Source of the DNA: a virus
Lineage: Duplodnaviria > Caudoviricetes
IMG/VR virus record: IMGVR_UViG_3300046495_000001
Coordinates: 1 to 54,818 of that record
Direction: 5' to 3' (one strand)
Length of the DNA stretch: 54,818 nucleotides
This document shows positions 1-54,818 of the stretch, piece after piece. Numbering within the stretch: the stretch's first letter is position 1; each line of letters begins with the position of its first letter. Both the position numbers and the translations under genes were made by a program. Below the pieces are notes generated by a model. It was given only the letters and a program-made list of their open reading frames with translations, was not told where the DNA came from and did no database searches.

Positions 1-3
1 CTG

Positions 4-22
4 CGGTATAATGTTCAGAACT
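4..22 (+). promoter_or_regulatory. Probable sigma70 -10 element followed by a short GTTCAGAAC inverted repeat
   Basis: TATAAT at 7-12, GGAG SD before ATG 41. TGTTCAGAACT recurs at 7926-7936. Confidence 0.45.
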
Positions 23-40
23 TAACAACGGAGAAACGAC

Positions 41-199
41 ATGCATATACCCGAGAACTCATCGGATGAAGAACTCATCCTGATGGTGGACAACAAGCAA
101 GATGCAACCCCTCTTGAGCGTAAGCTGGCCGACCGCTTGGCTGAACGTATCAACGAACTCAATGACGCAATCAAGGAAATCGATGCCTGCCACCCCTAA
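41..199 (+). CDS. Small hypothetical protein (52 aa, below ORF-track cutoff)
   Basis: Hand-translated MHIPENSSDEELILMVDNK...DACHP*. GGAG SD upstream, helical charged composition. Confidence 0.65.
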   Translation: MHIPENSSDEELILMVDNKQDATPLERKLADRLAERINELNDAIKEIDACHP

Positions 200-407
200 C
201 TCCCCCTTTAACTGGCGCGCGCAACCGTCTGTTCTCGCCAACGACCACGACATCAATGGTGTCAACCGCCGCAAGTCGCAGCAAGCAACTGCGCTCAAGA
301 AAGCACCGTTCATTCTCAACGGTGTTGACCCCCGTACCCCACACAACCAAGTCAACGCCTACGGGCGTGCCGTTGTGTCCAACACCAAACGCGCCTTCGG
401 GCTGTAG
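183..407 (+). CDS. Hypothetical protein
   Basis: ATG 183 after AAGGA. Fills the gap between neighbouring genes. Confidence 0.55.
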   Translation: MPATPNSPFNWRAQPSVLANDHDINGVNRRKSQQATALKKAPFILNGVDPRTPHNQVNAYGRAVVSNTKRAFGL

Positions 408-415
408 GAGACAAC

Positions 416-760
416 ATGGACGATCACGAAGCCCTGACGTTTCACAAGCTGCCCGAACCCGGTGGTGTGAAGCACGATGGCGACAAAGTGCGTATGGAAC
501 TGCTTGACCCCTATGCGCTGGAGCAACTGGCTGCAGTACTGACGTTCGGTGCCAAGAAGTATGCGGCGCACAACTGGCGTCTGGGCATCCGCAACGGACG
601 CTTGATCGCGGCACTCTTGCGTCACGTGTTTGCATACTTGCGCGGAGAGAACCATGACCCTGAGACTGGACTGTCGCATATCGCTCACGCTATGTGCTGC
701 TGCATGTTTATCCTTGGGCTTGAACATCGCGTGGATTTGGATGACCGGTACAAAGGATAG
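416..760 (+). CDS. dATP/dGTP diphosphohydrolase-domain protein (DUF5664)
   Basis: GVKHDGDKVRMELL...VLTFGAKKYAAHNWRLG...LLRH...DPETGLSHIAHA signature, AGGAG SD. Confidence 0.85.
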   Translation: MDDHEALTFHKLPEPGGVKHDGDKVRMELLDPYALEQLAAVLTFGAKKYAAHNWRLGIRNGRLIAALLRHVFAYLRGENHDPETGLSHIAHAMCCCMFILGLEHRVDLDDRYKG

Positions 761-763
761 GTC

Positions 764-1066
764 ATGGCAACCCCCGAGTCCATCACAAAGAAAACGGTCA
801 CACGCATACTCACCGACGCAGGTGTGTACCACTTCTTCCCTGCTGCAAATGGCTACGGACGCGCAGGCATCCCTGACATTATTTGCTGTATCAACGGCCA
901 CATGCTTGCCATAGAGTGTAAGGCAGGCAAGGGTCGTACAACCGCGCTGCAAGCCCGTGAACTGCAGCGTATCCGTGACGCAGGTGGGTCAACACTGGTC
1001 ATCTACGATAGGCCCGAGGACTTTCAGTTGCTGGGCAAAACCATCTACACACTACTACAACTATGA
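764..1066 (+). CDS. VRR-NUC domain nuclease (putative Holliday junction resolvase)
   Basis: E...GYGRAGIPDIICC...AIECKAGKGRTTALQ, PD-(D/E)XK VRR-NUC pattern. Confidence 0.85.
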   Translation: MATPESITKKTVTRILTDAGVYHFFPAANGYGRAGIPDIICCINGHMLAIECKAGKGRTTALQARELQRIRDAGGSTLVIYDRPEDFQLLGKTIYTLLQL

Positions 1067-1353
1067 ACATCGAACTGATTGAAGACGCCGCAGTATCCCC
1101 GACCGAACTGCTTGAGCAACTGGGCCTGCTGGACGACGATGCCAAGGGTACGCTGCACCAGATGTCACTGATCATCATCGCTACGCTGCTGTCCAAGACC
1201 GGCACTGTGATTCTGATGTCCGACATCAAGGGTGATGGCGTGGCGAACATCATCGCGGCCGGTAACCCGGCACTGGTGCCCCCGCTGATGTACACGGCAA
1301 GCGAGGCGGCGGACGCTATGTTTAAACGCCCCGAGGGGAGCACACAACAATGA
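1063..1353 (+). CDS. Hypothetical protein
   Basis: ATGA overlaps with both neighbouring genes. Confidence 0.65.
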   Translation: MNIELIEDAAVSPTELLEQLGLLDDDAKGTLHQMSLIIIATLLSKTGTVILMSDIKGDGVANIIAAGNPALVPPLMYTASEAADAMFKRPEGSTQQ

Positions 1354-4277
1354 GCCAACCCTACAAGACAATTTTATGTGTAGACGCCGAAACACGCTGG
1401 AGCAGCAGGCCCACCGATTGGAGCGAAGACCCATTCACGCTGAGCAAGATGACTACGGAAGAATATATCCGCAGCCCACACTTCAAGGCGTTCGGGTTCT
1501 GTATCCATGAGGTGGGTTCGTCGCAGCCGGTGCAGTGGTATCGCCATGAAGAATTGCCCAAGATTCTCGGCATGTACGACTGGACGAAGACCGCTGTGCT
1601 GGCGCACAACGCGCAGTTCGACGTGGGCATCCTGTCCATGATCTATGGCATCGACCCCTGCTTCATCTTCGACACGCTCTCCATGGGGCGTGCGCTGCGT
1701 GGCGTCGAGGTCGGCAACTCCCTGATGAAGCTGGCTGAAGACTACGGACTGCCGCCCAAGGGCAAGGCCGTGTACAGTACCGATGGACTGTACGACATAG
1801 GTATGGCTATCGAGAAGGAACTGGCGGACTACTGCAAGCATGACGTATTCTTGTGTGAAGAGATATTCGCCAACTTCATGCTGCGCATCGACCCCGTTAC
1901 GCGTGAGTCTGCAGGCCCGTACCCCACGAAGGAACTACGCCTGATCGACATGACCGTGCGTATGTACACCGACCCGGTGCTGGAGTTGGATCAGCAGATG
2001 CTGGAGAGGGCGCTGGAAGAAGACAACGGCAAGCTGGCCGCTGCTCTGGAACGTGTGGGCGCGGAGCCGTCGCAGTTGGCGAGCAACGACCAGTTCGCTG
2101 AGATTCTGCAGAAGCTGAGCGTGGAGGTGCCCAAGAAGCCTAGCCCCGCGAACAAGGACAAGATGATCTTCGCCTTCGCCAAGAACGACGCGCTGTTCCA
2201 ACAGATGCTCAACGGTGACAACGAAGACGTGGCGCTCTTGTGCGAGGCGCGACTGAAGGTGAAGTCCAACATGGAGCGCAACCGGGCACAACGCTTCATC
2301 GACATCTCCGAGCGTGGGAACCTGCCGGTGCCACTGTCCTACTACGGTGCCGCCACGGGCCGCTGGACTGCATCGAAGGGCAGCAACATCAACATGCAGA
2401 ACCTGAAGCGTGGCTCCGCGCTGCGCAATGCGATCATGGCACCCGAGCATCATGTGGTTGTGGTGGGCGACTTGTCACAGATCGAGCCGCGTGTGTTGGC
2501 GTGGCTGGCGGGCTACGAGACGATGCTGTCGATCTTCCGCGCAGGTGGTGACCCCTACGCTACCTTCGGCTCTACCATGTTCAGCATTGCAGGTATGACC
2601 AAGGAAAGCCACCCGCTGCTGCGCCAGAGCGCCAAGAGTGCGATGTTGGGTTGTTTTGGTAGCCAAACGCAGGTGTTGACAAAACGGGGGTGGGTTACTA
2701 TACTGGACGTAGCCAAGGAGGATTTACTATGGGACGGAGTGGAGTGGGTAGCGCATCAGGGACTTCTAGCACAGGGGGAGAAGGAGGTACTTACAGCGAT
2801 GGGCGTCAGTGCAACTTCGGGCCACGAAATCCTGACGGAAGCTGGGTGGCAGGAGTGGAGCGCGGCCCTGCGAAAGCCTTCCCTTTTCCAGTCGGCGCTA
2901 TTTTTGGCGAACTTACCTGTCTTGGGTGGGAGCGACAAACGGATAAGCGAGGTAACGGGTGCTACCACCCACGGATGCGCTGCTCTTGCGGATGGGAGGG
3001 TATCGTCCACCGCTCCAATATCAAGCACGGACGTAGTACCCGCTGCCGTAGCTGCGCTTTCAAAGCGTCAATACAAACCCGCTACTACACCAAAGGATAC
3101 TTCGACGCGTGCCCTGACATCAGGCACCGTGATAGGCTACTTGACCGCATCAGCGCGATTGTTGTTCGCTGCACTAACACAAGTAGCCAAACGTATCCAG
3201 ACTACGGTGGCAGAGGTATCACGGTACACCCAGAATGGCTTGCGGATCGGGTCGCGTTCCTACGCTATCTTGTCACCCTTGATGGCTGGGACAAACCACA
3301 GCTTCAGCTTGACCGGACAGACAACAGCAAGGGTTACCAACCGGGCAACCTGCGCTTTGTCACGCGTTCAGTCAACACGGCCAACAAACGCAGGATCACC
3401 GCCCGAGAAGTCGTTGACCTACGACAGCGCATTGCCGCACTTGAAGCAGAGAATGCAGACCTACGACATCGCTATGGCAGGCCCGCGCAATAGGTACACG
3501 ATACTGACTGACGTTGGCCCTATCGTGGTTCACAACTGCGGATACCAGCTCGGGTGGGCGAGCTTCGCTGCGCAGCTTCTGGTGGGTTTCCTCGGTGCCC
3601 CGCCTCAACGCTATACCAAGGCCGATGCCAAGCAGTTGGGCGTGACAGCGCAGGATGTGCTGAAGTTCACCACCAACAAGGGCTATATGGAGAAGATGGC
3701 AGAGATCGCGCACACCTGCACCGAAGACGAGTTGCTGATCCACTGCCTTGCAGCCAAGGCCATCATCGACAAGTACCGGGCTGCAGCCGAGCCGGTGGTG
3801 GACTTCTGGCAGTTCCTTGGTGAGCGTTTGGAGCAGAGTCTGGTGGGCGGCGAAGAGTACAACTACAAGAACGTGCTCATCTTCCGCAAGAACGAGATTG
3901 AGTTGGTCAACGGCATGACGATCCGCTACCCCGACCTGAAGATGCACGTGGACGAGAAAGACCCAAAGAAGCGTGCGATCTACACGTACCAAGACGGCAA
4001 GAAGCGTGTGAAGCTGTACCCCGGCAAGATATGCAACAACGTGACGCAAGGCACAGCGCGCATCATCATGACGGACGGTATGCTGCGTACACAGAAGCGG
4101 TATCGCCCGGTGCTCACAGTGCACGACGAGCAGGGTGTGATCGCACCGCTGGCAGAAGCAAAAGAGGCGAAGAAGTTCCTGTACGACTGCATGGTGCAGG
4201 TTCCCAAGTGGATGCCGGGGATTCCACTGAACGCTGACGTAGGGTTTCATCAACGATATGGAAAGGCTAAGGGATGA
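1350..4277 (+). CDS. polA: Family A DNA polymerase with 3'-5' exonuclease, interrupted by an intein
   Basis: ExoI DAET, ExoII HNAQFD, ExoIII YCKHD, TGRW...NMQN, motif A DLSQIEPR, motif B RQSAKSAMLG|CGY (rejoined after splicing), motif C TVHDE. Confidence 0.95.
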   Translation: MSQPYKTILCVDAETRWSSRPTDWSEDPFTLSKMTTEEYIRSPHFKAFGFCIHEVGSSQPVQWYRHEELPKILGMYDWTKTAVLAHNAQFDVGILSMIYGIDPCFIFDTLSMGRALRGVEVGNSLMKLAEDYGLPPKGKAVYSTDGLYDIGMAIEKELADYCKHDVFLCEEIFANFMLRIDPVTRESAGPYPTKELRLIDMTVRMYTDPVLELDQQMLERALEEDNGKLAAALERVGAEPSQLASNDQFAEILQKLSVEVPKKPSPANKDKMIFAFAKNDALFQQMLNGDNEDVALLCEARLKVKSNMERNRAQRFIDISERGNLPVPLSYYGAATGRWTASKGSNINMQNLKRGSALRNAIMAPEHHVVVVGDLSQIEPRVLAWLAGYETMLSIFRAGGDPYATFGSTMFSIAGMTKESHPLLRQSAKSAMLGCFGSQTQVLTKRGWVTILDVAKEDLLWDGVEWVAHQGLLAQGEKEVLTAMGVSATSGHEILTEAGWQEWSAALRKPSLFQSALFLANLPVLGGSDKRISEVTGATTHGCAALADGRVSSTAPISSTDVVPAAVAALSKRQYKPATTPKDTSTRALTSGTVIGYLTASARLLFAALTQVAKRIQTTVAEVSRYTQNGLRIGSRSYAILSPLMAGTNHSFSLTGQTTARVTNRATCALSRVQSTRPTNAGSPPEKSLTYDSALPHLKQRMQTYDIAMAGPRNRYTILTDVGPIVVHNCGYQLGWASFAAQLLVGFLGAPPQRYTKADAKQLGVTAQDVLKFTTNKGYMEKMAEIAHTCTEDELLIHCLAAKAIIDKYRAAAEPVVDFWQFLGERLEQSLVGGEEYNYKNVLIFRKNEIELVNGMTIRYPDLKMHVDEKDPKKRAIYTYQDGKKRVKLYPGKICNNVTQGTARIIMTDGMLRTQKRYRPVLTVHDEQGVIAPLAEAKEAKKFLYDCMVQVPKWMPGIPLNADVGFHQRYGKAKG
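2676..2721 (+). promoter_or_regulatory. Internal sigma70-type promoter and SD for the out-of-frame endonuclease
   Basis: TTGACA 2676-2681, 17-nt spacer, TATACT 2699-2704, AAGGAGG 2715-2721, ATG 2729 seven nt later. Confidence 0.7.
2729..3493 (+). CDS. HNH-type homing endonuclease nested inside the intein in a different reading frame
   Basis: G-x-x-FGELT, RCSCG...RCRSC Zn motifs, YPDYGGRGITV..W, LDRTDNSKGYQPGNLRFVT...NTANKR, typical of phage HNH endonucleases. The start could instead be GTG 2846 or 2855. Confidence 0.85.
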   Translation: MGRSGVGSASGTSSTGGEGGTYSDGRQCNFGPRNPDGSWVAGVERGPAKAFPFPVGAIFGELTCLGWERQTDKRGNGCYHPRMRCSCGWEGIVHRSNIKHGRSTRCRSCAFKASIQTRYYTKGYFDACPDIRHRDRLLDRISAIVVRCTNTSSQTYPDYGGRGITVHPEWLADRVAFLRYLVTLDGWDKPQLQLDRTDNSKGYQPGNLRFVTRSVNTANKRRITAREVVDLRQRIAALEAENADLRHRYGRPAQ

Positions 4278-4576
4278 TTATTCCAAGCGAGTTTAAGATC
4301 GGGCACTACACCTACAAGGTAGTGATGAAAAAGCGCATCAACAGGAGCGGTACCTGCTGGGGACGTTCCTATTTAGGGCCGCGAGTGATACACCTAGCTA
4401 CGCACCCAAAAAAACGTGCGTTGACCGAGGCAGAGATCACCGTCACCTTCTGGCATGAGTATGCGCACTGCATGCTTTACCAGATGGGCCATCCATTGTG
4501 GCAAGACGAAGCGTTCTGCGATATGCTGGGTGAGAGCTTGGAACGCACGCTCAGTACGGCTAAGTTTAAGGAGTAG
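4274..4576 (+). CDS. Small HExxH metallopeptidase-like protein
   Basis: TFWHEYAH motif plus downstream E. ATGA overlap with polymerase stop. Confidence 0.65.
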   Translation: MIIPSEFKIGHYTYKVVMKKRINRSGTCWGRSYLGPRVIHLATHPKKRALTEAEITVTFWHEYAHCMLYQMGHPLWQDEAFCDMLGESLERTLSTAKFKE

Positions 4577-4578
4577 GT

Positions 4579-4788
4579 ATGGCAGGCCCAAACTACGGCT
4601 TCGGCTTCGCGCCGATAAAACAGGAGGGGTCACCCATAGTCGTTGACCCCAGTCACATAGGTACTGCGAAACCCGGCGTAGAAACAACCTACGTCGAGCG
4701 TCGCGTCCCGTCCTATTTGGAAGACGAGGCGCATGCGGTGATCGACGCGTGGCTGCGCATCAAGGGTTACGACCCGGAGAGCATCTAA
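4579..4788 (+). CDS. Hypothetical protein
   Basis: AAGGAG SD, tightly packed with neighbours. Confidence 0.6.
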   Translation: MAGPNYGFGFAPIKQEGSPIVVDPSHIGTAKPGVETTYVERRVPSYLEDEAHAVIDAWLRIKGYDPESI

Positions 4789-5453
4789 TGGCACAACACA
4801 GCTACTCAGGTATCAAGGCATTTGAGACATGCGCGCGCAAGTACCATGACACCAAGGTGGTGAAGTTGTATCCGCGCGAAGAGACGGAGCAGACGCTATA
4901 CGGGACGGCCCTGCACGAGCAGGCCGAACTGTTCATCAAGGAAGACAAAGAGCTTGACCCCAGCTTCAAGTTCCTGATGCCCACGCTCAAAGAACTGGCT
5001 TCCATGCCGGGGCGCAAGTTCCCCGAACTGGAGATGGCGGTGACTGAAGCGCTGGTGCCCTGCGGGTTCAAAGACCCCAACTACTGGTGCCGGGGGATCG
5101 CGGACTTGGTGATCGTGAACGACGACAACCTGACTGCGCGCGTGTTCGACTACAAGTCTGGCAGCAACAAGTATCCAGACACCGATCAGTTGATGCTCAT
5201 GGCACTGCTGATCTTCAAGCACTTCCCCCACGTGCGCAAAGTGTCGGGCGGCTTGTTGTTTGTCCTGAAGAACACCGTGCAGAAGTTCACCATGGAGCGG
5301 GAACAGGAGCACGATATGTGGTGGCGCTGGCGTGAACGAGTTGCTAAACTAGACGCTGCGCACCACCATGATATGTGGCCTGAAAAGCAGTCAGGACTAT
5401 GCCGTAAGTATTGCGAAGTCACTGCGTGCCATCACAACGGAAGGAAGAAATAA
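4788..5453 (+). CDS. PD-(D/E)XK exonuclease, Cas4/RecB-like
   Basis: HSYS...C, GTALH, E...RGIADL...FDYKSG, C-terminal LCRKYCEVTAC cysteine cluster. Confidence 0.85.
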   Translation: MAQHSYSGIKAFETCARKYHDTKVVKLYPREETEQTLYGTALHEQAELFIKEDKELDPSFKFLMPTLKELASMPGRKFPELEMAVTEALVPCGFKDPNYWCRGIADLVIVNDDNLTARVFDYKSGSNKYPDTDQLMLMALLIFKHFPHVRKVSGGLLFVLKNTVQKFTMEREQEHDMWWRWRERVAKLDAAHHHDMWPEKQSGLCRKYCEVTACHHNGRKK

Positions 5454-5722
5454 TGCCTAAATCAACGCCCGAGAAGCTCGCCTATCAGAAAGCGTACAAC
5501 GCTCGCCCATCCCAAAAGGAAGCTGGCGTGGAACGTCGCCGTGAGCGTCGCCATGAGATCGCTGCTGGCAAGGTGGCTATCGGTGACGGCAAAGACATCG
5601 CACACATCAGGCCCGCCAGCGGTGGCGGCAAGACGGTGCCGTCCAACCTGAAGATTGAATCCGAATCTAAAAACCGTGGATGGAGGAAAGCAAGTGGATA
5701 TAAAGTCCCGGTTGACAAATGA
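5453..5722 (+). CDS. Small HNH-like protein
   Basis: GDGKDIAHIRPASGGG...NL...S..NR resembles small phage HNH proteins, with AH where DH is usual. Confidence 0.65.
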   Translation: MPKSTPEKLAYQKAYNARPSQKEAGVERRRERRHEIAAGKVAIGDGKDIAHIRPASGGGKTVPSNLKIESESKNRGWRKASGYKVPVDK

Positions 5723-6083
5723 AATCGCTACACTAACTGTTCTTGATCTTTGGTATGCGGCGCATGGAGCACGCCGCGTTGGCTTCTCTTATGCCGATGT
5801 TATCGGTGCACATTACTACGACGATTGGCTCATGCAAAACATGGCCCTCGTCGCGAAAGTCGTTTATGGATCAGGGCAGATGCCGGGTAAAGGCAGGCAT
5901 GCTGGCAAGTTAGTGCAGCACTGCGGCCCCTACGGTGTAAGCGTAGGTTTTATACCCCACAAACAAATGCTCGATGTGGGCATATTTTTAAAGGATGACG
6001 ATGGCAATACCAATAGCAATGCACCGGAGGCAGATACACAATTCGATGATTCCGTTAGATGGGACTTTAACCACCGTACTTGA
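5694..6083 (+). CDS. Hypothetical protein (VLDLWY motif copy 1)
   Basis: GGAGG 7 nt before GTG 5694. Shares motifs with the next ORF. Confidence 0.55.
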   Translation: MDIKSRLTNEIATLTVLDLWYAAHGARRVGFSYADVIGAHYYDDWLMQNMALVAKVVYGSGQMPGKGRHAGKLVQHCGPYGVSVGFIPHKQMLDVGIFLKDDDGNTNSNAPEADTQFDDSVRWDFNHRT

Positions 6084-6366
6084 TCTCTGGTACACAAAGT
6101 ACGAAGACCGCGAACTCACTTTCGATGTACACAACATCGTGCGGCCCGAGCATGTGGAAGATTGGCTGGCACGCCAGATGTGTATCGTGATCTTTCATCA
6201 CGGCATGGACACGATGGGTCACTTCGACAATAACCACACGTTCCCTTTGTATAAGCTGTTCACGATGGAGTCGCCCGTAGACCAAAGCGTGCGCGTACGC
6301 CTCACCATGACACAGCAGAGAAGTTACAAACCCTACGACATGAAAGACCTATTATGGAAATTGTAG
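6046..6366 (+). CDS. Hypothetical protein (VLDLWY motif copy 2)
   Basis: Start uncertain (5995-6046). TLTTVLDLWY...EDWL. Confidence 0.55.
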   Translation: MIPLDGTLTTVLDLWYTKYEDRELTFDVHNIVRPEHVEDWLARQMCIVIFHHGMDTMGHFDNNHTFPLYKLFTMESPVDQSVRVRLTMTQQRSYKPYDMKDLLWKL

Positions 6367-7916
6367 AAAACAAAGCGTTGCAGATCAGGACACGCAACCC
6401 GGACAAATTTAAGATCATCCCCAAGCACCACGTGCAGGAGATCGAAGGTGGCTACGAAGTCACCGTGTTCTGGGGACTGGACGAAGCGCGGGTACTGAAG
6501 AATCTGGGCGTGAAGAACGTCCCATCACCGATCCAGCGCAACTACAAGTGGCCGGGACGCTACAAGCCCATGGGGCACCAGATGACCACGTCAGGGTTCC
6601 TCACTATGCACCGCCGTGCATTCGTATTCAACGACCCCGGCACTGCCAAGACCATCGCCGCGCTCTGGGCTGCTGACTACCTGATGAAGCGTGGTGAAGT
6701 GCGCCGCGTGCTGATCATCTGCCCGCTCTCGATCATGCAGTCCGCGTGGATGGGTGACATCATGAACAGCATCATGCACCGCAGCGCTGTGGTCGCCCAC
6801 CACACGCAGGCCAGCCGCCGCATCGAGATGATTCAGGACGACTACGAGATCGTGATCATCAACTATGACGGGCTGAACTTGGTGGCTGACGAGATCAAGG
6901 CGGACGGCCGGTTCGATCTGGTTATCGTGGATGAAGCCAACGCCTACGCTGTGCCGACAACCAAGCGCTGGAAGTCACTTGCCAAGATACTCACACCCAA
7001 TACGTTCCTGTGGATGATGACGGGCACGCCTGCAGCGCAGTCACCGGTCAATGCGTACGGACTTGCCAAGCTGGTGAACCCGAGTGGCGTACCCCAGTAT
7101 GCGACTGCATGGCGCGACAAGGTGATGAACAAAATCACGACGTTCAAGTGGGCACCCAAACCCAACGCCAAAGACTTGGTGTTCGCTGCGCTGCAACCGG
7201 CCATACGTTTCGCCAAGAAGGACTGTCTCGATCTGCCACCCGTACTCAAGACCACGCGTGAGGTGCCGCTGACACCCATGCAGAAGAAGTACTACGACAA
7301 GATCAAGAACGACATGCTGGTGATCGCCGCAGGCCAGACGATCAGCGCCGTGAACAAGGCGGCTGTGGTGAACAAGCTGCTGCAGATCAGTTGCGGTGGT
7401 GTGTACACAGAAGACCATGACGTTGTGGAGTTCGACGCTACCCCGCGCATGAACCTGCTGCTGGAGATTCTGGAAGAGACAGACAAGAAGGTGCTGATCT
7501 TCGCCATGTTCCGCTCCAGCATCGACGCCATCTTCAACTTCTTGACCAAGCACGGTATCAGCGTCGGTACGATCCACGGTGGCATCGCGGCCAACAAGCG
7601 CGGTGACATCATCAACATGTTCCAGAACACACCCATGCCACGCGTGATGTTGATGCAGCCGCAAGCCACTGCCCACGGGATCACGCTGACCGCTGCAGAC
7701 ACGGTGGTGTTCTTCGGCCCACTGATGAGCGTTGAACTGTATACCCAGTGCATCGCACGCGCCGACCGCAAAGGACAGACCTCAGACAAGGTGACCGTGA
7801 TCCACATCCAGAGTAGCCCCATCGAGAAGAAGATGTTCTCGGCCATGGACGCACGGGTCACAGATCACGCACTTCTCACAGAGATGTTTGACGAAGAAAT
7901 GGGGGTAAATAAATGA
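6354..7916 (+). CDS. SNF2-family (superfamily 2) helicase
   Basis: DPGTAKT Walker A variant, IICP, IVDEA, MTGTP, HGITLTAA, QCIARADRKGQ motif VI. Confidence 0.9.
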   Translation: MEIVENKALQIRTRNPDKFKIIPKHHVQEIEGGYEVTVFWGLDEARVLKNLGVKNVPSPIQRNYKWPGRYKPMGHQMTTSGFLTMHRRAFVFNDPGTAKTIAALWAADYLMKRGEVRRVLIICPLSIMQSAWMGDIMNSIMHRSAVVAHHTQASRRIEMIQDDYEIVIINYDGLNLVADEIKADGRFDLVIVDEANAYAVPTTKRWKSLAKILTPNTFLWMMTGTPAAQSPVNAYGLAKLVNPSGVPQYATAWRDKVMNKITTFKWAPKPNAKDLVFAALQPAIRFAKKDCLDLPPVLKTTREVPLTPMQKKYYDKIKNDMLVIAAGQTISAVNKAAVVNKLLQISCGGVYTEDHDVVEFDATPRMNLLLEILEETDKKVLIFAMFRSSIDAIFNFLTKHGISVGTIHGGIAANKRGDIINMFQNTPMPRVMLMQPQATAHGITLTAADTVVFFGPLMSVELYTQCIARADRKGQTSDKVTVIHIQSSPIEKKMFSAMDARVTDHALLTEMFDEEMGVNK

Positions 7917-7920
7917 AGAA

Positions 7921-7955
7921 ATAATTGTTCAGAACTGTACAAACCGTGATACACT
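7921..7955 (+). promoter_or_regulatory. Candidate promoter/operator upstream of the Tad1-SSB cluster
   Basis: ATAATTGTTCAGAACT resembles 8-22. Extended -10-like TGATACACT at 7947-7955. Confidence 0.4.
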
Positions 7956-7984
7956 GCACCCATAACTTAAATCGGAGTAACGAC

Positions 7985-8440
7985 ATGAATGATGACGAAG
8001 GTCTTACCAAAGACCAAGCAATGCTGGTAGCGGACGTCGCCGCGCCAGATGTTACGATGGATCGTCTGACCCGTATCTACATCAAGATGCGTGACAAGAT
8101 GACTGCCATGACGAGCGAGTACGAAACCGCGTTCGAGGCTATCAAGGTTCAGCAAGCCGAAGTAGCGTCTGCCATGAAAGACATCATCCGCGCTGCGGGC
8201 GGTACTGGCATGAAGACCGAACATGGCACCGTTTCGCTCAAGACCACTACACGCTACTACGCACAGGACTGGGAAGCTATGGGCAACTTCATTGTTGAAC
8301 ACGCCGCGCCCCAACTGTTGGAGAAGCGTATCGCACAAAAGAATATGTCTGAGTTCCTTGATCAGAACCCCGGCATGGTACCCCCCGGACTCAACACCCT
8401 GTCCGAGATCACTGTTTCCGTAACCAAACCAAGAAAGTAA
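7985..8440 (+). CDS. Conserved phage replication-region protein
   Basis: GGAG SD. YIKMRD coiled coil, KTEHGTV, DW...LLEKRI...PPGLN pattern common in phage replication modules. Confidence 0.7.
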   Translation: MNDDEGLTKDQAMLVADVAAPDVTMDRLTRIYIKMRDKMTAMTSEYETAFEAIKVQQAEVASAMKDIIRAAGGTGMKTEHGTVSLKTTTRYYAQDWEAMGNFIVEHAAPQLLEKRIAQKNMSEFLDQNPGMVPPGLNTLSEITVSVTKPRK

Positions 8441-8444
8441 GAAA

Positions 8445-8789
8445 ATGCGTATTTACACATCGCATGACATGGAAGTCTACGTTAACGCCATCAGCACCGA
8501 AGCTGACGGTAAAGACGTTGAAGGCCATCGTTATGACGTTATCAATGGCAACCAGTTGGGCACTATTCGTTTCCAGCAAGGCACCCAAAAAGAAGCGGGT
8601 CATAACGGCGTTACCAACGAGCAGTTGATCGCTATTCTGATCCATCGCCTTGAGCATTTGAACAAGGCCCCATGGAACTGCCGCGAAAACTCACTGGCAA
8701 TCACCCACCTGCAAGAAGCTGGCTTCTGGCTGGCACACCGTACCGCTAAGCGCCTCGCACGTGGCGTCGAAGGCACCCAAACTGTTTAA
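8445..8789 (+). CDS. Tad1-like (Acb2/Tad1 family) signalling-nucleotide sponge, anti-defence protein
   Basis: H.Y...IRFQQG..KE.G.NGV...LI.IL..RL......P..CREN..AITHLQEA..W...R...R..RGVEGT follows the Tad1 pattern across its length. Confidence 0.75.
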   Translation: MRIYTSHDMEVYVNAISTEADGKDVEGHRYDVINGNQLGTIRFQQGTQKEAGHNGVTNEQLIAILIHRLEHLNKAPWNCRENSLAITHLQEAGFWLAHRTAKRLARGVEGTQTV

Positions 8790-8804
8790 CCCCGAAAGTA
8801 AATC

Positions 8805-9854
8805 ATGAGCAACATTCAAGTATTCAACCCCGGTCAACTCCCCGCCTTCGCCAAGAAAGGCGAAATGTCTGCTGTCGCCAAAGCCCTCATGGGCAACGCG
8901 CTGCAAACTGGCAAGCGTATCTCCATCAAAGGTGGCGTGTTCCGCCTGATCGCTGACGGCAAGGAAGTCGCCGCCGTAGACGAGCGCTATCTGGACGTGG
9001 TGGTGGTCAACGCTGCCCCCAAGGTATCGCGCACCTACTACGAAGGCGACTACGTGGAAGGTGCTGCCGTGCCGCCCACCTGCTGGAGCCAAGATGGCGA
9101 CGTGCCCGACCCTGCGGTCAAAGCCCCTCAGTTCGCCAACTGCGCCAACTGCCCCCAGAACGCCAAAGGCTCGGGCCAAGGCGACACGCGTGCCTGCCGC
9201 TTCAATCAGCGTCTGGCTGTGGTGCTGGCAAACGACATGGAAGGCGATGTGATGCAATTGTCGCTGGCGGCCACTTCTATCTTTGGCAAGGCCGAGGGTG
9301 AGAACCGTCCGCTGCAAGAGCACAGCCGCTGGCTGGTTGCCCAAGGTATTGACCCCACCATGCTAATCACCCGCATGAAGTTCGATACCAAGGCTCCCAA
9401 CCCCAAGTTGTTCTTCAAGCCCATGCGCTGGTTGACTGAGGACGAGTTCGCCATCACCCAAGAGAAGGGCACTTCCAAGGAAGCTATTCAGGCCATCACC
9501 ATGACGGTCGGTCAGCAAGACGGCGTACAGGCTGCGGCCCCGGCTGCGTTCCCCGGTACACCTCCTACCAAGGCGAAGGCCAAGGCTGCCCCGGCACCGG
9601 AAGCGGACGATGAAGACGAAGCCACCGCACCGGCACCTGCGCCCAAAGCGAAGGCCAAGCCTGCACCCCTGCCGCCCGAGGAAGACGAAGAAGCCCCGGC
9701 ACCTGCGCCCAAAGCGAAGGCCAAGCCTGCACCCCTGCCGCCCGAGGAAGATTATGACGAGCCAGCGGTGAAGACGGCACCTGTGAAGGCGAAGGCCACT
9801 GTGGCACCTGCGGCCGGTCTGGCTAAGACCTTGGCGGACTGGGACGACGAGTAA
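8805..9854 (+). CDS. Probable ssDNA-binding protein with Pro/Ala/acidic tail
   Basis: RISIKGGVFR, PTCWS.DG, CANCPQN, RACR, acidic C-terminus WDDE. Located between helicase and primase. Confidence 0.7.
   Translation: MSNIQVFNPGQLPAFAKKGEMSAVAKALMGNALQTGKRISIKGGVFRLIADGKEVAAVDERYLDVVVVNAAPKVSRTYYEGDYVEGAAVPPTCWSQDGDVPDPAVKAPQFANCANCPQNAKGSGQGDTRACRFNQRLAVVLANDMEGDVMQLSLAATSIFGKAEGENRPLQEHSRWLVAQGIDPTMLITRMKFDTKAPNPKLFFKPMRWLTEDEFAITQEKGTSKEAIQAITMTVGQQDGVQAAAPAAFPGTPPTKAKAKAAPAPEADDEDEATAPAPAPKAKAKPAPLPPEEDEEAPAPAPKAKAKPAPLPPEEDYDEPAVKTAPVKAKATVAPAAGLAKTLADWDDE
9630..9751 (+). repeat. 56-bp exact direct repeat, 66-bp period, in the SSB tail
   Basis: ccggcacctgcgcccaaagcgaaggccaagcctgcacccctgccgcccgaggaaga at 9630-9685 and 9696-9751. 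Confidence 0.9.
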
Positions 9855-9862
9855 TTTGAATC

Positions 9863-9920
9863 GGGGGCTACCGAGCGGCAGAAGCGAGTTGGGCGTCATT
9901 GCCCATTCTCGGTAGCCCCC
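9863..9920 (+). other. Structured intergenic element: 13-bp stem with internal hairpin
   Basis: GGGGGCTACCGAG 9863-9875 pairs with CTCGGTAGCCCCC 9908-9920. Inner TGGGC/GCCCA hairpin. No U-tract. Confidence 0.6.
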
Positions 9921-9936
9921 ACCTTAAGGACTCGTT

Positions 9937-10161
9937 ATGGCGTACCACATCAATACACGTCGTCGCATAAAAGCAACACCCAGTTCTCTGGGTGTTTCTC
10001 TTGCACGCTTGTGTCTAAGGAAGTCTATCTCTGTATCAGAAGTAGCAAAGAGGACTGGTGCCTCACGCACCACAGTCTACAGTTGGTTCGCGGGACGCGG
10101 CATAACCAACGCATATAAGCGTACAGTAGAAGACCTTATTCAGACACTGCGCAAAAATTAG
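9937..10161 (+). CDS. Cro/C1-type helix-turn-helix protein
   Basis: SVSEVAKRTGASRTTVYSWFAG, AAGGA SD. Confidence 0.8.
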   Translation: MAYHINTRRRIKATPSSLGVSLARLCLRKSISVSEVAKRTGASRTTVYSWFAGRGITNAYKRTVEDLIQTLRKN

Positions 10162-10173
10162 TTAGGGGCGACC

Positions 10174-13062
10174 ATGGACACCACAGATTTCCTGTCGGCA
10201 GTTTTGCCGACGCAGGGGAAGTATTGCAATTTCATTCAAAAGGACAAGCTCAAAAAGAATATCTTCCTCGACAGTCTGGACAACCTGTATGACACCGCTG
10301 TGAAGCACAGCGATCAGGGCAAGCAGTCGTTCTATGCATTAAGCACCTTCGATGACGCCGGTACACGTGTGGCAGCGCACGCACTGTATGTAAAGTCGAT
10401 ATTTATCGATATGGACTGTGGCGTGGACGCAACTACGGGTAAACCCAAAGCGTTCGCTTCCAAACGTGAAGCCGTAACAGCACTGGTCAAATTCTTGGAC
10501 GACTCCGGGCTGGGCGCGCTGGGCACTCCGTGGCTGGTCGATTCGGGCGGCGGGGTACATGCCTACTGGCCCTACACAGAAGAAGTCCCAGTGGCCCAGT
10601 GGAAGCCCGTGGCCGAGGCATTCAAGCGTGCGGCAGCGGCCCTGCAGTTCAAGATCGACATGACAGTAACGGCGGACGCGGCCCGTGTCCTGCGCAATCC
10701 GGGCACCCTCAACCATAAGTATGATCCCCCTCGCCCCGTTGTGTTAAAGCAACGGGGCGACTTGTTTGAGTTCTCCGATATTGAAGAAGTGCTGGCGGCG
10801 TACAAGATTGCCGTGCGCAAGATCAGTACCGATGTCGCCTTACTGGGGGCACGTCCCAGCTTCGCCGCGCTATCCCCTATTGCCAAAGCTATGGCAGGGA
10901 ACAGCATCACATTGTTCGGCAACATTGCCAAACGCACGGCCAAGGGCACCGGTTGCCAGCAGCTTCAGTACTACTTTGACCACGCGGATGAAGACGGCAT
11001 GGAGCCGATATGGCGTGGGTGGCTGTCGATTGCCAAGCACTGCGATGATGGCGACCGCGCGTGCAAGAAGCTGTCAGCGCTGCACCCCTACGAAGAAGAG
11101 CGCATGTACATGAAGCTCAACGAGATCAAGGGGCCATACCCGTGCACCAAGCTGGAGTCAGAGAACCCCGGTGGCTGCGAGGGCTGCGCCCACAAAGGCA
11201 AGATCACCAACCCACTGGCGCTGGGCCGTCAGGTGGAGACAACCACTGAGTCCGTGATCTACGAAACCCCCGGCGAGACAGAAGACGAACCCAGCGTAGA
11301 GTACGCCCGCCCGACACCCCCGTGGGGCTACAGCTACGGCAAGAATGGTGGGCTGTTCTACAAGAAGGCGGGAAAGCCCGACGAGGAACCGGTTGACGTG
11401 ATGCTCGTCCCCTACGACCTGTTCATGACCAAGCTGGTGCGCGACGAGACTGAGCGCCACGCCGAGTTCAAAGTTATCAAAGGCACCAACGTATTCACGT
11501 TCGCCGTGCCGCTGGAGAAGGCCACCAATGTGGCTGAGTGCACCAAGCTGCTGGCGGCTAACGGGGTAGTTGCATCCGTGCGGGGTTATGACGTGTACCT
11601 CGCGGACTTCGTACGCCAGAGCATCATGTCCGCTACCGTATCCGGTTCTGAGACAGTTGTACCCCCACGCTTCGGTTGGGTGGACGGTGACTTCGCCGTG
11701 GGCGACACGGTGTACAGCCAGCATGGGCAGGCTCATGACTACTCGTTTGTGTCCAACCGTCTGCACAACATCATCGACCTGACCAAGACGGCAGGCACGA
11801 TTGAGAATTGGCGCAAGCCCTTCCAACTCATGCTCAAGAAGAAAATGTGGGGCCACCTCGCCATGGGCGGTATGGGTTTCGCGTCTGTGCTCATGCACTT
11901 CATGCCACCGGGCAGCCGCGCCGTCTGTGCACACGTCTGCGGCACGCATAGTGGTCTGGGCAAGTCCTACGCTCTGGCGCTGGCATCCTCGATCTGGGGT
12001 AGCACCCACAAGTACAACGTACCGGCCACAACGTCGTTGACAACGCTCATGCAGCGTGCCGGTCTGCTTGGTGCCCTGCCGCTGGTGGTGGATGAGATCA
12101 CAGCCAAGCAGCGTGAGTCCGATCGTGAGTTTGTGCCGAATCTGGTGTTCAATTACTCCAACGGCGCACACAAGGTAAAAGGCTCGGCTACGGGCAACAA
12201 CGAAATCATCAACGACCTGTTCTGGGAAGCGCTGATGTTGTTTTCCAGCAACACACCGGCACTCGAAGCCATGATGGGCGCGCGGATCGCCACATCGGAA
12301 GGCGAAGCACGCCGCATGCTGGAGTGGGTCATCCCCAAGCACTTCCGCTTCGAGTGGGCCGACGAGCAAGAGCGTGAAGAGTCCAAGCTGCTTGAAACCA
12401 ACTACGGCATTGCAGGGCGCATGTTCGTCCAGTACTGCGTCATGCATCAGGATGAGATCGCCAAGATATGCAATGAAGCGCTGATCGAGTGGCGCAGGGT
12501 TTCCGGTGCCACCGACGACGAACGCTTCTGGAGTTCCGGTATCGGTGCCAATATCGCAGGCTGGATCATCGCCAGACGCGCTGGCATCATCGACATCCCA
12601 CTGAGCGGCATCATCAACTTCTGGCTGGAAGACGTGATCAGCCCCGCACGCGTCATCATCAGTTCCAATCAGCGCAGCGCGCTCGACATCCTGAACTCCT
12701 ACATCCGCGAGAACAACAACAACTTCGTGACGGTGGAAGGCAGCATCGTCATGCAGAACCTCAACGGCAACAAGTATGCAGTGACCCCCGACAGTCAACG
12801 CCGCATCGTGCGTGGCCGGATCGAGCGCAACATGATCCCCGGCGTGGAAGACATCTACTTGGAAACCAAGATGGTCAAGACCCACTGTGCCAATATGAAC
12901 TTCGGGTTCCAAGCGTTCATGAGCGAACTCGATGCCCACGCACAGGTGCGCGAAGGACGCAAGAATCTGCTGGCGGGAACCAACGGCCCTAACATGCGCG
13001 TGGACTGTGTACGCATCACAAGGACGCTTACCGGTGGCAAGCCAACTAACTCCCTCCCGTGA
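10174..13062 (+). CDS. Primase-helicase (AEP-like N-terminus, DUF927 and P-loop C-terminus)
   Basis: FIDMD, VDSGGGVHAYW, D.ARVLR.PGT.NHK, C-rich GPYPC...C..C.H, FGW, GTHSGLGKS, VVDEIT. Confidence 0.85.
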   Translation: MDTTDFLSAVLPTQGKYCNFIQKDKLKKNIFLDSLDNLYDTAVKHSDQGKQSFYALSTFDDAGTRVAAHALYVKSIFIDMDCGVDATTGKPKAFASKREAVTALVKFLDDSGLGALGTPWLVDSGGGVHAYWPYTEEVPVAQWKPVAEAFKRAAAALQFKIDMTVTADAARVLRNPGTLNHKYDPPRPVVLKQRGDLFEFSDIEEVLAAYKIAVRKISTDVALLGARPSFAALSPIAKAMAGNSITLFGNIAKRTAKGTGCQQLQYYFDHADEDGMEPIWRGWLSIAKHCDDGDRACKKLSALHPYEEERMYMKLNEIKGPYPCTKLESENPGGCEGCAHKGKITNPLALGRQVETTTESVIYETPGETEDEPSVEYARPTPPWGYSYGKNGGLFYKKAGKPDEEPVDVMLVPYDLFMTKLVRDETERHAEFKVIKGTNVFTFAVPLEKATNVAECTKLLAANGVVASVRGYDVYLADFVRQSIMSATVSGSETVVPPRFGWVDGDFAVGDTVYSQHGQAHDYSFVSNRLHNIIDLTKTAGTIENWRKPFQLMLKKKMWGHLAMGGMGFASVLMHFMPPGSRAVCAHVCGTHSGLGKSYALALASSIWGSTHKYNVPATTSLTTLMQRAGLLGALPLVVDEITAKQRESDREFVPNLVFNYSNGAHKVKGSATGNNEIINDLFWEALMLFSSNTPALEAMMGARIATSEGEARRMLEWVIPKHFRFEWADEQEREESKLLETNYGIAGRMFVQYCVMHQDEIAKICNEALIEWRRVSGATDDERFWSSGIGANIAGWIIARRAGIIDIPLSGIINFWLEDVISPARVIISSNQRSALDILNSYIRENNNNFVTVEGSIVMQNLNGNKYAVTPDSQRRIVRGRIERNMIPGVEDIYLETKMVKTHCANMNFGFQAFMSELDAHAQVREGRKNLLAGTNGPNMRVDCVRITRTLTGGKPTNSLP

Positions 13063-13270
13063 CAACTTCCCGTGGCATCGCTGCAAGCCGGGGGACTCGT
13101 TCTTCGTCTTGTCGCTTGACCCCACGCGCACAGCCTTCGTGGGGCTGCAGGCAGGGATCAGGGCACTTGGTAGGCGTACCCCCTTGAGTGCACGCCCCGG
13201 CATCTACCAAGGCTGTCTGGGCGTGCTATTTACGCTGCCTGCTTCGCGTCAACAATCTTCAGGTAGTTAG
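13034..13270 (+). CDS. Small hypothetical protein
   Basis: FPW...KPGDSFFV..LD pattern seen in small phage proteins following primases. The GTG start is uncertain. Confidence 0.55.
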   Translation: MASQLTPSRDNFPWHRCKPGDSFFVLSLDPTRTAFVGLQAGIRALGRRTPLSARPGIYQGCLGVLFTLPASRQQSSGS

Positions 13271-16200
13271 CCGCTGCCGCATCCCGGCGCTTGTACAGTT
13301 CTTCGATCTTCTTCTGCTTGCCCGGCCCGTCCAGCGATTTGTCGAGCTTGATCGCTTCTTCCTGACGCTTCATAAACCCCATCTGGTTTTGGAAGGCTCG
13401 TGCTTGTTGCGGCGTACCGTACTGGGCCAACTGCTCTTTGCGGTAGGCTTCGGCCTGCGGCGCGCGCCCGTCTGTCTTCATGGCCTTGATCGTGGCATCC
13501 GTCAGCATGGCATGGTCTACCCGTGTGTACGCATCGTTGACGTTGCGCGACTCCTTCGGGTTGGGCACAAAGCGCGCCAGCAGGGGGTTATCTTTGGCCG
13601 TACCGGTGGCCGCCTCACCCCCATCGTGCGCAGCGCTCTTCGTCTCGAACAGGTGGTTCGTAACCATACCCACCATGTGGGGTAGCTGCCCGAGGTAGGC
13701 GTTGGAGAGGTAGTCAAGCTGTACCGGCGACAGGTTCACGCCCATGTCCACGAGGTGGCGGCTGAACTCTTTCATCATCTCAGGCGTGTTGCCTGCATAC
13801 TTCTCTGTGGTAGCCAGCTTGTCCATGCGCCGCGACTCGATGGGCGACCCGAAGTAGCTGTTGTAGTTACGCGACACATCCACATAGCCCTTGGCGAACT
13901 GCGGCATGATGCTGCCGTTGCCGGGTAGTTGATTGGAGATAACTGCACGCACATCGGCCCAGTCGTTCTCGTTAAAGTTCTGCTTCAACGCGTGGATGAA
14001 AGCTACCGGCAACGAGTAGAACAGCATACCGGTTTCAAATGGTGCCGGTAGCTGCCCCTCTCCTATCTTGATGTTTGACATCTGCGAGCGCAGCGACAGC
14101 TTGCGCCACTCAGGATCATCGTCCAGCGACGCAGCGTAGGCCAGCGAGAGCGCCGTCATGCCGAGTGCACGCTTGAAGAACTTGTTCTTAGTGTCCAGAA
14201 GCTCGTTCGCAGGCATCTTGCCGGTGGCAGATTTAAGCAGCACGTTCAAGCCCTGCACCTGTGCGTTGAAGAACGGGATCAGCCGCGACAGCACCTGCAT
14301 ACTCTGACTGGAGCCGTGCTTGCTAAAGTTTTGCATCTCCTGCGCATGGATCGCCGCTTCCAACTCAGAGCCGCCTGCCTTGATGACATCACGGTATCCT
14401 TGGATACGCGTAGCCGAGTCCGCACCCATGGCGATGTTGTCCAGCTTGGACATCGCGTTTCGATACCATCCTTGGTTCGAGCCGCCCAAGTGCATCAGCA
14501 TCTTCTTAACGTCGTCAGGCGTTCCGTTGAAAACGTTGCTATGCAGAATGCCCATGGCCTCCATATCGAGCGCTTCGGACGACTTACCCGTCAAATGCTC
14601 GCGCATGTTGTTCATACTCTTCACTACTGACGTGAACGGGTCAGCCTTCAGGTTACCCATGATGGCTGCGTTAACCGGGTCTTTCCACATCTGGCTAACC
14701 AGATAGGTAGGTACACGTGTCACGCCCGAGCGCAGGATGTCACTGGCGTACTTGCCCATGTTCAGCAACGCGGGTGTGGACGAGTACGAGCCTGCCACGG
14801 CTTGGGCTAGCAGATCATTGGGGATGTGCTCTGCAGCCGTGCCCTTGGTGTCGATGACGATATGGCGCTCACCATCATCCTGTGCGTTCTGGGGCTTGTC
14901 GCGGAAGCGGATGGTCGTGCCCCCGCGTGCGGCCCCACCATCACCTTCGCGAATCTGCATTGGCTTGGTCTTGCCGGGAACAGTACTTCCGATGCCCTGC
15001 AGGTGATAAGCGATGTGACGTGCAGTCATGTTCTGCACGCCAAGGTTTGTCAGCATGGTCGTATTGCGGAACATCGACTCTTCAAAGGGCATCAACTTGG
15101 CGTTGCCGCCGTTGAGCGCGTGCAGGAACGGGAGCGTACGCACGTCACCCACGGACATGGACTTGCCGTTCTGCATCACCATCTCAAGCGAGTCGCCTTT
15201 GTTGCGGAACATAGGGATGTAGTTGCGATCCTGCATCATCTTGTCGGCTACAGCGTCAGGAACCGCGTTCGTATCCTTCAGGAATTGAACCAACTCCTTG
15301 TTGTACTCGTGATAGGTATCCTGCGCCTTGTTCATGGCCGCGAGCAACGCTGGATCAGACTGCACTTCCTTGATCGCGGCTTCGCCCCGGCGCTGCATCT
15401 CAGCCGGGTTGTCGTAGTCCAGCGTGTGCCAGCCCACGTCGCGTGCGCGCAGGGCGGTCATGTAACCCTGAAACAAATCCATCTTCTCTTCGGCGGTGCC
15501 TTTACCGGGCAGTTCACCGATACGCTGCACCACCTCTTTGGCGTTGGTCTTGCCATCGGCCTTCATGACGGTCAAGCCTTTGGAGTCCTTCGCCAGCTTG
15601 AACCCACCTTTCGTGAACACCGCCATGGCGTTCTGCATGGCGCGGTCGGCCGTCAGTATGTCGCCCATAACCTGCGTACCGGTGTGGTTGTCACCGATCT
15701 TGGCGGTGTAGCGCAGCGCAGCGCGCGAGTCCACAATTTTCTGCTCAGCCGCCATCAGCAGCTTTTTCCAGCCAGCCGCCTTCACGTCCTGCACAACACT
15801 GCGGTTCTGCGACAAGTCACGCCCAAACTTGGCCGTCTCACTGGTGTACTCTTTCTTTGGACGGAAGATGCTGGGGGCTGCTTCGCCCTTGATCTTGTCC
15901 GAGCGGGTGAGAATCTTGTCCACCATGTCACGGGCCTTACCGCTTGGTGACGTGGGGTAGCCAAACATCTGTCGCACAAAGTTTTTGAAGCGCTCCAGCA
16001 ACGACAGCGGTTTGCCAATGGAATCCAGCTTGGCGCGGAACTCAGGGTTGGTGTACACCTCGGCCACGAACTCACGCGCGGATGTCGTGGCGTGCTCGCC
16101 CTGCAGTGTAGGATTGTTCTTGGTGCTATTCCACATGCCTTCCAGCCCCGCACGCGCCTTGCGTTGCTCAGGGTTCAGCTTGGCCGGGTCAGCCAGCATC

Positions 16201-19200
16201 ACGCCGTCAGTTGCAGCGTGTGCACTTTCGTGCAGCAGTTCTTGCTCGGTCAGCCCTTCGGGGTGGACAGCAACGCGGTTCTCTTCAGGGATATAGACAG
16301 CCACCGCCTTCTCGCCACGCACAGTGAAGCGCTCGACACCCACGTCAGTGCGATCCACAAATGGAGCCAAGCGTGTAGCTGCCTCGCGTGCTTCGGGGTC
16401 AGCGCTGGTACGTGCGATGTCGTGCAGTGCGTCGGGCAGCCGGTTCTCTTTGACCGCAGCGATTGCGTCTTCAGACAACGGTGTGCTGGTACGCTCTGCA
16501 CTGGGCTTGTTGGGCGCAGCGTTGGGGTCTTCGATGCGTGCGGACGTATCCACGTCATGGGCTTGCAGTTCTGCAATGTCAGGTGCGTCACCCTCGGCAA
16601 CATCAACCGCGTGCGACCCCGCTTCTGCCACCTTACCAGCGCGCTTCACGCCCTTGTTCAACAGCTTGTCCAATGGTGCGTACTCAGCGTTGAGCTTGGC
16701 TGTGGCCTTATCAAAACGCTCATTGAAGGCTGTGTGCTTTTCAATGGCTGCGGCGTCTTCGTTCTCGATGGCGGCACGCATCTTTTCGTCGTTGATCTTG
16801 CGTAGTTCAGCGATGTGATCCAGCGCTGCATCGATCTCGCGTGCACGTTTCTCAGCGGACGCGTACACACCATCTTCTTGTGCGGTTTTAGAAGTGACAG
16901 AAGCCTTCTTGCGCTGGACGCTGACCTTACCTTGCCCCACACCAATCTTGCGCGTGACCACGCCCCGGCCACCGGCAACCTGCTTGTCGTTGAGTGCTTC
17001 GGCGGCGGCTTCAGCTTCGGTAGTATCTTTCGCACGCACACGCTTACTCACGTTGTCGTCAGCGTTCGTAGTGAACTTCAGCGGCGCTTTGGACTCATCC
17101 CACTTGCCTGCGTTGGCAACGTCTTTGTTCAGCGGCTCGATGGGGGTGATGTCGTCCTTCTCACTCGTCGGCTCACCACGCTGCGTGACACGGCGTGGGG
17201 CTACATCCTCAAGCTGCTGCAGGTTACGCTCTGAGTTCTCAAGCAGTTTCTCCCACTTGCGCAGTCCTTCGTCAGACTTATCCAGCGACCGCGCATCGGC
17301 CAACCGGTTCTTCATCTTGGCGATAGACACCGCAGGCTTCTTGGCAGCGATAGCGTCCTTGATTGCTTTTTCGGACTTGGCCTCGAAGTCAGGGTCGGCG
17401 CGCATCAGGTTTACCAAATCGAGCTTGGCGCGGATACCTGCGGCTTCACGACTCAACCCGATGCGTATGGCGTCAGTGATGCCGCTGTCGCGCGTGACCA
17501 CCGTGGCGGGTAGTTTGGCGAGGCGCTGCATAGCCTCATCCAAATGCATACGCTCTTCGACGGCAGCGTCCATCTCCGCGTTGCGCTTGGCGATCTCGGC
17601 GGCAGTAGCGACGCGTTGTTCCGACTCAGGCGTCTTCACATCCGGGTGCAGTAGACGATCCAGTGCATCCTCTGCATCAGTCTTGGCTCGTGACAGTATG
17701 CGTCCTTGGATGGTATCTTCTTCGGTAGGACTCTTGCCTTCGTCTACACGTGCTTTGAGTTCCTTGTTGAAGTCACGAATACGCTGGTCGGCCGCATCGA
17801 TACGGCGACGCGCAGCAGGGACTTCTGGACTTTCACCTGTCTCGTGTGCATGGCGTGCGCCTTCGGCAGCATCGGCTTCTTCTTGCAGACGCTCGATGCG
17901 TTTGGCACGCTGCACCTTGCCGTTGGTACTGATAGCTGCAGGCTCGGTTTTGGCCGCATCCAGTTTCGCTTGAGCGGTCTTGGCTGCGCGACGCAGTTTA
18001 ACAGTCTCAGGGTCGGTAGGCAGGTTCTGCAGCGCACGTTTGATTAGGTCTAACTGATCACGCATGGCGACAAACGCTGGAGTTTCCTCGCCCTGCTGCT
18101 CCACAAGAAACGCGTTCATCTCCATAGCGAACTTGTTGTATTCCGCAATCTGTGCACGTATAGCAATAGCATCTTCCGGCGTGTACATCTCGCCTTCGCG
18201 CTGTATGGACGCAGGCTTGCCTGTCTTGGGGTCGATATAGCGTGTGCGCTCTTGGCTAGGTACATCTTTAACGGCCGATTCCAGCGTGTTACGGTGCGCC
18301 AGTGCCTCGTCCAGTGCCTTGCGTGCGGCGTTGACACGCCGTGTACGCGCGCCACGTGCTGCGGGGGTATCGGGTGTCTTGGTTGCCTCGACTGCCGCGA
18401 GTGTCGCACGCTTCTCTTCGATCACCTGCTCCGCTTCGCGCACCGCCGCCATATCACGTGTGACCTCTTGACGCGAAAAAACAGTCATGGGCTTGTCGCT
18501 GAACAACTGTGTCCGCTCTGGATTTGGCAGATGGCTTACCAGCGGTTGCCCGTAAAACGGACGACTCTGTACGAACGCTTCGATGCTGTCTTTCACATCG
18601 CGCAACTTCTCAACCAATGCACTGAACCACGAGGGCTTGGCTTTCTCAGGCGTGAACTCTTCTATCTGCGCGCGTGCTGCATCGACCGCTGCGCGGCCTT
18701 CCTTGACTTCGGGCGAATCGGCAAAGGCCGTAGGCGTTTCCTTCGAGTGGCTGGTAGCCATACGATCTGCTTCACCCTTCAGCGCGTGCTCATCGACCTT
18801 GCTCTTCTCACGCTCCTTCTCCAACTTCTCGTTGTCTTCGGATAACTTGCCCCTTTCCGCTTGGTCGCGCTCTGCGTCACGCAATTCACTTAGGACATAG
18901 GTCTTCTTGTTGATTTCGTCCGCACGCTCTTCGTTCGCTGCCTGCTTGTCTTCGATGCGGCCCTGTTCTTGCTGTGCCACTTGCGGATCGAACAGATTGC
19001 GTTGCTTGGCGGCGTTCTCGTCGCCCGAGCGCACTTCACGTGCCAACGCCAGCGCTTCCTTGACCCGGTTAAGGTCGGCATTAGGCAGGGACACACGCTC
19101 GCCGCCGAACAATGCTTTCTGCCAAGACGTACCCCGCACACGCTCGCCGCCCGTGGGCAAACGACCGGTCAACGCTTCACGGATCAGCGGCTCCACTACA

Positions 19201-22200
19201 TCCATCACACCCGTTGTGGGTGACTCTTCCAGCGCATCAAACAGCGGCTTCAGCGCCGCGTTCATGTCCGGGTTAGCGCGGTCTGCTGCGTGCAGCATGT
19301 TGGTAAGGTAACGTGCGCGGCGACCCTGCGGGTTGTTCACATCTGCAGACTCAAGCGCGTCACGTGCCATGGCCCCCGCAGGGCCGTTCACATCTTCCAG
19401 TAGGCGCTCATTGTTGGCGCGCTGATCCGCGCTGGACTTGACCGGCATCGTACCGGCTGCGTCCTCGGGGCGCTGCACACCATCCCACTGGCGCTTGATG
19501 CCCGTGCCTTCGACACGTTTGCCTGAACTTGTCAGCGGCGCACTCGGTATGGTGGCCGCAGGCTTTGCAAGCTCGGCTTGCAGCGCCTTGATGCGATCCT
19601 CAAGTCCCGTTATCGTGGTCTGCAGCTTGGACTGTTGCGCATCGGCAACAGCTTCACCCCACTTAGGTGCGTGCTCGTCTGCAGTCGGTGCAGGGCGATC
19701 CAGTGCACGTAGCTGTCGCACCAACTCCTTGATGCGCGCCTGCATACCGGCGATCTGGCGCGGGATGGCGCTGCGGCGCACTGCGTCTGCCGGGTCAGGT
19801 GAATCTGCACGTTGGGTTTCGCCGCGAATGACACCACGCTCGTTGTGAAACGCCTCTTCCTCTACCGCACGTGCGGGGCCGAACTTCGCCAGTGGGCGAT
19901 CTTCCAGTGCGCGTGAGTCACGCCATTCGGTGACGGCGCTCTTGACGACTTGGCCGCTACGCATCTGGGCAGGCTGCACCACATACTCTTCTAGGAAGTC
20001 ACTACCGCGCTCAGCTTCCACGCGTGTCAGTAGTGCTTCTGCGCGCTCGGTAGCCTGCTTCGCGAAAGCGGTGCGTTCAGCGCTCGTCAGCGGCTGTTGC
20101 CGCCGCGCCTCGCGGCGGATGTTCTCTTCACGGAAGGCCGCACGGATGTACTGCTGCATGGCTTTACGCGCCATACCGCTCAGCTTTGCCGGGGCTGTCT
20201 CGGTGTTCATTGCACCGAGTTGAGCATCGATAGCTTTGAGTTGACGTACGATGTCAACGCGGGAAGTGTGCAGTTCTTCTTCGCCGCGAATGGTGTCAGT
20301 GCCCCCGCGCCGATCTATGCTGGCTAGTACTTTCTGAAGTTCGGCCTGCTTCTCGCGCAGCGCACGCACCATGCCTGATGTGTGTACCTCGTGCGCTGCG
20401 TCAAAGAATGCGGTCAGGAAGTGAGATACATCATTCTTGGCTTTGACCAAGCGGCCTGCGACTGATCCCGGCTCCTTCTGAACTTGCGCCAGTTGGTCGG
20501 CAATCTTCTTGGCTTGCAGGGACGCGGCTTCTACTGCCGGTGCATCGTTGGAAGCGTGTGCACTTTCGCGGTTGTTATTGGCCTTCTCAAGCTGGCGGTG
20601 CAGATCATCGACCTTGGCTACCGTGTCGGCTGTGTGCGGGTTAACCCGTAGGCGCGACTCAAGCTCATTGATGTGAAGCTGCAGCGAGCGTAAGCGCTGC
20701 GTTGATTGCTGCTGCTGCGTCAGTTGCTCTTCGGAAAGATCGGCCTTCGGATCAGCGGTCTTGATCCGTGTGCGTATCGCGTGCAGATCGTTCAGCGTGG
20801 CGGTGTGCTGCGCCTGCTCACGCTTGAGTTCCCGAACCTGCTGCTCCATGGCAGACGCTTCTGGATTGACGATGTTCTCACCAATAGCGTCCACACGCTG
20901 CTTCAACTTCTGGTCGGTCAATTCACCCCATGTCTCAGCGGTGCCGGGTTCGCCTTCCTCTGGCAACGCTTCTTGTGCACGCGGCCCTGCCTGCGCTTCC
21001 TCGCGTAGCGTGGGTGTCGGCAGCTTCAGCTTGCCGCGAATACGGCGCTGCTGTTGTGCAGTCAGCGCGTCGCGGTTCAGTATGCCTTGGGCCTCGCTCG
21101 ACTCCTTTGCCTTCTCGCCCATGCGCTGTAGTGCGTCTGTCTCCGCGCCTACCTTGGCAGTCGTGGCCGCAGTCTGCCCACGCCCGGTCGCCATCTCGTC
21201 CGCGATTCCCGCGTCACGCGCTTGATTCTGCGCAGGAGCGGCGGTTACGTTCTGTTGACCCGTTACACCTGCCTGCTTTTCCTTTATTTGTGCCGCGAGC
21301 TTAGCCATCTTGGCGGTATCGCCCGCCTCGGCTGCATCTTGCAGCTTCTGCTTGAGCTTGGCTACATCGGCGTCAACGGACGGTTTGTGCTGGTTGCGTA
21401 GTTGCTCAACCGCGTCTTGCAATGGCTTCAACTGCTTGGATAGCTCATTTGCCTGTGTGCTATGGCGCATCACTGCATCCATATCCCCCGAAGCGACCGC
21501 TGCTTTAGCCTGATCACGTAGCGTGTTCATGGCGTTCTCATGATCTACCAACGCTTGTGATGCAGTTTGAAGGCGCTGCTCGATGGGTGACACATCCGCT
21601 GGGGCCGCTACGGGCGTACCGCTAGGTGATGTCTGCCCTTCCGCAAACAGGTCGGGTTGTGCATTCTTGTCAAGAGGGGCGACGGTGGTGTCTACCGGGG
21701 CGCTGGCAGTGGGTTGATCTGCACCAGTTTCCAAAGCGCTTTGACTTACCTGTGCGTCTGCGGCAGCCTTGGCTTGATCCTGCGCACGTAATGTGTCAAT
21801 TTCCGGGCGACGGTCGGCGTGTTCTGCAACTAGATTCGCATTGTCCAGCGAAGCCAGTTTCTCATCCAGCGCCTTCTTCTGGTTCTCCCACGCCATGATC
21901 GCGCTGGGATCGCTCTTGTCCGTAGGCTTGGTGCCCAGCGCGGCACGTGCAGCCTGTTGTTGCTGCAGCATCGTCTGATAGTCGGTGTCCAGCTTGCGTA
22001 GATACTCCGGCGTCTGCTTGGCGGCGGCTTGCTGTGCCTCGAAGTCAGCCTTCTGCTGGGCCTTTACCGCGTCGGCATCGGCCTTGGCTTTGTCCGCTTC
22101 AGCCTGCGCACGTGCACGTGCAGGGGCATCCATGGCGACGTGGGCACCACGCAGGACACCGAACGCGGCGGCATTCTCTGCTACTTGTTTGGGATCGAGC

Positions 22201-22868
22201 CATGGAGTGTCTGTCTGGCGGCCCGAGGCTACGTCGATACCCTTGTTGGTAATCTGACTGGCGGTGTCGAACGCCGCGCCTTCACCGGCAGCATGCGCCA
22301 ATTGGGAACCCAGACCTTCACCCGCTTGCAGTGCCTTGGGCAGCGCTTTGCTACCGGCACTGACCAACTTACCGCCCACCATCGCAAAGCCTGCGTTGGC
22401 AAGACCGTGCATGGCGGCAACAGTTGGTGATGCACCTGCGTCAATCTGCTGCTGGTATGAATCACGGAAACCGGGGATGGCAAACAGTGTGCCGTTGGCA
22501 AGCAGCGCCGGGATACCTGCTTCGGGCATTGCAAGGGCGGGGGCCAGACCGCCTACGAGGTTGGCAATCTTTCCGGTGGTTGTATCGCCACCGTGCTGTT
22601 GCTGCCACGCTTCAACGGCTTTGCGCTTGGCGTCTAGGTCGGCTGCAGTGTCTTTGAAGCCCGTGTAATCGGCGGCTGCAGCGGCAGCGCCAAGGCCCAT
22701 GTTAGCCACACCACCGGCAAGACCCGCTCCTGCGGATTCCAGCATACCTGCTTTGGGTGCGAGTTCAGGGTGCTGCGAGATGATGCGCCGCTTCGCCTCA
22801 CTAGGGTCTACTTCATCCGGTATGTTCTGAACAAGGGTTCCGTCAGGTAGCTGGATGGAGTAGGCCAT
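13230..22868 (-). CDS. Giant (3212 aa) internal virion/ejection polyvalent protein
   Basis: Long Ala/Glu/Gln coiled coils, zincin motif LLHESAH...AREFVAE, C-terminal IPFFNAQ.QG and PAPFETG.LF resembling LPD38. Last gene of the late operon. Confidence 0.8.
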   Translation of the reverse strand: MAYSIQLPDGTLVQNIPDEVDPSEAKRRIISQHPELAPKAGMLESAGAGLAGGVANMGLGAAAAAADYTGFKDTAADLDAKRKAVEAWQQQHGGDTTTGKIANLVGGLAPALAMPEAGIPALLANGTLFAIPGFRDSYQQQIDAGASPTVAAMHGLANAGFAMVGGKLVSAGSKALPKALQAGEGLGSQLAHAAGEGAAFDTASQITNKGIDVASGRQTDTPWLDPKQVAENAAAFGVLRGAHVAMDAPARARAQAEADKAKADADAVKAQQKADFEAQQAAAKQTPEYLRKLDTDYQTMLQQQQAARAALGTKPTDKSDPSAIMAWENQKKALDEKLASLDNANLVAEHADRRPEIDTLRAQDQAKAAADAQVSQSALETGADQPTASAPVDTTVAPLDKNAQPDLFAEGQTSPSGTPVAAPADVSPIEQRLQTASQALVDHENAMNTLRDQAKAAVASGDMDAVMRHSTQANELSKQLKPLQDAVEQLRNQHKPSVDADVAKLKQKLQDAAEAGDTAKMAKLAAQIKEKQAGVTGQQNVTAAPAQNQARDAGIADEMATGRGQTAATTAKVGAETDALQRMGEKAKESSEAQGILNRDALTAQQQRRIRGKLKLPTPTLREEAQAGPRAQEALPEEGEPGTAETWGELTDQKLKQRVDAIGENIVNPEASAMEQQVRELKREQAQHTATLNDLHAIRTRIKTADPKADLSEEQLTQQQQSTQRLRSLQLHINELESRLRVNPHTADTVAKVDDLHRQLEKANNNRESAHASNDAPAVEAASLQAKKIADQLAQVQKEPGSVAGRLVKAKNDVSHFLTAFFDAAHEVHTSGMVRALREKQAELQKVLASIDRRGGTDTIRGEEELHTSRVDIVRQLKAIDAQLGAMNTETAPAKLSGMARKAMQQYIRAAFREENIRREARRQQPLTSAERTAFAKQATERAEALLTRVEAERGSDFLEEYVVQPAQMRSGQVVKSAVTEWRDSRALEDRPLAKFGPARAVEEEAFHNERGVIRGETQRADSPDPADAVRRSAIPRQIAGMQARIKELVRQLRALDRPAPTADEHAPKWGEAVADAQQSKLQTTITGLEDRIKALQAELAKPAATIPSAPLTSSGKRVEGTGIKRQWDGVQRPEDAAGTMPVKSSADQRANNERLLEDVNGPAGAMARDALESADVNNPQGRRARYLTNMLHAADRANPDMNAALKPLFDALEESPTTGVMDVVEPLIREALTGRLPTGGERVRGTSWQKALFGGERVSLPNADLNRVKEALALAREVRSGDENAAKQRNLFDPQVAQQEQGRIEDKQAANEERADEINKKTYVLSELRDAERDQAERGKLSEDNEKLEKEREKSKVDEHALKGEADRMATSHSKETPTAFADSPEVKEGRAAVDAARAQIEEFTPEKAKPSWFSALVEKLRDVKDSIEAFVQSRPFYGQPLVSHLPNPERTQLFSDKPMTVFSRQEVTRDMAAVREAEQVIEEKRATLAAVEATKTPDTPAARGARTRRVNAARKALDEALAHRNTLESAVKDVPSQERTRYIDPKTGKPASIQREGEMYTPEDAIAIRAQIAEYNKFAMEMNAFLVEQQGEETPAFVAMRDQLDLIKRALQNLPTDPETVKLRRAAKTAQAKLDAAKTEPAAISTNGKVQRAKRIERLQEEADAAEGARHAHETGESPEVPAARRRIDAADQRIRDFNKELKARVDEGKSPTEEDTIQGRILSRAKTDAEDALDRLLHPDVKTPESEQRVATAAEIAKRNAEMDAAVEERMHLDEAMQRLAKLPATVVTRDSGITDAIRIGLSREAAGIRAKLDLVNLMRADPDFEAKSEKAIKDAIAAKKPAVSIAKMKNRLADARSLDKSDEGLRKWEKLLENSERNLQQLEDVAPRRVTQRGEPTSEKDDITPIEPLNKDVANAGKWDESKAPLKFTTNADDNVSKRVRAKDTTEAEAAAEALNDKQVAGGRGVVTRKIGVGQGKVSVQRKKASVTSKTAQEDGVYASAEKRAREIDAALDHIAELRKINDEKMRAAIENEDAAAIEKHTAFNERFDKATAKLNAEYAPLDKLLNKGVKRAGKVAEAGSHAVDVAEGDAPDIAELQAHDVDTSARIEDPNAAPNKPSAERTSTPLSEDAIAAVKENRLPDALHDIARTSADPEAREAATRLAPFVDRTDVGVERFTVRGEKAVAVYIPEENRVAVHPEGLTEQELLHESAHAATDGVMLADPAKLNPEQRKARAGLEGMWNSTKNNPTLQGEHATTSAREFVAEVYTNPEFRAKLDSIGKPLSLLERFKNFVRQMFGYPTSPSGKARDMVDKILTRSDKIKGEAAPSIFRPKKEYTSETAKFGRDLSQNRSVVQDVKAAGWKKLLMAAEQKIVDSRAALRYTAKIGDNHTGTQVMGDILTADRAMQNAMAVFTKGGFKLAKDSKGLTVMKADGKTNAKEVVQRIGELPGKGTAEEKMDLFQGYMTALRARDVGWHTLDYDNPAEMQRRGEAAIKEVQSDPALLAAMNKAQDTYHEYNKELVQFLKDTNAVPDAVADKMMQDRNYIPMFRNKGDSLEMVMQNGKSMSVGDVRTLPFLHALNGGNAKLMPFEESMFRNTTMLTNLGVQNMTARHIAYHLQGIGSTVPGKTKPMQIREGDGGAARGGTTIRFRDKPQNAQDDGERHIVIDTKGTAAEHIPNDLLAQAVAGSYSSTPALLNMGKYASDILRSGVTRVPTYLVSQMWKDPVNAAIMGNLKADPFTSVVKSMNNMREHLTGKSSEALDMEAMGILHSNVFNGTPDDVKKMLMHLGGSNQGWYRNAMSKLDNIAMGADSATRIQGYRDVIKAGGSELEAAIHAQEMQNFSKHGSSQSMQVLSRLIPFFNAQVQGLNVLLKSATGKMPANELLDTKNKFFKRALGMTALSLAYAASLDDDPEWRKLSLRSQMSNIKIGEGQLPAPFETGMLFYSLPVAFIHALKQNFNENDWADVRAVISNQLPGNGSIMPQFAKGYVDVSRNYNSYFGSPIESRRMDKLATTEKYAGNTPEMMKEFSRHLVDMGVNLSPVQLDYLSNAYLGQLPHMVGMVTNHLFETKSAAHDGGEAATGTAKDNPLLARFVPNPKESRNVNDAYTRVDHAMLTDATIKAMKTDGRAPQAEAYRKEQLAQYGTPQQARAFQNQMGFMKRQEEAIKLDKSLDGPGKQKKIEELYKRRDAAAANYLKIVDAKQAA

Positions 22869-22870
22869 GA

Positions 22871-24424
22871 TTACTTAATAGTTGAAAAGTCTAAGACTCT
22901 CCCTGTTTTGGCAGGGGCGGATGCATCAGATTGTAATGTCTTGCCCTGCTCATGGAACAACTTCGTTGCAAGTTCTACCGGGTCAGGTACTGGATCGCCT
23001 GCACCGGTCGCTGCGTTGTTACGCATGATGTCGTTTATATGAGAGCGTGCAAAGTTAAGTGCTTGTGCATATGTCAGGGGTTTTCCTGCGCCACCGGCAC
23101 CCCCGCCTGTCATTTTTGCAATGTACGCATTGTCTTTGCGCTTAGTCTCGTCAAGCCGCGCTTGGTTGAGCGCCAATGTCTTGGCCGTGTTATCCATTTT
23201 TGTGGCGTTCAGTTCGGTCTTGTCATCCGCTGCACGCGCAGTGTTCGTAGTCGTGAAGTTACCCATTAACTGATGCAACTGAGCGTCGGTGAGCCCTGCT
23301 TGGATACCCAACTGACGCGCTTGGAACTCTTCTTCGCTCTTGGCGTTTGCCAGACGCTCGCCTTGCTGCGTCTTCATCAGGTTGTAGGAGCCTTCGGCCA
23401 GCGTACCCATATTGCCAAGGCCTGTGCGGTTGCCGTTGGCTTCCACATAGGGGTGCAGGATGGCAATCACCTTCTCCCATGGATTGGCTTGCTTGGCGGC
23501 GTTGTAGGCATCATGCGCGGTCTGACCGGCCTGCAGCTTGTCCTTATAGATTTGGATCGCCGCATCATCCAGCGGCTTCTTGGCTTTCAGATACTCGTCG
23601 GCCGCGTCCATGTACGGCGTGTCGGCCGGTTGGTCTTCGCTGGCGGCATCGACCTTGGATGCGTTGGGGGGGCCTGAAGGTGATGGCGTTTTCGATTGAG
23701 CAGCAGCCGCCAGACCCGCAGGGGTGGGGTCGGCATTAACGTTAGGTACGGCGGCGGGGGCTGCATTACTGCCATCCGTAGGAAGTCCCCCCATCGATGG
23801 CGGGTGCATAGGTTGCGTAGGTACGGCAGCTAGGCCGCTACCTTGATGTGCAATACGCGCACTAGACTGCGCGTTACGATCCATACCAAGCTGCTCGGCG
23901 TAGGGTACAGCGGCCTTGGATGCGTCTGTTGCGGCGGCGTTTGCCGCTACTGTTGAGGGCTTGGTGAAGTACTTACCCAGCCACGCGCTAAGTTCTTCAC
24001 CAGCGGAGGGGCCTCGATGTGCTTCACGGTATGCTTGCGACGCCTGTTGTTGGGCTAACTCATCGGGCGATTCGGGGTCGTGGGTGGACTTGTACTTGAA
24101 TGCGTCCCAAGCGTTGCTTGCGTCTTGCATGAAGGGGGATGTATCCGCCTGCCCGCCGTCATCGAAGTGACGCACGATCCCGCCTGCGGCCATGGCGATA
24201 CCACCCTCCATCGGTGCCGGGGCGGCGGCCTGCTGCAACTGGTCACGCACTGTGGGCGTTGGTGGCGTGCCCATGGCTTGTTGGCTCTGCTGCGCGTTGC
24301 GTGCTTGGATCAGCTTGGCAAGCTTCGCCGCCGCAGGGATAGACACGCGCGGGTCGGGATTGCCGACCATCTGCTGAAGTTGTTGCTCGTTCGCCAGAGC
24401 AACGTGGGTAGTGTCGATGCTCAT
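22871..24424 (-). CDS. Putative internal virion (ejection) protein
   Basis: A/Q/P-rich with MAAGGIV and FDDGG motifs, directly before the giant gene. Confidence 0.65.
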   Translation of the reverse strand: MSIDTTHVALANEQQLQQMVGNPDPRVSIPAAAKLAKLIQARNAQQSQQAMGTPPTPTVRDQLQQAAAPAPMEGGIAMAAGGIVRHFDDGGQADTSPFMQDASNAWDAFKYKSTHDPESPDELAQQQASQAYREAHRGPSAGEELSAWLGKYFTKPSTVAANAAATDASKAAVPYAEQLGMDRNAQSSARIAHQGSGLAAVPTQPMHPPSMGGLPTDGSNAAPAAVPNVNADPTPAGLAAAAQSKTPSPSGPPNASKVDAASEDQPADTPYMDAADEYLKAKKPLDDAAIQIYKDKLQAGQTAHDAYNAAKQANPWEKVIAILHPYVEANGNRTGLGNMGTLAEGSYNLMKTQQGERLANAKSEEEFQARQLGIQAGLTDAQLHQLMGNFTTTNTARAADDKTELNATKMDNTAKTLALNQARLDETKRKDNAYIAKMTGGGAGGAGKPLTYAQALNFARSHINDIMRNNAATGAGDPVPDPVELATKLFHEQGKTLQSDASAPAKTGRVLDFSTIK

Positions 24425-25443
24425 TACATTTTCCCGTAGAGTTGTGCAATGCGTGCTTGGGGTAGGCCCGAGACTTGCGGGTGTACCATGCCGCCTTTAG
24501 CGAATAAACTACCCACCGTGTTCCACAACTGCTGCCCGGTGTTAATCAACCCCGCGATACCCGATGCCCCTGCAGCCGCCTGCTGAATGCCCGTGGGCTG
24601 CGCCATGGAATTGTCTGGTGTGTAGGTTGTGTTCGTTGACGTGCTCGATCCCGGCATAGCCTTGATCTGGTTCGTCATGAAGTTCAACTGGTCGTAGGGG
24701 TGCTGCACCGCGCCTTGGAAGTTGGCCTTGTCTTGGTTCAGATCGCCTTGGGCGGCAGCCTGTTGCTGGCCGCCCGACACTTGCTGCTGGTTGAACGCCT
24801 GCGCACCTTGATTGGTCAGTGCATTGCCGCCTGCCAACGCAGCTTGCGATGCGTACTGGTTGGACTGGTTGTTGCGGTTCTGGTCAGCGTTAAACTGCTG
24901 CTGGGCGTTGGTGTACGCTGCGGCTTGGCCTTGCATTTCGTTGTTATTTTGCAACATAGCCAGCGTACGCTGACGCTCTGCATCCACAACGCCCTGACGT
25001 GAACCGCCAAATGCGCCTGCTTGCGCGGCTTGACCGGCCTGTTGCACACCTTGAATGTCCGACTGCCGACCGGCTTCCTTATTGGCAATGTCGATCACGT
25101 TCTGCTGGTATGGGTTCATATACTGCTGCGCAGCACTCTGGTCGAACGTGGCGTTGGTCGGCGTGTAGTCGGCACCCTGCGTTGTGAGCGCCGTGCCTTG
25201 GGTCGCCAAGTTCCCTGCGTCCAGCCCAGAGACGGAGTTCAGTGCAGTCTGTTGCAGCCCGGTCGGGCCAGCCACTGTCGGGCCGGTGTACGCGTGGTAG
25301 GGGTCTTGGCTTGCCAGCGCATGCGACTGCGCCAGTACATCTTGGCCGTAGGGGGCCGCTGCCGCGCCCAGACCGGAGTCCTGCGTGGTGTTCGACGTGT
25401 AGGGTGTCGAGTAGCCGACGGGGGTAACGGGTGTGCCTGCCAT
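24424..25443 (-). CDS. Putative DNA-transfer/pilot ejection protein
   Basis: Q/A-rich with YMNPYQQNVI, GAFGGSRQG and FAKGGMV. Confidence 0.7.
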   Translation of the reverse strand: MAGTPVTPVGYSTPYTSNTTQDSGLGAAAAPYGQDVLAQSHALASQDPYHAYTGPTVAGPTGLQQTALNSVSGLDAGNLATQGTALTTQGADYTPTNATFDQSAAQQYMNPYQQNVIDIANKEAGRQSDIQGVQQAGQAAQAGAFGGSRQGVVDAERQRTLAMLQNNNEMQGQAAAYTNAQQQFNADQNRNNQSNQYASQAALAGGNALTNQGAQAFNQQQVSGGQQQAAAQGDLNQDKANFQGAVQHPYDQLNFMTNQIKAMPGSSTSTNTTYTPDNSMAQPTGIQQAAAGASGIAGLINTGQQLWNTVGSLFAKGGMVHPQVSGLPQARIAQLYGKM

Positions 25444-25452
25444 GATTTCTCC

Positions 25453-26844
25453 TTATGCTGCCAAGACCTTGCTCGGGTCTACCGGCTTGGCTTGCTGTTT
25501 CGTTCCATGCGCCTGCTGGCGAATTCGATCCACCATCGCGTAGAGTGCACGCGCGCCAGCTTCAGATGAGCCAGAACCCAGTGCGCTAACTGCATCGGCG
25601 GGAACCACGAACTCATTATCCGCCAGACGCCCCTGACCACCGTCATCCATCTTCACCGGGATGCTGTCAGATTGGCCGTCACCCTCACCGCGCACCATGC
25701 GTGGGGGTAGGCTTGCAACTGCGTGGAGTCCTGCAACATCGCCGCCGTCCGCGAAGCGTGTGTGCTTGATCTTGCTGGCTTCCGCAAGGCCGCCAGTAGC
25801 GCCACTACCACCGCCCCCACCGCCCCCATCACCCCCACCACCGCCCCCATCACCCCCGCCATCACCACCGCTGTCACTGTGCATACCCTCGTGGCTGTAG
25901 TTGGAGTCATTACTGGACGCAGCCGAATCACTTGCGGCTTGTGCCGCAGCGGCTGCGGAAGCGGGGTCACCGCCCATAGGGCTTGCAGGGCCAGCGCCTA
26001 CTTGCGCACCGTTACTATCGGATGCATTCATAGCCGAGGCGGGCGGCCCCATCTGTTCAGAACTAGGGCCGGGGCCGAGGTCGCCACCGGGGCTGTACGC
26101 GTTATTGGCAGCAGCCAAACCTGCGGCTGCGTTAGCAGCAGCGGTAGCCGGGTCAACACTCATAGGGCTTGCAGGGCCAGCGCCTGCAGCATCGGGCGTC
26201 GTGGGGCCGTAAGGGTCACCTGTTTGGCCGTAAGTACCGGACGTGCTGGACGGTACGGTGCTATGCAGCCCTTCGTTGCTGTAATTGGGGTTGTTGTTGC
26301 GCGCGATGGCGTCACTACCGGCCATCAGCAACTTGCCGTATTTGGTGTCGGGGCCAATGGACTGGGCCAAGTTACCCATGAAAGCCGCAATGCCGCCAAG
26401 ACCCGAAGCGTCCCCCGTGCCACCACCGTCCGTGTTCATACCGCTGTTGGAGCCGCCATGACCGCCAGTGCCTGCAGCGCCAATGCCTGATCCGGCCACA
26501 ACCGGCGTCGTGGGTGTCTGCGGTGTAGTAGGTGTTGTCGGTGCGTTGGCAGTAACCTGTGTGTTGAGCAAGTGCTGTAGTGCTTGCTGCTGCATGGACG
26601 CGGCGTCGTTCTTAGGCGCGGCATAACTCAGTTGCTTATCACCGGCCTTGCGGCCAATCTGCGCGCTTTGCGAACCTGCTTTATTCATGAAGTAGCCCCA
26701 GCCACCCGTCGAGGGGTCATAGCCCCACGAATACTGCGGCAGCCCGGTACCTCCTGTACCTGAATCCGTCGATGGGTCTGCAGTCACCTGCGGGGTAAGC
26801 TGCTGTGCGATTCCTGTCAAATCAGGCATACTGAACATGTCCAT
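25453..26844 (-). CDS. Putative internal virion protein with low-complexity N-terminal part
   Basis: C-terminal GEGDGQSDSIP...RLADNEFVVPADAVSALGSGSSEAGARALY domain, poly-Gly tract. Confidence 0.65.
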   Translation of the reverse strand: MDMFSMPDLTGIAQQLTPQVTADPSTDSGTGGTGLPQYSWGYDPSTGGWGYFMNKAGSQSAQIGRKAGDKQLSYAAPKNDAASMQQQALQHLLNTQVTANAPTTPTTPQTPTTPVVAGSGIGAAGTGGHGGSNSGMNTDGGGTGDASGLGGIAAFMGNLAQSIGPDTKYGKLLMAGSDAIARNNNPNYSNEGLHSTVPSSTSGTYGQTGDPYGPTTPDAAGAGPASPMSVDPATAAANAAAGLAAANNAYSPGGDLGPGPSSEQMGPPASAMNASDSNGAQVGAGPASPMGGDPASAAAAAQAASDSAASSNDSNYSHEGMHSDSGGDGGGDGGGGGGDGGGGGGGSGATGGLAEASKIKHTRFADGGDVAGLHAVASLPPRMVRGEGDGQSDSIPVKMDDGGQGRLADNEFVVPADAVSALGSGSSEAGARALYAMVDRIRQQAHGTKQQAKPVDPSKVLAA

Positions 26845-26853
26845 GGTGCACCT

Positions 26854-27096
26854 CTACGGTTTAATCTTTAATACGTTGCCTGCGGAAGTGTCCACGTAGA
26901 CATCCCCCGATGATAAATTAGCCAGTGATGTTTGGGTAGGCAGCGTGCCGATGTTGATGTTCAGCGTGGATGCGTTCATCGGGTGGGGCGTGTTGCTGCG
27001 CTCGAAGTACGAACGTAACTCACTGAGCATGCGGCTCATGTACGACGCATCGTAGTCCTGCGGAGCGTTGCCTAGAACGGGTGGTCGCAAGGCCAT
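26854..27096 (-). CDS. Small tail-associated protein
   Basis: P.L..AP..YD.....L..YF pattern. Start overlaps the nozzle stop (TAATG). Confidence 0.6.
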   Translation of the reverse strand: MALRPPVLGNAPQDYDASYMSRMLSELRSYFERSNTPHPMNASTLNINIGTLPTQTSLANLSSGDVYVDTSAGNVLKIKP

Positions 27097-28952
27097 TACG
27101 CACTCCGTCCATCGGGGCGAACTTCGATACGCGGGGCACCAAACTGCCACTTGACACCGATGTCTGTGGATTGAATCGTGACATTCATTTGGCGTGCACG
27201 CAGGCGGATACTTAGCTCGTCAGTGAAGCGGATGTTCGGATTGGTCGCGGTCAGCGTAACGGTTTGCGCTGGGGTTGCCACTACCGTACCACCGGGGTTC
27301 TTGCGGCCCTGCACGGTGAGCGCCACGCGGGGGGATGCGGCTGTAGAGCCTGCGAAGTTCACATCGGGAAGGAATTTGCGCACGAACGCGTAGTTCTGAC
27401 CGTCACCAATATCGAAGTCCGCGCTTTTAATATAGGCATTGATGGGTTGTGCGATACCCCCCGAAAGGTCGTCGATACCTACTTCATGCGTAACTAAATT
27501 GCTCAACTGCGTACCTGCCAACGGGCCTGCGGCAAGCGGAGTGTCCAGCCATGCGGTGCGCTGCATTGATCCGTAATACCAAATGGTATCGACGTAGTTG
27601 AAGATGACATAACGGTCAGGGTCGGAGTTACCTGACGCTGAGTAGAACCACCATATCTCGTTGAACCCTTCATTGGTTCCTGCAAAGATGTACTCTGTAC
27701 TGTCTGCTGAAGGATTCAAATTCCCGAAAACTTCGTTGCGCAGTGGGCATGGTAGTGTACGAACCGTACCATCGTAGTAGTAGAACTTATCGTACCCCAT
27801 CCAAAACACGTTACCTCCTGCTGAAACAATTGCACGGGAGTTAATGATTGAGATGTTATCGGACTGACGGCTGAAGCTGAAGATATATGGTGCACCGACA
27901 TACTGCATTAAGTATGCAGCGGTGTCAGTCAGTAGCAGCGTATCTTGGCGTGCATTAGCTGCGGCCACGATCTTGGAGCCTTGGGGTAGTCGATACTCCC
28001 CCGCCTGATTTGTAATTGCGGGTGTCCATTGAACAATACTGTCGGAGTCTGCCCAGCGAACAAGAAGTGGGTCGTAAGTGCTACCTCCTGCCGTGGAGTT
28101 CGTTCCACAGAACACAAGGATGTGCGCCGCAGGCGAGAAGAACATCAGATTTTGCGAGGTCGGTACGCCCGATGCACCGGGCAGCGACGATACCAGTACG
28201 CCTCGATTAAACACGGGTGTAGTCGCACTTGTAGGGTCGTACACATAGGGTGCGCCACCGGTCTGACCGAATATCAGTAGTTGCCCAAAGGTAACTTGTG
28301 ACCAGATGCTATCACTGTATAGCTGCAGTCCTTGACCCCAACCGTATGTAGACCACGCGCCTGCACCCCACCCTGACACTGTAGAGTGCGCGGGTGTCGG
28401 ACTAAGTTGAAAAGCAACGTAGACGTTGCCGCCAGTTGCGGTACTTGAGGCGTGAAGTGCTACCGAAAAGGTGAACGTGTTAGCGTCGATTGTGTTACTG
28501 ACGACAAACTCCCCCGTCAAGTTCGCAGCGGTAAGTCCGCCGACAGAAGATGCTGCACCAGACAAAATAAAGTAGTCCCCGTCAACTGCACCATGTGCGG
28601 GGGCATGCAGAGTTACCAGCGAACTACCTGATGCGGTAGTGAATGCGTTAGCGGCTATCGATTGTGATGCCCGTAAGGGGGTAATGTCACGGTATGCCCC
28701 ACCGTACGCTATGTACATCTTAAGACTGGTACCGACCCCGATAAGGGTGGCGTTACCGAGCGTGCGCCATGCTGAAAGCGTACGGCACGTTCCTAGAAAA
28801 ACGTCGCTGATGTAGTTAATCCAACCCCCGATTTTCTCGGGCAGGCCCATGCGAAAACGGATGTTGTTGCCTTCGTACCAGCCACCCTCGTTAGCGAGTG
28901 CGGTGGTATCGCGGACGATTCCGGGGCGGAACTGAAGTTTTTGATACGGCAT
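27096..28952 (-). CDS. Tail nozzle/stabilisation protein (P22 gp10-like role)
   Basis: NIRFR.GLPEKIGGW, LVRWAD, FWMG..KFY.YDG, FNEIWWFY, beta-propeller-like composition. Confidence 0.75.
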   Translation of the reverse strand: MPYQKLQFRPGIVRDTTALANEGGWYEGNNIRFRMGLPEKIGGWINYISDVFLGTCRTLSAWRTLGNATLIGVGTSLKMYIAYGGAYRDITPLRASQSIAANAFTTASGSSLVTLHAPAHGAVDGDYFILSGAASSVGGLTAANLTGEFVVSNTIDANTFTFSVALHASSTATGGNVYVAFQLSPTPAHSTVSGWGAGAWSTYGWGQGLQLYSDSIWSQVTFGQLLIFGQTGGAPYVYDPTSATTPVFNRGVLVSSLPGASGVPTSQNLMFFSPAAHILVFCGTNSTAGGSTYDPLLVRWADSDSIVQWTPAITNQAGEYRLPQGSKIVAAANARQDTLLLTDTAAYLMQYVGAPYIFSFSRQSDNISIINSRAIVSAGGNVFWMGYDKFYYYDGTVRTLPCPLRNEVFGNLNPSADSTEYIFAGTNEGFNEIWWFYSASGNSDPDRYVIFNYVDTIWYYGSMQRTAWLDTPLAAGPLAGTQLSNLVTHEVGIDDLSGGIAQPINAYIKSADFDIGDGQNYAFVRKFLPDVNFAGSTAASPRVALTVQGRKNPGGTVVATPAQTVTLTATNPNIRFTDELSIRLRARQMNVTIQSTDIGVKWQFGAPRIEVRPDGRSA

Positions 28953-28960
28953 GGCGCATT

Positions 28961-29434
28961 CTACTTGGGCCAAGCGTTTTGGTACATCAGGGAGTCGTCA
29001 GCGTGGCCTTGAGCTTCGCGTCCCAACTCTTGATATTTGTCTCGACAGTCTGCGAATACGGCTGCGAGGGCTGCGGTGTATTTGCGATTGGCTTCGACGT
29101 TATCACCACTGGATCGGGCAAGGATGGTTTGGATGGTGGACTGGAGCACCCTACCAGAAGCAGCGGCACTAGCAGCGGCAGCGTTAGCAGACTGAACATT
29201 CTTGGCGGCTTGTGCGACTGCATCGTCTTTCTCCTTCTGTAATTGAATCTCGCGCAGGCGCTGCGCGTCTTTTGCTACTTCGTTGGCTTTATCCCATTGA
29301 GCTTGGATTCGTGCTTCACCCACTCCCTGTTGGAATGCGTTATAGCGATGTACGCCAAAAGCACAAAGAGCAACCAGTAAGCCGATAGCCACAATATCAA
29401 CCACATATTTATACGGCCCGAGTAGGTTGAGCAT
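28961..29434 (-). CDS. Rz-like inner-membrane spanin
   Basis: N-terminal transmembrane segment then coiled coil. Contains a nested lipoprotein ORF. Confidence 0.8.
   Translation of the reverse strand: MLNLLGPYKYVVDIVAIGLLVALCAFGVHRYNAFQQGVGEARIQAQWDKANEVAKDAQRLREIQLQKEKDDAVAQAAKNVQSANAAAASAAASGRVLQSTIQTILARSSGDNVEANRKYTAALAAVFADCRDKYQELGREAQGHADDSLMYQNAWPK
28987..29199 (-). CDS. Rz1-like outer-membrane lipoprotein spanin, embedded in Rz
   Basis: MFSLLTLPLLVPLLLVG|C lipobox, Pro-rich mature part, alternative frame within Rz. Confidence 0.8.
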   Translation of the reverse strand: MFSLLTLPLLVPLLLVGCSSPPSKPSLPDPVVITSKPIANTPQPSQPYSQTVETNIKSWDAKLKATLTTP

Positions 29435-29687
29435 TTGGCGTCTCCTTTTCGATTTTCTGTTGATTCTGATTCTGCTGGGCTTTGACTACCTCATGCACAA
29501 CAAGCGCACCAACCAGAACAGCCGTCATTGTCTCGTAGTTCTCCGCGCGAACGTACTTTACATAAGCACCCGACGCCAGCAGCTTGCAGACATTCGACCA
29601 AAACGCCGTTTCACGTAGCCGCCCTGTCTGGTGGTTTGTCACCAGATCAATGATGTGCCAGACACGTTTACGGCGTTCTTCCGTCAT
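29409..29687 (-). CDS. Holin-like membrane protein
   Basis: One or two hydrophobic segments, located between endolysin and spanins. Confidence 0.45.
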   Translation of the reverse strand: MTEERRKRVWHIIDLVTNHQTGRLRETAFWSNVCKLLASGAYVKYVRAENYETMTAVLVGALVVHEVVKAQQNQNQQKIEKETPNAQPTRAV

Positions 29688-29896
29688 AACTCACCCCATC
29701 CTGTATCGATGACCGTGTGCTCCATGTAGGACTGCCACATGATGCGCAGGCTTATCTTGCAGCCTTGGGCTTCCAGCGGCCGCCCCTTGGCTATGTACTG
29801 TTCCATTTTGTCACGCACCATGCACAGCGCCACTGTTTGGCTCTTGAGCAATGATGGGTGGAACGGGTTGATCTCATCAATGTCAATGCCGTTCAT
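29684..29896 (-). CDS. Hypothetical protein in the lysis cassette
   Basis: Start and stop overlap both neighbouring genes. Confidence 0.55.
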   Translation of the reverse strand: MNGIDIDEINPFHPSLLKSQTVALCMVRDKMEQYIAKGRPLEAQGCKISLRIMWQSYMEHTVIDTGWGEL

Positions 29897-30297
29897 TACA
29901 CGTACTCAATGGTTACCGTTTCACCCGCGTCGATGGCATCCCGTATTTTGGGGAAGAGCGCATCGAATGCGAGTCTTGATCGGGCGATGGAATTGTCTGA
30001 TCGCTCATGTCCCACAAGTAAACAGCCCTCTGTATCGGCGGCGGTGTTTCCGGGGTGTATGCGTACGCCCTCAAAATTAGGTACACCACCAAGCAAAGGC
30101 AGATCACGGTCAAAATGAGGACTATGAGTAACGGTGACATCGTAGACTCCATACGGAATTGCTGTTTTGCCAAACACTTTTTCGCCGTCAAGACGCACTT
30201 CGTCTTCCAGCGTGAAGCACTCGAACTCGTCATTGATGTACAGCTTACCCAGCGTGCAGCCTTCTTTCAGACCATCACGTACAACTTTGAGTTTCAT
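29896..30297 (-). CDS. DUF5675-family protein, probable endolysin
   Basis: TLGKL...CFTLED...AIPYGVY...VPNFEGVRIHPGNT..DTEGCLLVG, located in the lysis cassette. Confidence 0.8.
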   Translation of the reverse strand: MKLKVVRDGLKEGCTLGKLYINDEFECFTLEDEVRLDGEKVFGKTAIPYGVYDVTVTHSPHFDRDLPLLGGVPNFEGVRIHPGNTAADTEGCLLVGHERSDNSIARSRLAFDALFPKIRDAIDAGETVTIEYV

Positions 30298-30698
30298 TAG
30301 TGCGGCCCCTGTAAAAACTTGTTCCACGCAGCGACGACCAAGAAACTGAGTACACCCAGCCCCGCCCATTTCGCCACTGCCAAACGCATCTCATGCCAGA
30401 ACTTTGCCCGTTCCTCGGCCTGCTGAATGACTAACTCATGATGGCGGCGGTGCCCATCCGGGTCGCCTTCTGGAAACGCTTCAGCCATCAGCTTGGTGAT
30501 TGCCTTGGCAAGCTCATCCGTTTCCTCTGTCATGTGTTTGGTCAGCTTGCGGTCAAGCTCCTTCTGGCTTTCGTGCACCTTCTGTACCAACGCCAGCAGC
30601 ACCGGCATCGGGCTATCTTTGCGTCGGTCATTGAACTGGGAAACTAGCGGTGTGAAGCCGCTACCGCCTTCCTCTTGGTGAAAATTATGCATAGTCAT
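30297..30698 (-). CDS. Membrane protein with C-terminal TM helix (holin/antiholin candidate)
   Basis: DRR motif, coiled coil, WAGLGVLSFLVVAAW. Confidence 0.55.
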   Translation of the reverse strand: MTMHNFHQEEGGSGFTPLVSQFNDRRKDSPMPVLLALVQKVHESQKELDRKLTKHMTEETDELAKAITKLMAEAFPEGDPDGHRRHHELVIQQAEERAKFWHEMRLAVAKWAGLGVLSFLVVAAWNKFLQGPH

Positions 30699-30738
30699 GA
30701 TCGCACATTAGGATGTCGTATTTTCACACAGATTTGAT

Positions 30739-31080
30739 CTAAGGCAATATCAAAAGATTATGCGCGGCAACAGCACAAGTACCGATGTTAACCCCTCCAA
30801 CAAACGCTTTAGGCGTCTCTTGTTGTTTGAGCACCCAGTAGAAACCACCCATCAGCAAAATGATCGGGCCCCAGCCTGCGGACTGAATCCAGTGCGCCAT
30901 GATCGGGTTGGTTTCGGTCATTCCGTGCCCCAGCGCGTAGGCCGTCGTACCGATGTCCACTGCTTTGCAAACGGCAAAGGTATCCGGTGACGTGACAACC
31001 TCTTCCAGCGTAGGTGCAGCGTATGCGGAACAGGATATAAAAAAGGCCGCTATTGCGACCTTCCAGTTAAGTTGTTTCAT
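30739..31080 (-). CDS. Hypothetical exported/membrane protein
   Basis: Signal-peptide-like N-terminus, D..TT...E.NP motif, hydrophobic helices. Confidence 0.6.
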   Translation of the reverse strand: MKQLNWKVAIAAFFISCSAYAAPTLEEVVTSPDTFAVCKAVDIGTTAYALGHGMTETNPIMAHWIQSAGWGPIILLMGGFYWVLKQQETPKAFVGGVNIGTCAVAAHNLLILP

Positions 31081-31258
31081 CCGGTTTCTCCTTCGCGCCT
31101 TCTACGATGCCCTTTAGCAGTTCGATCTGGGCTTGCAAGTCTTTATTGACTGCCTCCAGTGCGGCGAGGTCGCCCGCCAAGTTGACGCACGTGTTGAGCG
31201 CGTTGTCGCGCTGCTGGACAAGCATGTTGATTTGGGCTGCGATTTGAGTTTCGTTCAT
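31067..31258 (-). CDS. Small coiled-coil protein (possible fibre chaperone)
   Basis: L.QQRD.ALN, directly after the fibre gene. Confidence 0.55.
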   Translation of the reverse strand: MNETQIAAQINMLVQQRDNALNTCVNLAGDLAALEAVNKDLQAQIELLKGIVEGAKEKPDETT

Positions 31259-31271
31259 GGTCTTCCTTTGT

Positions 31272-33110
31272 TTACCAGTAGGGAATATAGTGGAGTGTGC
31301 CGCCAATCTTAACTGTCAACCAGCCTTGAATGGCAGTATTTGCACCTGTCGGGCCTACACTCGACATCGCTGTTGCAACCGCGCCATTGGCCGTAGACGA
31401 ATTGACAAAGTTGACGCGGCCTGCGGTGCCCGTTCCTGTGCCGGGGGTGAGCGTGATGTCGCCGCCGACGCCCGTCGTACCCGAAGCATTACCGCCGTTG
31501 ATCGAAACGATACCGCCTGCACCGTTACCTGTGGTGCCTGCTCCTGCACCCCCGCTGAGTGACAGGTTACCGCCTACGGCAATAGTAGCGCTACTGAACG
31601 CTGCACTTCCTGCGATAGTGACCGCAGCACCGGGTTGACCCGCACCTGTAGTGGTACCACCGGTTATGGTTACCGCACCTGCTGTCGCTGTAGATACGGT
31701 GGAGCATGTACCCCCTTTAATGATGACTGCGCCCCCACTGAGGGTTCCACCGGCATTAGCGGTGTTAGCACCGCCAGTTATGTTAACCGCGCCCGATACA
31801 GCCCCGCTGGAGCCACCCGTAATGTTTACAGCGGCTCCACCTGCCGTACCCAACCCTGCGCCACCCGCCAACGACACTGCACCCGGTGTAGTAGACCCAC
31901 TGCCGCCCGTTATAGTCACCGCGCCCGCCGTCGATCCTGCACCGCCTGCAGTGATCACAACATTACCACCTGTAGTATTGCCCGATGCGGCGACGGCGGT
32001 AATGTTAACGTTTCCGCCACCTGTAGCTCCCGTACCCGGTGGGCCACCTACGAGGCTCACGCTGCCGCCGTTAGAAGCTGAACCCCCGATAGCGCACCCA
32101 CTCCCGCCTGTAATAGTGACGTCACCGCCCGGAAGCGTACCGGGGTTGGTTCCGATAATACCTGCTGCGGGGCCACCCTTGATATTTACTGCCCCGCCAC
32201 CACCCGATACACCGGAATAATCTGTACCGATACCGCCAGTGATATTAACTGCACCTCCATTACTGGCGGCACCTGAATCATCCGATTCGCCGCCTTTAAT
32301 ATCTAATGTAGGGCCGACACCAACGGTGGAGTAACCGGCAATAATTGTTACACCCGAGTATGGCCCTACGCCGGTGCCGCCCGTGAGGGTGACAGTTCCT
32401 CCGGGGCCAGAACCGCCGCCGCCACCCTGTATATTGACTGCGCCGCCGAGAGAGGCGGGGTTGGTAGATGTTGTAGTACCCCCAAACACATTTACCGCAC
32501 CCGCGCTAGACGTCCCCGCAGTGGCTAACGCATTCCCCCCAATAATAAGTACGGAGCCGCCTGCTGCAGAGCTAGAGCTACCTGACCGTACAGAAATGTT
32601 GCCTGCCGCGCCAGAAGTAGTCCCGCCAGTACCCGCAGTCACATCTACATTACCGCCCGCAGAGGTTGCAGTAAGTGCGTTCAATCCTTGCACGTTCGCT
32701 ACAGCATTGATGCAATTGGTTCCGTCGCTGTAGACGTACGCGGTTTCGCCTGTGTTGATAGTTATGCCTTTACCGGCAGCCGTTGTATTACCTGCAACGG
32801 TACTGTTGAAGAGTGTCAGTGCCCCCGTACAGTTGTTCGAGATGATGTATGTTTTTGTTACTGGGGGGATGTAGATACTAGGCGTGAACGATCCGGTGAA
32901 ATTAAGTATCGCCATGCGGGCCTGATCCGTAGCACCGTTGGCAATAGTCAATGCTTGACTAGCCGATGTTACCGTCACTGACGTACGCCCTGAGATAGCA
33001 CCTTCGATCAATGTACCGAGATTTGTGTTGGTGGTAGCCCCCCACGTGCCTGACTGATCGCCGTTCGCCATCAACTCAAAGCGTAGGTTGGATGAATAGG
33101 TACTTGCCAT
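31272..33110 (-). CDS. Tail fibre-like protein with Gly-rich repeats
   Basis: N-terminal MASTYS...GDQSGTWG.TTNTN anchor, many GGxVxIxGG repeats, C-terminal YIPYW. Confidence 0.75.
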   Translation of the reverse strand: MASTYSSNLRFELMANGDQSGTWGATTNTNLGTLIEGAISGRTSVTVTSASQALTIANGATDQARMAILNFTGSFTPSIYIPPVTKTYIISNNCTGALTLFNSTVAGNTTAAGKGITINTGETAYVYSDGTNCINAVANVQGLNALTATSAGGNVDVTAGTGGTTSGAAGNISVRSGSSSSAAGGSVLIIGGNALATAGTSSAGAVNVFGGTTTSTNPASLGGAVNIQGGGGGSGPGGTVTLTGGTGVGPYSGVTIIAGYSTVGVGPTLDIKGGESDDSGAASNGGAVNITGGIGTDYSGVSGGGGAVNIKGGPAAGIIGTNPGTLPGGDVTITGGSGCAIGGSASNGGSVSLVGGPPGTGATGGGNVNITAVAASGNTTGGNVVITAGGAGSTAGAVTITGGSGSTTPGAVSLAGGAGLGTAGGAAVNITGGSSGAVSGAVNITGGANTANAGGTLSGGAVIIKGGTCSTVSTATAGAVTITGGTTTGAGQPGAAVTIAGSAAFSSATIAVGGNLSLSGGAGAGTTGNGAGGIVSINGGNASGTTGVGGDITLTPGTGTGTAGRVNFVNSSTANGAVATAMSSVGPTGANTAIQGWLTVKIGGTLHYIPYW

Positions 33111-33124
33111 GATGCTTCCTTAAA

Positions 33125-35725
33125 TCAATTAGCCTCGGCCGTTTCACGCGCGTCCCACGAGCCTGTGGGCGGTGTTGTTGCGGCAGTCCATGAACCTGCA
33201 GACGGCTGACTGGCAGATGTCCAGCCCCCATTGTAAGGTGATTGTGCAGGAATCCAAACACCTGTTGGTGACGGCATTGCCGTGACCCAAACCCCGGCTG
33301 CAGTCTGCACCAAGGGAACCCACGCATCCACTGCACCGGTAGACATCCCGATCCAGACCGAATTGCCGGGGCCGCTCGCCAACGCCCAGTTGCCGGTGTT
33401 CGGTGGTATGACCGGCGTCCAGTTGCCTGTGTTCGGTGGAGGTGGATCGACCCATCCACCATCTGCGCCACCCGCGATTGGGTGCCAGTTATCACCAAGC
33501 CCGACGATGGGGCTTGCGTTGGATACCAACAAACTGCTGCCCAGCAGTACGGAGCAGTCAAAGCCGGTATAGATCGATCCCGCAAAAGCCGTCGCCAGTG
33601 CCCCACTAAGCGTTACCGTACCATTCTTCGAGAAGCTAATAACTCCGACAGCGGTAGTTACCGTTATACCCGTGAGGCTGGTTACACCGGCCCCCGTGGC
33701 TGTGGGTGCGCCTGCACTTGCGGTTGTTGTAGCGCCAGTTAGCGCTGCTGAAGCATTACCCGTGGCGGAAGCAGTTATGGTTCCTGCCGACGCTGTCGTG
33801 GAAGCGCCTGTAAGCGTTGTGGTTGCAGTTCCTGTACCTGTCGGCGCGCTGGCCGAAGCGGTAGCCGCTACCCCCGTGAGTATGACTGCACCTGTACCGG
33901 TAGCGGATGCCGTTATTGTCCCTGCCGAAGCCGTCGTAGGTGCACCCGTAAACGTGACATTGGCTGTACCCGTTACTGTCGGCGCGTTGGCTGCAGTTGT
34001 CGCTGATGCACCCGCCAACGCGGCCGAAGCCCCGCCTGTGGCTGTTACGATGCCAACAGAAGTTGTTGCGTTAGTACCGACAAGCGTTGTAGTCGCACCG
34101 CCAGAAGCTGTCAGCGTACCTGCGGTGGCTGTGGACGTGGCCCCCACAAGTGTTACTGCGACACTTACCGTTGCAGTGATTGCCCCAGCGCTTGCGCTTG
34201 CTGCCGGGTCTGACGTGCCCCAACTGCCGCCGCCCCAACCACCTACCCCCCATCCGCCATTGGTTATTGTCAGCAGCACCGACGAGCTAATAACGAACCC
34301 GAAGGTTCCTGCACTGCTGACGGTTTGTGCGCCACCTAGATTTATCTGCCCTGCACTGGCCCCTGTAGCCGTTACGATGCCTGCCGTTGCCGTTGTTGCC
34401 GCACCCGTGAGGGTTAGGTTGGCCGTGCCCGTGAAGGTGAACGCACCAGCCGCAGACGTTGTGGATGCACCGGTAAGCGTTGTCGTGGCATTGACCAGCG
34501 CCGTGATCGTCCCAGCGGAAGCAGTTGTGGCCGCACCCGTGAGGGCCGTAATACCCGCACCCGTGGCCGTGATCGTCCCAGCCGAAGCAGTTGTAGCTGC
34601 GCCCGTGAGGGTCGTAATCCCTGTACCCGAAGCGATGATCGTCCCTGCAGATGCAGTTGTGGCTGCACCCGTGAGGGTCGTACTACCCGCACCCGTGGAC
34701 GTGATCGTCCCTACAGATGTCGTGGCAGATGCACCCGTGAGGGTCTTGATACCGTCACCCTTGGCTGTGAGCGTCCCGGCTGAAGTAGTTGCGGCTGCAC
34801 CTGCAAGGGTCGTGCTTGCGTTGACTAACGCAGTTATTGTTCCTGCAGATGCACTCGCCGTTGCGCCTACACCCCCACCCCAGCCACCACTTCCCCAGCC
34901 GCCATCGCTCCATGCACCGCTCAGCGCGAACGCGTCTGTACGCCCCGCAATCGATCCTGCTGAAGCGACCGTACTGGCTCCAGTAAGCGTAGTCGTCGCA
35001 TTAACGAACGCCGTAATGGTTCCCGCTGTTGACGTTGCCGCCGCACCGGTAAAGGTCTTAACCCCGTCACCTTTGGCAACCAAGGTTCCCGCCGCGCTCG
35101 TTGTGGCCGTACCTGTCAGCGTTGTGTTTGCCGCTCCCGCAGCCGCAAGGGCACTCGCAGCCGATGTCGTACTAGCCCCGGCAAGCGTAGTTGCTGCATT
35201 AACCAGCGCCGTTATCGTCCCGGCTGAAGCAGTTGTAGCTGCACCGGTAAGTGTCTTGACGCCATCGCCCTTAGCGACTAACGTGCCTGCGGAAGATGTA
35301 GCCGCCGCACTTGTGAGTGTCAACGAGACACTGGCGGAAGCAGTGATCGTCCCGGCTGAAGCAGTTGTACCTACGCCCGTGAGGGTCGTAACCCCGTCAC
35401 CCTTGGTGGTGATCGTCCCGGCTGCGGATGTAGCTGCCGCACCCGTTAGGGTCGTGCTTGCGTTGACAAGGGCTGTTATAGCACTCGCGGAAGATGTAGC
35501 CGCCGCACCTGCAAGCGTTGTGGCGGCGGTACCCGTATTAAAACTGAGTGTCGTGGCTAAAGCCGTGACGTTTATACCGATGACGTTTATCGCGCCTGTA
35601 CCCGTTCCGGTAGGCCGACTAGCTGCAGAAGTTGTAGCTGCGCCCGTGAGGGTGACTGCCACGTCACCGCTTACACCGCCCCATCCACCGGAGCCATACC
35701 CGCCCGCACTCCATGCGGTAGCCAC
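33125..35725 (-). CDS. Thr/Ala/Gly-rich 22-aa repeat fibre-like protein
   Basis: Tandem TTLTGAATTASAGTITA units, three GGWG clusters, C-terminal 11-aa Trp repeats. Confidence 0.75.
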   Translation of the reverse strand: MATAWSAGGYGSGGWGGVSGDVAVTLTGAATTSAASRPTGTGTGAINVIGINVTALATTLSFNTGTAATTLAGAAATSSASAITALVNASTTLTGAAATSAAGTITTKGDGVTTLTGVGTTASAGTITASASVSLTLTSAAATSSAGTLVAKGDGVKTLTGAATTASAGTITALVNAATTLAGASTTSAASALAAAGAANTTLTGTATTSAAGTLVAKGDGVKTFTGAAATSTAGTITAFVNATTTLTGASTVASAGSIAGRTDAFALSGAWSDGGWGSGGWGGGVGATASASAGTITALVNASTTLAGAAATTSAGTLTAKGDGIKTLTGASATTSVGTITSTGAGSTTLTGAATTASAGTIIASGTGITTLTGAATTASAGTITATGAGITALTGAATTASAGTITALVNATTTLTGASTTSAAGAFTFTGTANLTLTGAATTATAGIVTATGASAGQINLGGAQTVSSAGTFGFVISSSVLLTITNGGWGVGGWGGGSWGTSDPAASASAGAITATVSVAVTLVGATSTATAGTLTASGGATTTLVGTNATTSVGIVTATGGASAALAGASATTAANAPTVTGTANVTFTGAPTTASAGTITASATGTGAVILTGVAATASASAPTGTGTATTTLTGASTTASAGTITASATGNASAALTGATTTASAGAPTATGAGVTSLTGITVTTAVGVISFSKNGTVTLSGALATAFAGSIYTGFDCSVLLGSSLLVSNASPIVGLGDNWHPIAGGADGGWVDPPPPNTGNWTPVIPPNTGNWALASGPGNSVWIGMSTGAVDAWVPLVQTAAGVWVTAMPSPTGVWIPAQSPYNGGWTSASQPSAGSWTAATTPPTGSWDARETAEAN

Positions 35726-35728
35726 GGT

Positions 35729-36007
35729 TTAGTCCTTCAGCAGTGCGACAAGCTCAGAGTGCCCTGCGTTGTTGAGCTTCCATGCAAGCGTCAGTCGCTC
35801 GGTCTTCATGGCCTGCTTGATGGTATCGACTAATACTGCCTGTATATGCGTCTTAAACGCTTGGGCTTGATCCCTAATAACCGGGTGACTCTGGTCGCCC
35901 ACGTAGATGATCTTGTTGACGGCTTGGGCCGCGAGTTCTTCCGCGCTGTAGCCGCGCTCTTTAACCTGCGAAAAAAGGAGGCTGCCCAAGTCAAAATTGT
36001 CGTCCAT
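35729..36007 (-). CDS. Conserved hypothetical protein
   Basis: RGYSAEELA...KIIYVGD.SHPVIRDQAQAFK, in operon context. Confidence 0.7.
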   Translation of the reverse strand: MDDNFDLGSLLFSQVKERGYSAEELAAQAVNKIIYVGDQSHPVIRDQAQAFKTHIQAVLVDTIKQAMKTERLTLAWKLNNAGHSELVALLKD

Positions 36008-36010
36008 TGC

Positions 36011-36634
36011 TTATCCCCGTGTGCGGTAGGCATCAAGGCTGGCCTTCTTGTCACCGAATTTGATAACTTCGTTGAGCGCTTCTGTGTACTTGTTCTCGTA
36101 CATCGCCACAACGTCCGGTTCTTCTTTCAGGTAGATCGCCGCATCGCGCATTGAGCCATACAGCAGCGCAAACTCGAAGTTGGTGCTCAGCCATGTGGTC
36201 GTCAGTGTCGCGGTTAGGCTCGGCGGGTAGCTGCTGTAACGAAGCTCCAATGGGTACGCCTGATCTGGTGTAGGGGCTAGCTTCAGTGTCTTGTTGTCAT
36301 AGACGTTGTACAGCCGGGGCTTGCCCTGTGTACTCGGGTTGGGGAACGCTGTGCGCATGTATTCCTCTTCCTTGTTATCAAGGTAGCTGTATGCACCCCC
36401 GACAGTGACGGCCATGCTGTCCACAGAGATGTAACCACTGATCGATGTCGTGTCGATGGTGTTCGTACCCGGCACCAGTGTCAGCGTCGTGGAGCTTTGC
36501 TCGACAGGCAGGCTGGCTTCCATGATGATGCGGTGCTCCGTCATCACGATGAACTGGTCGATGTGGCTGACAAAGGATGGCTCCGTGTTGGTTGCGAAGT
36601 CTTGGATAGCCTGTTTAAGTTCGTTGTATGTCAT
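36011..36634 (-). CDS. Head-tail adaptor / tail tubular protein
   Basis: MTYNELKQAIQD, G.P..Y, LAPTPD..Y..EL.Y, TWLS....ALLYG. Confidence 0.75.
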   Translation of the reverse strand: MTYNELKQAIQDFATNTEPSFVSHIDQFIVMTEHRIIMEASLPVEQSSTTLTLVPGTNTIDTTSISGYISVDSMAVTVGGAYSYLDNKEEEYMRTAFPNPSTQGKPRLYNVYDNKTLKLAPTPDQAYPLELRYSSYPPSLTATLTTTWLSTNFEFALLYGSMRDAAIYLKEEPDVVAMYENKYTEALNEVIKFGDKKASLDAYRTRG

Positions 36635-36637
36635 GAT

Positions 36638-36901
36638 TTACCCTATGGTTGGGGGCACGTAGGGCGGCACAGGTGCTTCCGGTATGTCTGGCCGTGGCAT
36701 GCGCAGCGCCTGCGGATCATAGATCGGCTTCATGCCTTGGAAGTTCTGCGGATGATCTGGGTCGTAGCAAGAGTCACAGACGCGTTGATTCATCTTGATG
36801 CCGCGCACAGACTCAGCTTTCAAGGTATTGAGCAGGAAGCGAAACCCACACCGGTCGCATATGCCTAGTGAACGCGTGCCGCGTGCGTACGCGATGGTCA
36901 T
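36638..36901 (-). CDS. Small Zn-ribbon protein
   Basis: CDRCG...VCDSCYDPDHPQ...DPQALR.PRPD. Confidence 0.7.
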   Translation of the reverse strand: MTIAYARGTRSLGICDRCGFRFLLNTLKAESVRGIKMNQRVCDSCYDPDHPQNFQGMKPIYDPQALRMPRPDIPEAPVPPYVPPTIG

Positions 36902-37588
36902 TTAGAGTCTCCCGATACGCGGGACAAACCGCACCGATGCCTTCTCACGATCCTCATCGGATGCGCGCTGGAAGTCTTCGTCGTAAACGGCCTTGAGTGC
37001 TTGGGAGCGATCCATGGCACCGGGAATCTTGAATGACAGGTAGTAGGCCAGCCCAGACACGAATGCCGGGAGCAGACGAAACGGTATGTCGTTGGTATCA
37101 GCCCCGCCCGTCACATCCTGAATGCGGCGCAAGCGCCATACGATCAGCTTGGCCGTACTGTCATTGGGCACCGGGTACAGCGTGATTGTAGGGGCCGCGA
37201 CCAAGCGGTTGATGACCATCTGGTTGGGCTTGCCGGGGGTCAGCTTGTTGGGGATCGTGGAGTACACCGACTGACTCACGCGCGCCAGCGGCAGATCACT
37301 CTGAGTCTGTACCACACCGTCGTTCATGCGGATCGTGCAGTCCAGCACATCAATGGTGTCGGCTGGTAGCAAGTACGTCGGCACACCTGCGGTTAGGTTC
37401 ACACTGCCCGCGTCCATCGTCCACATGTTCATGCCGCGATTGGCCCAGTCAGCAAATAGCAGATTGATAGACCGGCGCGCGGTGCGCAAGTCATACCCAG
37501 AGCGCGGCTCGGCACCGCAGCGCTCAAACGCTTCCTCGACAACTTCCAGAAGGTCAAGGGTGAAGGCTGTGGTTCCTGATGTGGTCAT
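36902..37588 (-). CDS. Head-tail connector/adaptor protein
   Basis: MTTSGTTAF.LD...EEAFERCG...TARRS.NL...WANRG, PNK...G.P, LAYYL. Confidence 0.75.
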   Translation of the reverse strand: MTTSGTTAFTLDLLEVVEEAFERCGAEPRSGYDLRTARRSINLLFADWANRGMNMWTMDAGSVNLTAGVPTYLLPADTIDVLDCTIRMNDGVVQTQSDLPLARVSQSVYSTIPNKLTPGKPNQMVINRLVAAPTITLYPVPNDSTAKLIVWRLRRIQDVTGGADTNDIPFRLLPAFVSGLAYYLSFKIPGAMDRSQALKAVYDEDFQRASDEDREKASVRFVPRIGRL

Positions 37589-37591
37589 GGG

Positions 37592-37792
37592 CTATTCCAG
37601 TTTTTGCCAAGGTGTGCGTTGCGTTTTTGGCTGGTTGATGGCCGTCACTGCGTCGTGGTGCGTCTTGGGCTTGTTAATAGCTTGGCGTGTAAATTCAGGC
37701 TTGGGGTTGATTTCCTTCGCCTTGGTAGCTGCCGGATCAATAAACCCGCCTGCGGCCTTCTTGCGCGCCTTGCCCCAGCCCCGCGTAGCCAT
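37592..37792 (-). CDS. Small basic protein with RGWGxAR and AAGG motifs
   Basis: MATRGWGKARKKAAGGFI. Start overlaps the upstream stop. Confidence 0.6.
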   Translation of the reverse strand: MATRGWGKARKKAAGGFIDPAATKAKEINPKPEFTRQAINKPKTHHDAVTAINQPKTQRTPWQKLE

Positions 37793-37965
37793 TACGCGCC
37801 CCGTGCTTGGCCGTAGCCTCGACGCACCATACCACCCGCTTTATAGCCGCCAGTGGAAGGCACGGTATCGCCTACCTTGGGGAACTTGGCTGGCGGGACT
37901 TTCTGACCTTTACCAAGATCAGTCATGGGCTTGTCGCCCTTGGGGGTTTTGTTGGACTTGTCCAT
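37792..37965 (-). CDS. Small basic protein (57 aa, below ORF-track cutoff)
   Basis: Hand-translated MDKSNKTPKG...YKAGGMVRRGYGQARGA*. GAGG SD, TAATG coupling to the next gene. Confidence 0.7.
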   Translation of the reverse strand: MDKSNKTPKGDKPMTDLGKGQKVPPAKFPKVGDTVPSTGGYKAGGMVRRGYGQARGA

Positions 37966-38003
37966 AGTACGCCTCGTGAAAATGTGATAGTAGTTTACCG
38001 CAG

Positions 38004-39092
38004 CTATAGCAGCAGCGCCAGCTTTGATCCGATGGGCTTGACCAGTCGGCCTGTCTCCAACTCAAGGCGTATCGGGTCTTTGTACGTACCGGTGTACTCT
38101 GTCCCGGTCGGGCCGTAGGCTACACCCGCAAGCACCTGCGCGGGGAGCGGCCACACAATTCCCCCGGCACCAGAGCCCGAAGCTGTGATCGTTCCCGCGC
38201 TCGATGTGCGCCCGATGCCTATGAGCGTTGTGTTCCCGTCACCCGTGCCGATCAGGACACCTGCGGCTGAAGTCGCTGCGGCCCCCACCAGTGTGAACGT
38301 GGCCGTTCCGGTGCTGGTGATGATGCCAATCGATGCAGTTGTGGCTGCCCCGGTAAGCGTTGCGATAGCATTGCCGAGGGCATTGATCGCGGCGGCCGTA
38401 GCAGTTGTGGCCGCGCCCGTGAGGGCTATCGAGGCATCCGGCGTACTCGCGACAATGGTTCCAGCCGATGCAGTTGAGGCCGCGCCCGTGAGGTTGACAG
38501 TTCCTGCACCGGCTGAAGATGCGGTAATCGTCCCCGCCAAGGCAGTTGTAGCCGCGCCCGTGAGGGTGACAGTGCCTGTACCGGTGGGGGTAATCGTCCC
38601 CGCCGAGGCAGTTGTAGCGGCCCCGGTGAATGTCGTAGCTCCTGTACCGGTGGGGGTAATAGCTGCGGCCGAGGCAGTTGTTGCCGCACCCGTGAGTGTC
38701 GTGGTTGACAGTCCACTTGACACTATCGTGCCTGCAGAAGCAGTTGTAGCCGCGCCGGTCAGCGTTGTGATCCCTGTACCCGTGGCGGTAATAGCTGTGG
38801 CGGCCGAGGTTGTGGCGGCACCCGTGAGTGTCGTTGTGCTTGTACCAGTAGCAGTCGGCGCGCTTGCCGCGCTTGTAGCGGCTGCGCCCGTGAGGGTTAC
38901 AGAGCCGTTGACAACAGACGACCCGCTTGCGGTGATCGTACCGGCCGATGCCGTGGTGCTGGCCCCGGTGAAGGTACGCGTGGCTGTGCCGGTGGACGTG
39001 AAGGTGCCTGCAGCGGAGGCGGCCCCCGCACCAGTTAGGTTTACGCTGGCACTACCTCCGCTACTGCCCGTGAGCGCAAGTAGCAGAGACAT
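38004..39092 (-). CDS. Second Thr/Ala/Gly-rich 22-aa repeat protein
   Basis: Same TLTGAATTASAGTI repeat as 33125-35725. Confidence 0.7.
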   Translation of the reverse strand: MSLLLALTGSSGGSASVNLTGAGAASAAGTFTSTGTATRTFTGASTTASAGTITASGSSVVNGSVTLTGAAATSAASAPTATGTSTTTLTGAATTSAATAITATGTGITTLTGAATTASAGTIVSSGLSTTTLTGAATTASAAAITPTGTGATTFTGAATTASAGTITPTGTGTVTLTGAATTALAGTITASSAGAGTVNLTGAASTASAGTIVASTPDASIALTGAATTATAAAINALGNAIATLTGAATTASIGIITSTGTATFTLVGAAATSAAGVLIGTGDGNTTLIGIGRTSSAGTITASGSGAGGIVWPLPAQVLAGVAYGPTGTEYTGTYKDPIRLELETGRLVKPIGSKLALLL

Positions 39093-39096
39093 TTAA

Positions 39097-40581
39097 TTAC
39101 TCGAAGTAAGCGTCAAACCCGACTGTGTGTACCACGGAGCCAACAGTCACGGCAGTACCGAAGTTTCGTCCGACAACTGCAACGAACTCACCGGGAGCAA
39201 CAACGATAGGGCTTACGAATTGTCGGTATACACCTGAGGGACTAAGCAGTGTTCCAGCTACCGCTGTAGCCGCAAAGCCTTCGCACCCCAGTGCAATCTG
39301 GCGCGGGGCTTTTGTCGTACCTGTGGTGAAACTACCAGACTCAGCGGTTGCCAAAGATACCGCAGTGTGTCCAAAAGCCAGTGAATACACAAAAGCCAGC
39401 GGGCCACCAGTGATGGCGGCATCGACAACCGAGTGTACCCACACGCCTTGAATAATCAGATTGCGTCCGGTTACGCCCGCAGCGGCAACGGGGTTCTGGT
39501 AACTGGTGATGATGCCCGCCGTACCCGCCGCCAATGTGCAAAGGTCGTGTGAGTAACCACCAAGGCCAGCAGGATTACCCGTACCGACCGCAGTGTTTGA
39601 CAAGATAGTAGCGGCAGCGAGTGCGGCATTAGACAGATTGGAAGTACCACCTTGCGTGCCGCCATTCTGACCTTGATAGCCCATGTGACCAAACCCCGCC
39701 TTCTGCGTAGCCCAAGGGCGCGCCAGATCAGGGCCAAGTTCTGCCACGAAACAGTCAGACACCTTCAGGATTGGCGCAAGCGCAGGTGCAGAGCCTGCGG
39801 TATACACGCGGAAAGTAACAGGCTGAGATGCACCTTGGAACGGTTGCCCTTGCGTGGGGGCGTTAGTCTGCAGCGAGAGTACTGCTTGCAGCACATCGTC
39901 GATGTAGTAGCACACAGTATCCGTCTGGCAGACAATCAACCAGTCATGGTTCACTGAGTTTGACGGCACCGTCATCGGGCCTGTTGATGTTTCTGTGCCG
40001 TTGTAGTTGATGTACCCGCGCAGTTCGCCAGAGGTATTGAACCGGAAGAACACGCCATCAGTCGGAGCGCCGGGGGCCGCACCGTTCAACGTGGCTTGGA
40101 ACAAGCCAAACTCGATAGTCTGATTTGCCTGTGCCCCGTTAGGCACTTGGGCAGAGATGTTGCAGCGAAGCTCAGCTTTGGCAAACAGCGGGAACTGCTT
40201 CCACGTCTGATAGCCACAGGAGGTAGAGAGCGTAGTTATTGAGCCTGAATTCAAAGTCAGGAAACCTGCGGCCTGTGCTGCGGTCATCGTAGTGAATGCA
40301 TACTTGTACTTCGACGTGTTCTGCGTCGTAGCATTGAATGTGTCATCCCACAGCAGGTTCTTGGAGGCGGAATATATGCCACCAGCTTCTGAAACCAAAA
40401 TCTGATTGATACGTCCACCGGGCACAACGGAGCCTAGTCCGAAGTCGTTTTGCCCCGCAAGAGTAACGAACCCTGCTTGATTGAGAACCTTTGGCGTCGT
40501 GACGTTCAAGTTGTACGTGGCGTCCACGTTTGCTTTACCGGCTGTATTTGACCCACCATTGATCGTGCTATCCATTGCCAT
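39097..40581 (-). CDS. Putative virion structural protein, beta-rich
   Basis: 494 aa, T/G/A/N-rich, possible lectin-like segment (DGVFFR...YYIDD). Confidence 0.6.
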   Translation of the reverse strand: MAMDSTINGGSNTAGKANVDATYNLNVTTPKVLNQAGFVTLAGQNDFGLGSVVPGGRINQILVSEAGGIYSASKNLLWDDTFNATTQNTSKYKYAFTTMTAAQAAGFLTLNSGSITTLSTSCGYQTWKQFPLFAKAELRCNISAQVPNGAQANQTIEFGLFQATLNGAAPGAPTDGVFFRFNTSGELRGYINYNGTETSTGPMTVPSNSVNHDWLIVCQTDTVCYYIDDVLQAVLSLQTNAPTQGQPFQGASQPVTFRVYTAGSAPALAPILKVSDCFVAELGPDLARPWATQKAGFGHMGYQGQNGGTQGGTSNLSNAALAAATILSNTAVGTGNPAGLGGYSHDLCTLAAGTAGIITSYQNPVAAAGVTGRNLIIQGVWVHSVVDAAITGGPLAFVYSLAFGHTAVSLATAESGSFTTGTTKAPRQIALGCEGFAATAVAGTLLSPSGVYRQFVSPIVVAPGEFVAVVGRNFGTAVTVGSVVHTVGFDAYFE

Positions 40582-40593
40582 GATCGGCTCCTT

Positions 40594-40887
40594 TTAATCT
40601 GCCCAAACCCAACGCAGTGCAAACGTACCTTGCATCTTTTCCGATGCGCGTCCGTAAATCGTAAATCCAGTACCCGCTGTCGGGGTTCCACAGGTAAACT
40701 CAGCGAACAAAAGTAAGTACCGATGGTCAGAGGCGGTGTGGTCTGACGTTGTATCGTCCCCCATCACATATGCCTCGACCTTGCTTGTGGCGCTTATCGT
40801 ACCTTGCCCAGTAACCGCGATGCTTGCCTCATTGCTTCCGGGGTAAGCCCCGAAATCAATAGTTGCTGTGCCTTGGCCGGTTGCCAT
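40594..40887 (-). CDS. Small putative structural protein
   Basis: AGGAG SD, beta-rich composition. Confidence 0.6.
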   Translation of the reverse strand: MATGQGTATIDFGAYPGSNEASIAVTGQGTISATSKVEAYVMGDDTTSDHTASDHRYLLLFAEFTCGTPTAGTGFTIYGRASEKMQGTFALRWVWAD

Positions 40888-40890
40888 GGT

Positions 40891-41352
40891 TTATGCAATG
40901 CGGATCAGCGAGGTCGATGCGCCCACAGTAGGCATGGTCAGTGTGAACGTGCCCGCAGTCGATGTGATCGTACCGCCAAAGTCGAACGTTGCCACAGCAC
41001 GGTTGGTAACCGACGAGTTGTAGATCATGGCACCCGTGGCGCTGATCGTAGCAGTCGTAGCCGATGCGGTCGCGAAGTCCAAGCATCCGGTAGAGGTCTG
41101 CAGGGTTGCAGAGAACGACGCAAGCGTCAGACCACCGGCCGCATAAGAACCAGAGGCTGCAACTTCGTCCGTACCGATATTAGCGGTTGACGGCGCACTC
41201 GTACCGGGTGTACCTGCATTGGTCATCGAGGCGTTGTACGTGCCAGTGGCACCCACCTTGATGAGCGAAATCTTATACGTGTTGGAGGATAGGTGCAGCC
41301 CCTGCAAAACTTCCTGCTTGTACGTGTTGCAAACTGCGGTTGTATTAGCCAT
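40891..41352 (-). CDS. Putative virion structural protein
   Basis: CNTYKQE.L.G.H...YKISL...E.....Y.AGG..L...DFGG...ST.G.FT pattern. Confidence 0.7.
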   Translation of the reverse strand: MANTTAVCNTYKQEVLQGLHLSSNTYKISLIKVGATGTYNASMTNAGTPGTSAPSTANIGTDEVAASGSYAAGGLTLASFSATLQTSTGCLDFATASATTATISATGAMIYNSSVTNRAVATFDFGGTITSTAGTFTLTMPTVGASTSLIRIA

Positions 41353-41361
41353 TTATCACTC

Positions 41362-41631
41362 CTAAATGACGCCCTGTAGCGTCTCGAAACCACCATAAAC
41401 AAGGGAGGCGCGTGCAGTCCACGCAGAGCCATACCCGACAACTCCGAGGTTATTCGACCAGTTCGCGTAGCCCAACGTCCCCGCTGCGCTGTCGTACTTC
41501 TCGATCACCCATGCGCCATCTGCGCGAACCTTGCCAACGTAGAGCGCGGAGCCGTCTTCCACGTTATTCACCGCGTACGCCTCCAGACCAGTCTGGTGGG
41601 CGTTGGTGTGCGTGATGCCCGACATACTCAT
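41362..41631 (-). CDS. Hypothetical protein
   Basis: YVGK...W.I.K...W..RASL.Y, in operon context. Confidence 0.6.
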   Translation of the reverse strand: MSMSGITHTNAHQTGLEAYAVNNVEDGSALYVGKVRADGAWVIEKYDSAAGTLGYANWSNNLGVVGYGSAWTARASLVYGGFETLQGVI

Positions 41632-41634
41632 CGC

Positions 41635-42183
41635 TTAGCCCTGCAGTGCGGCTGCGAAGCGCGCGGCGTTGACCTTCAGCGTATCCAGTTTGCGGGAGAT
41701 CGCGTCGAACTCGTCTTGCGCTGCGGCAGTCACCACAGCCATGTTCTGCATCGCCAGATCGTGCTCGGCTTGGGCCGCCACCACGTGAGCGGTGATTGAC
41801 TGCAGCCGGTCAGTAGCTTCTGCTTGCGCAGCCGCGATCTGCAAAGACAGGGAGTCGTGCAGTTGCACCAGTGTGGCTTCTGCATCCTCATGCGCCTTGG
41901 CGCACCGTGCACCGGCTTCAGCTTCCGCATCAATCGCACGCTGCATGGACAACGCGGCCATGTCATCCCAGCTTTGACGGGACGCCTTGGCTTGATCGGC
42001 CTGCTGCAACAGATCGGCAACGTCACGCTCCAACGCTGTGCGATGAATCGAGGCATTCTGGATCACGTCGAACACGGTGCTTGCTTGCTGCAACGCACCC
42101 AGAATAGGGCCAGCCACAGCCAGCGCCTGCGCCAGTGCACTCTGTGCACGGGCGAAATCAGTGGGGTCTAGTGTGTCAGCCAT
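41635..42183 (-). CDS. Coiled-coil hypothetical protein
   Basis: Start MADTLDP overlaps the previous stop. A/Q-rich heptads. Confidence 0.6.
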   Translation of the reverse strand: MADTLDPTDFARAQSALAQALAVAGPILGALQQASTVFDVIQNASIHRTALERDVADLLQQADQAKASRQSWDDMAALSMQRAIDAEAEAGARCAKAHEDAEATLVQLHDSLSLQIAAAQAEATDRLQSITAHVVAAQAEHDLAMQNMAVVTAAAQDEFDAISRKLDTLKVNAARFAAALQG

Positions 42184-42515
42184 TATTGGTTCGCCTGAAT
42201 TACGGTCATCGTCACCGAGCCGCTGGTATATGACGTTACGTTCAACCGGACAGCCATCACGGGGTACGCAATATTGCCGTCTTTGGTTGTGGTCGCAGCA
42301 GTGATAGCTGTCAGCGCTGTCCAAACCCCGGTCGCGGGGTTGTAGTTGGGAGCAAACACGTCGTCAAACGTGTACTCCACCGAGTAGATCAGCGACGCAC
42401 CCGCAGAAATGGCACAGCCAATCCCCACGTTGAACGGCGACGGGCCTGCTTGGTTGAGGATGAACGGAGACGTGGCCCCTGCCGCCGCCGCCGTGACTCG
42501 CATCGGGCGTGCCAT
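42183..42515 (-). CDS. Small putative structural protein
   Basis: PFNVGIG...YSVEYTFDD...PV.AVRL. Confidence 0.65.
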   Translation of the reverse strand: MARPMRVTAAAAGATSPFILNQAGPSPFNVGIGCAISAGASLIYSVEYTFDDVFAPNYNPATGVWTALTAITAATTTKDGNIAYPVMAVRLNVTSYTSGSVTMTVIQANQ

Positions 42516-42524
42516 GTCAGTTCC

Positions 42525-43016
42525 TTAAGCGGTAGCTGCGCCGCCGTTGGAGACGTAATACAGAATACGACCGGTCAGCGAACCGCCTGTTGGGGTGCCG
42601 GTCAGTGCACCTGTCAGCGTCTGCAGTGTGGTGGCGGACTGTTTGACGCCCAGCACTGTACCTGCAGTACCGCTATCCTGATTGACGACAGCTTTGGTTG
42701 ATACCGCAGGGGTTGCGGCCGCCAAAGCTGTAGCGACGTTGGTGCTCGTGGCAGTGTCGCGCAGACCCAGATTCAGTGTGGGGGTCGTGCCGCCCGTTAC
42801 TGCGGGGGCAATCTGGACACTGGTAACCACGATACCGGGCGGCAACACCACGGGACTCAGGTCGGTCGCGGAACGCTGCACGTTGGTATTGGCGGTCTGC
42901 TGGGTCGAGGGGATATAAAACTCAGCGGCCATGAGCATGTCACCTGCGTAGGTAACCTTGTCATTGGCACCGCCAAACGAACGCCATGCGGCTTGGGTGG
43001 TGGATGTTGCCATCAT
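42525..43016 (-). CDS. Putative capsid-associated protein
   Basis: AGGAG SD, LPPG..V jelly-roll-like pattern. Confidence 0.65.
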   Translation of the reverse strand: MMATSTTQAAWRSFGGANDKVTYAGDMLMAAEFYIPSTQQTANTNVQRSATDLSPVVLPPGIVVTSVQIAPAVTGGTTPTLNLGLRDTATSTNVATALAAATPAVSTKAVVNQDSGTAGTVLGVKQSATTLQTLTGALTGTPTGGSLTGRILYYVSNGGAATA

Positions 43017-43036
43017 TTACTCCTGTGAGAGTGTTA

Positions 43037-43079
43037 GCTGCGTAGTCTTCACAGTGTCCCCCAAGCGGGTCTGCGCAGC
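43037..43079 (-). ncRNA. Candidate structured RNA, possibly Mu-gpT-DE-like
   Basis: GCTGCGCAG...CTACGCAGC closing stem in an intergenic gap downstream of a gpT-like capsid gene. Family assignment is from context only. Confidence 0.4.
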
Positions 43080-43115
43080 AAAAATCTTGGTGTTGTGAAT
43101 GTACCACGGTATAAA

Positions 43116-43703
43116 TTAGAAGTCCATCTTGTTGGACTTCTTAAGGTTCTCTTCGCGGGTCATCACCTGCAAGTTCCACGGTACATGCATCCCGCAAACC
43201 AGCGGGTGGCGCAGCGGCACAATGTGATCGACGACATAGGGTGTACCTGTGGTCTTGGTAAGCTGCATTGCCATGCGGTACATCTCTCGCATGTTGGCCT
43301 TATCTTCTACCGTTAACCACGCGGGGGATGCGTCGCGGTGCTTGCGACGGCGGTTCTTGCGGTCGGCCGTTATATGCGCGGGGTGCGTGTCTTTCCATTG
43401 CTTCTTGTACCGATTCTTGTCTTCCTGTGGGCGCGCAACCGCGCGTGCGATGACTAACTCCTTATTGCGTTCGTAGTAGTCCTGTTTGGCTTTAAGCCCC
43501 GCAGCGGACTTGTTGTACGACTCAAAATACGCTTTGCGTTTCTCCTGCGATGCGACCCATTCCAAGTGCAGGCAATCTAGGCACGCTCCTTTTGTCTTAC
43601 GTGGAGCGATGTGCCCGTGCTTGCACGGCTGCCCAGTAAAGTAATACGGTAGCCCCAAAGCTACAGCCTCTTTCCTAGTCTCTGGTAGTCCTATGGTATC
43701 CAT
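43116..43703 (-). CDS. Free-standing HNH homing endonuclease
   Basis: YFTG.PCKHGH...CLDC N-terminus, VDHIVPL...VCGMHVPWNLQV....N..KSN. Confidence 0.9.
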   Translation of the reverse strand: MDTIGLPETRKEAVALGLPYYFTGQPCKHGHIAPRKTKGACLDCLHLEWVASQEKRKAYFESYNKSAAGLKAKQDYYERNKELVIARAVARPQEDKNRYKKQWKDTHPAHITADRKNRRRKHRDASPAWLTVEDKANMREMYRMAMQLTKTTGTPYVVDHIVPLRHPLVCGMHVPWNLQVMTREENLKKSNKMDF

Positions 43704-43709
43704 GTCTTA

Positions 43710-43739
43710 CTCCTGTGTTACGACACAGGTAATATACCA
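43710..43739 (-). promoter_or_regulatory. Extended -10 promoter and SD-sequestering hairpin of the HNH gene
   Basis: On minus strand TGGTATATT, then hairpin CCTGTGT-CGTA-ACACAGG overlapping AGGAG. Confidence 0.55.
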
Positions 43740-43744
43740 TAGAT

Positions 43745-43773
43745 AAAAAAAGGCCCACCGAAGTGGGCCTTTT
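43745..43773 (-). terminator. Rho-independent terminator after the major capsid gene
   Basis: GGCCCAC-TTCG-GTGGGCC followed by T7. Confidence 0.9.
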
Positions 43774-43792
43774 CGAGTTTTTCACTAATTTC

Positions 43793-44725
43793 TTAGGAAG
43801 AACCACTCGATCCCCAGATAGCGAGGGGGTCAGACCAGCCGAAACTATAACGTTCACGGGCTTTGTACCGAACATTCCCCGTGTCGAAGTCTCCCTCCAT
43901 GGCGGTCTTCAAACCGGCACGTTGGAACATCTTCAGTCCGTCAGGCACGTCGGTCAGCAGGAACCACGCGTTGGTGTCGGTCAGGAAGTTGTTGATGGTG
44001 TAACCGGAACCAATGGTGCCGAGCGCCTTCAGGGCGTTCAGATCATTGTCGGTCGTACCCACGCGCTGGTCGGAACCGAGCACGCGTTTCACAACGAACT
44101 GGTATGCCGGGGGCACAACCAACTTGCGGGGCTTGGCAGCCACCAACAGGCCGCGTTCATCCGTCCAAGCCTGAATCTGGATCACGGCCGCTTCAATGGC
44201 AGTCTCGTTCAAGTCCACGCCAACGGCGGGGCTGTTGAAGTTGAATGCGCCATTGGACAGCGGGTGGCCGGTACGGGTACCGCCAGAGTTCACACCGAAC
44301 AGAGAAGTGGTGTCGCCGCCCAAGAAACTCTGGCTGAAGCCGTTGTTCAGGATGGCGGCAGCTTTCACCTGCTTGGTGTAAGCCATACCACGGGCCAGCG
44401 CCTTGGTGTAACGAGCCGACAGCGAATCGTAGAGGTTGTCTTCGATTGCTTCTTCGGTGATCGAAAAGCCCATGGCGATGGTTTCGTGGGTGTAGCGAGC
44501 AGTGAACGCTTCCTGTGCGGAGTCGTAATTGATCGCGGAGCCTTCAGACTTGACCGGCGCGGCACCGAAGCCAGACAGCTTGGTTTCTTCTTCAAAGGAA
44601 CGATCCGAAGATTCGACCGAGAAGATTTCCGTGTGCTGGTTTTCGTACTGTTTGTACGACAAGCCGAACAGACCGTTCAGTCCGGGGAGCAACTCTTTGA
44701 GTAGCTGTGAGCGTGAAATAGCCAT
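43793..44725 (-). CDS. Major capsid protein (Mu gpT-like)
   Basis: MAISRSQLLKELLPGLN.LFG, S.RSFEEE, K.EG..I.YD, ITEEAIEDNLY, GDFDTGNVRYKARERYSFG. AAGGAG SD, followed by a terminator. Confidence 0.9.
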   Translation of the reverse strand: MAISRSQLLKELLPGLNGLFGLSYKQYENQHTEIFSVESSDRSFEEETKLSGFGAAPVKSEGSAINYDSAQEAFTARYTHETIAMGFSITEEAIEDNLYDSLSARYTKALARGMAYTKQVKAAAILNNGFSQSFLGGDTTSLFGVNSGGTRTGHPLSNGAFNFNSPAVGVDLNETAIEAAVIQIQAWTDERGLLVAAKPRKLVVPPAYQFVVKRVLGSDQRVGTTDNDLNALKALGTIGSGYTINNFLTDTNAWFLLTDVPDGLKMFQRAGLKTAMEGDFDTGNVRYKARERYSFGWSDPLAIWGSSGSS

Positions 44726-44738
44726 TTTGAGTTACTCC

Positions 44739-45329
44739 TTAGTTAGCCAGAACGGTGGCGTTGTAGTACATATGCACGCCGTGATTGAACTTCACGATCA
44801 GGTCGCGGTTGGAATCCGCAGCCGGGGACGCAAAGCCAACGATACGCAACGCCAGTGTGGTGGTATTTGCCGGGGTGGAACCACGCACGGTAGAGTTACC
44901 GTACGGGCCAACACCGAAGTTTTCCACCGCACAGAACTTGCCAACAATGATATCGGCCACAGCGCCTACGCTCTGCAGTTGATACAGTTGATCCGGGTCG
45001 TCGTTGACGCGAACCATGATGTTCGTGTAGCCGTTGGTCACCGCATTGGCCGGGAGGCTGTTTGCGAATTGTTGCTGTTTCAGCACGGGGTCAATGAACG
45101 ACACGCCGACGCAAACACCGATCACGCCAGCCGAAGCGGTCGTGGGGGTTGCTGCCATAGCAGTGGGTTGACCAGCCGAAGCTGCGCCGATTTGCACGAT
45201 GTCACCTGCACCAATCGCCGTGGCCGAGTTAACGGTCATGGCGATTTCGCGGATGGTACCGCCATTGAAAGACTGACCACCGATCAAGCTGACCGGCTTT
45301 AGTCCGTAGGGAGAAGCAGTATTTGCCAT
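44739..45329 (-). CDS. Putative capsid decoration/cement protein
   Basis: MAN...PYGLKPV...GD.V...GV..G...DDP, directly before the capsid gene. Confidence 0.65.
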   Translation of the reverse strand: MANTASPYGLKPVSLIGGQSFNGGTIREIAMTVNSATAIGAGDIVQIGAASAGQPTAMAATPTTASAGVIGVCVGVSFIDPVLKQQQFANSLPANAVTNGYTNIMVRVNDDPDQLYQLQSVGAVADIIVGKFCAVENFGVGPYGNSTVRGSTPANTTTLALRIVGFASPAADSNRDLIVKFNHGVHMYYNATVLAN

Positions 45330-45342
45330 TTCCTATTCCTTG

Positions 45343-45798
45343 TTAACGAGATGAACCTTTACCGAATCCCGCACCCCGCGTCACTTCGGAGGCTTTCTCC
45401 GAGAAGAGCGGCATACGGGCGTCACTGTTGCGCATGTAGCTTTGATCCACCGAGTTCATCTGTGCTTCGTTCTGCTGATCGAAGTAACGCTGGCGGGCCA
45501 ACGAACGTTCTTTCGGCATGCGGCACAGCATCAGACCACCAATCTCAACGTTCCCCTCGGCATTACCCGGCAGGAACAGTTCAGGGTGATCAACCGCCTT
45601 AACCGGCTCCCAACCATCACGGAAACGCTTGGAGGCGTTGACCGGATCGAGTGTGCCCATCACGTGGGTCGCAACCCAGCGGTAAGCAAACATAGGGTCA
45701 GGCTTCGGTTCAGGCAGCGAACTCGCTGGTGTGTACTCGTAGCGCTTTTCATTTTCGCGTGCAGTTAAGTCACGTTGGGTACGATCAGATGTTGCCAT
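45343..45798 (-). CDS. Conserved head-module protein
   Basis: LP.P....YRWV...GWEPV...IGGLMLC. Confidence 0.7.
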   Translation of the reverse strand: MATSDRTQRDLTARENEKRYEYTPASSLPEPKPDPMFAYRWVATHVMGTLDPVNASKRFRDGWEPVKAVDHPELFLPGNAEGNVEIGGLMLCRMPKERSLARQRYFDQQNEAQMNSVDQSYMRNSDARMPLFSEKASEVTRGAGFGKGSSR

Positions 45799-45799
45799 G

Positions 45800-46759
45800 T
45801 TACTTCTCCGTCTTCAAAAGTTCAGCAGCGTACTGCTGGTTAGTCAAACCAAAACGTTTTGCCAGTGCCACTTGCGTGGCGGTCAAAGTTACCTTCCGGG
45901 GGGTTGTGACACGGGTCGCTGGTGCAACCACTGTGCTTTGCCGTTCCGTTCCAGCCTTCGGTTTGAACCTCGTCGGAAAAGTCTGGCGCATTGCTGCGTC
46001 GATCTGCGAGTAATACTCGTCGGTTCGGGTGTACCCCTCGCCATTTTTCTTAACCAGTTTCTGGTGCAGCCCCAACGCAAAGCCGGTCATCGCTTCGTCA
46101 CCGCCTTCACCGAACCATTTATTACGAGCTAACCAAGTTTTGGTTTTCGTATCCAGATTCGGGGCAGCGGCTGGTGCCTGTTGTTGCGACTCTACAACAG
46201 TTTCTTGCGCTTGTGAAGAGGGGCGGAAGTTATCTATCTGATTTTTCCGCATCTGAGCTTCATTCAACTCAGCCTGCGCTTCCACAATAGCGTCCGTGTC
46301 AAAGGCTTCGTGCGCCGCCTTGAGCTTCGCTTTGGCCTCCTGCACCGACTTGTCAGCCACCGCCTTGGTCTGGTTTGCAAGCACCTCGGCACCCTTGATG
46401 TACTGGCCGCGCATGGATTCGCGCTCAGCCAGCGCAGTCTTGGCGACCCGCTGCAGTTCTTCGTTCTCGCGCATGAGCGCATCCGCACGGCGGCGTTCAT
46501 CGTGGCGCGCGTGGGTCAGCTTCTTGATGCGATCCTGCACCTTGCCTGAGTATTCTTTCAACTCGTCGTCGGTCGGGTCATCGACGGGGGTGTCCAGCGC
46601 GGGGCGGCCCTTGTCTTCGTCCGGGGTGTCATCGACTACCTCGATCTCGACCTCGTCGCCCAAGTCCACCTCGAACTCAGTACCGGTGGAGTCATCAGCC
46701 GCGCTCTGGGCGTCATCCTCGTCGGGGAATGTAAATTCGTCTTCGTTTGCTTTTGGCAT
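45800..46759 (-). CDS. Scaffolding protein
   Basis: Acidic N-terminus, coiled coil, W..RN.WFG, C-terminal LT..QVALAKRFG.....YA. Confidence 0.75.
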   Translation of the reverse strand: MPKANEDEFTFPDEDDAQSAADDSTGTEFEVDLGDEVEIEVVDDTPDEDKGRPALDTPVDDPTDDELKEYSGKVQDRIKKLTHARHDERRRADALMRENEELQRVAKTALAERESMRGQYIKGAEVLANQTKAVADKSVQEAKAKLKAAHEAFDTDAIVEAQAELNEAQMRKNQIDNFRPSSQAQETVVESQQQAPAAAPNLDTKTKTWLARNKWFGEGGDEAMTGFALGLHQKLVKKNGEGYTRTDEYYSQIDAAMRQTFPTRFKPKAGTERQSTVVAPATRVTTPRKVTLTATQVALAKRFGLTNQQYAAELLKTEK

Positions 46760-46769
46760 TACGTGCTCC

Positions 46770-47195
46770 TTATCCTGCGCGGCTCACGCCACGGGGGTCT
46801 TCGATGGTTGCATCCACCTGATCGTCATTGATCAGACGGAACTCTTTGCCGAACAGCTTGATGCGGGTGCCCGCGTAGGCACGCACAATGATGAAGTCGC
46901 CTTCCTTGCACCATGGGCCGGATGGGAATTTCTTCTCATCTTTGTAGGCGTCGGGGCCAACTTTCAGCACGAACAGGGTGTGCGAGGTCTGTTCCTCCGC
47001 ACTTTTAACCATGTCCGCTTTCACGATCCCCGTGCCGTCAAACGTTTCTTTGGCGGGTGGAACCATGCACAGCAGCTTGTAGCCAGTGGGGTCGGGGACA
47101 ACCTTAGCTTTCTGTTCATCGGTCGCGTCAGGCTCGGGGGCCGACAACGCTTCGATTGCAGGCAGGGCGAAGACGCCCGGAGTCAGGATGGTCAT
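46770..47195 (-). CDS. groES: GroES-like co-chaperonin
   Basis: PTGYKLL...GIV...VLKVGPDAY...KEGD.I....YAGT......EFRLINDD. Confidence 0.85.
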   Translation of the reverse strand: MTILTPGVFALPAIEALSAPEPDATDEQKAKVVPDPTGYKLLCMVPPAKETFDGTGIVKADMVKSAEEQTSHTLFVLKVGPDAYKDEKKFPSGPWCKEGDFIIVRAYAGTRIKLFGKEFRLINDDQVDATIEDPRGVSRAG

Positions 47196-47257
47196 GTTTT
47201 CACTTTCAAGCACAGCATACCGGCTGAGACGGGGCAGAGCCAACCTGCCAAAAGGGG

Positions 47258-47458
47258 CTAATCAATGTTTTCGTTCGCCTTGCGAAGACGGTCTTCCACG
47301 TCTTCGATCACCAGCAGCGCTACCTGCAAGCCACGAATAATGCCGCGCACACGCTGATCTTCATCGCGCGACGGCGTGCCGCGCACCAAGTTCTGGGTGT
47401 GACTTTCTATCTGTTCATCCAACTGACGACGTTGGAAGTTGAGTGCGTCGAGGATCAT
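47258..47458 (-). CDS. Small hypothetical protein
   Basis: Helical protein with G.IRGL motif, following the portal. Confidence 0.65.
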   Translation of the reverse strand: MILDALNFQRRQLDEQIESHTQNLVRGTPSRDEDQRVRGIIRGLQVALLVIEDVEDRLRKANENID

Positions 47459-47460
47459 GA

Positions 47461-50067
47461 TTATTCAGCGCCGGGGATGGGCGGCGGTGTAGGTGCCGGT
47501 GGGGGCGGGGGGTTAACGGCCATCTGGGTCGTCGCAGCTTCATGCCCAAGGCGGATGCCCTGTGCGCTTAGTTCGGCCAACTGCATCATCTTCTCGTCTT
47601 CATGCTTTGCACGCGCGAGTTCTTCGCGGTCGGCGGCCACGGCGATGTCGGCCTGCTGCTTCTGACCCTTCAGGGCAATCTCCTTGTCCTTCTGGTCGAG
47701 CTTGCGTAGCTCCAACTGCATGGCCGGGTCTTGCATCTGCGCTTGGGCAGCCTGCTGGGCAGCCATCTTCTGGTTCATCGCCAGCGACTGCTGGGCAGCT
47801 TGGGCCAAGAGCGGGGCCAAGTCGTGCTCGGTCTGCGCATCCATCGGCTCGTCCGGGTTGGGCAGGGGCATACCCAACTGCTGGCATATCTGCATGCGGT
47901 AGGAGAACGCAGCGTGCTCGGCCACGTGGGACATGAGCGCGGCTTGGATAGCTTGGGCCTGTGGGTTCTGACCGATGGCGGCCTGAATCTTGGGGTCTTG
48001 CAGCAGCGACTGGTGAACGGCCAAGTGGGCGTCGTGATCCTGACCGATGAACGCCTTGACCGGCTTCATGTTGATCAGGTTCATATTCTCCGTCACCGGA
48101 TCGACTGGGATCATGTCTTCCGGCAGGGGCACTAGCTTGGCTGCGTTCTTGATGCCGATCACGTCCAGCATTTCGCGGTGCACCATGGCGATGTTGTACA
48201 CCTGTGGCGCGGTCTGGGCCATCTGCATGACGGCCTGATACTGGATCACGCGCTGGCTCATGGTCGTGGCGTTGGGGTCGCTCACCGGGATGATGTCAAC
48301 CATCTCGAAGTCGCTCTTGCGCGCGCGGCGCACGCCAACCTCTGGCTCGAAGTCGTAGTCGTCGGCCGCATCGTCACGAATGATCCCCGCGATCAGCTTC
48401 AACTCCTGCTTGAGCGAGAAGTGGCAGCGGGCCTGCACAGCCGACATCACCTTCAACGAACGCTCAAGAATAGCCAGCGTGGTGCCCACGGGCGCGGTGG
48501 CCCCCATCTCAGAGATGTCCAAGTCGGCGGTTGATGCGAAGCGCTGGCCCTGCTCGATGATCTTGTCCAGCAGTGCGGACAGTACGGCGGACGGCTCTTT
48601 GTACGGCAGCACCATCACGTTGTCTTTAATCGGGCCTGACCCGACATCCACGTCGCGGAACTCACCCGGTGCGATGGGCGTGTCTTCACCTTTGATGCGC
48701 AGCCCGCGAGACTTCAGTCCCCCCGGAAGGTTCGAGAGGGTGCCAGAGTCAACCAACTGACGAAGTATGGAAGTTGCACTCTTAGCATATCCTCCGACCA
48801 AGTGTATGAGCCCATAGCCGTACGCACCGAATCCCGGAACGTAATCATACTGAACGAAATGCTGTCGTTTGAGGAACAGTGGGTCGCCTTTGCGCCAGTT
48901 TCTGCGGATAGCCAAGACATCGTTCGTTCCTTTCACCATGGTCAGCACGTACGAGCGGGGCTGGGGTTTACCCGTAGTAACAGTCACGTCCACCTCGACC
49001 GTCACGCCGCCGTCGTTCGTCTCATCACCGTCTTCATCACCCTCGGACTCACTGGCATCCTCGCCGCCCTCGGGCACGTACTCGTCCTGCTCATGGTCAG
49101 GGTCGTCTTCGCTGCCTTCGATGTCGGCTGCGTCCAGCGCCGGGAACGTATCGTCCGGGTCGGCCGAGGAAGTGGCGTTTGCCATGGGGTCGTATTCGGA
49201 CAAGTCCAAATCTACGATCACCTCGTACAACTCCGGGCGCACGTCGTTGAGCGCCTGCACGCCCGTGGCCCTGTCCTTGGCTTCCTGAATGTCGGTGGTC
49301 GAACCGGCCGCTTCCTGCACGTCCATGGTGCGGTAGAAGCCTGCAGCCATCAGGCTCTCGATGTCCAGCTTGGTCTTGCGCATGAACTGGGTCATACGGT
49401 TGGTGGTGCGTACGTTGGTCGTGCCGTAGGGCAGGATGATCTCTTCAGCGGCCACCATCAGGGAAATCTGGCGACCCAGCGTCGGGTCGAAGTACACCTT
49501 CTTGAACACGCACCCGGCCATCGGCAGGTGCCACATGGCGCGCTCATGCTCCGATCGAAACTCTTCCATGACCTCGGTCAACTGGTAGTTCATGTCCTCT
49601 TCGACACGCTGGGCGGCCTGCTTCTTGGTGGGCGTCTCTTTGCCGATGATCTTGGTACGCACCGGGCCACCGGCCGGGAACGTCTCGGTGACCATCTCCG
49701 CTTGGAAGCGTACGACTGCCTCGGTGATCATGGGGTGCACTACCCCGCAGGCACCATCCCACGGCTCGGTGCGATCCTCCATCTTCAGGCCCAGCAGCTT
49801 GACGCCCTCTTTGTACGTCATCTCCCAATCAGAGCGCGCGGCCAAGTCCATCTGAATCTCGGCGTCGAGGTCAGCGGCAATGGCGCGCAGCTTGTCATCA
49901 GGGATGAACTCAGCCAGATTCTCGTCATGATCTTGGCCCGCCTTTTCTTCTTCGGGAGACTCCTGCGCCTCCCCCTCTTCGTCTACCTCGGGCATTTCTA
50001 TGTCAATCGGTTCTTCTTCGGTATCTGCGATGCCTTGGGGGGCTTGGGAGGTGCTTTTTGAGAACAT
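47461..50067 (-). CDS. Portal protein
   Basis: H.ENLAE, R.DWE, EPW.GACGV.HP, E.FP..GPV, FKKVY, LRQLVD.GTLSNLPGG, Q-rich tail. Follows the terminase. Confidence 0.9.
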   Translation of the reverse strand: MFSKSTSQAPQGIADTEEEPIDIEMPEVDEEGEAQESPEEEKAGQDHDENLAEFIPDDKLRAIAADLDAEIQMDLAARSDWEMTYKEGVKLLGLKMEDRTEPWDGACGVVHPMITEAVVRFQAEMVTETFPAGGPVRTKIIGKETPTKKQAAQRVEEDMNYQLTEVMEEFRSEHERAMWHLPMAGCVFKKVYFDPTLGRQISLMVAAEEIILPYGTTNVRTTNRMTQFMRKTKLDIESLMAAGFYRTMDVQEAAGSTTDIQEAKDRATGVQALNDVRPELYEVIVDLDLSEYDPMANATSSADPDDTFPALDAADIEGSEDDPDHEQDEYVPEGGEDASESEGDEDGDETNDGGVTVEVDVTVTTGKPQPRSYVLTMVKGTNDVLAIRRNWRKGDPLFLKRQHFVQYDYVPGFGAYGYGLIHLVGGYAKSATSILRQLVDSGTLSNLPGGLKSRGLRIKGEDTPIAPGEFRDVDVGSGPIKDNVMVLPYKEPSAVLSALLDKIIEQGQRFASTADLDISEMGATAPVGTTLAILERSLKVMSAVQARCHFSLKQELKLIAGIIRDDAADDYDFEPEVGVRRARKSDFEMVDIIPVSDPNATTMSQRVIQYQAVMQMAQTAPQVYNIAMVHREMLDVIGIKNAAKLVPLPEDMIPVDPVTENMNLINMKPVKAFIGQDHDAHLAVHQSLLQDPKIQAAIGQNPQAQAIQAALMSHVAEHAAFSYRMQICQQLGMPLPNPDEPMDAQTEHDLAPLLAQAAQQSLAMNQKMAAQQAAQAQMQDPAMQLELRKLDQKDKEIALKGQKQQADIAVAADREELARAKHEDEKMMQLAELSAQGIRLGHEAATTQMAVNPPPPPAPTPPPIPGAE

Positions 50068-50075
50068 GATTTACC

Positions 50076-51611
50076 CTAATAGTAGGCGGCGCGACGGCGC
50101 ACAACGCGCTCATTATCGTCGTTTTCGTCAGATTTCAAGCGTATGAATCCACCTTGGCGGAACCGCATAAGCGCCTGTGAGGCCGTGTCCACCATTTCAT
50201 CGTGCTCGCCGTTGGGAAACTCCGCAATCTCGTCCACCACCTCTTGTGCCCAGCGGGTGTCGGGCCGCCAGACCATACCAGATGCGAAGATGTCGGCCAC
50301 GGAATTAAGCCGAACACGCTTGTCCGCACCTCGGCTCGGCGTGTACTCCTGAACCGGTATACCGATAGCGCGAAGTTCTTGGATGAGCGGAGCGCCTGCT
50401 GCTTTCTTTTCAATGATGACACTGTCAGGCTCCCATTCCTTGTAATAGTCGAGCGCAAACTTCTTCAAAGCGGGGAATTCCTTGCGGCCCTTCCACGCAT
50501 CGAGCAGGATTAGCTGGTCTTGGTTGTCGTCTTCATTGAAGAAAATGCCCCAAGTTTGGACTCCAGAGGGGTCGGCCGAGTCGTTTTGACCGTGCGCAGT
50601 GTCCCAACTTTGCATCAAAAAGTCGCATTTTGGGGGCTTTTCATGGGGCCAAATGCGCCACCATTCGCGTTTTACGAGCGCTCCTTCCTCACTTGTGGGC
50701 TCCTGCATGTACTGCGCGGCCCAAAACTGGGGGAACATACCTGCTTTTTTCGCCAAAAGTTGGTCAATCGGCCACTGTTCAGGCCAAAGTGACACCGTTG
50801 TGTCCACTCCACCCCGTTTTACGTCCATCAAAGCAGGAAAACGCACCTCTTTCCACGGCGTGGAGTCACTATTCTGCTCTGCCCACTGCAAGGCACGGCC
50901 GATTGGGTCTTTTTTACCCCACCGCGTGCCGATCATGATGATTTTCCCGTTTGGCATGAGCCGCTGCAGCGGGCCTACCTGCATGTATTCCCACGCTTGC
51001 GCGAAAGTCTTGTCAGGATCGGAGGAAAGTACCGCCTGCTCTGATACCAAGTCATCCCCGATAAGTAAATCGGCACCGTGACCTGCCACGTTTGCCCCGA
51101 TACCAATCGCAAGATACTTGCCACCCAGCGTTGTGCTCCAGTTAGAAGCCGCGCTCTTGTCGCGCGCCACCACTGTGTCGGGGAATATCTCATGGTAGAC
51201 CTCAGAGTCCAGAAGATTGCGCACCTTGCGCCCGAAGTCGGCTGACAAGTCAGCGGTGTGGGTCACCATCATGATCTGGTGCCGGGGGAAGTGGCCCAAA
51301 TACCATGCCACGAACAGGTAGGCGATGGTTTCACTCTTGCCAAAGCGTGGGGGCATGCTCACCGTCAGGCGCGGTTCGGTGTTGTCCTTGAGTCCGTGCA
51401 GCAGCGGCTTCATATGCCGGTGGTGCGGCCCCTCTTTGAAGTTCGGGTACACGCGGTGTGCAAACTTCAAAAAATCTACGCGCGCTTCTTCCACTTGCTT
51501 GCGCTGCTCCAGCACTTCGAGATCGTCCAGCAGAGCACACTGTTCCGACGTTGACATCGTGTGCAGGTTTGCCAGTAGCAACTGGATGTCGCTCTCAGTG
51601 AGCGTCTGCAC
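50076..51611 (-). CDS. terL: Terminase large subunit
   Basis: Walker A MPPRFGKS, Walker B LLIGDD, GTRW, QSWDTA, IEKKAAG, FPNGEHDEMVD. GTG start inferred. Confidence 0.92.
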   Translation of the reverse strand: MQTLTESDIQLLLANLHTMSTSEQCALLDDLEVLEQRKQVEEARVDFLKFAHRVYPNFKEGPHHRHMKPLLHGLKDNTEPRLTVSMPPRFGKSETIAYLFVAWYLGHFPRHQIMMVTHTADLSADFGRKVRNLLDSEVYHEIFPDTVVARDKSAASNWSTTLGGKYLAIGIGANVAGHGADLLIGDDLVSEQAVLSSDPDKTFAQAWEYMQVGPLQRLMPNGKIIMIGTRWGKKDPIGRALQWAEQNSDSTPWKEVRFPALMDVKRGGVDTTVSLWPEQWPIDQLLAKKAGMFPQFWAAQYMQEPTSEEGALVKREWWRIWPHEKPPKCDFLMQSWDTAHGQNDSADPSGVQTWGIFFNEDDNQDQLILLDAWKGRKEFPALKKFALDYYKEWEPDSVIIEKKAAGAPLIQELRAIGIPVQEYTPSRGADKRVRLNSVADIFASGMVWRPDTRWAQEVVDEIAEFPNGEHDEMVDTASQALMRFRQGGFIRLKSDENDDNERVVRRRAAYY

Positions 51612-52203
51612 TGCGTTTCTTTCCAAGGTGTGCGGTAGCCATGCGCGCGCGCGACTCTGCACTAAACTTGACACCCCAGTTTGGGCCGTGCTCGCCGGGG
51701 GCTAGCGGCTTTCTATAGTTCGTCCCTGCGTTTGCTGCCGCGATTTTGGCACGGTGTTCTGCCGACTTAGGCCTACCTTTTCCAGCCGCCGACATCTTGG
51801 CACGTGCTTCTGCTGTCGGCACTCTACCGGTAGATGCGACACGTACCTTCTCTCGCATCTCTGCGCTGAACGGGCGCGAACGACTAGCTTCTGCGAGGCG
51901 CGCGCGATGCTCTGTACTGAAGTTCATGCCAGAAAGCCCCTCGCCGCCGTCGGTAAGATTCACCAACGGGGCTTTTATGTCCCGAAAACACTGGATCAGG
52001 AACCGCTCATGCGCAAAGGCATCTGCCTCCACTGAAAAGCGCATGCATACTTCCACGGTATACCCGTGCTTTTCCGCAACACGTTTCCAGAAAATACTAC
52101 GGCCTTTAGCGCAGTGTGCACGTCCGTGGCGCGCTGTACCCTTGCCGACGTAGAAGACCTTCCCGTCATCGGCCCTCATGTGGACGTAGGTGTAGAAGTT
52201 CAC
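51595..52203 (-). CDS. GIY-YIG homing endonuclease with NUMOD3-like repeats
   Basis: FYTYVH...FYVGKG...R...E...I...LVNLTDGGEG, then repeated S.E.RAK.S units. GTG overlaps the upstream TGA. Confidence 0.85.
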   Translation of the reverse strand: MNFYTYVHMRADDGKVFYVGKGTARHGRAHCAKGRSIFWKRVAEKHGYTVEVCMRFSVEADAFAHERFLIQCFRDIKAPLVNLTDGGEGLSGMNFSTEHRARLAEASRSRPFSAEMREKVRVASTGRVPTAEARAKMSAAGKGRPKSAEHRAKIAAANAGTNYRKPLAPGEHGPNWGVKFSAESRARMATAHLGKKRSADAH

Positions 52204-52466
52204 CTCTTGGTCGCCCGATTCGTTTTCGGGTCGTACTTGAAATAGCTTGTGGGCAGCCCTGTGCGTTTGGCTTCCCGGTCTTTGGCGCGCTCGGCTGCGG
52301 TCATCGCGTTGCGGGCGGCACCCTCCTTCGTCCACGTGCCTTGAGGTGTCATGTGGCCTCGTTTGATCAGGATGGCCTTGGCCTCTTCCTTGGAGCCGAC
52401 TTGGGCTGCCAGCCTGTCCAGCATCTGGCCTGCGCCCATGAAAGCCTGCGTTGACTGCTTAACCAC
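52200..52466 (-). CDS. Hypothetical protein
   Basis: RL..QVG...A..IL.KRGH...MTA.ERA.DR...Y...TNRAT. Confidence 0.65.
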   Translation of the reverse strand: MVKQSTQAFMGAGQMLDRLAAQVGSKEEAKAILIKRGHMTPQGTWTKEGAARNAMTAAERAKDREAKRTGLPTSYFKYDPKTNRATKR

Positions 52467-52884
52467 GGCGTGCGAGCCCCCAACCCCTGCGCTTCACAAG
52501 GCCGCCTTTGCGGTAGCTTGGCATCCCGGTGTCATCCGTAAGGGAAGAAGAGTAGGGGTCGCTCCCAACGGCATCCATAGGGTCAGCCACGGCCGGTCGG
52601 CGTGAGGCTGCGGGGGTAACGGGGGCGTTGGCTGTAGCGGGGTCGGTAGCATCGCTGGGCGGATTAAAGGGGGCTGCCGGGGGCGTTGTCAAAGGTTGTC
52701 TCTGCCCCGATGAGGGTGACGGTGGCATCGATGCGGGCTGCGCTCCACGGCTCAGCGCCCCCCGCATGAACTTCTGCCGTGGCAAGTTCGGTGGTGCCGG
52801 AGGCTTCACGTTGCGCGTCTTTAGCGCCACGGTTGACGTAGGTGGTGGGGGTGCCGCCTTCGGGGCTTTGAGATTGCTGCTCAT
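52459..52884 (-). CDS. Pro-rich protein ending in the GG/RGWG motif
   Basis: C-terminus YRKGGLVKRRGWGLARRG. Confidence 0.6.
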   Translation of the reverse strand: MSSNLKAPKAAPPPPTSTVALKTRNVKPPAPPNLPRQKFMRGALSRGAQPASMPPSPSSGQRQPLTTPPAAPFNPPSDATDPATANAPVTPAASRRPAVADPMDAVGSDPYSSSLTDDTGMPSYRKGGLVKRRGWGLARRG

Positions 52885-52890
52885 CGCGGC

Positions 52891-53076
52891 CTAGCACTTG
52901 CCGCCCTTTTTGAAGGCAGGGCCGCTGGTCTTGGTAGCGAACGGGTTCACTTTGGCACCGGGGGCTGTCATGCCGGGAGCCTTACCTGCGGGTGCTTTGG
53001 GTGTCGGGCCGCCCTTGGCGGGGATGCCTTTGGGGGCAGCAGACTTTGCAAATGGGTTTACGCCTTTGGTTGCCAT
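52891..53076 (-). CDS. Small basic protein
   Basis: VNPFA occurs twice, ends FKKGGKC. Confidence 0.6.
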   Translation of the reverse strand: MATKGVNPFAKSAAPKGIPAKGGPTPKAPAGKAPGMTAPGAKVNPFATKTSGPAFKKGGKC

Positions 53077-53085
53077 GGTGCTCTT

Positions 53086-53649
53086 TCAGTTTGGTTTGGG
53101 GATTACCGTTTCTACCTCAACTACCTTCGGTAGTAAAGCGGAAAGTTTGGTGCGCAGGCGTTCTTCCAGTTCAGCGAACGAAGTTTCCTTCTTGGTGATC
53201 TCGATGCGCTCAGTGAAGCTGCCCACCTCGGTCAGACTACCGAGCATCTTGAGCGCGGCCAAGCGTATGCGAGCGTCTGGGTGGGTCGTCTCTTCCATGG
53301 TCTTGGCAACCACGTAGCCACGAAGCTCCTTGGCCTGCTCGACATAATCCCAGTCGTACTGCGTGAGCATCCCGGCCAGATGTTTGATCGCGTGCGGCAC
53401 CCGCAGGGTGAGGGCACTGGCCTTCTTTTCCTTGTCACTTAAATCAAGCGTTGTGATCTTCCCAAACACCTCGCGCACCTGCTGGGCGTGTACCTCGTCG
53501 ATCAAGTGCTCCGGGCTACCCATGCGCGTGAGGAAATCGCTGGCCGTGTTTGCCTGCGCCGCCAAAACGTCGGTGGTACTGGCGTCATCGAGGTCGAGAA
53601 AGTCGGCCGGATTCAGCTTGGTGATGTGCTCGAAAATGTGCGGGGTCAT
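53086..53649 (-). CDS. Probable terminase small subunit
   Basis: First large gene of the late operon. LR.YV..K..EE....D..IRL.AL..LG....V..F.E helical pattern. Confidence 0.55.
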   Translation of the reverse strand: MTPHIFEHITKLNPADFLDLDDASTTDVLAAQANTASDFLTRMGSPEHLIDEVHAQQVREVFGKITTLDLSDKEKKASALTLRVPHAIKHLAGMLTQYDWDYVEQAKELRGYVVAKTMEETTHPDARIRLAALKMLGSLTEVGSFTERIEITKKETSFAELEERLRTKLSALLPKVVEVETVIPKPN

Positions 53650-53732
53650 GAATATGTCCGTGTCGCCGTCTTCGTTGACGGCTCGCTCGTATGATATACT
53701 TCCTGTGGCGCTGCAGCAACAGTTGCCTCCAT
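53646..53732 (-). CDS. Possible 28-aa leader peptide coupled to terS
   Basis: GGGAG SD, MEATVAAAP...TYS*, ATGA overlap with the terS start. Confidence 0.3.
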   Translation of the reverse strand: MEATVAAAPQEVYHTSEPSTKTATRTYS

Positions 53733-53805
53733 GTCGTCTCCCTGATCGGATGGGTTGCTCCCTCCACTTGATCCCCCGCGCTGCGAAGTCCGGGGGATTT
53801 TTTTT
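53706..53805 (+). ncRNA. Candidate small antisense RNA
   Basis: TGATATACT extended -10 at 53692-53700, terminator at 53771-53805, no credible ORF between them. Confidence 0.45.
53771..53805 (+). terminator. Rho-independent terminator
   Basis: ATCCCCCG...CGGGGGAT stem plus T-run. Confidence 0.7.
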
Positions 53806-54071
53806 GAAATTTTTTTGGCACCCCCTTGCAAAATGATCTAAGTCAATTAAAAACGTCGCGGCTTAAATTTGATAAAAATGAAAATTGGCTAGGACTTGCG
53901 CGGAACAGTGTTTAAACCACGGTGACCATGACCACTGTATAGGGCTGCCCCCGGAGGGGTGGGGTCTAAATGTCGTAGATATTGGATATGTACGCATGTC
54001 GTATATATACCCCCTTGGAGCATACTTCAGTTGTGACTAAGGCAGTGAGATGCCGAAGCACACAACCAACC

Positions 54072-54088
54072 GGGGAGAAGTTCTCCCC
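54072..54088. promoter_or_regulatory. 17-bp palindrome, copy 1
   Basis: GGGGAGAA-G-TTCTCCCC just upstream of the SD of the gene at 54108. Confidence 0.6.
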
Positions 54089-54107
54089 ACATCGGAGATT
54101 AGACATC

Positions 54108-54551
54108 ATGACTTTCAATGCATTTGAGAATGGTTCGACAATGGGTAAGATCGAGGCAACCGCCTTGGCTAACGGACACACTGCACACAATGTGTGGTGC
54201 ACACTGGATGACGACACAACAATGAAGATCGATTGGTGTGCAGGCTACGTAGTGTGCATGTTCAAGCTGCCTGAATCCAAGGCACGCGCATGGGCTGCAA
54301 TGACCCGCGTTGAGCGCACCGCTATCGCCGTGGTGCACGCCAAGGGCACGGGCAACGCTGAGAAGGTGTGGAATGCGGCAACGGCTGCATGGGGCTACCG
54401 CGTTGTGCGTGACAGTGACCGCGTACTCAAGGCTGACAGCACACCGGCAGCTGTCAAGCTGAGCAAGGCACAGCGCGCCGCGATCAAGGCGTGCATGGAA
54501 CTCGGTATCACCATGAAGATGTTCGGTCAAGGCGTTGCACTGCTCAAGTAA
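54108..54551 (+). CDS. Hypothetical (probably early) protein
   Basis: GGAG SD, first gene after the divergent intergenic region. Confidence 0.65.
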   Translation: MTFNAFENGSTMGKIEATALANGHTAHNVWCTLDDDTTMKIDWCAGYVVCMFKLPESKARAWAAMTRVERTAIAVVHAKGTGNAEKVWNAATAAWGYRVVRDSDRVLKADSTPAAVKLSKAQRAAIKACMELGITMKMFGQGVALLK

Positions 54552-54571
54552 TCTACGCTGTCGTACATAAC

Positions 54572-54588
54572 GGGGAGAAGTTCTCCCC
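54572..54588. promoter_or_regulatory. 17-bp palindrome, copy 2
   Basis: Identical to 54072-54088, intergenic. Confidence 0.6.
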
Positions 54589-54680
54589 GGTCACAGGCTG
54601 GCAGGGTTGCTGGCCTATTCCATTGCATCCGTCTGCACATTCACGTGCGGATCATTCAAAACTTTTCACTGGAGAATCAC

Positions 54681-54818
54681 ATGTCTAAATACGCAATCAA
54701 CGTCATCACCTATCTACTCTTTATCGCAGAGGCGTTCGACTCACTCATACTTGAGTTCGGCCACGACCCGCGTCTCGCCCATGCTGAATGGGATGCGCTG
54801 GAGATCGAGCACACCTGC
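54681..54818 (+). CDS. Hypothetical protein, truncated by the window end
   Basis: GGAG SD, MSKYAINVIT... open to the end of the window. Confidence 0.5.
   Translation, partial: MSKYAINVITYLLFIAEAFDSLILEFGHDPRLAHAEWDALEIEHTC

Follow-up and report, generated by a model that had tools for sequence, protein, structure and literature searches.

A putative sigma-70-type promoter overprinted on the splicing-domain codons of a phage polA intein may give a nested nuclease gene its own transcription unit

Introduction

Intein nucleases nested out of frame have been recognised only in 2025-26, and the papers on such hidden nucleases, in the text of them that is openly accessible, either pose expression as a question or mention only possible Shine-Dalgarno (SD) motifs. 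Among the closest described systems are the non-canonical inteins of actinobacteriophages (10.1101/2025.01.02.630785), which count DNA polymerase among their hosts and which, like the intein studied here, have an unstructured in-frame middle and a nuclease in another frame of the same strand; their nuclease is, however, endonuclease VII-like, and the accessible text gives no expression signal and does not use the word 'promoter'. An out-of-frame intein nuclease under purifying selection in a cellular host gene resembles our case as well, down to the putative Shine-Dalgarno motifs named by its authors, but that nuclease is of the LAGLIDADG type, and 'promoter' occurs 0 times in the accessible part of the paper. 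Finally, the ShiLan domain of mycobacteriophage methylases (PMC11855218) likewise hides an HNH gene, which is read in a different frame while the host ORF stays uninterrupted, and its authors ask how such hidden HNH genes are translated. It differs in lacking an intein splicing domain, and its authors find no RBS and propose leaderless GTG initiation; in the text as available 'promoter' again occurs 0 times.

Results

The window, by which we mean the whole stretch of 54,818 nucleotides analysed, is a phage genome fragment that carries a polA-type gene interrupted by an intein, with a further gene lying across the intein in another frame:

1350..4277, + strand: polA-type DNA polymerase precursor ORF, 975 aa, frame open through the whole intein
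2652..3536, + strand: class-1-type intein, 295 aa, from Cys1 to VVHN, then Cys+1
2652..2927, + strand: N-terminal splicing region, intein residues 1-92, from the structure model
2928..3428, + strand: intein residues 93-259 in the polA frame, pLDDT 31-44
3429..3536, + strand: C-terminal splicing region, intein residues 260-295, from relatives' termini and the model
2729..3493, + strand: HNH-like endonuclease ORF, -1 frame, 254 aa, from ATG 2729 to stop TAG 3491-3493

The polA ORF matches Pfam DNA_pol_A (E 1.1e-21) and the DNA polymerase family phrog_17 (E 1.9e-64), and a megablast search with polA found no near-identical phage record. The intein begins with Cys1 at 2652 and ends at a ...VVHN/C junction (3536/3537). 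The HN/C terminus is found in 62 of 63 relatives, locus L074 reading ...VVSN/C, and in the block B motif Thr-x-x-His, which is T-S-G-H in the window, T55 and H58 are invariant among 51 aligned inteins. Residues 1-92 and 260-295 are modelled with a pLDDT of 91-98 and, when joined, match mini-inteins by Foldseek (6frg best at E 3.8e-4, 6qaz and 6riy, all with prob 1.00), as expected of a Hint fold, while no Pfam intein family is found for the intein at E <= 0.01. Residues 93-259, in between, are the out-of-frame reading of the HNH gene and are predicted to be disordered. The polA frame is open across the nested ORF in 80 of 80 related viral loci (425-1331 codons), the third frame is closed, and the insertion site in polA is identical among these loci. 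Together, the conserved catalytic residues and the frame kept open in 80/80 loci suggest that the intein is active in protein splicing. Of the 20 closest judgeable polA relatives, 18 are intein-free at this site, a sporadic distribution that, as far as such comparison goes, fits mobility. In an HMM search the family of the intein N-domain proved large (3301 representatives at E <= 0.001), and many of the polA proteins among the representatives have two such inteins. Independent DNA contigs from two other public runs are identical to the window over 2600-3032 and 2738-3469, with zero indels; the two-frame layout is therefore no assembly error.

The nested HNH-like ORF overlaps both splicing regions, so that its first 66 codons, along with the putative promoter and 5' UTR, fall within the N-terminal one (2652..2927); its ATG 2729 is in frame with an open frame running over 2690..3493. 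Residues 56-223 match phrog_374 (E 6.1e-33), and further PHROG families labelled HNH endonuclease follow (phrog_2081, E 3.5e-21; phrog_3377, E 1.4e-20). Neither a Pfam family nor a sequence-profile match in the PDB was found at E <= 0.01, nor a Foldseek match of the model to the PDB at E <= 0.001. The model has a mean pLDDT of 82.8, with residues 1-27 disordered and a confident fold from about residue 51, and residues 116-221 bear a middling likeness to the PacI HNH nuclease (Z 5.5, rmsd 3.5, 87 aligned). Across 64 sequences the conserved motif reads L-D-R-x-D-N ... G-N-L-R-F ... N, in which the invariant residues are D195, R196, N207 and N219; the motif has no invariant His. Among 63 related inteins, identity of the nested ORF is 40-68%.

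The signals that could serve expression of this ORF are the following:

2676..2681, + strand: -35 hexamer TTGACA, in the Leu-Thr codons of the invariant V-L-T
2699..2704, + strand: -10 hexamer TATACT, in the codons acT ATA CTg (Thr-Ile-Leu)
2711, + strand: predicted transcription start, an A, 7 nt past the -10 by promoter geometry
2715..2721, + strand: Shine-Dalgarno AAGGAGG, in Lys-Glu-Asp codons, lineage-specific
2744..2746, + strand: GTG at family offset 92, where 61/63 have ATG or GTG
2781..2787, + strand: second AAGGAGG, in conserved Glu-Lys-Glu codons
2846..2857, + strand: alternative starts GTG 2846 and GTG 2855, at offsets 194 and 203

The initial annotation had pointed to TTGACA-17-TATACT followed by AAGGAGG, 7 nt and an ATG in the endonuclease frame, all within intein codons, and this arrangement can be read directly from the DNA, with the spacer at 2682-2698, the 7 nt at 2722-2728 and the ATG at 2729-2731, while the polA/intein frame from 2676 reads L T K R G W V T I L D V A K E D L L W. 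The hexamers match the sigma-70 consensus at 11 of 12 positions (-35 6/6, -10 5/6, with T1, A2 and T6 all there); an extended -10 TG is absent. In a scan of the whole window that required A2 and T6, 13 sites were found, a total below that of shuffles, and the site at 2676-2704 was the only one above 9/12; dropping this rule added one further match of 11/12, near 52691 on the minus strand. Since 200 first-order Markov simulations gave 0.205 sites of 11/12 per window, with at least one in 18.5% of windows, the match alone is not significant within this window. What raises it above chance is that it lies 25 nt upstream of a perfect SD and the ATG of a real nested gene, and that relatives conserve it. 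With no other near-consensus site under that rule in 54.8 kb, the sigma-70 consensus may not be the one that this phage-host pair uses. A contig search for hosts gave 16 loci, mostly on small MAG contigs plus one Morganella prophage, a set too thin for naming one. In the record, which is only ~78% complete, no phage-encoded RNA polymerase was recognised among 55 ORFs, nor by Pfam in 10 large ORFs. Neither the predicted leader (2711-2790, z +1.23) nor the longer stretch 2645-2790 (z -0.05) folds more stably than shuffles, on which ground an RBS-sequestering hairpin like that of T4 I-TevI was rejected. An I-TevI-like operator was rejected too: modelled intein-free junctions resemble the promoter region no more than shuffles do (mean z 0.36; 4/62 above 2; 0.17 for the window).

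To follow the hexamers through the family, 81 sequences were gathered (80 related viral loci and the window), of which 77 could be placed and 63 were left after removal of near-duplicates; several hundred relatives exist in public viral contigs, and the counts out of 63 refer to this set. Conserved intein residues (V-L-T, Ile and a hydrophobic one) dictate nine of the 12 hexamer positions, which leaves positions 1 and 3 of the Leu codon and the T before Ile to carry the argument for selection. The Leu codon is TTG in 56/63 sequences, compared with 14% of the 3929 extein Leu codons at the same loci. Similarly, T is the last base of the variable codon upstream of the -10 Ile in 55/63, compared with 17-30% T-ending codons in the exteins, and this holds across seven amino acids (Pro, Arg, Asp, Ser, Ala, Asn and Thr). 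TTGACN stands at -35 in 56/63 and TATNNT at -10 in 51/63, and a perfect TTGACA-17-TATAAT is found at four loci of the set and at five in the full listing. The information at third positions is 1.41 bits at offset 26 and 1.35 bits at offset 47, against an ordinary 0.0-0.3 bits. When changes were counted on a tree built from sequence outside the promoter region, these same two offsets were the slowest of the degenerate third positions, with 6 changes (the fewest) and 8 respectively, where the third-position median is 22 and the weakly informative last base of the -35 changes 21 times. In sigma-70 promoters the information lies at the same positions as these slow sites. Synonymous resampling with each locus's own codon usage gave an expected match of 7.31/12, compared with an observed mean of 9.94/12, and P <= 0.05 was reached in 46/63 loci. 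In a replicate from metagenome contigs, all inteins of the window's subtype (7/7) have TTGACN, with scores of 9-11. As judged from codon choice and rates of change, selection is shown to maintain the promoter-critical free positions across the intein family.

The pattern was not seen outside this subtype. Of homologous inteins belonging to other subtypes, 23 were compared, and these likewise have nested HNH relatives; TTG occurs in 6/23 of them and the T in 9/23, the mean promoter match is 6.4/12, and no recurrent promoter-like site is found elsewhere in these 23; an in-frame LAGLIDADG-like intein, in polA of locus L059, has CTGACA/CTCGAC. Synonymous constraint, which the initial annotation had proposed to look for, is thus seen at the -35 and -10 of the 63 inteins and not in the 23 of other subtypes, and for the SD it did not hold up (4/63). 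Within the set, four loci fall under 9/12, namely L006 and L079, with a strong GGAGG SD, L078, and L081, where the hexamers are lost and which is the sole locus with a truncated nuclease ORF. Enterobacterial relatives in culture, for which the consensus certainly holds, match less well, with TTAACC-17-TATTAT (9/12) in Salmonella phage Ent1 and TTAACA plus a poor -10 in the Morganella prophage. The same intein subtype is also found in cultured phages of E. coli, and annotations of Jerseyvirus and related phages mostly label the intein as nuclease-free.

The start codon, by comparison, is variable. The anti-SD duplex of the AAGGAGG at 2715 (-11.4 kcal/mol) is the best among all candidate starts at the 63 loci, and ATG 2729 is probably the start used in the window, although the SD/ATG pair is common to only 4/63. 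In 28/63 the long ORF has its first start at the position of this ATG; a GGAGG-type SD precedes it in 4/63, and the best pairing is found there in 4/63. In most relatives a start at offset 92/98 or further on is required or possible. The second AAGGAGG, which had been raised as a caution that such strings can arise from the codons alone, is indeed there, with no HNH-frame start after it in the window; four relatives have an equivalent purine-rich string and then an ATG at offset 137. In two relatives no start is possible before offset 203. Candidate starts among relatives lie at offsets 77, 92, 98, 116, 134/137 and 203, and all those of the long ORF are 3' of the predicted transcription start and 5' of the folded domain. 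The proposal that one stretch serves several roles therefore stands for the promoter-like hexamers, kept at synonymous or free positions, and not family-wide for AAGGAGG and ATG 2729.

Discussion

The explanation that we favour, with a probability of roughly 0.7, is that the nested nuclease gene forms a transcription unit by itself, under a sigma-70-type promoter that selection maintains, the promoter's firing and the start site being what we infer. On this view the intein in polA is mobile and its homing nuclease is encoded separately, in the -1 frame, while the promoter (TTGACA, 17 nt, TATACT) is written over block-A codons belonging to the N-terminal splicing domain. Initiation by host RNA polymerase would take place at about A2711 and produce a short leader of 18 nt, with AAGGAGG 7 nt before ATG 2729. 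Because such a transcript would receive no polA-frame ribosomes from upstream, the nuclease ORF could be translated independently of polA, as the initial annotation had suggested; the conservation of the hexamers, and its absence from the inteins of other subtypes, is what such a promoter would predict, promoter activity itself being deduced. The first ~50 residues of the nuclease would be a disordered extension over intein codons, and because this extension is disordered, relatives could shift the start codon yet keep the promoter. We also think it rather probable that this entire family of polA inteins in phages, with hundreds of members in public viral contigs and including Jerseyvirus phages of Salmonella and E. 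coli, keeps the overprinted promoter through purifying selection at synonymous and amino-acid-free positions.

One could also imagine that the nuclease is made only by SD-driven internal initiation on a long polA mRNA, the promoter-like string being unused as a promoter and its conserved bases serving another purpose or none. The SD and spacing in the window are optimal for this, and L006 and L079 (both 6/12), which have lost the hexamers, still have a GGAGG SD at that ATG and an unbroken nuclease ORF, so that the promoter may be dispensable for expression; a strong SD moreover goes with promoter loss (2/4 vs 2/59; one-sided Fisher about 0.02, by hand calculation). We nevertheless consider internal initiation unlikely as the sole route, as it leaves unexplained the TTG in 56/63, the T in 55/63 and the lack of both in the controls, and would have the weak SDs of most relatives (-6 to -8 kcal/mol) compete with polA-frame ribosomes. 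Already disfavoured, and to our mind quite improbable, is that the string is a functionless by-product of the block-A codons (Val-Leu-Thr ... Ile-Val/Leu). Conserved residues do set 9/12 positions, resampled sequences already reach 7.3/12, and chance can yield such a site in a window of this size, but among degenerate third positions the free ones evolve most slowly, codon choice departs strongly from extein usage, and where homologous inteins share the V-L-T and Ile residues, the codons that they use are mixed.

If the promoter is real, it might have been selected for transcribing the replication genes further downstream as well as the 3' portion of polA, with the nuclease as a passenger, and the initial annotation had indeed suggested that it drives the exonuclease and helicase genes. 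Read-through is plausible, no + strand terminator-like site being found between 3493 and 5929. Such a role is hard to reconcile with a promoter that rides a mobile intein: because 18/20 of the closest judgeable polA relatives are intein-free, the downstream genes must be expressed without it, and the hexamers are lost in the only locus with a truncated nuclease ORF (L081). We have given up the suggestion and hold the corresponding reading to be very improbable. Least credible of all, with hardly any chance, is a fusion of the nuclease to the N-extein and intein N-domain through programmed -1 ribosomal frameshifting. The nuclease is indeed read in the -1 frame with respect to polA, and in some relatives this frame is open far upstream, but canonical X XXY YYZ heptamers occur in just 2/63 loci, at different places and nowhere in the window; nuclease-frame stops end at offsets 62-203 in 35/63 loci, just upstream of many relatives' starts; and no unusually stable RNA structure is seen. 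The scarce, non-recurrent heptamers and the upstream stops make frameshifting unlikely, in agreement with the earlier view that the nuclease needs none.

If the overprinted promoter indeed drives the nuclease gene, a stretch of roughly 56 nt would be read in three ways, as intein protein, as promoter and 5' leader, and as nuclease start, an example of DNA under multiple readings with measurable selection at single synonymous sites. The mobile element would bring along a self-contained transcription unit that host polymerase could fire whatever the expression programme of the phage. The start codon would turn over freely 3' of a fixed promoter, which would explain its drift while the element stays mobile. 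A promoter held in splicing-domain codons by codon choice would provide a testable expression mechanism and a direct answer to the question of the 2025 literature on how intein-hidden nucleases are expressed. In biotechnology, recoding inteins with synonymous codons could create or destroy internal promoters. A full-text search of largely open-access literature found no description of a promoter inside intein coding sequence, and an overprinted promoter in intein codons appears new to the literature.

Two sequenced phages show related layouts. In Salmonella phage vB_SenS-Ent1 (HE775250.1), a Jerseyvirus, the same intein subtype occupies the same polA site with a nested ORF beneath; it differs in its weaker hexamers and in an ATG at offset 92 with GGAG, and its record says 'encoding splicing domains' only. 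Hamiltonella phage APSE-1 (P45/P46, NC_000935.1) likewise has an 'HNH endonuclease' CDS nested in a polymerase CDS, but its intein has the subtype of the controls (C-L-A-K-G-T ... P-I-E), its nuclease lies in the +1 frame, and the place of the -10 reads TATAGA. In the way expression would be achieved, the locus resembles the homing endonuclease genes of T4, whose own promoters sit inside the transcription unit of the interrupted host gene and whose consensus SD lies about 8 nt before the endonuclease AUG, uncoupling expression from the host gene. There, however, the promoters are phage middle/late promoters in non-coding intron RNA, while here a sigma-70-type sequence lies over intein codons; and T4 uses an RBS-sequestering hairpin and autorepression, while neither such a hairpin nor a homing-site-like operator was found here. 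The fractured genes with split inteins of Dassa et al. 2009 (PMC2677866) offer, in the accessible text, a further parallel, in which an endonuclease gene that stands alone, under control elements of its own, is placed between the intein halves with short coding overlaps. That host gene is broken into two ORFs, whereas in the window the host frame is continuous, and the hairpins and late-promoter elements there belong to a non-coding region 5' of the endonuclease, whereas here the putative control elements lie inside codons.

A promoter-like string within intein codons

Within the intein codons that read L-T-K-R-G-W-V-T-I-L-D-V-A-K-E-D-L-L-W, the window contains TTGACA at 2676-2681, a 17-nt spacer and TATACT at 2699-2704, followed by AAGGAGG at 2715-2721, 7 nt and an ATG at 2729 in the frame of a nested nuclease gene. 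All of these elements, which the initial annotation had read as promoter, ribosome-binding site and start of a second protein, are present exactly where it placed them. The genes concerned are:

1350..4277, plus strand: family-A DNA polymerase ORF (polA), interrupted by the intein between ...SAMLG and C
2652-3536, plus strand: intein of 295 residues, its C-terminal end ...VVHN followed by C
2729..3493 from the first ATG, -1 frame relative to polA: nested nuclease ORF, PHROG HNH endonuclease families

A scan of the window returned 13 promoter-like sites, of which that at 2676-2704 agrees with TTGACA and TATAAT at 11 of 12 bases and the remaining ones at 9, the 11/12 being a match to the sigma-70 consensus, which may not be the one that this phage and its host use. 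With a base rule imposed on the -10 hexamer, the scan found no other near-consensus sigma-70 site in the 54.8 kb. Dropping this rule lets in one more site of 11/12, near 52691 on the minus strand. This string (52662-52691: TTGACA, 18 nt, TTTAAT, without A at -10 position 2) has a very GC-rich spacer, lies inside a minus-strand ORF (52459..52884) and is probably a chance match. Simulated windows held 0.205 sites of 11/12 on average, and 18.5% of them held at least one, so that chance alone could yield the match in the window.

The nested nuclease and its host intein

The record (54,818 bp, IMG/VR) has an estimated completeness of 78%, and its large terminase shares about 44% identity with Pelagibacter phage HTVC023P-type terminases. 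Its minus strand holds a 3212-residue ORF (13230-22868) with no PHROG match at E <= 1e-5, in which only an LPD38 domain near the C-terminus was recognized (E 7.9e-20). Contigs from two other public DNA runs are identical to the window over 2600-3032 and 2738-3469, with 0 indels.

In the polA frame, only intein residues 1-92 and 260-295 are predicted to be folded (pLDDT 91-98). Joined, the two parts resemble mini-inteins of known structure (6frg, E 3.8e-4; 6qaz; 6riy; probability 1.00), while residues 93-259 (2928-3428) are predicted to be fully disordered. Since the span of the nuclease gene is also free of stops in the polA frame in 80/80 related loci (L002-L081, the best 80 of 521), the modelling suggests that the intein acts as a mini-intein whose 167-residue linker would need only the absence of stops.

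Residues 56-223 of the nested ORF match the HNH endonuclease family phrog_374 (E 6.1e-33). The modelled product (mean pLDDT 82.8) shows disorder over residues 1-27 and a confident fold from about residue 51. The fold comprises a Tudor/CarD-like barrel (Z 6.0) and a part similar to the PacI HNH domain (Z 5.5, rmsd 3.5, 87 aligned residues), both scores being middling. The putative HNH motif, at residues 193-221 of the 2729-3493 product, reads L-D-R-x-D-N ... N-L-R-F ... N; its Asp-Arg is invariant across 64 sequences, among which no invariant His was found in the motif, and catalytic activity is therefore not assured. The motif may reflect a variant active site, or the nuclease may be inactive. 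The nucleases of APSE-1 and of the inteins at a second polA site likewise read L-D-R. A free-standing second nuclease-like ORF lies on the minus strand at 43116-43703 (phrog_1035 endonuclease VII, E 1.1e-12; phrog_26577), adjoining a strong bidirectional terminator-like hairpin at 43747-43774.

Constraint on synonymous positions among relatives

A search of the protein collection with the nested protein gave 182 relatives at E <= 0.001. Metagenome contigs contain more than 579 related loci. Of 556 candidate stretches in IMG/VR, 521 passed confirmation, and the best 80 of these 521 were used; in these 80 the intein occupies the same polA site, the polA frame is open for 425-1331 codons and the third frame is closed in every locus. 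Together with the window they make 81 sequences, 77 of which could be placed (three loci begin inside the intein and one lies too close to a contig end), and removing sequences with <=10 differences in 210 nt left 63. The inteins of two loci, L022 and L023, have 364 residues versus 277-298 elsewhere. We count offsets from window 2652, where the Cys1 codon begins (offset 0), which puts the -35 at offsets 24-29, the Leu-Thr of an invariant V-L-T, and the -10 at offsets 47-52, where a variable codon contributes its third base, an Ile codon all three and a Val/Ile/Leu codon its first two.

Among these 63 loci (from the best 80 of 521), the Leu codon of the -35 is TTG in 56, against 14% of 3929 extein Leu codons in these loci. 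The codon before Ile ends in T in 55/63, whatever the amino acid (CCT 31/32 Pro, CGT 7/8 Arg, GAT 6/6 Asp, TCT/AGT 6/7 Ser, GCT 3/4 Ala), the extein baseline for these amino acids being 17-30%. TTGACN is found at the -35 in 56/63 and TATNNT at the -10 in 51/63, and the consensus is perfect in 4 of the 63 (5 in the full listing). Information reaches 1.41 bits at offset 26 and 1.35 at offset 47, compared to 0.0-0.3 at ordinary third positions.

Changes at the 45 third positions between -58 and 74 were counted on a tree inferred from sequence lying downstream of the region. The median was 22 changes, against a minimum of 6 at offset 26 and 8 at offset 47 (behind a Trp codon only); at the final base of the -35 the count was 21. 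Common descent therefore fails to account for the pattern. In sigma-70 promoters most of the information resides in TTG of the -35 and in T1, A2 and T6 of the -10, and the constraint coincides with these positions. When synonymous codons were redrawn according to each locus's own usage, the expected match was 7.31/12, versus an observed mean of 9.94/12 in the 63 loci, with P <= 0.05 in 46/63 (from the best 80 of 521), the case for selection depending on three free nucleotide positions. The loci of this set below 9/12 are L006 and L079, both with a strong Shine-Dalgarno (SD) sequence, L078, and L081, the sole one with a truncated nuclease ORF.

Control inteins and named phages

An N-domain profile matched 3301 representative proteins; among these are many polA proteins that contain two inteins. 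As controls we took 23 inteins of other subtypes, including polA inteins of the second site whose nested HNH relative is in the +1 frame. They retain V-L-T and Ile, but TTG occurs in only 6/23 and T at offset 47 in 9/23, the place of the -10 mostly shows TATAGA or a poorer string, matches average 6.4/12, and no recurrent promoter-like site was found in them from -60 to +260. The APSE-1 P45/P46 intein, checked separately, falls in the second-site control subtype. As a replicate, 7/7 metagenome-contig inteins of the window's subtype have TTGACN, with scores of 9-11.

The related second-site subtype, C-[IL]-A-x-G-T ... P-I-E (L068 4169-5300; L082-L097; L218, which is APSE-1), nests a different HNH-like gene in the +1 frame, is without conserved promoter-like hexamers and occurs together with the first intein in some polA genes. 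The polA of locus L059 carries, upstream of the HNH-nesting intein, an extra intein (about 1712-2900) with an in-frame LAGLIDADG-like middle, which reads CTGACA/CTCGAC at the hexamer places.

Hexamers are weaker in cultured enterobacterial relatives. Salmonella phage vB_SenS-Ent1 has TTAACC-17-TATTAT, with ATG 92 behind GGAG, and those of a Morganella prophage are poorer still. Counting Ent1, the nested ORF is present in 166 named phage records, 145 from Salmonella and 11 from Escherichia, with Jerseyvirus predominating; in most of them the annotation goes no further than 'DNA polymerase' or an intein 'encoding splicing domains', and a few annotate an 'endonuclease' or 'HNH endonuclease' there.

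Turnover of the start codon

On the transcript predicted for the window, ATG 2729 is the start encountered first, and its SD pairs best among all candidate starts examined (-11.4 kcal/mol), although a GGAGG-type SD stands there in only 4/63 loci (the window, L006, L024, L079); the AAGGAGG/ATG pair is a variant of the window's lineage. The first long-ORF start past offset 60 is at offset 77 in 28/63, at offset 92 in 28/63 and at 116, 134, 137 or 203 in 7/63 (from the best 80 of 521). Thirteen loci must start at offset 92 because a stop follows immediately past ATG 77, and in L022 and L023 the ATG at offset 203 is the first possible start, a stop ending at offset 202. All candidates lie downstream of the predicted transcription start (offset ~59, window A2711) and upstream of the folded domain (residue ~51, offset ~227), which argues that start codons have been replaced downstream of a promoter that stays in place. 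In the window, GTG 2744, 2846 and 2855 may serve as alternatives.

Alternative mechanisms and downstream genes

Expression by -1 frameshifting was considered and rejected, slippery heptamers occurring in 2/63 loci, at differing places, and nowhere in the window. We found no stable RNA structure around the nuclease start, and no likeness of the promoter region to the intein-free target site. The further proposal that the promoter drives downstream genes is not supported: the site is intein-free in 18/20 of the closest judgeable polA C-extein relatives (L195-L216; 2 carry the intein), among them the closest two, at 69% and 74% identity, and the downstream genes therefore do not need this promoter, read-through into them being possible. 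This sporadic distribution is as expected of a mobile element.

Relation to known systems

The proposed independent transcription of the nested nuclease gene, from a putative promoter inside the intein codons, has good support from sequence comparisons. In the literature searched, we found no description of a promoter written over the codons of an intein. Out-of-frame nucleases nested in inteins or host ORFs are described in bioRxiv 10.1101/2025.01.02.630785, bioRxiv 10.64898/2026.09.14.751524 and PMC11855218, in the accessible portions of which the word 'promoter' does not occur; the last raises, in its accessible portion, the translation of hidden HNH genes and proposes leaderless initiation. 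In fractured genes, as outlined in the available part of PMC2677866, a free-standing endonuclease gene lies between split-intein halves. Among systems known to work, T4 comes nearest: there, endonucleases encoded in introns are expressed from separate promoters within the transcription unit of the host gene; according to the available part of PMC2988022, those promoters lie in non-coding intron sequence, whereas that of the window would lie in intein codons.

Follow-up and report, generated by a model that had tools for sequence, protein, structure and literature searches.

The PolA (family A DNA polymerase) gene in the window, the whole 54,818-nt stretch of viral DNA analysed, contains an intein whose DNA also carries a nested HNH-type nuclease gene in another reading frame. 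This nesting is confirmed by observation. It is also quite likely to represent a composite selfish element, that is, a class-1-type intein at polymerase motif B whose linker DNA encodes a complete HNH-superfamily endonuclease at offset +2, and the nuclease gene probably spreads the intein. Out-of-frame nuclease-in-intein architecture has already been published by others (Gorbalenya 1998; Gogarten-lab preprints 2025-26), and the present locus is a further case. An earlier note on this DNA had read it as a homing-endonuclease-type gene overprinted in another intein frame; the analysis bears this out and adds translation signals of the gene's own (AAGGAGG followed by ATG). The features are as follows:

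1350..4277, + strand: PolA precursor ORF, intein included, 975 aa, from the ORF list
2628..2651, + strand: N-extein flank (..SAKSAMLG), polymerase motif B, presumed upstream half of the homing site
2652..3536, + strand: putative class-1-type intein, 295 aa, Cys1 to Asn295, from the clean insertion relative to intein-less alleles and from invariant residues
2652..2900, + strand: N-terminal splicing region, blocks A and B, from codon-position-3 variability (to about 2860) and invariant columns in A2 and A3
2715..2721, + strand: Shine-Dalgarno-like AAGGAGG, 7 nt 5' of the nested ATG, written by the intein codons K-E-D
2729..3493, + strand: nested ORF of a predicted HNH-type endonuclease, 254 aa from ATG, offset +2 to the polymerase frame, TAG stop
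2981..3055, + strand: four Cys (C85, C87, C106, C109) of the N-terminal beta domain, invariant in 18 of 18
3203..3220, + strand: YGGRGI motif of the helical domain, HNH residues 159-164, with Y159, G160, R162, G163 and I164 invariant
3308..3376, + strand: putative nuclease core L-D195-R196-x-D-x3-G202-Y203-x-P205-x-N207 ... N216, from invariant columns
3441..3536, + strand: intein blocks F and G (LKQRMQTYDIA..GPRNRY..VVHN), from both-frame alignments and the wobble phase, which is back at about 3460
3537..3560, + strand: C-extein flank CGYQLGWA, Cys+1 being the predicted splicing nucleophile, presumed downstream half of the homing site

The precursor ORF matched Pfam DNA_pol_A (1.1e-21, interrupted at residue 438) and phrog_17 (1.9e-64). 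In PolA numbering, the intein extends from Cys435 (TGT, 2652-2654) to Asn729 (ending at 3536) and is followed by Cys730, with junctions in motif B that read AMLG/CFGSQTQVLT ... IVVHN/CGYQLG. The HNH frame spans 267 aa from a GTG at 2690 to the TAG at 3493, within a stop-to-stop opening of 2663-3490, and its offset of +2 is the frame that the earlier note had called -1. The two frames share functional DNA at both ends of the intein: from 2729 onwards the N-terminal splicing region coincides with the unstructured leader of the HNH ORF, and 3441-3493 doubles as the C-terminal helix and stop of that ORF, whose tail ALEAENADLRHR lies over block F (LKQRMQTYDIA), as had been noticed beforehand. Within this overlap the HNH frame reads ALEAENADLRHR without variation, and LKQ.MQTYDI of the intein frame is almost as constant.

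Relatives have kept the second frame. All 24 loci of the first set (the window, 20 IMG/VR contigs, EBPR siphovirus 2 and two Jerseyviruses) have the nuclease ORF at offset +2 with its start and stop within the intein, the ORF starting 77-203 nt past the intein start and ending 1-61 nt short of the intein end. A wider sweep, which overlaps this set in about 20 contigs, found the nested layout in 58 of 62 complete inteins of the same type, the other four being mini-inteins, and nuclease motifs in the intein frame in none of the 62; a fused intein-nuclease form was also sought among longer proteins and none was found, which is weak evidence. When isolated phages were searched by tblastn, 163 of 656 records matched with at least 80% query coverage; among the 60 matches listed, all 15 with at least 80% coverage fall in polymerase regions, and these come from Salmonella, Shigella, Escherichia, Proteus and Pseudomonas phages and EBPR siphovirus 2. 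The +2 offset recurs in independently sequenced isolates and metagenomes. 'CFG'-type inteins have the nuclease at +2; the same nuclease stands at +1 in a second subtype ('CIAEG'-type) and in inteins of another PolA site, APSE P45/P46 among them. Relatives of 120-158 aa have the size of mini-inteins, and one of these (L147) is the full element minus the nuclease core, a clean deletion, which suggests that the nuclease centre is dispensable.

All motifs named in the earlier note are present in the nested ORF (CSCGW, CRSC, YGGRGI and LDRTDNSKGYQPGN), which matched the HNH families phrog_374 (7.1e-33), phrog_2081 (4e-21) and phrog_3377 (1.5e-20); beyond phrog_374, four of the matching PHROG families are named HNH endonuclease and three are named restriction endonuclease, endonuclease or endonuclease VII. 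Pfam and NCBIfam gave no match to this ORF, Pfam HNH included. The protein is 52-69% identical in 17 other loci, and its four invariant Cys presumably form a zinc site. With the same 18 loci as input for both frames, AlphaFold2 folded the HNH frame (pLDDT 76.4) and not the centre of the intein frame (31.3 for that frame). In the HNH model, residues 1-27 have pLDDT <50 and strands 62-92 have 81-93; a hairpin is formed by 192-196 and 208-212, and residues 215-222 are again <50, so that no confident helix follows. Foldseek against BFVD matched this model to phage HNH and AP2-HNH homing endonucleases (E 1e-11 to 1e-8), and Foldseek against the PDB gave no match.

The position at the end of the first strand, where the HNH or His-Me finger criterion expects the catalytic His, is occupied by Arg196 in 18 of 18 sequences. 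On the other hand, the invariant D195, Y203, N207 and N216 line up with residues of R.PacI, the top profile match of the nuclease: D-R, G-Y-x-P-x-N and the downstream Asn are in register (PacI 92-113) in an alignment to R.PacI 83-130 whose E value of 0.37 is not significant. VIA-align placed model residues 116-214 on PacI 3m7k with Z 4.0, inside the aligner's noise range; in the best 50 rows, no row but the 80-residue PacI one (rank 42) covered the nuclease core, and the C-terminal half was also matched by rank 25, an axonemal complex. The nuclease weakly resembles R.PacI. Reviews describe PacI as an active rare-cutting HNH restriction endonuclease that lacks the His: the metal is bound by Asp and Asn, and a Tyr of the loop stands in for the His as base. 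PacI-like His-less HNH proteins, with the loop Tyr as base or nucleophile, form group 20 of Jablonska et al. 2017. The nested HNH protein is predicted to be an active nuclease, and its family draws attention to many phage 'HNH' proteins with a putative PacI-like, His-less active site.

The element is scattered among closely related polymerases, a distribution consistent with horizontal spread. Of the 80 nearest PolA relatives, a single one carries the intein; the other 79 read ..SA(L/M)LG/(C/A)GY.. without insert, with Cys (56) or Ala (23) as the +1 codon. The N-extein tree requires at least nine gains or losses, at least five of them forced by well-supported branches, and between distant hosts the HNH core is 47-55% identical versus 24-44% for the extein. 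Nuclease and intein move as one piece, since the nuclease ORF lies wholly within the intein. In one close pair, L053 with the intein and L074 without it, the difference is a clean 291-codon insertion, and seven synonymous differences fall in the 24 nt immediately 5' of it (homologous to 2628..2651), versus 0-3 nt differences per 60 nt elsewhere. This patch is co-conversion-like, based on the single pair; the broader codon pattern near the insertion is confounded by relatedness.

These observations also bear on a rather unlikely alternative, in which a conserved and expressed nested protein would serve as a sequence-specific DNA-binding protein (for example a regulator, a phage-competition factor or a non-cutting recombination helper) instead of a homing nuclease. 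Arg196 in place of the general-base His would suit such a protein, as would the lack of a significant match to any solved nuclease, and a review states that nuclease activity was lost in certain His-Me finger groups without the His. However, the invariant residues named above align with those of an active His-less nuclease, the scattered distribution and the co-conversion-like patch require a DNA break or its equivalent, and relatives occupy the positions of homing endonuclease genes, for example splitting PolA in phage PGN829.1.

The nested gene has start signals of its own. AAGGAGG occurs only four times in the 54.8-kb window, and a Shine-Dalgarno core of at least 5 nt stands upstream of just 1.3% of its ATGs. 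Among the 24 loci, 17 have an SD-like core with GGAG or GAGG before the inferred ATG, and a clear one was not found in the other seven; other clades use different in-frame ATGs, each within the intein and mostly preceded by an SD. Among the sequencing runs listed as containing this DNA, none was an RNA run. An offset of +2 is equivalent to a -1 shift, and the HNH frame is open 5' of the intein start in 11 of 24 loci, so that the nuclease could alternatively be made by -1 ribosomal frameshifting as a fusion of N-extein, intein N-domain and HNH protein. This is very improbable given that several clades have in-frame stops between the intein start and the nested ATG, that SD and ATG take clade-specific positions, that no XXXYYYZ slippery heptamer was found in 2600-2900, and that the RNA around 2680-2780 is not unusually stable (z -0.9).

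The insert is predicted to be a protein-splicing class-1-type intein. As the earlier note had claimed, its splicing blocks are intact: C1, T55 and H58 (block B TxxH, 2814-2825), D272, H294, N295 and C+1 are the same in all 18 inteins aligned. Its middle contains no in-frame LAGLIDADG or HNH domain by Pfam or NCBIfam, also as claimed, and these databases gave no Hint match in any of the 18 members; the AlphaFold2 model of the intein is of low confidence, splicing blocks included. The assignment of a Hint fold consequently rests on motifs, position, mini-intein relatives and profile matches to the PDB, which are weak (E 0.12-0.69) but all 11 to inteins. The homologous insert in the record of phage Ent1 is annotated as an intein. 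The missing Hint matches and the low-confidence fold would also be compatible with an insert that does not splice, either a tolerated unspliced insertion or an intron, and the 'ShiLan domain' provides a precedent for an HNH hidden without any intein (Arsenault et al. 2025, PMC11855218). A non-splicing insert has a still smaller probability, because the insert interrupts catalytic motif B, begins with Cys, ends with His-Asn before a Cys, keeps TxxH and the block F/G residues invariant, and has relatives of mini-intein size.

An intron, moreover, needs no open polymerase frame. As had been claimed from the window, both frames are stop-free, and they are so in 24 of 24 loci, versus 11-28 stops in the third forward frame. 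Openness alone is weak evidence, because these polymerase genes often have long open +1 frames outside inteins too. The avoidance of stops far exceeds what synonymous shuffling gives: when the codons of each locus were shuffled 2000 times with the HNH protein held constant, the polymerase frame of the shuffled sequences contained 2.7-7.7 stops on average, and no more than 2.6% of the shuffles were stop-free.

Selection acts on the two frames in different parts of the element, as the earlier note had predicted. Variability is highest at the third codon position of the polymerase frame as far as about 2860, at that of the HNH frame from there to about 3460, and at that of the polymerase frame again beyond. 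Central dN/dS values are 0.08-0.38 for the HNH frame and 0.9-6.3 for the polymerase frame, and the median pN/pS over 190 pairs is 0.39 versus 1.22. Purifying selection therefore acts on the intein frame at both ends, where the splicing blocks lie, and on the HNH frame centrally, and the middle of the intein frame evolves as an unconstrained shadow that is only held stop-free. Homing theory expects the nuclease to decay once fixed, and mini-inteins exist, but a decaying relic, or a frame difference produced in assembly by two compensating indels, is the least credible reading and is contradicted by the low dN/dS of the HNH frame, the intact ORFs in 24 of 24 and 58 of 62 loci, the recurrence of the offset in independently sequenced isolate genomes, and contigs from two other peat-metagenome runs that cover 2738-3469, 2400-3260 and 3458-3800 with 0 differences and 0 gaps.

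For the composite selfish element, the following cycle may be proposed. The polymerase would be translated straight through and the intein would excise itself along with the meaningless linker, while the nuclease would be made separately by internal initiation at its own SD and ATG, the SD lying in intein codons. In a mixed infection, the nuclease would cut polA alleles that lack the intein, in or close to the motif-B site, possibly by a PacI-like, His-less site with Asp and Asn as metal ligands and the loop Tyr in place of His, and repair off the intein-bearing allele would copy intein, nuclease and a short flank. The element may have originated when a free-standing nuclease gene entered a mini-intein; an out-of-frame state is expected from such an entry, because in-frame entry would put the stop codon of the gene into the polymerase frame. 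L147, the only mini-intein with a readable history, arose oppositely, by deletion of the nuclease core.

A more tentative idea, which we hold to be possible but doubtful, is that out-of-frame nesting is a stable, selected state, a long-lived partnership of one HNH family with PolA inteins. Nesting would then have been reached at least twice (+2 and +1) and in-frame fusion never, with DNA common to both genes at both ends. The ribosome-binding site of the nuclease falls in conserved intein codons (KED, GEKEV), and its invariant C-terminal helix and the catalytic block F are encoded by the same bases. If such a partnership exists, nuclease synthesis would be coupled to, and perhaps throttled by, polymerase translation, and the nuclease could not leave the intein.

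Homologous elements are found in the PolA inteins of Jerseyviruses (Ent1, SE2, LPSE1 and others), EBPR siphovirus 2, Pseudomonas phage MR14 and APSE (P45/P46). Those of the first three lie in the motif-B region like the window intein, are of its type and have a nested ORF at +2, whose product is 41-47% identical to the window's HNH protein; the Jerseyvirus insertion point is a few residues upstream but still in motif B, and the APSE intein has another PolA site and a nuclease at +1. The record of Ent1 describes the intein by 'splicing domains' only, LPSE1 gp39 and APSE-2 P46 are labelled 'hypothetical protein', and our literature search found no paper calling the nested ORF of Jerseyviruses, EBPR siphovirus 2, MR14 or APSE a nuclease. 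Widely used Salmonella Jerseyviruses and the aphid-symbiont phage APSE are thus among the many phages whose inteins are catalogued as 'mini' or 'endonuclease-less' but carry a working-looking, predicted nuclease gene that annotation pipelines hide or tag as 'hypothetical', and the scoring of intein mobility and the homing cycle in phage genomes should change accordingly. The family, which comprises full, deleted and empty alleles and spans two frames and two sites, is also a large natural test set for the evolution of overlapping genes and for the merging of a free-standing nuclease with an intein.

Among known systems, the actinophage inteins described in the preprint of Gosselin, Arsenault and Gogarten, to which the earlier note had correctly pointed, are similar: a His-Me finger nuclease lies in 'frame 3' between the splicing blocks, the intein-frame product of this stretch has no recognisable structure, the inteins are patchy among close extein alleles, and invasion by a free-standing nuclease gene is proposed as their origin. 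Unlike the window element, they have a nuclease for which the paper gives a match to T4 endonuclease VII (1E7D, Z 6.5); the element here belongs to a His-less YGGRGI / D-R...G-Y nuclease family, is inserted in PolA motif B, occurs in phages of Proteobacteria and peat-metagenome phages, and has a nuclease ORF that also overlaps functional splicing blocks at both ends. The cyanobacterial DnaX intein has an out-of-frame LAGLIDADG endonuclease (Gorbalenya 1998), which is described by Phillips, DeSimone and Gogarten (bioRxiv 10.64898/2026.09.14.751524) as an overlapping +2 ORF with a putative SD upstream, omega low in the nuclease frame and high in the intein frame, and coexisting full, mini and empty alleles; it differs in having LAGLIDADG instead of HNH and in residing in a bacterial chromosomal gene instead of a phage polymerase.

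The 'ShiLan domain' of actinophage DNA methylases is reported as an out-of-frame HNH with a stop-free host frame and active homing, but without splicing domains, whereas the window nuclease is framed by intein blocks. R.PacI (PDB 3LDY/3M7K), a candidate relative of weak similarity, aligns at D-R ending strand 1, the loop G-Y-x-P-x-N and the downstream Asn, but it is a restriction enzyme of 142 aa with two Cys4 zinc sites. Canonical inteins with in-frame LAGLIDADG or HNH have, like the arrangement predicted here, a homing endonuclease coding region set into a Hint splicing domain, and they move by homing; their nuclease is part of the intein polypeptide, whereas here it would be a separate polypeptide read from another frame.

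The source record, a 54.8-kb IMG/VR virus, recurs with the same sequence in peat metagenomes, and near-identical DNA was sought among phage records without a match to the window sequence. Its family-A DNA polymerase gene holds two further features, one nested inside the other:

1350–4277, PolA, family-A DNA polymerase (phrog_17, 1.9e-64), with a Pfam DNA_pol_A match that is broken at residue 438
2652–3536, putative intein of 295 codons, with Cys first, His-Asn last and then Cys (AMLG|CFGSQTQVLT...IVVHN|CGYQLG)
GTG 2690 or ATG 2729 to TAG 3493, nested HNH-type ORF inside the intein, offset +2 relative to the polymerase frame (phrog_374, 7.1e-33)

The break in the Pfam match is the 295-codon insert itself; of the 80 nearest PolA relatives, 79 lack it cleanly. 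Its first residue (C1), the TxxH motif, the Asp of block F, the terminal HN and the following Cys (C+1) are invariant in the aligned inteins, and all 11 weak matches in a PDB profile search were inteins (including Mtu RecA, Spl DnaX and Neq Pol; E 0.12–0.69). A homologous insert is labelled as an intein in the record of phage Ent1, and relatives at the same site with 120–158 aa are of mini-intein size. Neither Pfam nor NCBIfam recognized the intein frame or the nested protein, and Pfam searches with all 18 intein-frame sequences gave two chance matches and nothing else. The assignment as an intein comes from position and motifs, and the Hint fold is presumed.

The nested ORF bears every motif that the earlier note had read in it, and the PHROG families that it matched include several annotated as HNH endonuclease, phrog_374 among them. 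In isolated phages it is matched best by EBPR siphovirus 2, Jerseyvirus Salmonella phages and Pseudomonas phage MR14, in each case within a DNA polymerase gene and again at offset +2. Scanning IMG/VR gave 21 loci, 20 of which were complete enough to read and were combined with three named phages and the window into a set of 24. In all of them the polymerase ORF reads through the insert and the second frame is conserved, with a +2 nested ORF whose start and stop are both inside the intein. The insert occupies a common motif-B region, R..(A/G)K....G|C...HN|CGY, with the Jerseyvirus insertion point a few residues upstream within motif B. Longer proteins were searched for in-frame fused relatives of the nuclease and none was found, which is by the nature of the search weak evidence. 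Two compensating sequencing errors, which the earlier note had named as a possible source of the frame difference, are ruled out, because contigs from two other sequencing runs are identical to the window where they overlap it and contain no indels; the remaining two of the four runs examined yielded no contigs here.

Variability by codon phase was followed along the window coordinates in a DNA alignment of 20 non-duplicate loci. The third polymerase position is the most variable phase in the extein parts and in the intein as far as about 2860; from about 2860 to about 3460, the second polymerase position, which is the third position of the nested ORF, takes this place; and past about 3460 the peak returns to the third polymerase position. 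Between 2882 and 3442, Nei–Gojobori dN/dS was 0.08–0.38 in the nested frame versus 0.9–6.3 in the polymerase frame for pairs with unsaturated dS, and the median pN/pS over 190 pairs was 0.39 versus 1.22. This switch is exactly what had been predicted beforehand for purifying selection on the nuclease frame in the centre and on the intein frame at the ends. The polymerase frame contained no stops in any of the 24 loci, and the third frame contained 11–28. Synonymous-codon shuffles preserving the nested protein introduced 2.7–7.7 stops into the polymerase frame, and at most 2.6% of them were stop-free. The polymerase frame is thus relaxed yet open beyond what the shuffles predict, indicating that openness is the one constraint on the middle of the intein frame. 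Separately, among the 80 PolA genes without an intein (set L033–L105), roughly every second one has an open stretch of 200–300 codons at offset +1 inside the N-extein (for example, L034:2863–3717). Codon usage may explain these stretches, or an overlapping gene that has escaped recognition, and they caution that openness alone is poor evidence of coding.

The nested ORF is probably translated by internal initiation, independently of the polymerase, as judged from the signals around its start. AAGGAGG stands 7 nt upstream of ATG 2729; this heptamer occurs four times in the window, and a Shine–Dalgarno (SD) core of at least 5 nt precedes just 1.3% of all window ATGs. Other clades have their in-frame ATG elsewhere, at +92, +98, +137 or +203 counted from where the intein begins. 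Of the 24 loci, 17 show an SD-like core ahead of the inferred ATG, and several clades spell this SD with the conserved GEK(E/D)V codons of the intein. A search for a slippery heptamer found none, and RNA folding around the nested start (2680–2780) gave no notable structure (z −0.9), so that internal initiation is the simplest reading. The sequencing runs listed as containing the sequence included no RNA runs.

AlphaFold2 was applied to both frames, as had been suggested, with the same 18 loci in each alignment. Mean pLDDT was 76.4 for the nested frame, in which 183 of 254 residues scored at least 70, and 31.3 for the intein frame, where nothing was confident, so that the latter model is uninformative about a Hint fold. 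The nested model opens with a disordered leader (1–27); then come a beta domain that holds the four invariant Cys, a helical domain with YGGRGI, a hairpin at the D-R...N core and a long C-terminal helix. Its best BFVD match was gp39 of Salmonella phage LPSE1, an uncharacterised protein that is the same nested ORF, followed by phage HNH and AP2-HNH homing endonucleases. Foldseek returned no PDB match at E 0.001 or better for this model, and the top matches of a wide VIA-align search (Z 5–6) were Tudor/SH3-like barrels covering residues 47–104 alone.

Where HNH enzymes have their general-base His, the nested protein (254 aa from ATG 2729) has an invariant Arg, in L-D195-R196; G202-Y203-x-P205-x-N207 and N216 are also invariant. 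The top PDB profile match, a weak one (E 0.37), was R.PacI, in which D-R, G-Y-x-P-x-N and N line up with those of the nested protein. Among the 50 fold-search matches shown, an 80-residue PacI match (Z 4.0, model residues 116–214) was alone in aligning to the nuclease core; one further match in the C-terminal half, at rank 25, was an axonemal complex (model residues 135–215). According to reviews, PacI works without the His and uses a loop Tyr instead, with Asp and Asn holding the metal. This register and the His-less chemistry lead us to propose a PacI-like mechanism for the nested protein, which would act as a nuclease; the proposal is offered as a lead, short of demonstrated family membership.

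A further search with the intein N-terminal domain (A3) gave 79 more loci, many of them the earlier contigs again. Of these, 62 have a complete intein of the 'CFG..T.VLT' type in PolA motif B; 58 hold a +2 nested ORF of 225–289 codons and four are mini-inteins of 135–158 aa; nuclease motifs in frame with the intein were found in none of the 62. One mini-intein of 141 aa (L147), compared with L149, L131 and L143, still has the two ends of the nested ORF, in the +2 frame, and misses the core alone; it is a clean deletion derivative of a full element. Such a loss of the nuclease core is expected when the homing cycle enters decay. In the opposite direction, the element may have originated by nuclease invasion of a mini-intein.

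A second intein subtype, 'CIAEG/CIAH..LVLT', was found in motif B of thirteen loci. Ten of them (L171, L176, L177, L179–L181, L183–L185 and L188), in most of which the intein starts at locus position 2501, carry the same nuclease family at offset +1, 29% identical to the protein in the window (E 1e-17), with AAGGAGG written in the intein GEKEV codons and an ATG at +145. Two others are mini-inteins (L178, 125 aa; L187, 120 aa), and one could not be delimited. The closest PolA relative of the window, L026 (74% N-extein identity), is without a motif-B intein and has one at a second PolA site, as does the aphid-symbiont phage APSE-2 (L108, DQ092617.1):

L026:4804–5715, CIAEG-type intein at the second PolA site (ICNN|C...HN|CTQGTARI)
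L026:4967–5650, nested HNH ORF, offset +1 (phrog_374, 5e-54)
APSE-2, locus 250–672, P46 nested in the P45 polymerase, offset +1 (phrog_374, 3.8e-54)

APSE-2 P46, long annotated as 'conserved hypothetical', is thus an out-of-frame HNH ORF. In the N4-like Escherichia phage PGN829.1 (L109, MH733496.1; locus 1184–4606), a free-standing HNH gene of the same family (locus 2998–3654) interrupts PolA, annotated as two CDS, at a point upstream of motif A. Two further loci have inteins of 364 aa, about 74 aa above the others (L015:2388–3479 and L016:2924–4015); in the HNH frame their extra DNA encodes a tandem second N-terminal Cys-containing module (..ELVCTGWERKTD..MRCACGWEG..), and their nested ATG is downstream of the N-terminal splicing domain.

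The architecture is already known and was named recently. As cited by later papers, Gorbalenya (1998) proposed that inteins can carry nucleases out of frame or antisense, and a 2025 preprint by Gosselin, Arsenault and Gogarten describes actinophage inteins whose frame 3 encodes a nuclease resembling endonuclease VII, in line with the earlier note. Other sources describe an out-of-frame nuclease in a cyanobacterial DnaX intein (2026 preprint, bioRxiv 10.64898/2026.09.14.751524) and hidden HNH genes without an intein in phage methylases (PMC11855218). In the openly accessible literature, including Jerseyvirus, Felix O1 and APSE comparative genomics, no statement was found that the PolA inteins of Jerseyviruses, APSE or their relatives hide this nuclease, and a Mimivirus paper only cites the APSE-1 description. 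The observation of the earlier note and its main interpretation hold. New here are the putative nuclease family, His-less and with PacI likeness as a lead; its breadth over the PolA inteins of many phages, well-known isolates included; and its presence in both alternative frames, with no in-frame case.

Among the 80 nearest PolA relatives, L053 alone has the intein. On a 100-row N-extein tree with 21 intein-bearing members (L011 was omitted as too short), the trait needs at least nine changes, at least five of them forced by well-supported branches, under a sampling that is not neutral, the intein-bearing rows coming from the nuclease search and the others from the extein search. The polymerase genes of L053 and L074 are nearly identical (0–3 mismatches per 60 nt) and differ by a 291-codon insert and seven synonymous changes within the 24 nt directly upstream, a patch that looks like a co-conversion tract. 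Extein codon usage (Ser AGY versus TCN; Leu-Leu TTGTTG) as a general co-conversion signal was suggestive and confounded by relatedness. Between distant hosts, the nuclease core is 47–55% identical versus 24–44% for the exteins, and the intein C-terminal block is 78–81% identical to the L018–L023 clade, again above the exteins.

In the 79 empty polA alleles (L026–L105), the +1 codon (window 3537–3539) encodes Cys in 56 and Ala in 23. Alleles with Ala could not support splicing, and such alleles may therefore resist productive invasion if co-conversion does not replace the codon. A contig in another peat-metagenome run (X5, record 2) matches the window solely at 3440–3469 and diverges upstream of 3440, where it resembles an L004-type nuclease tail, so that related variants of the element share one habitat. 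The invariant block F/helix stretch could be a recombination joint.
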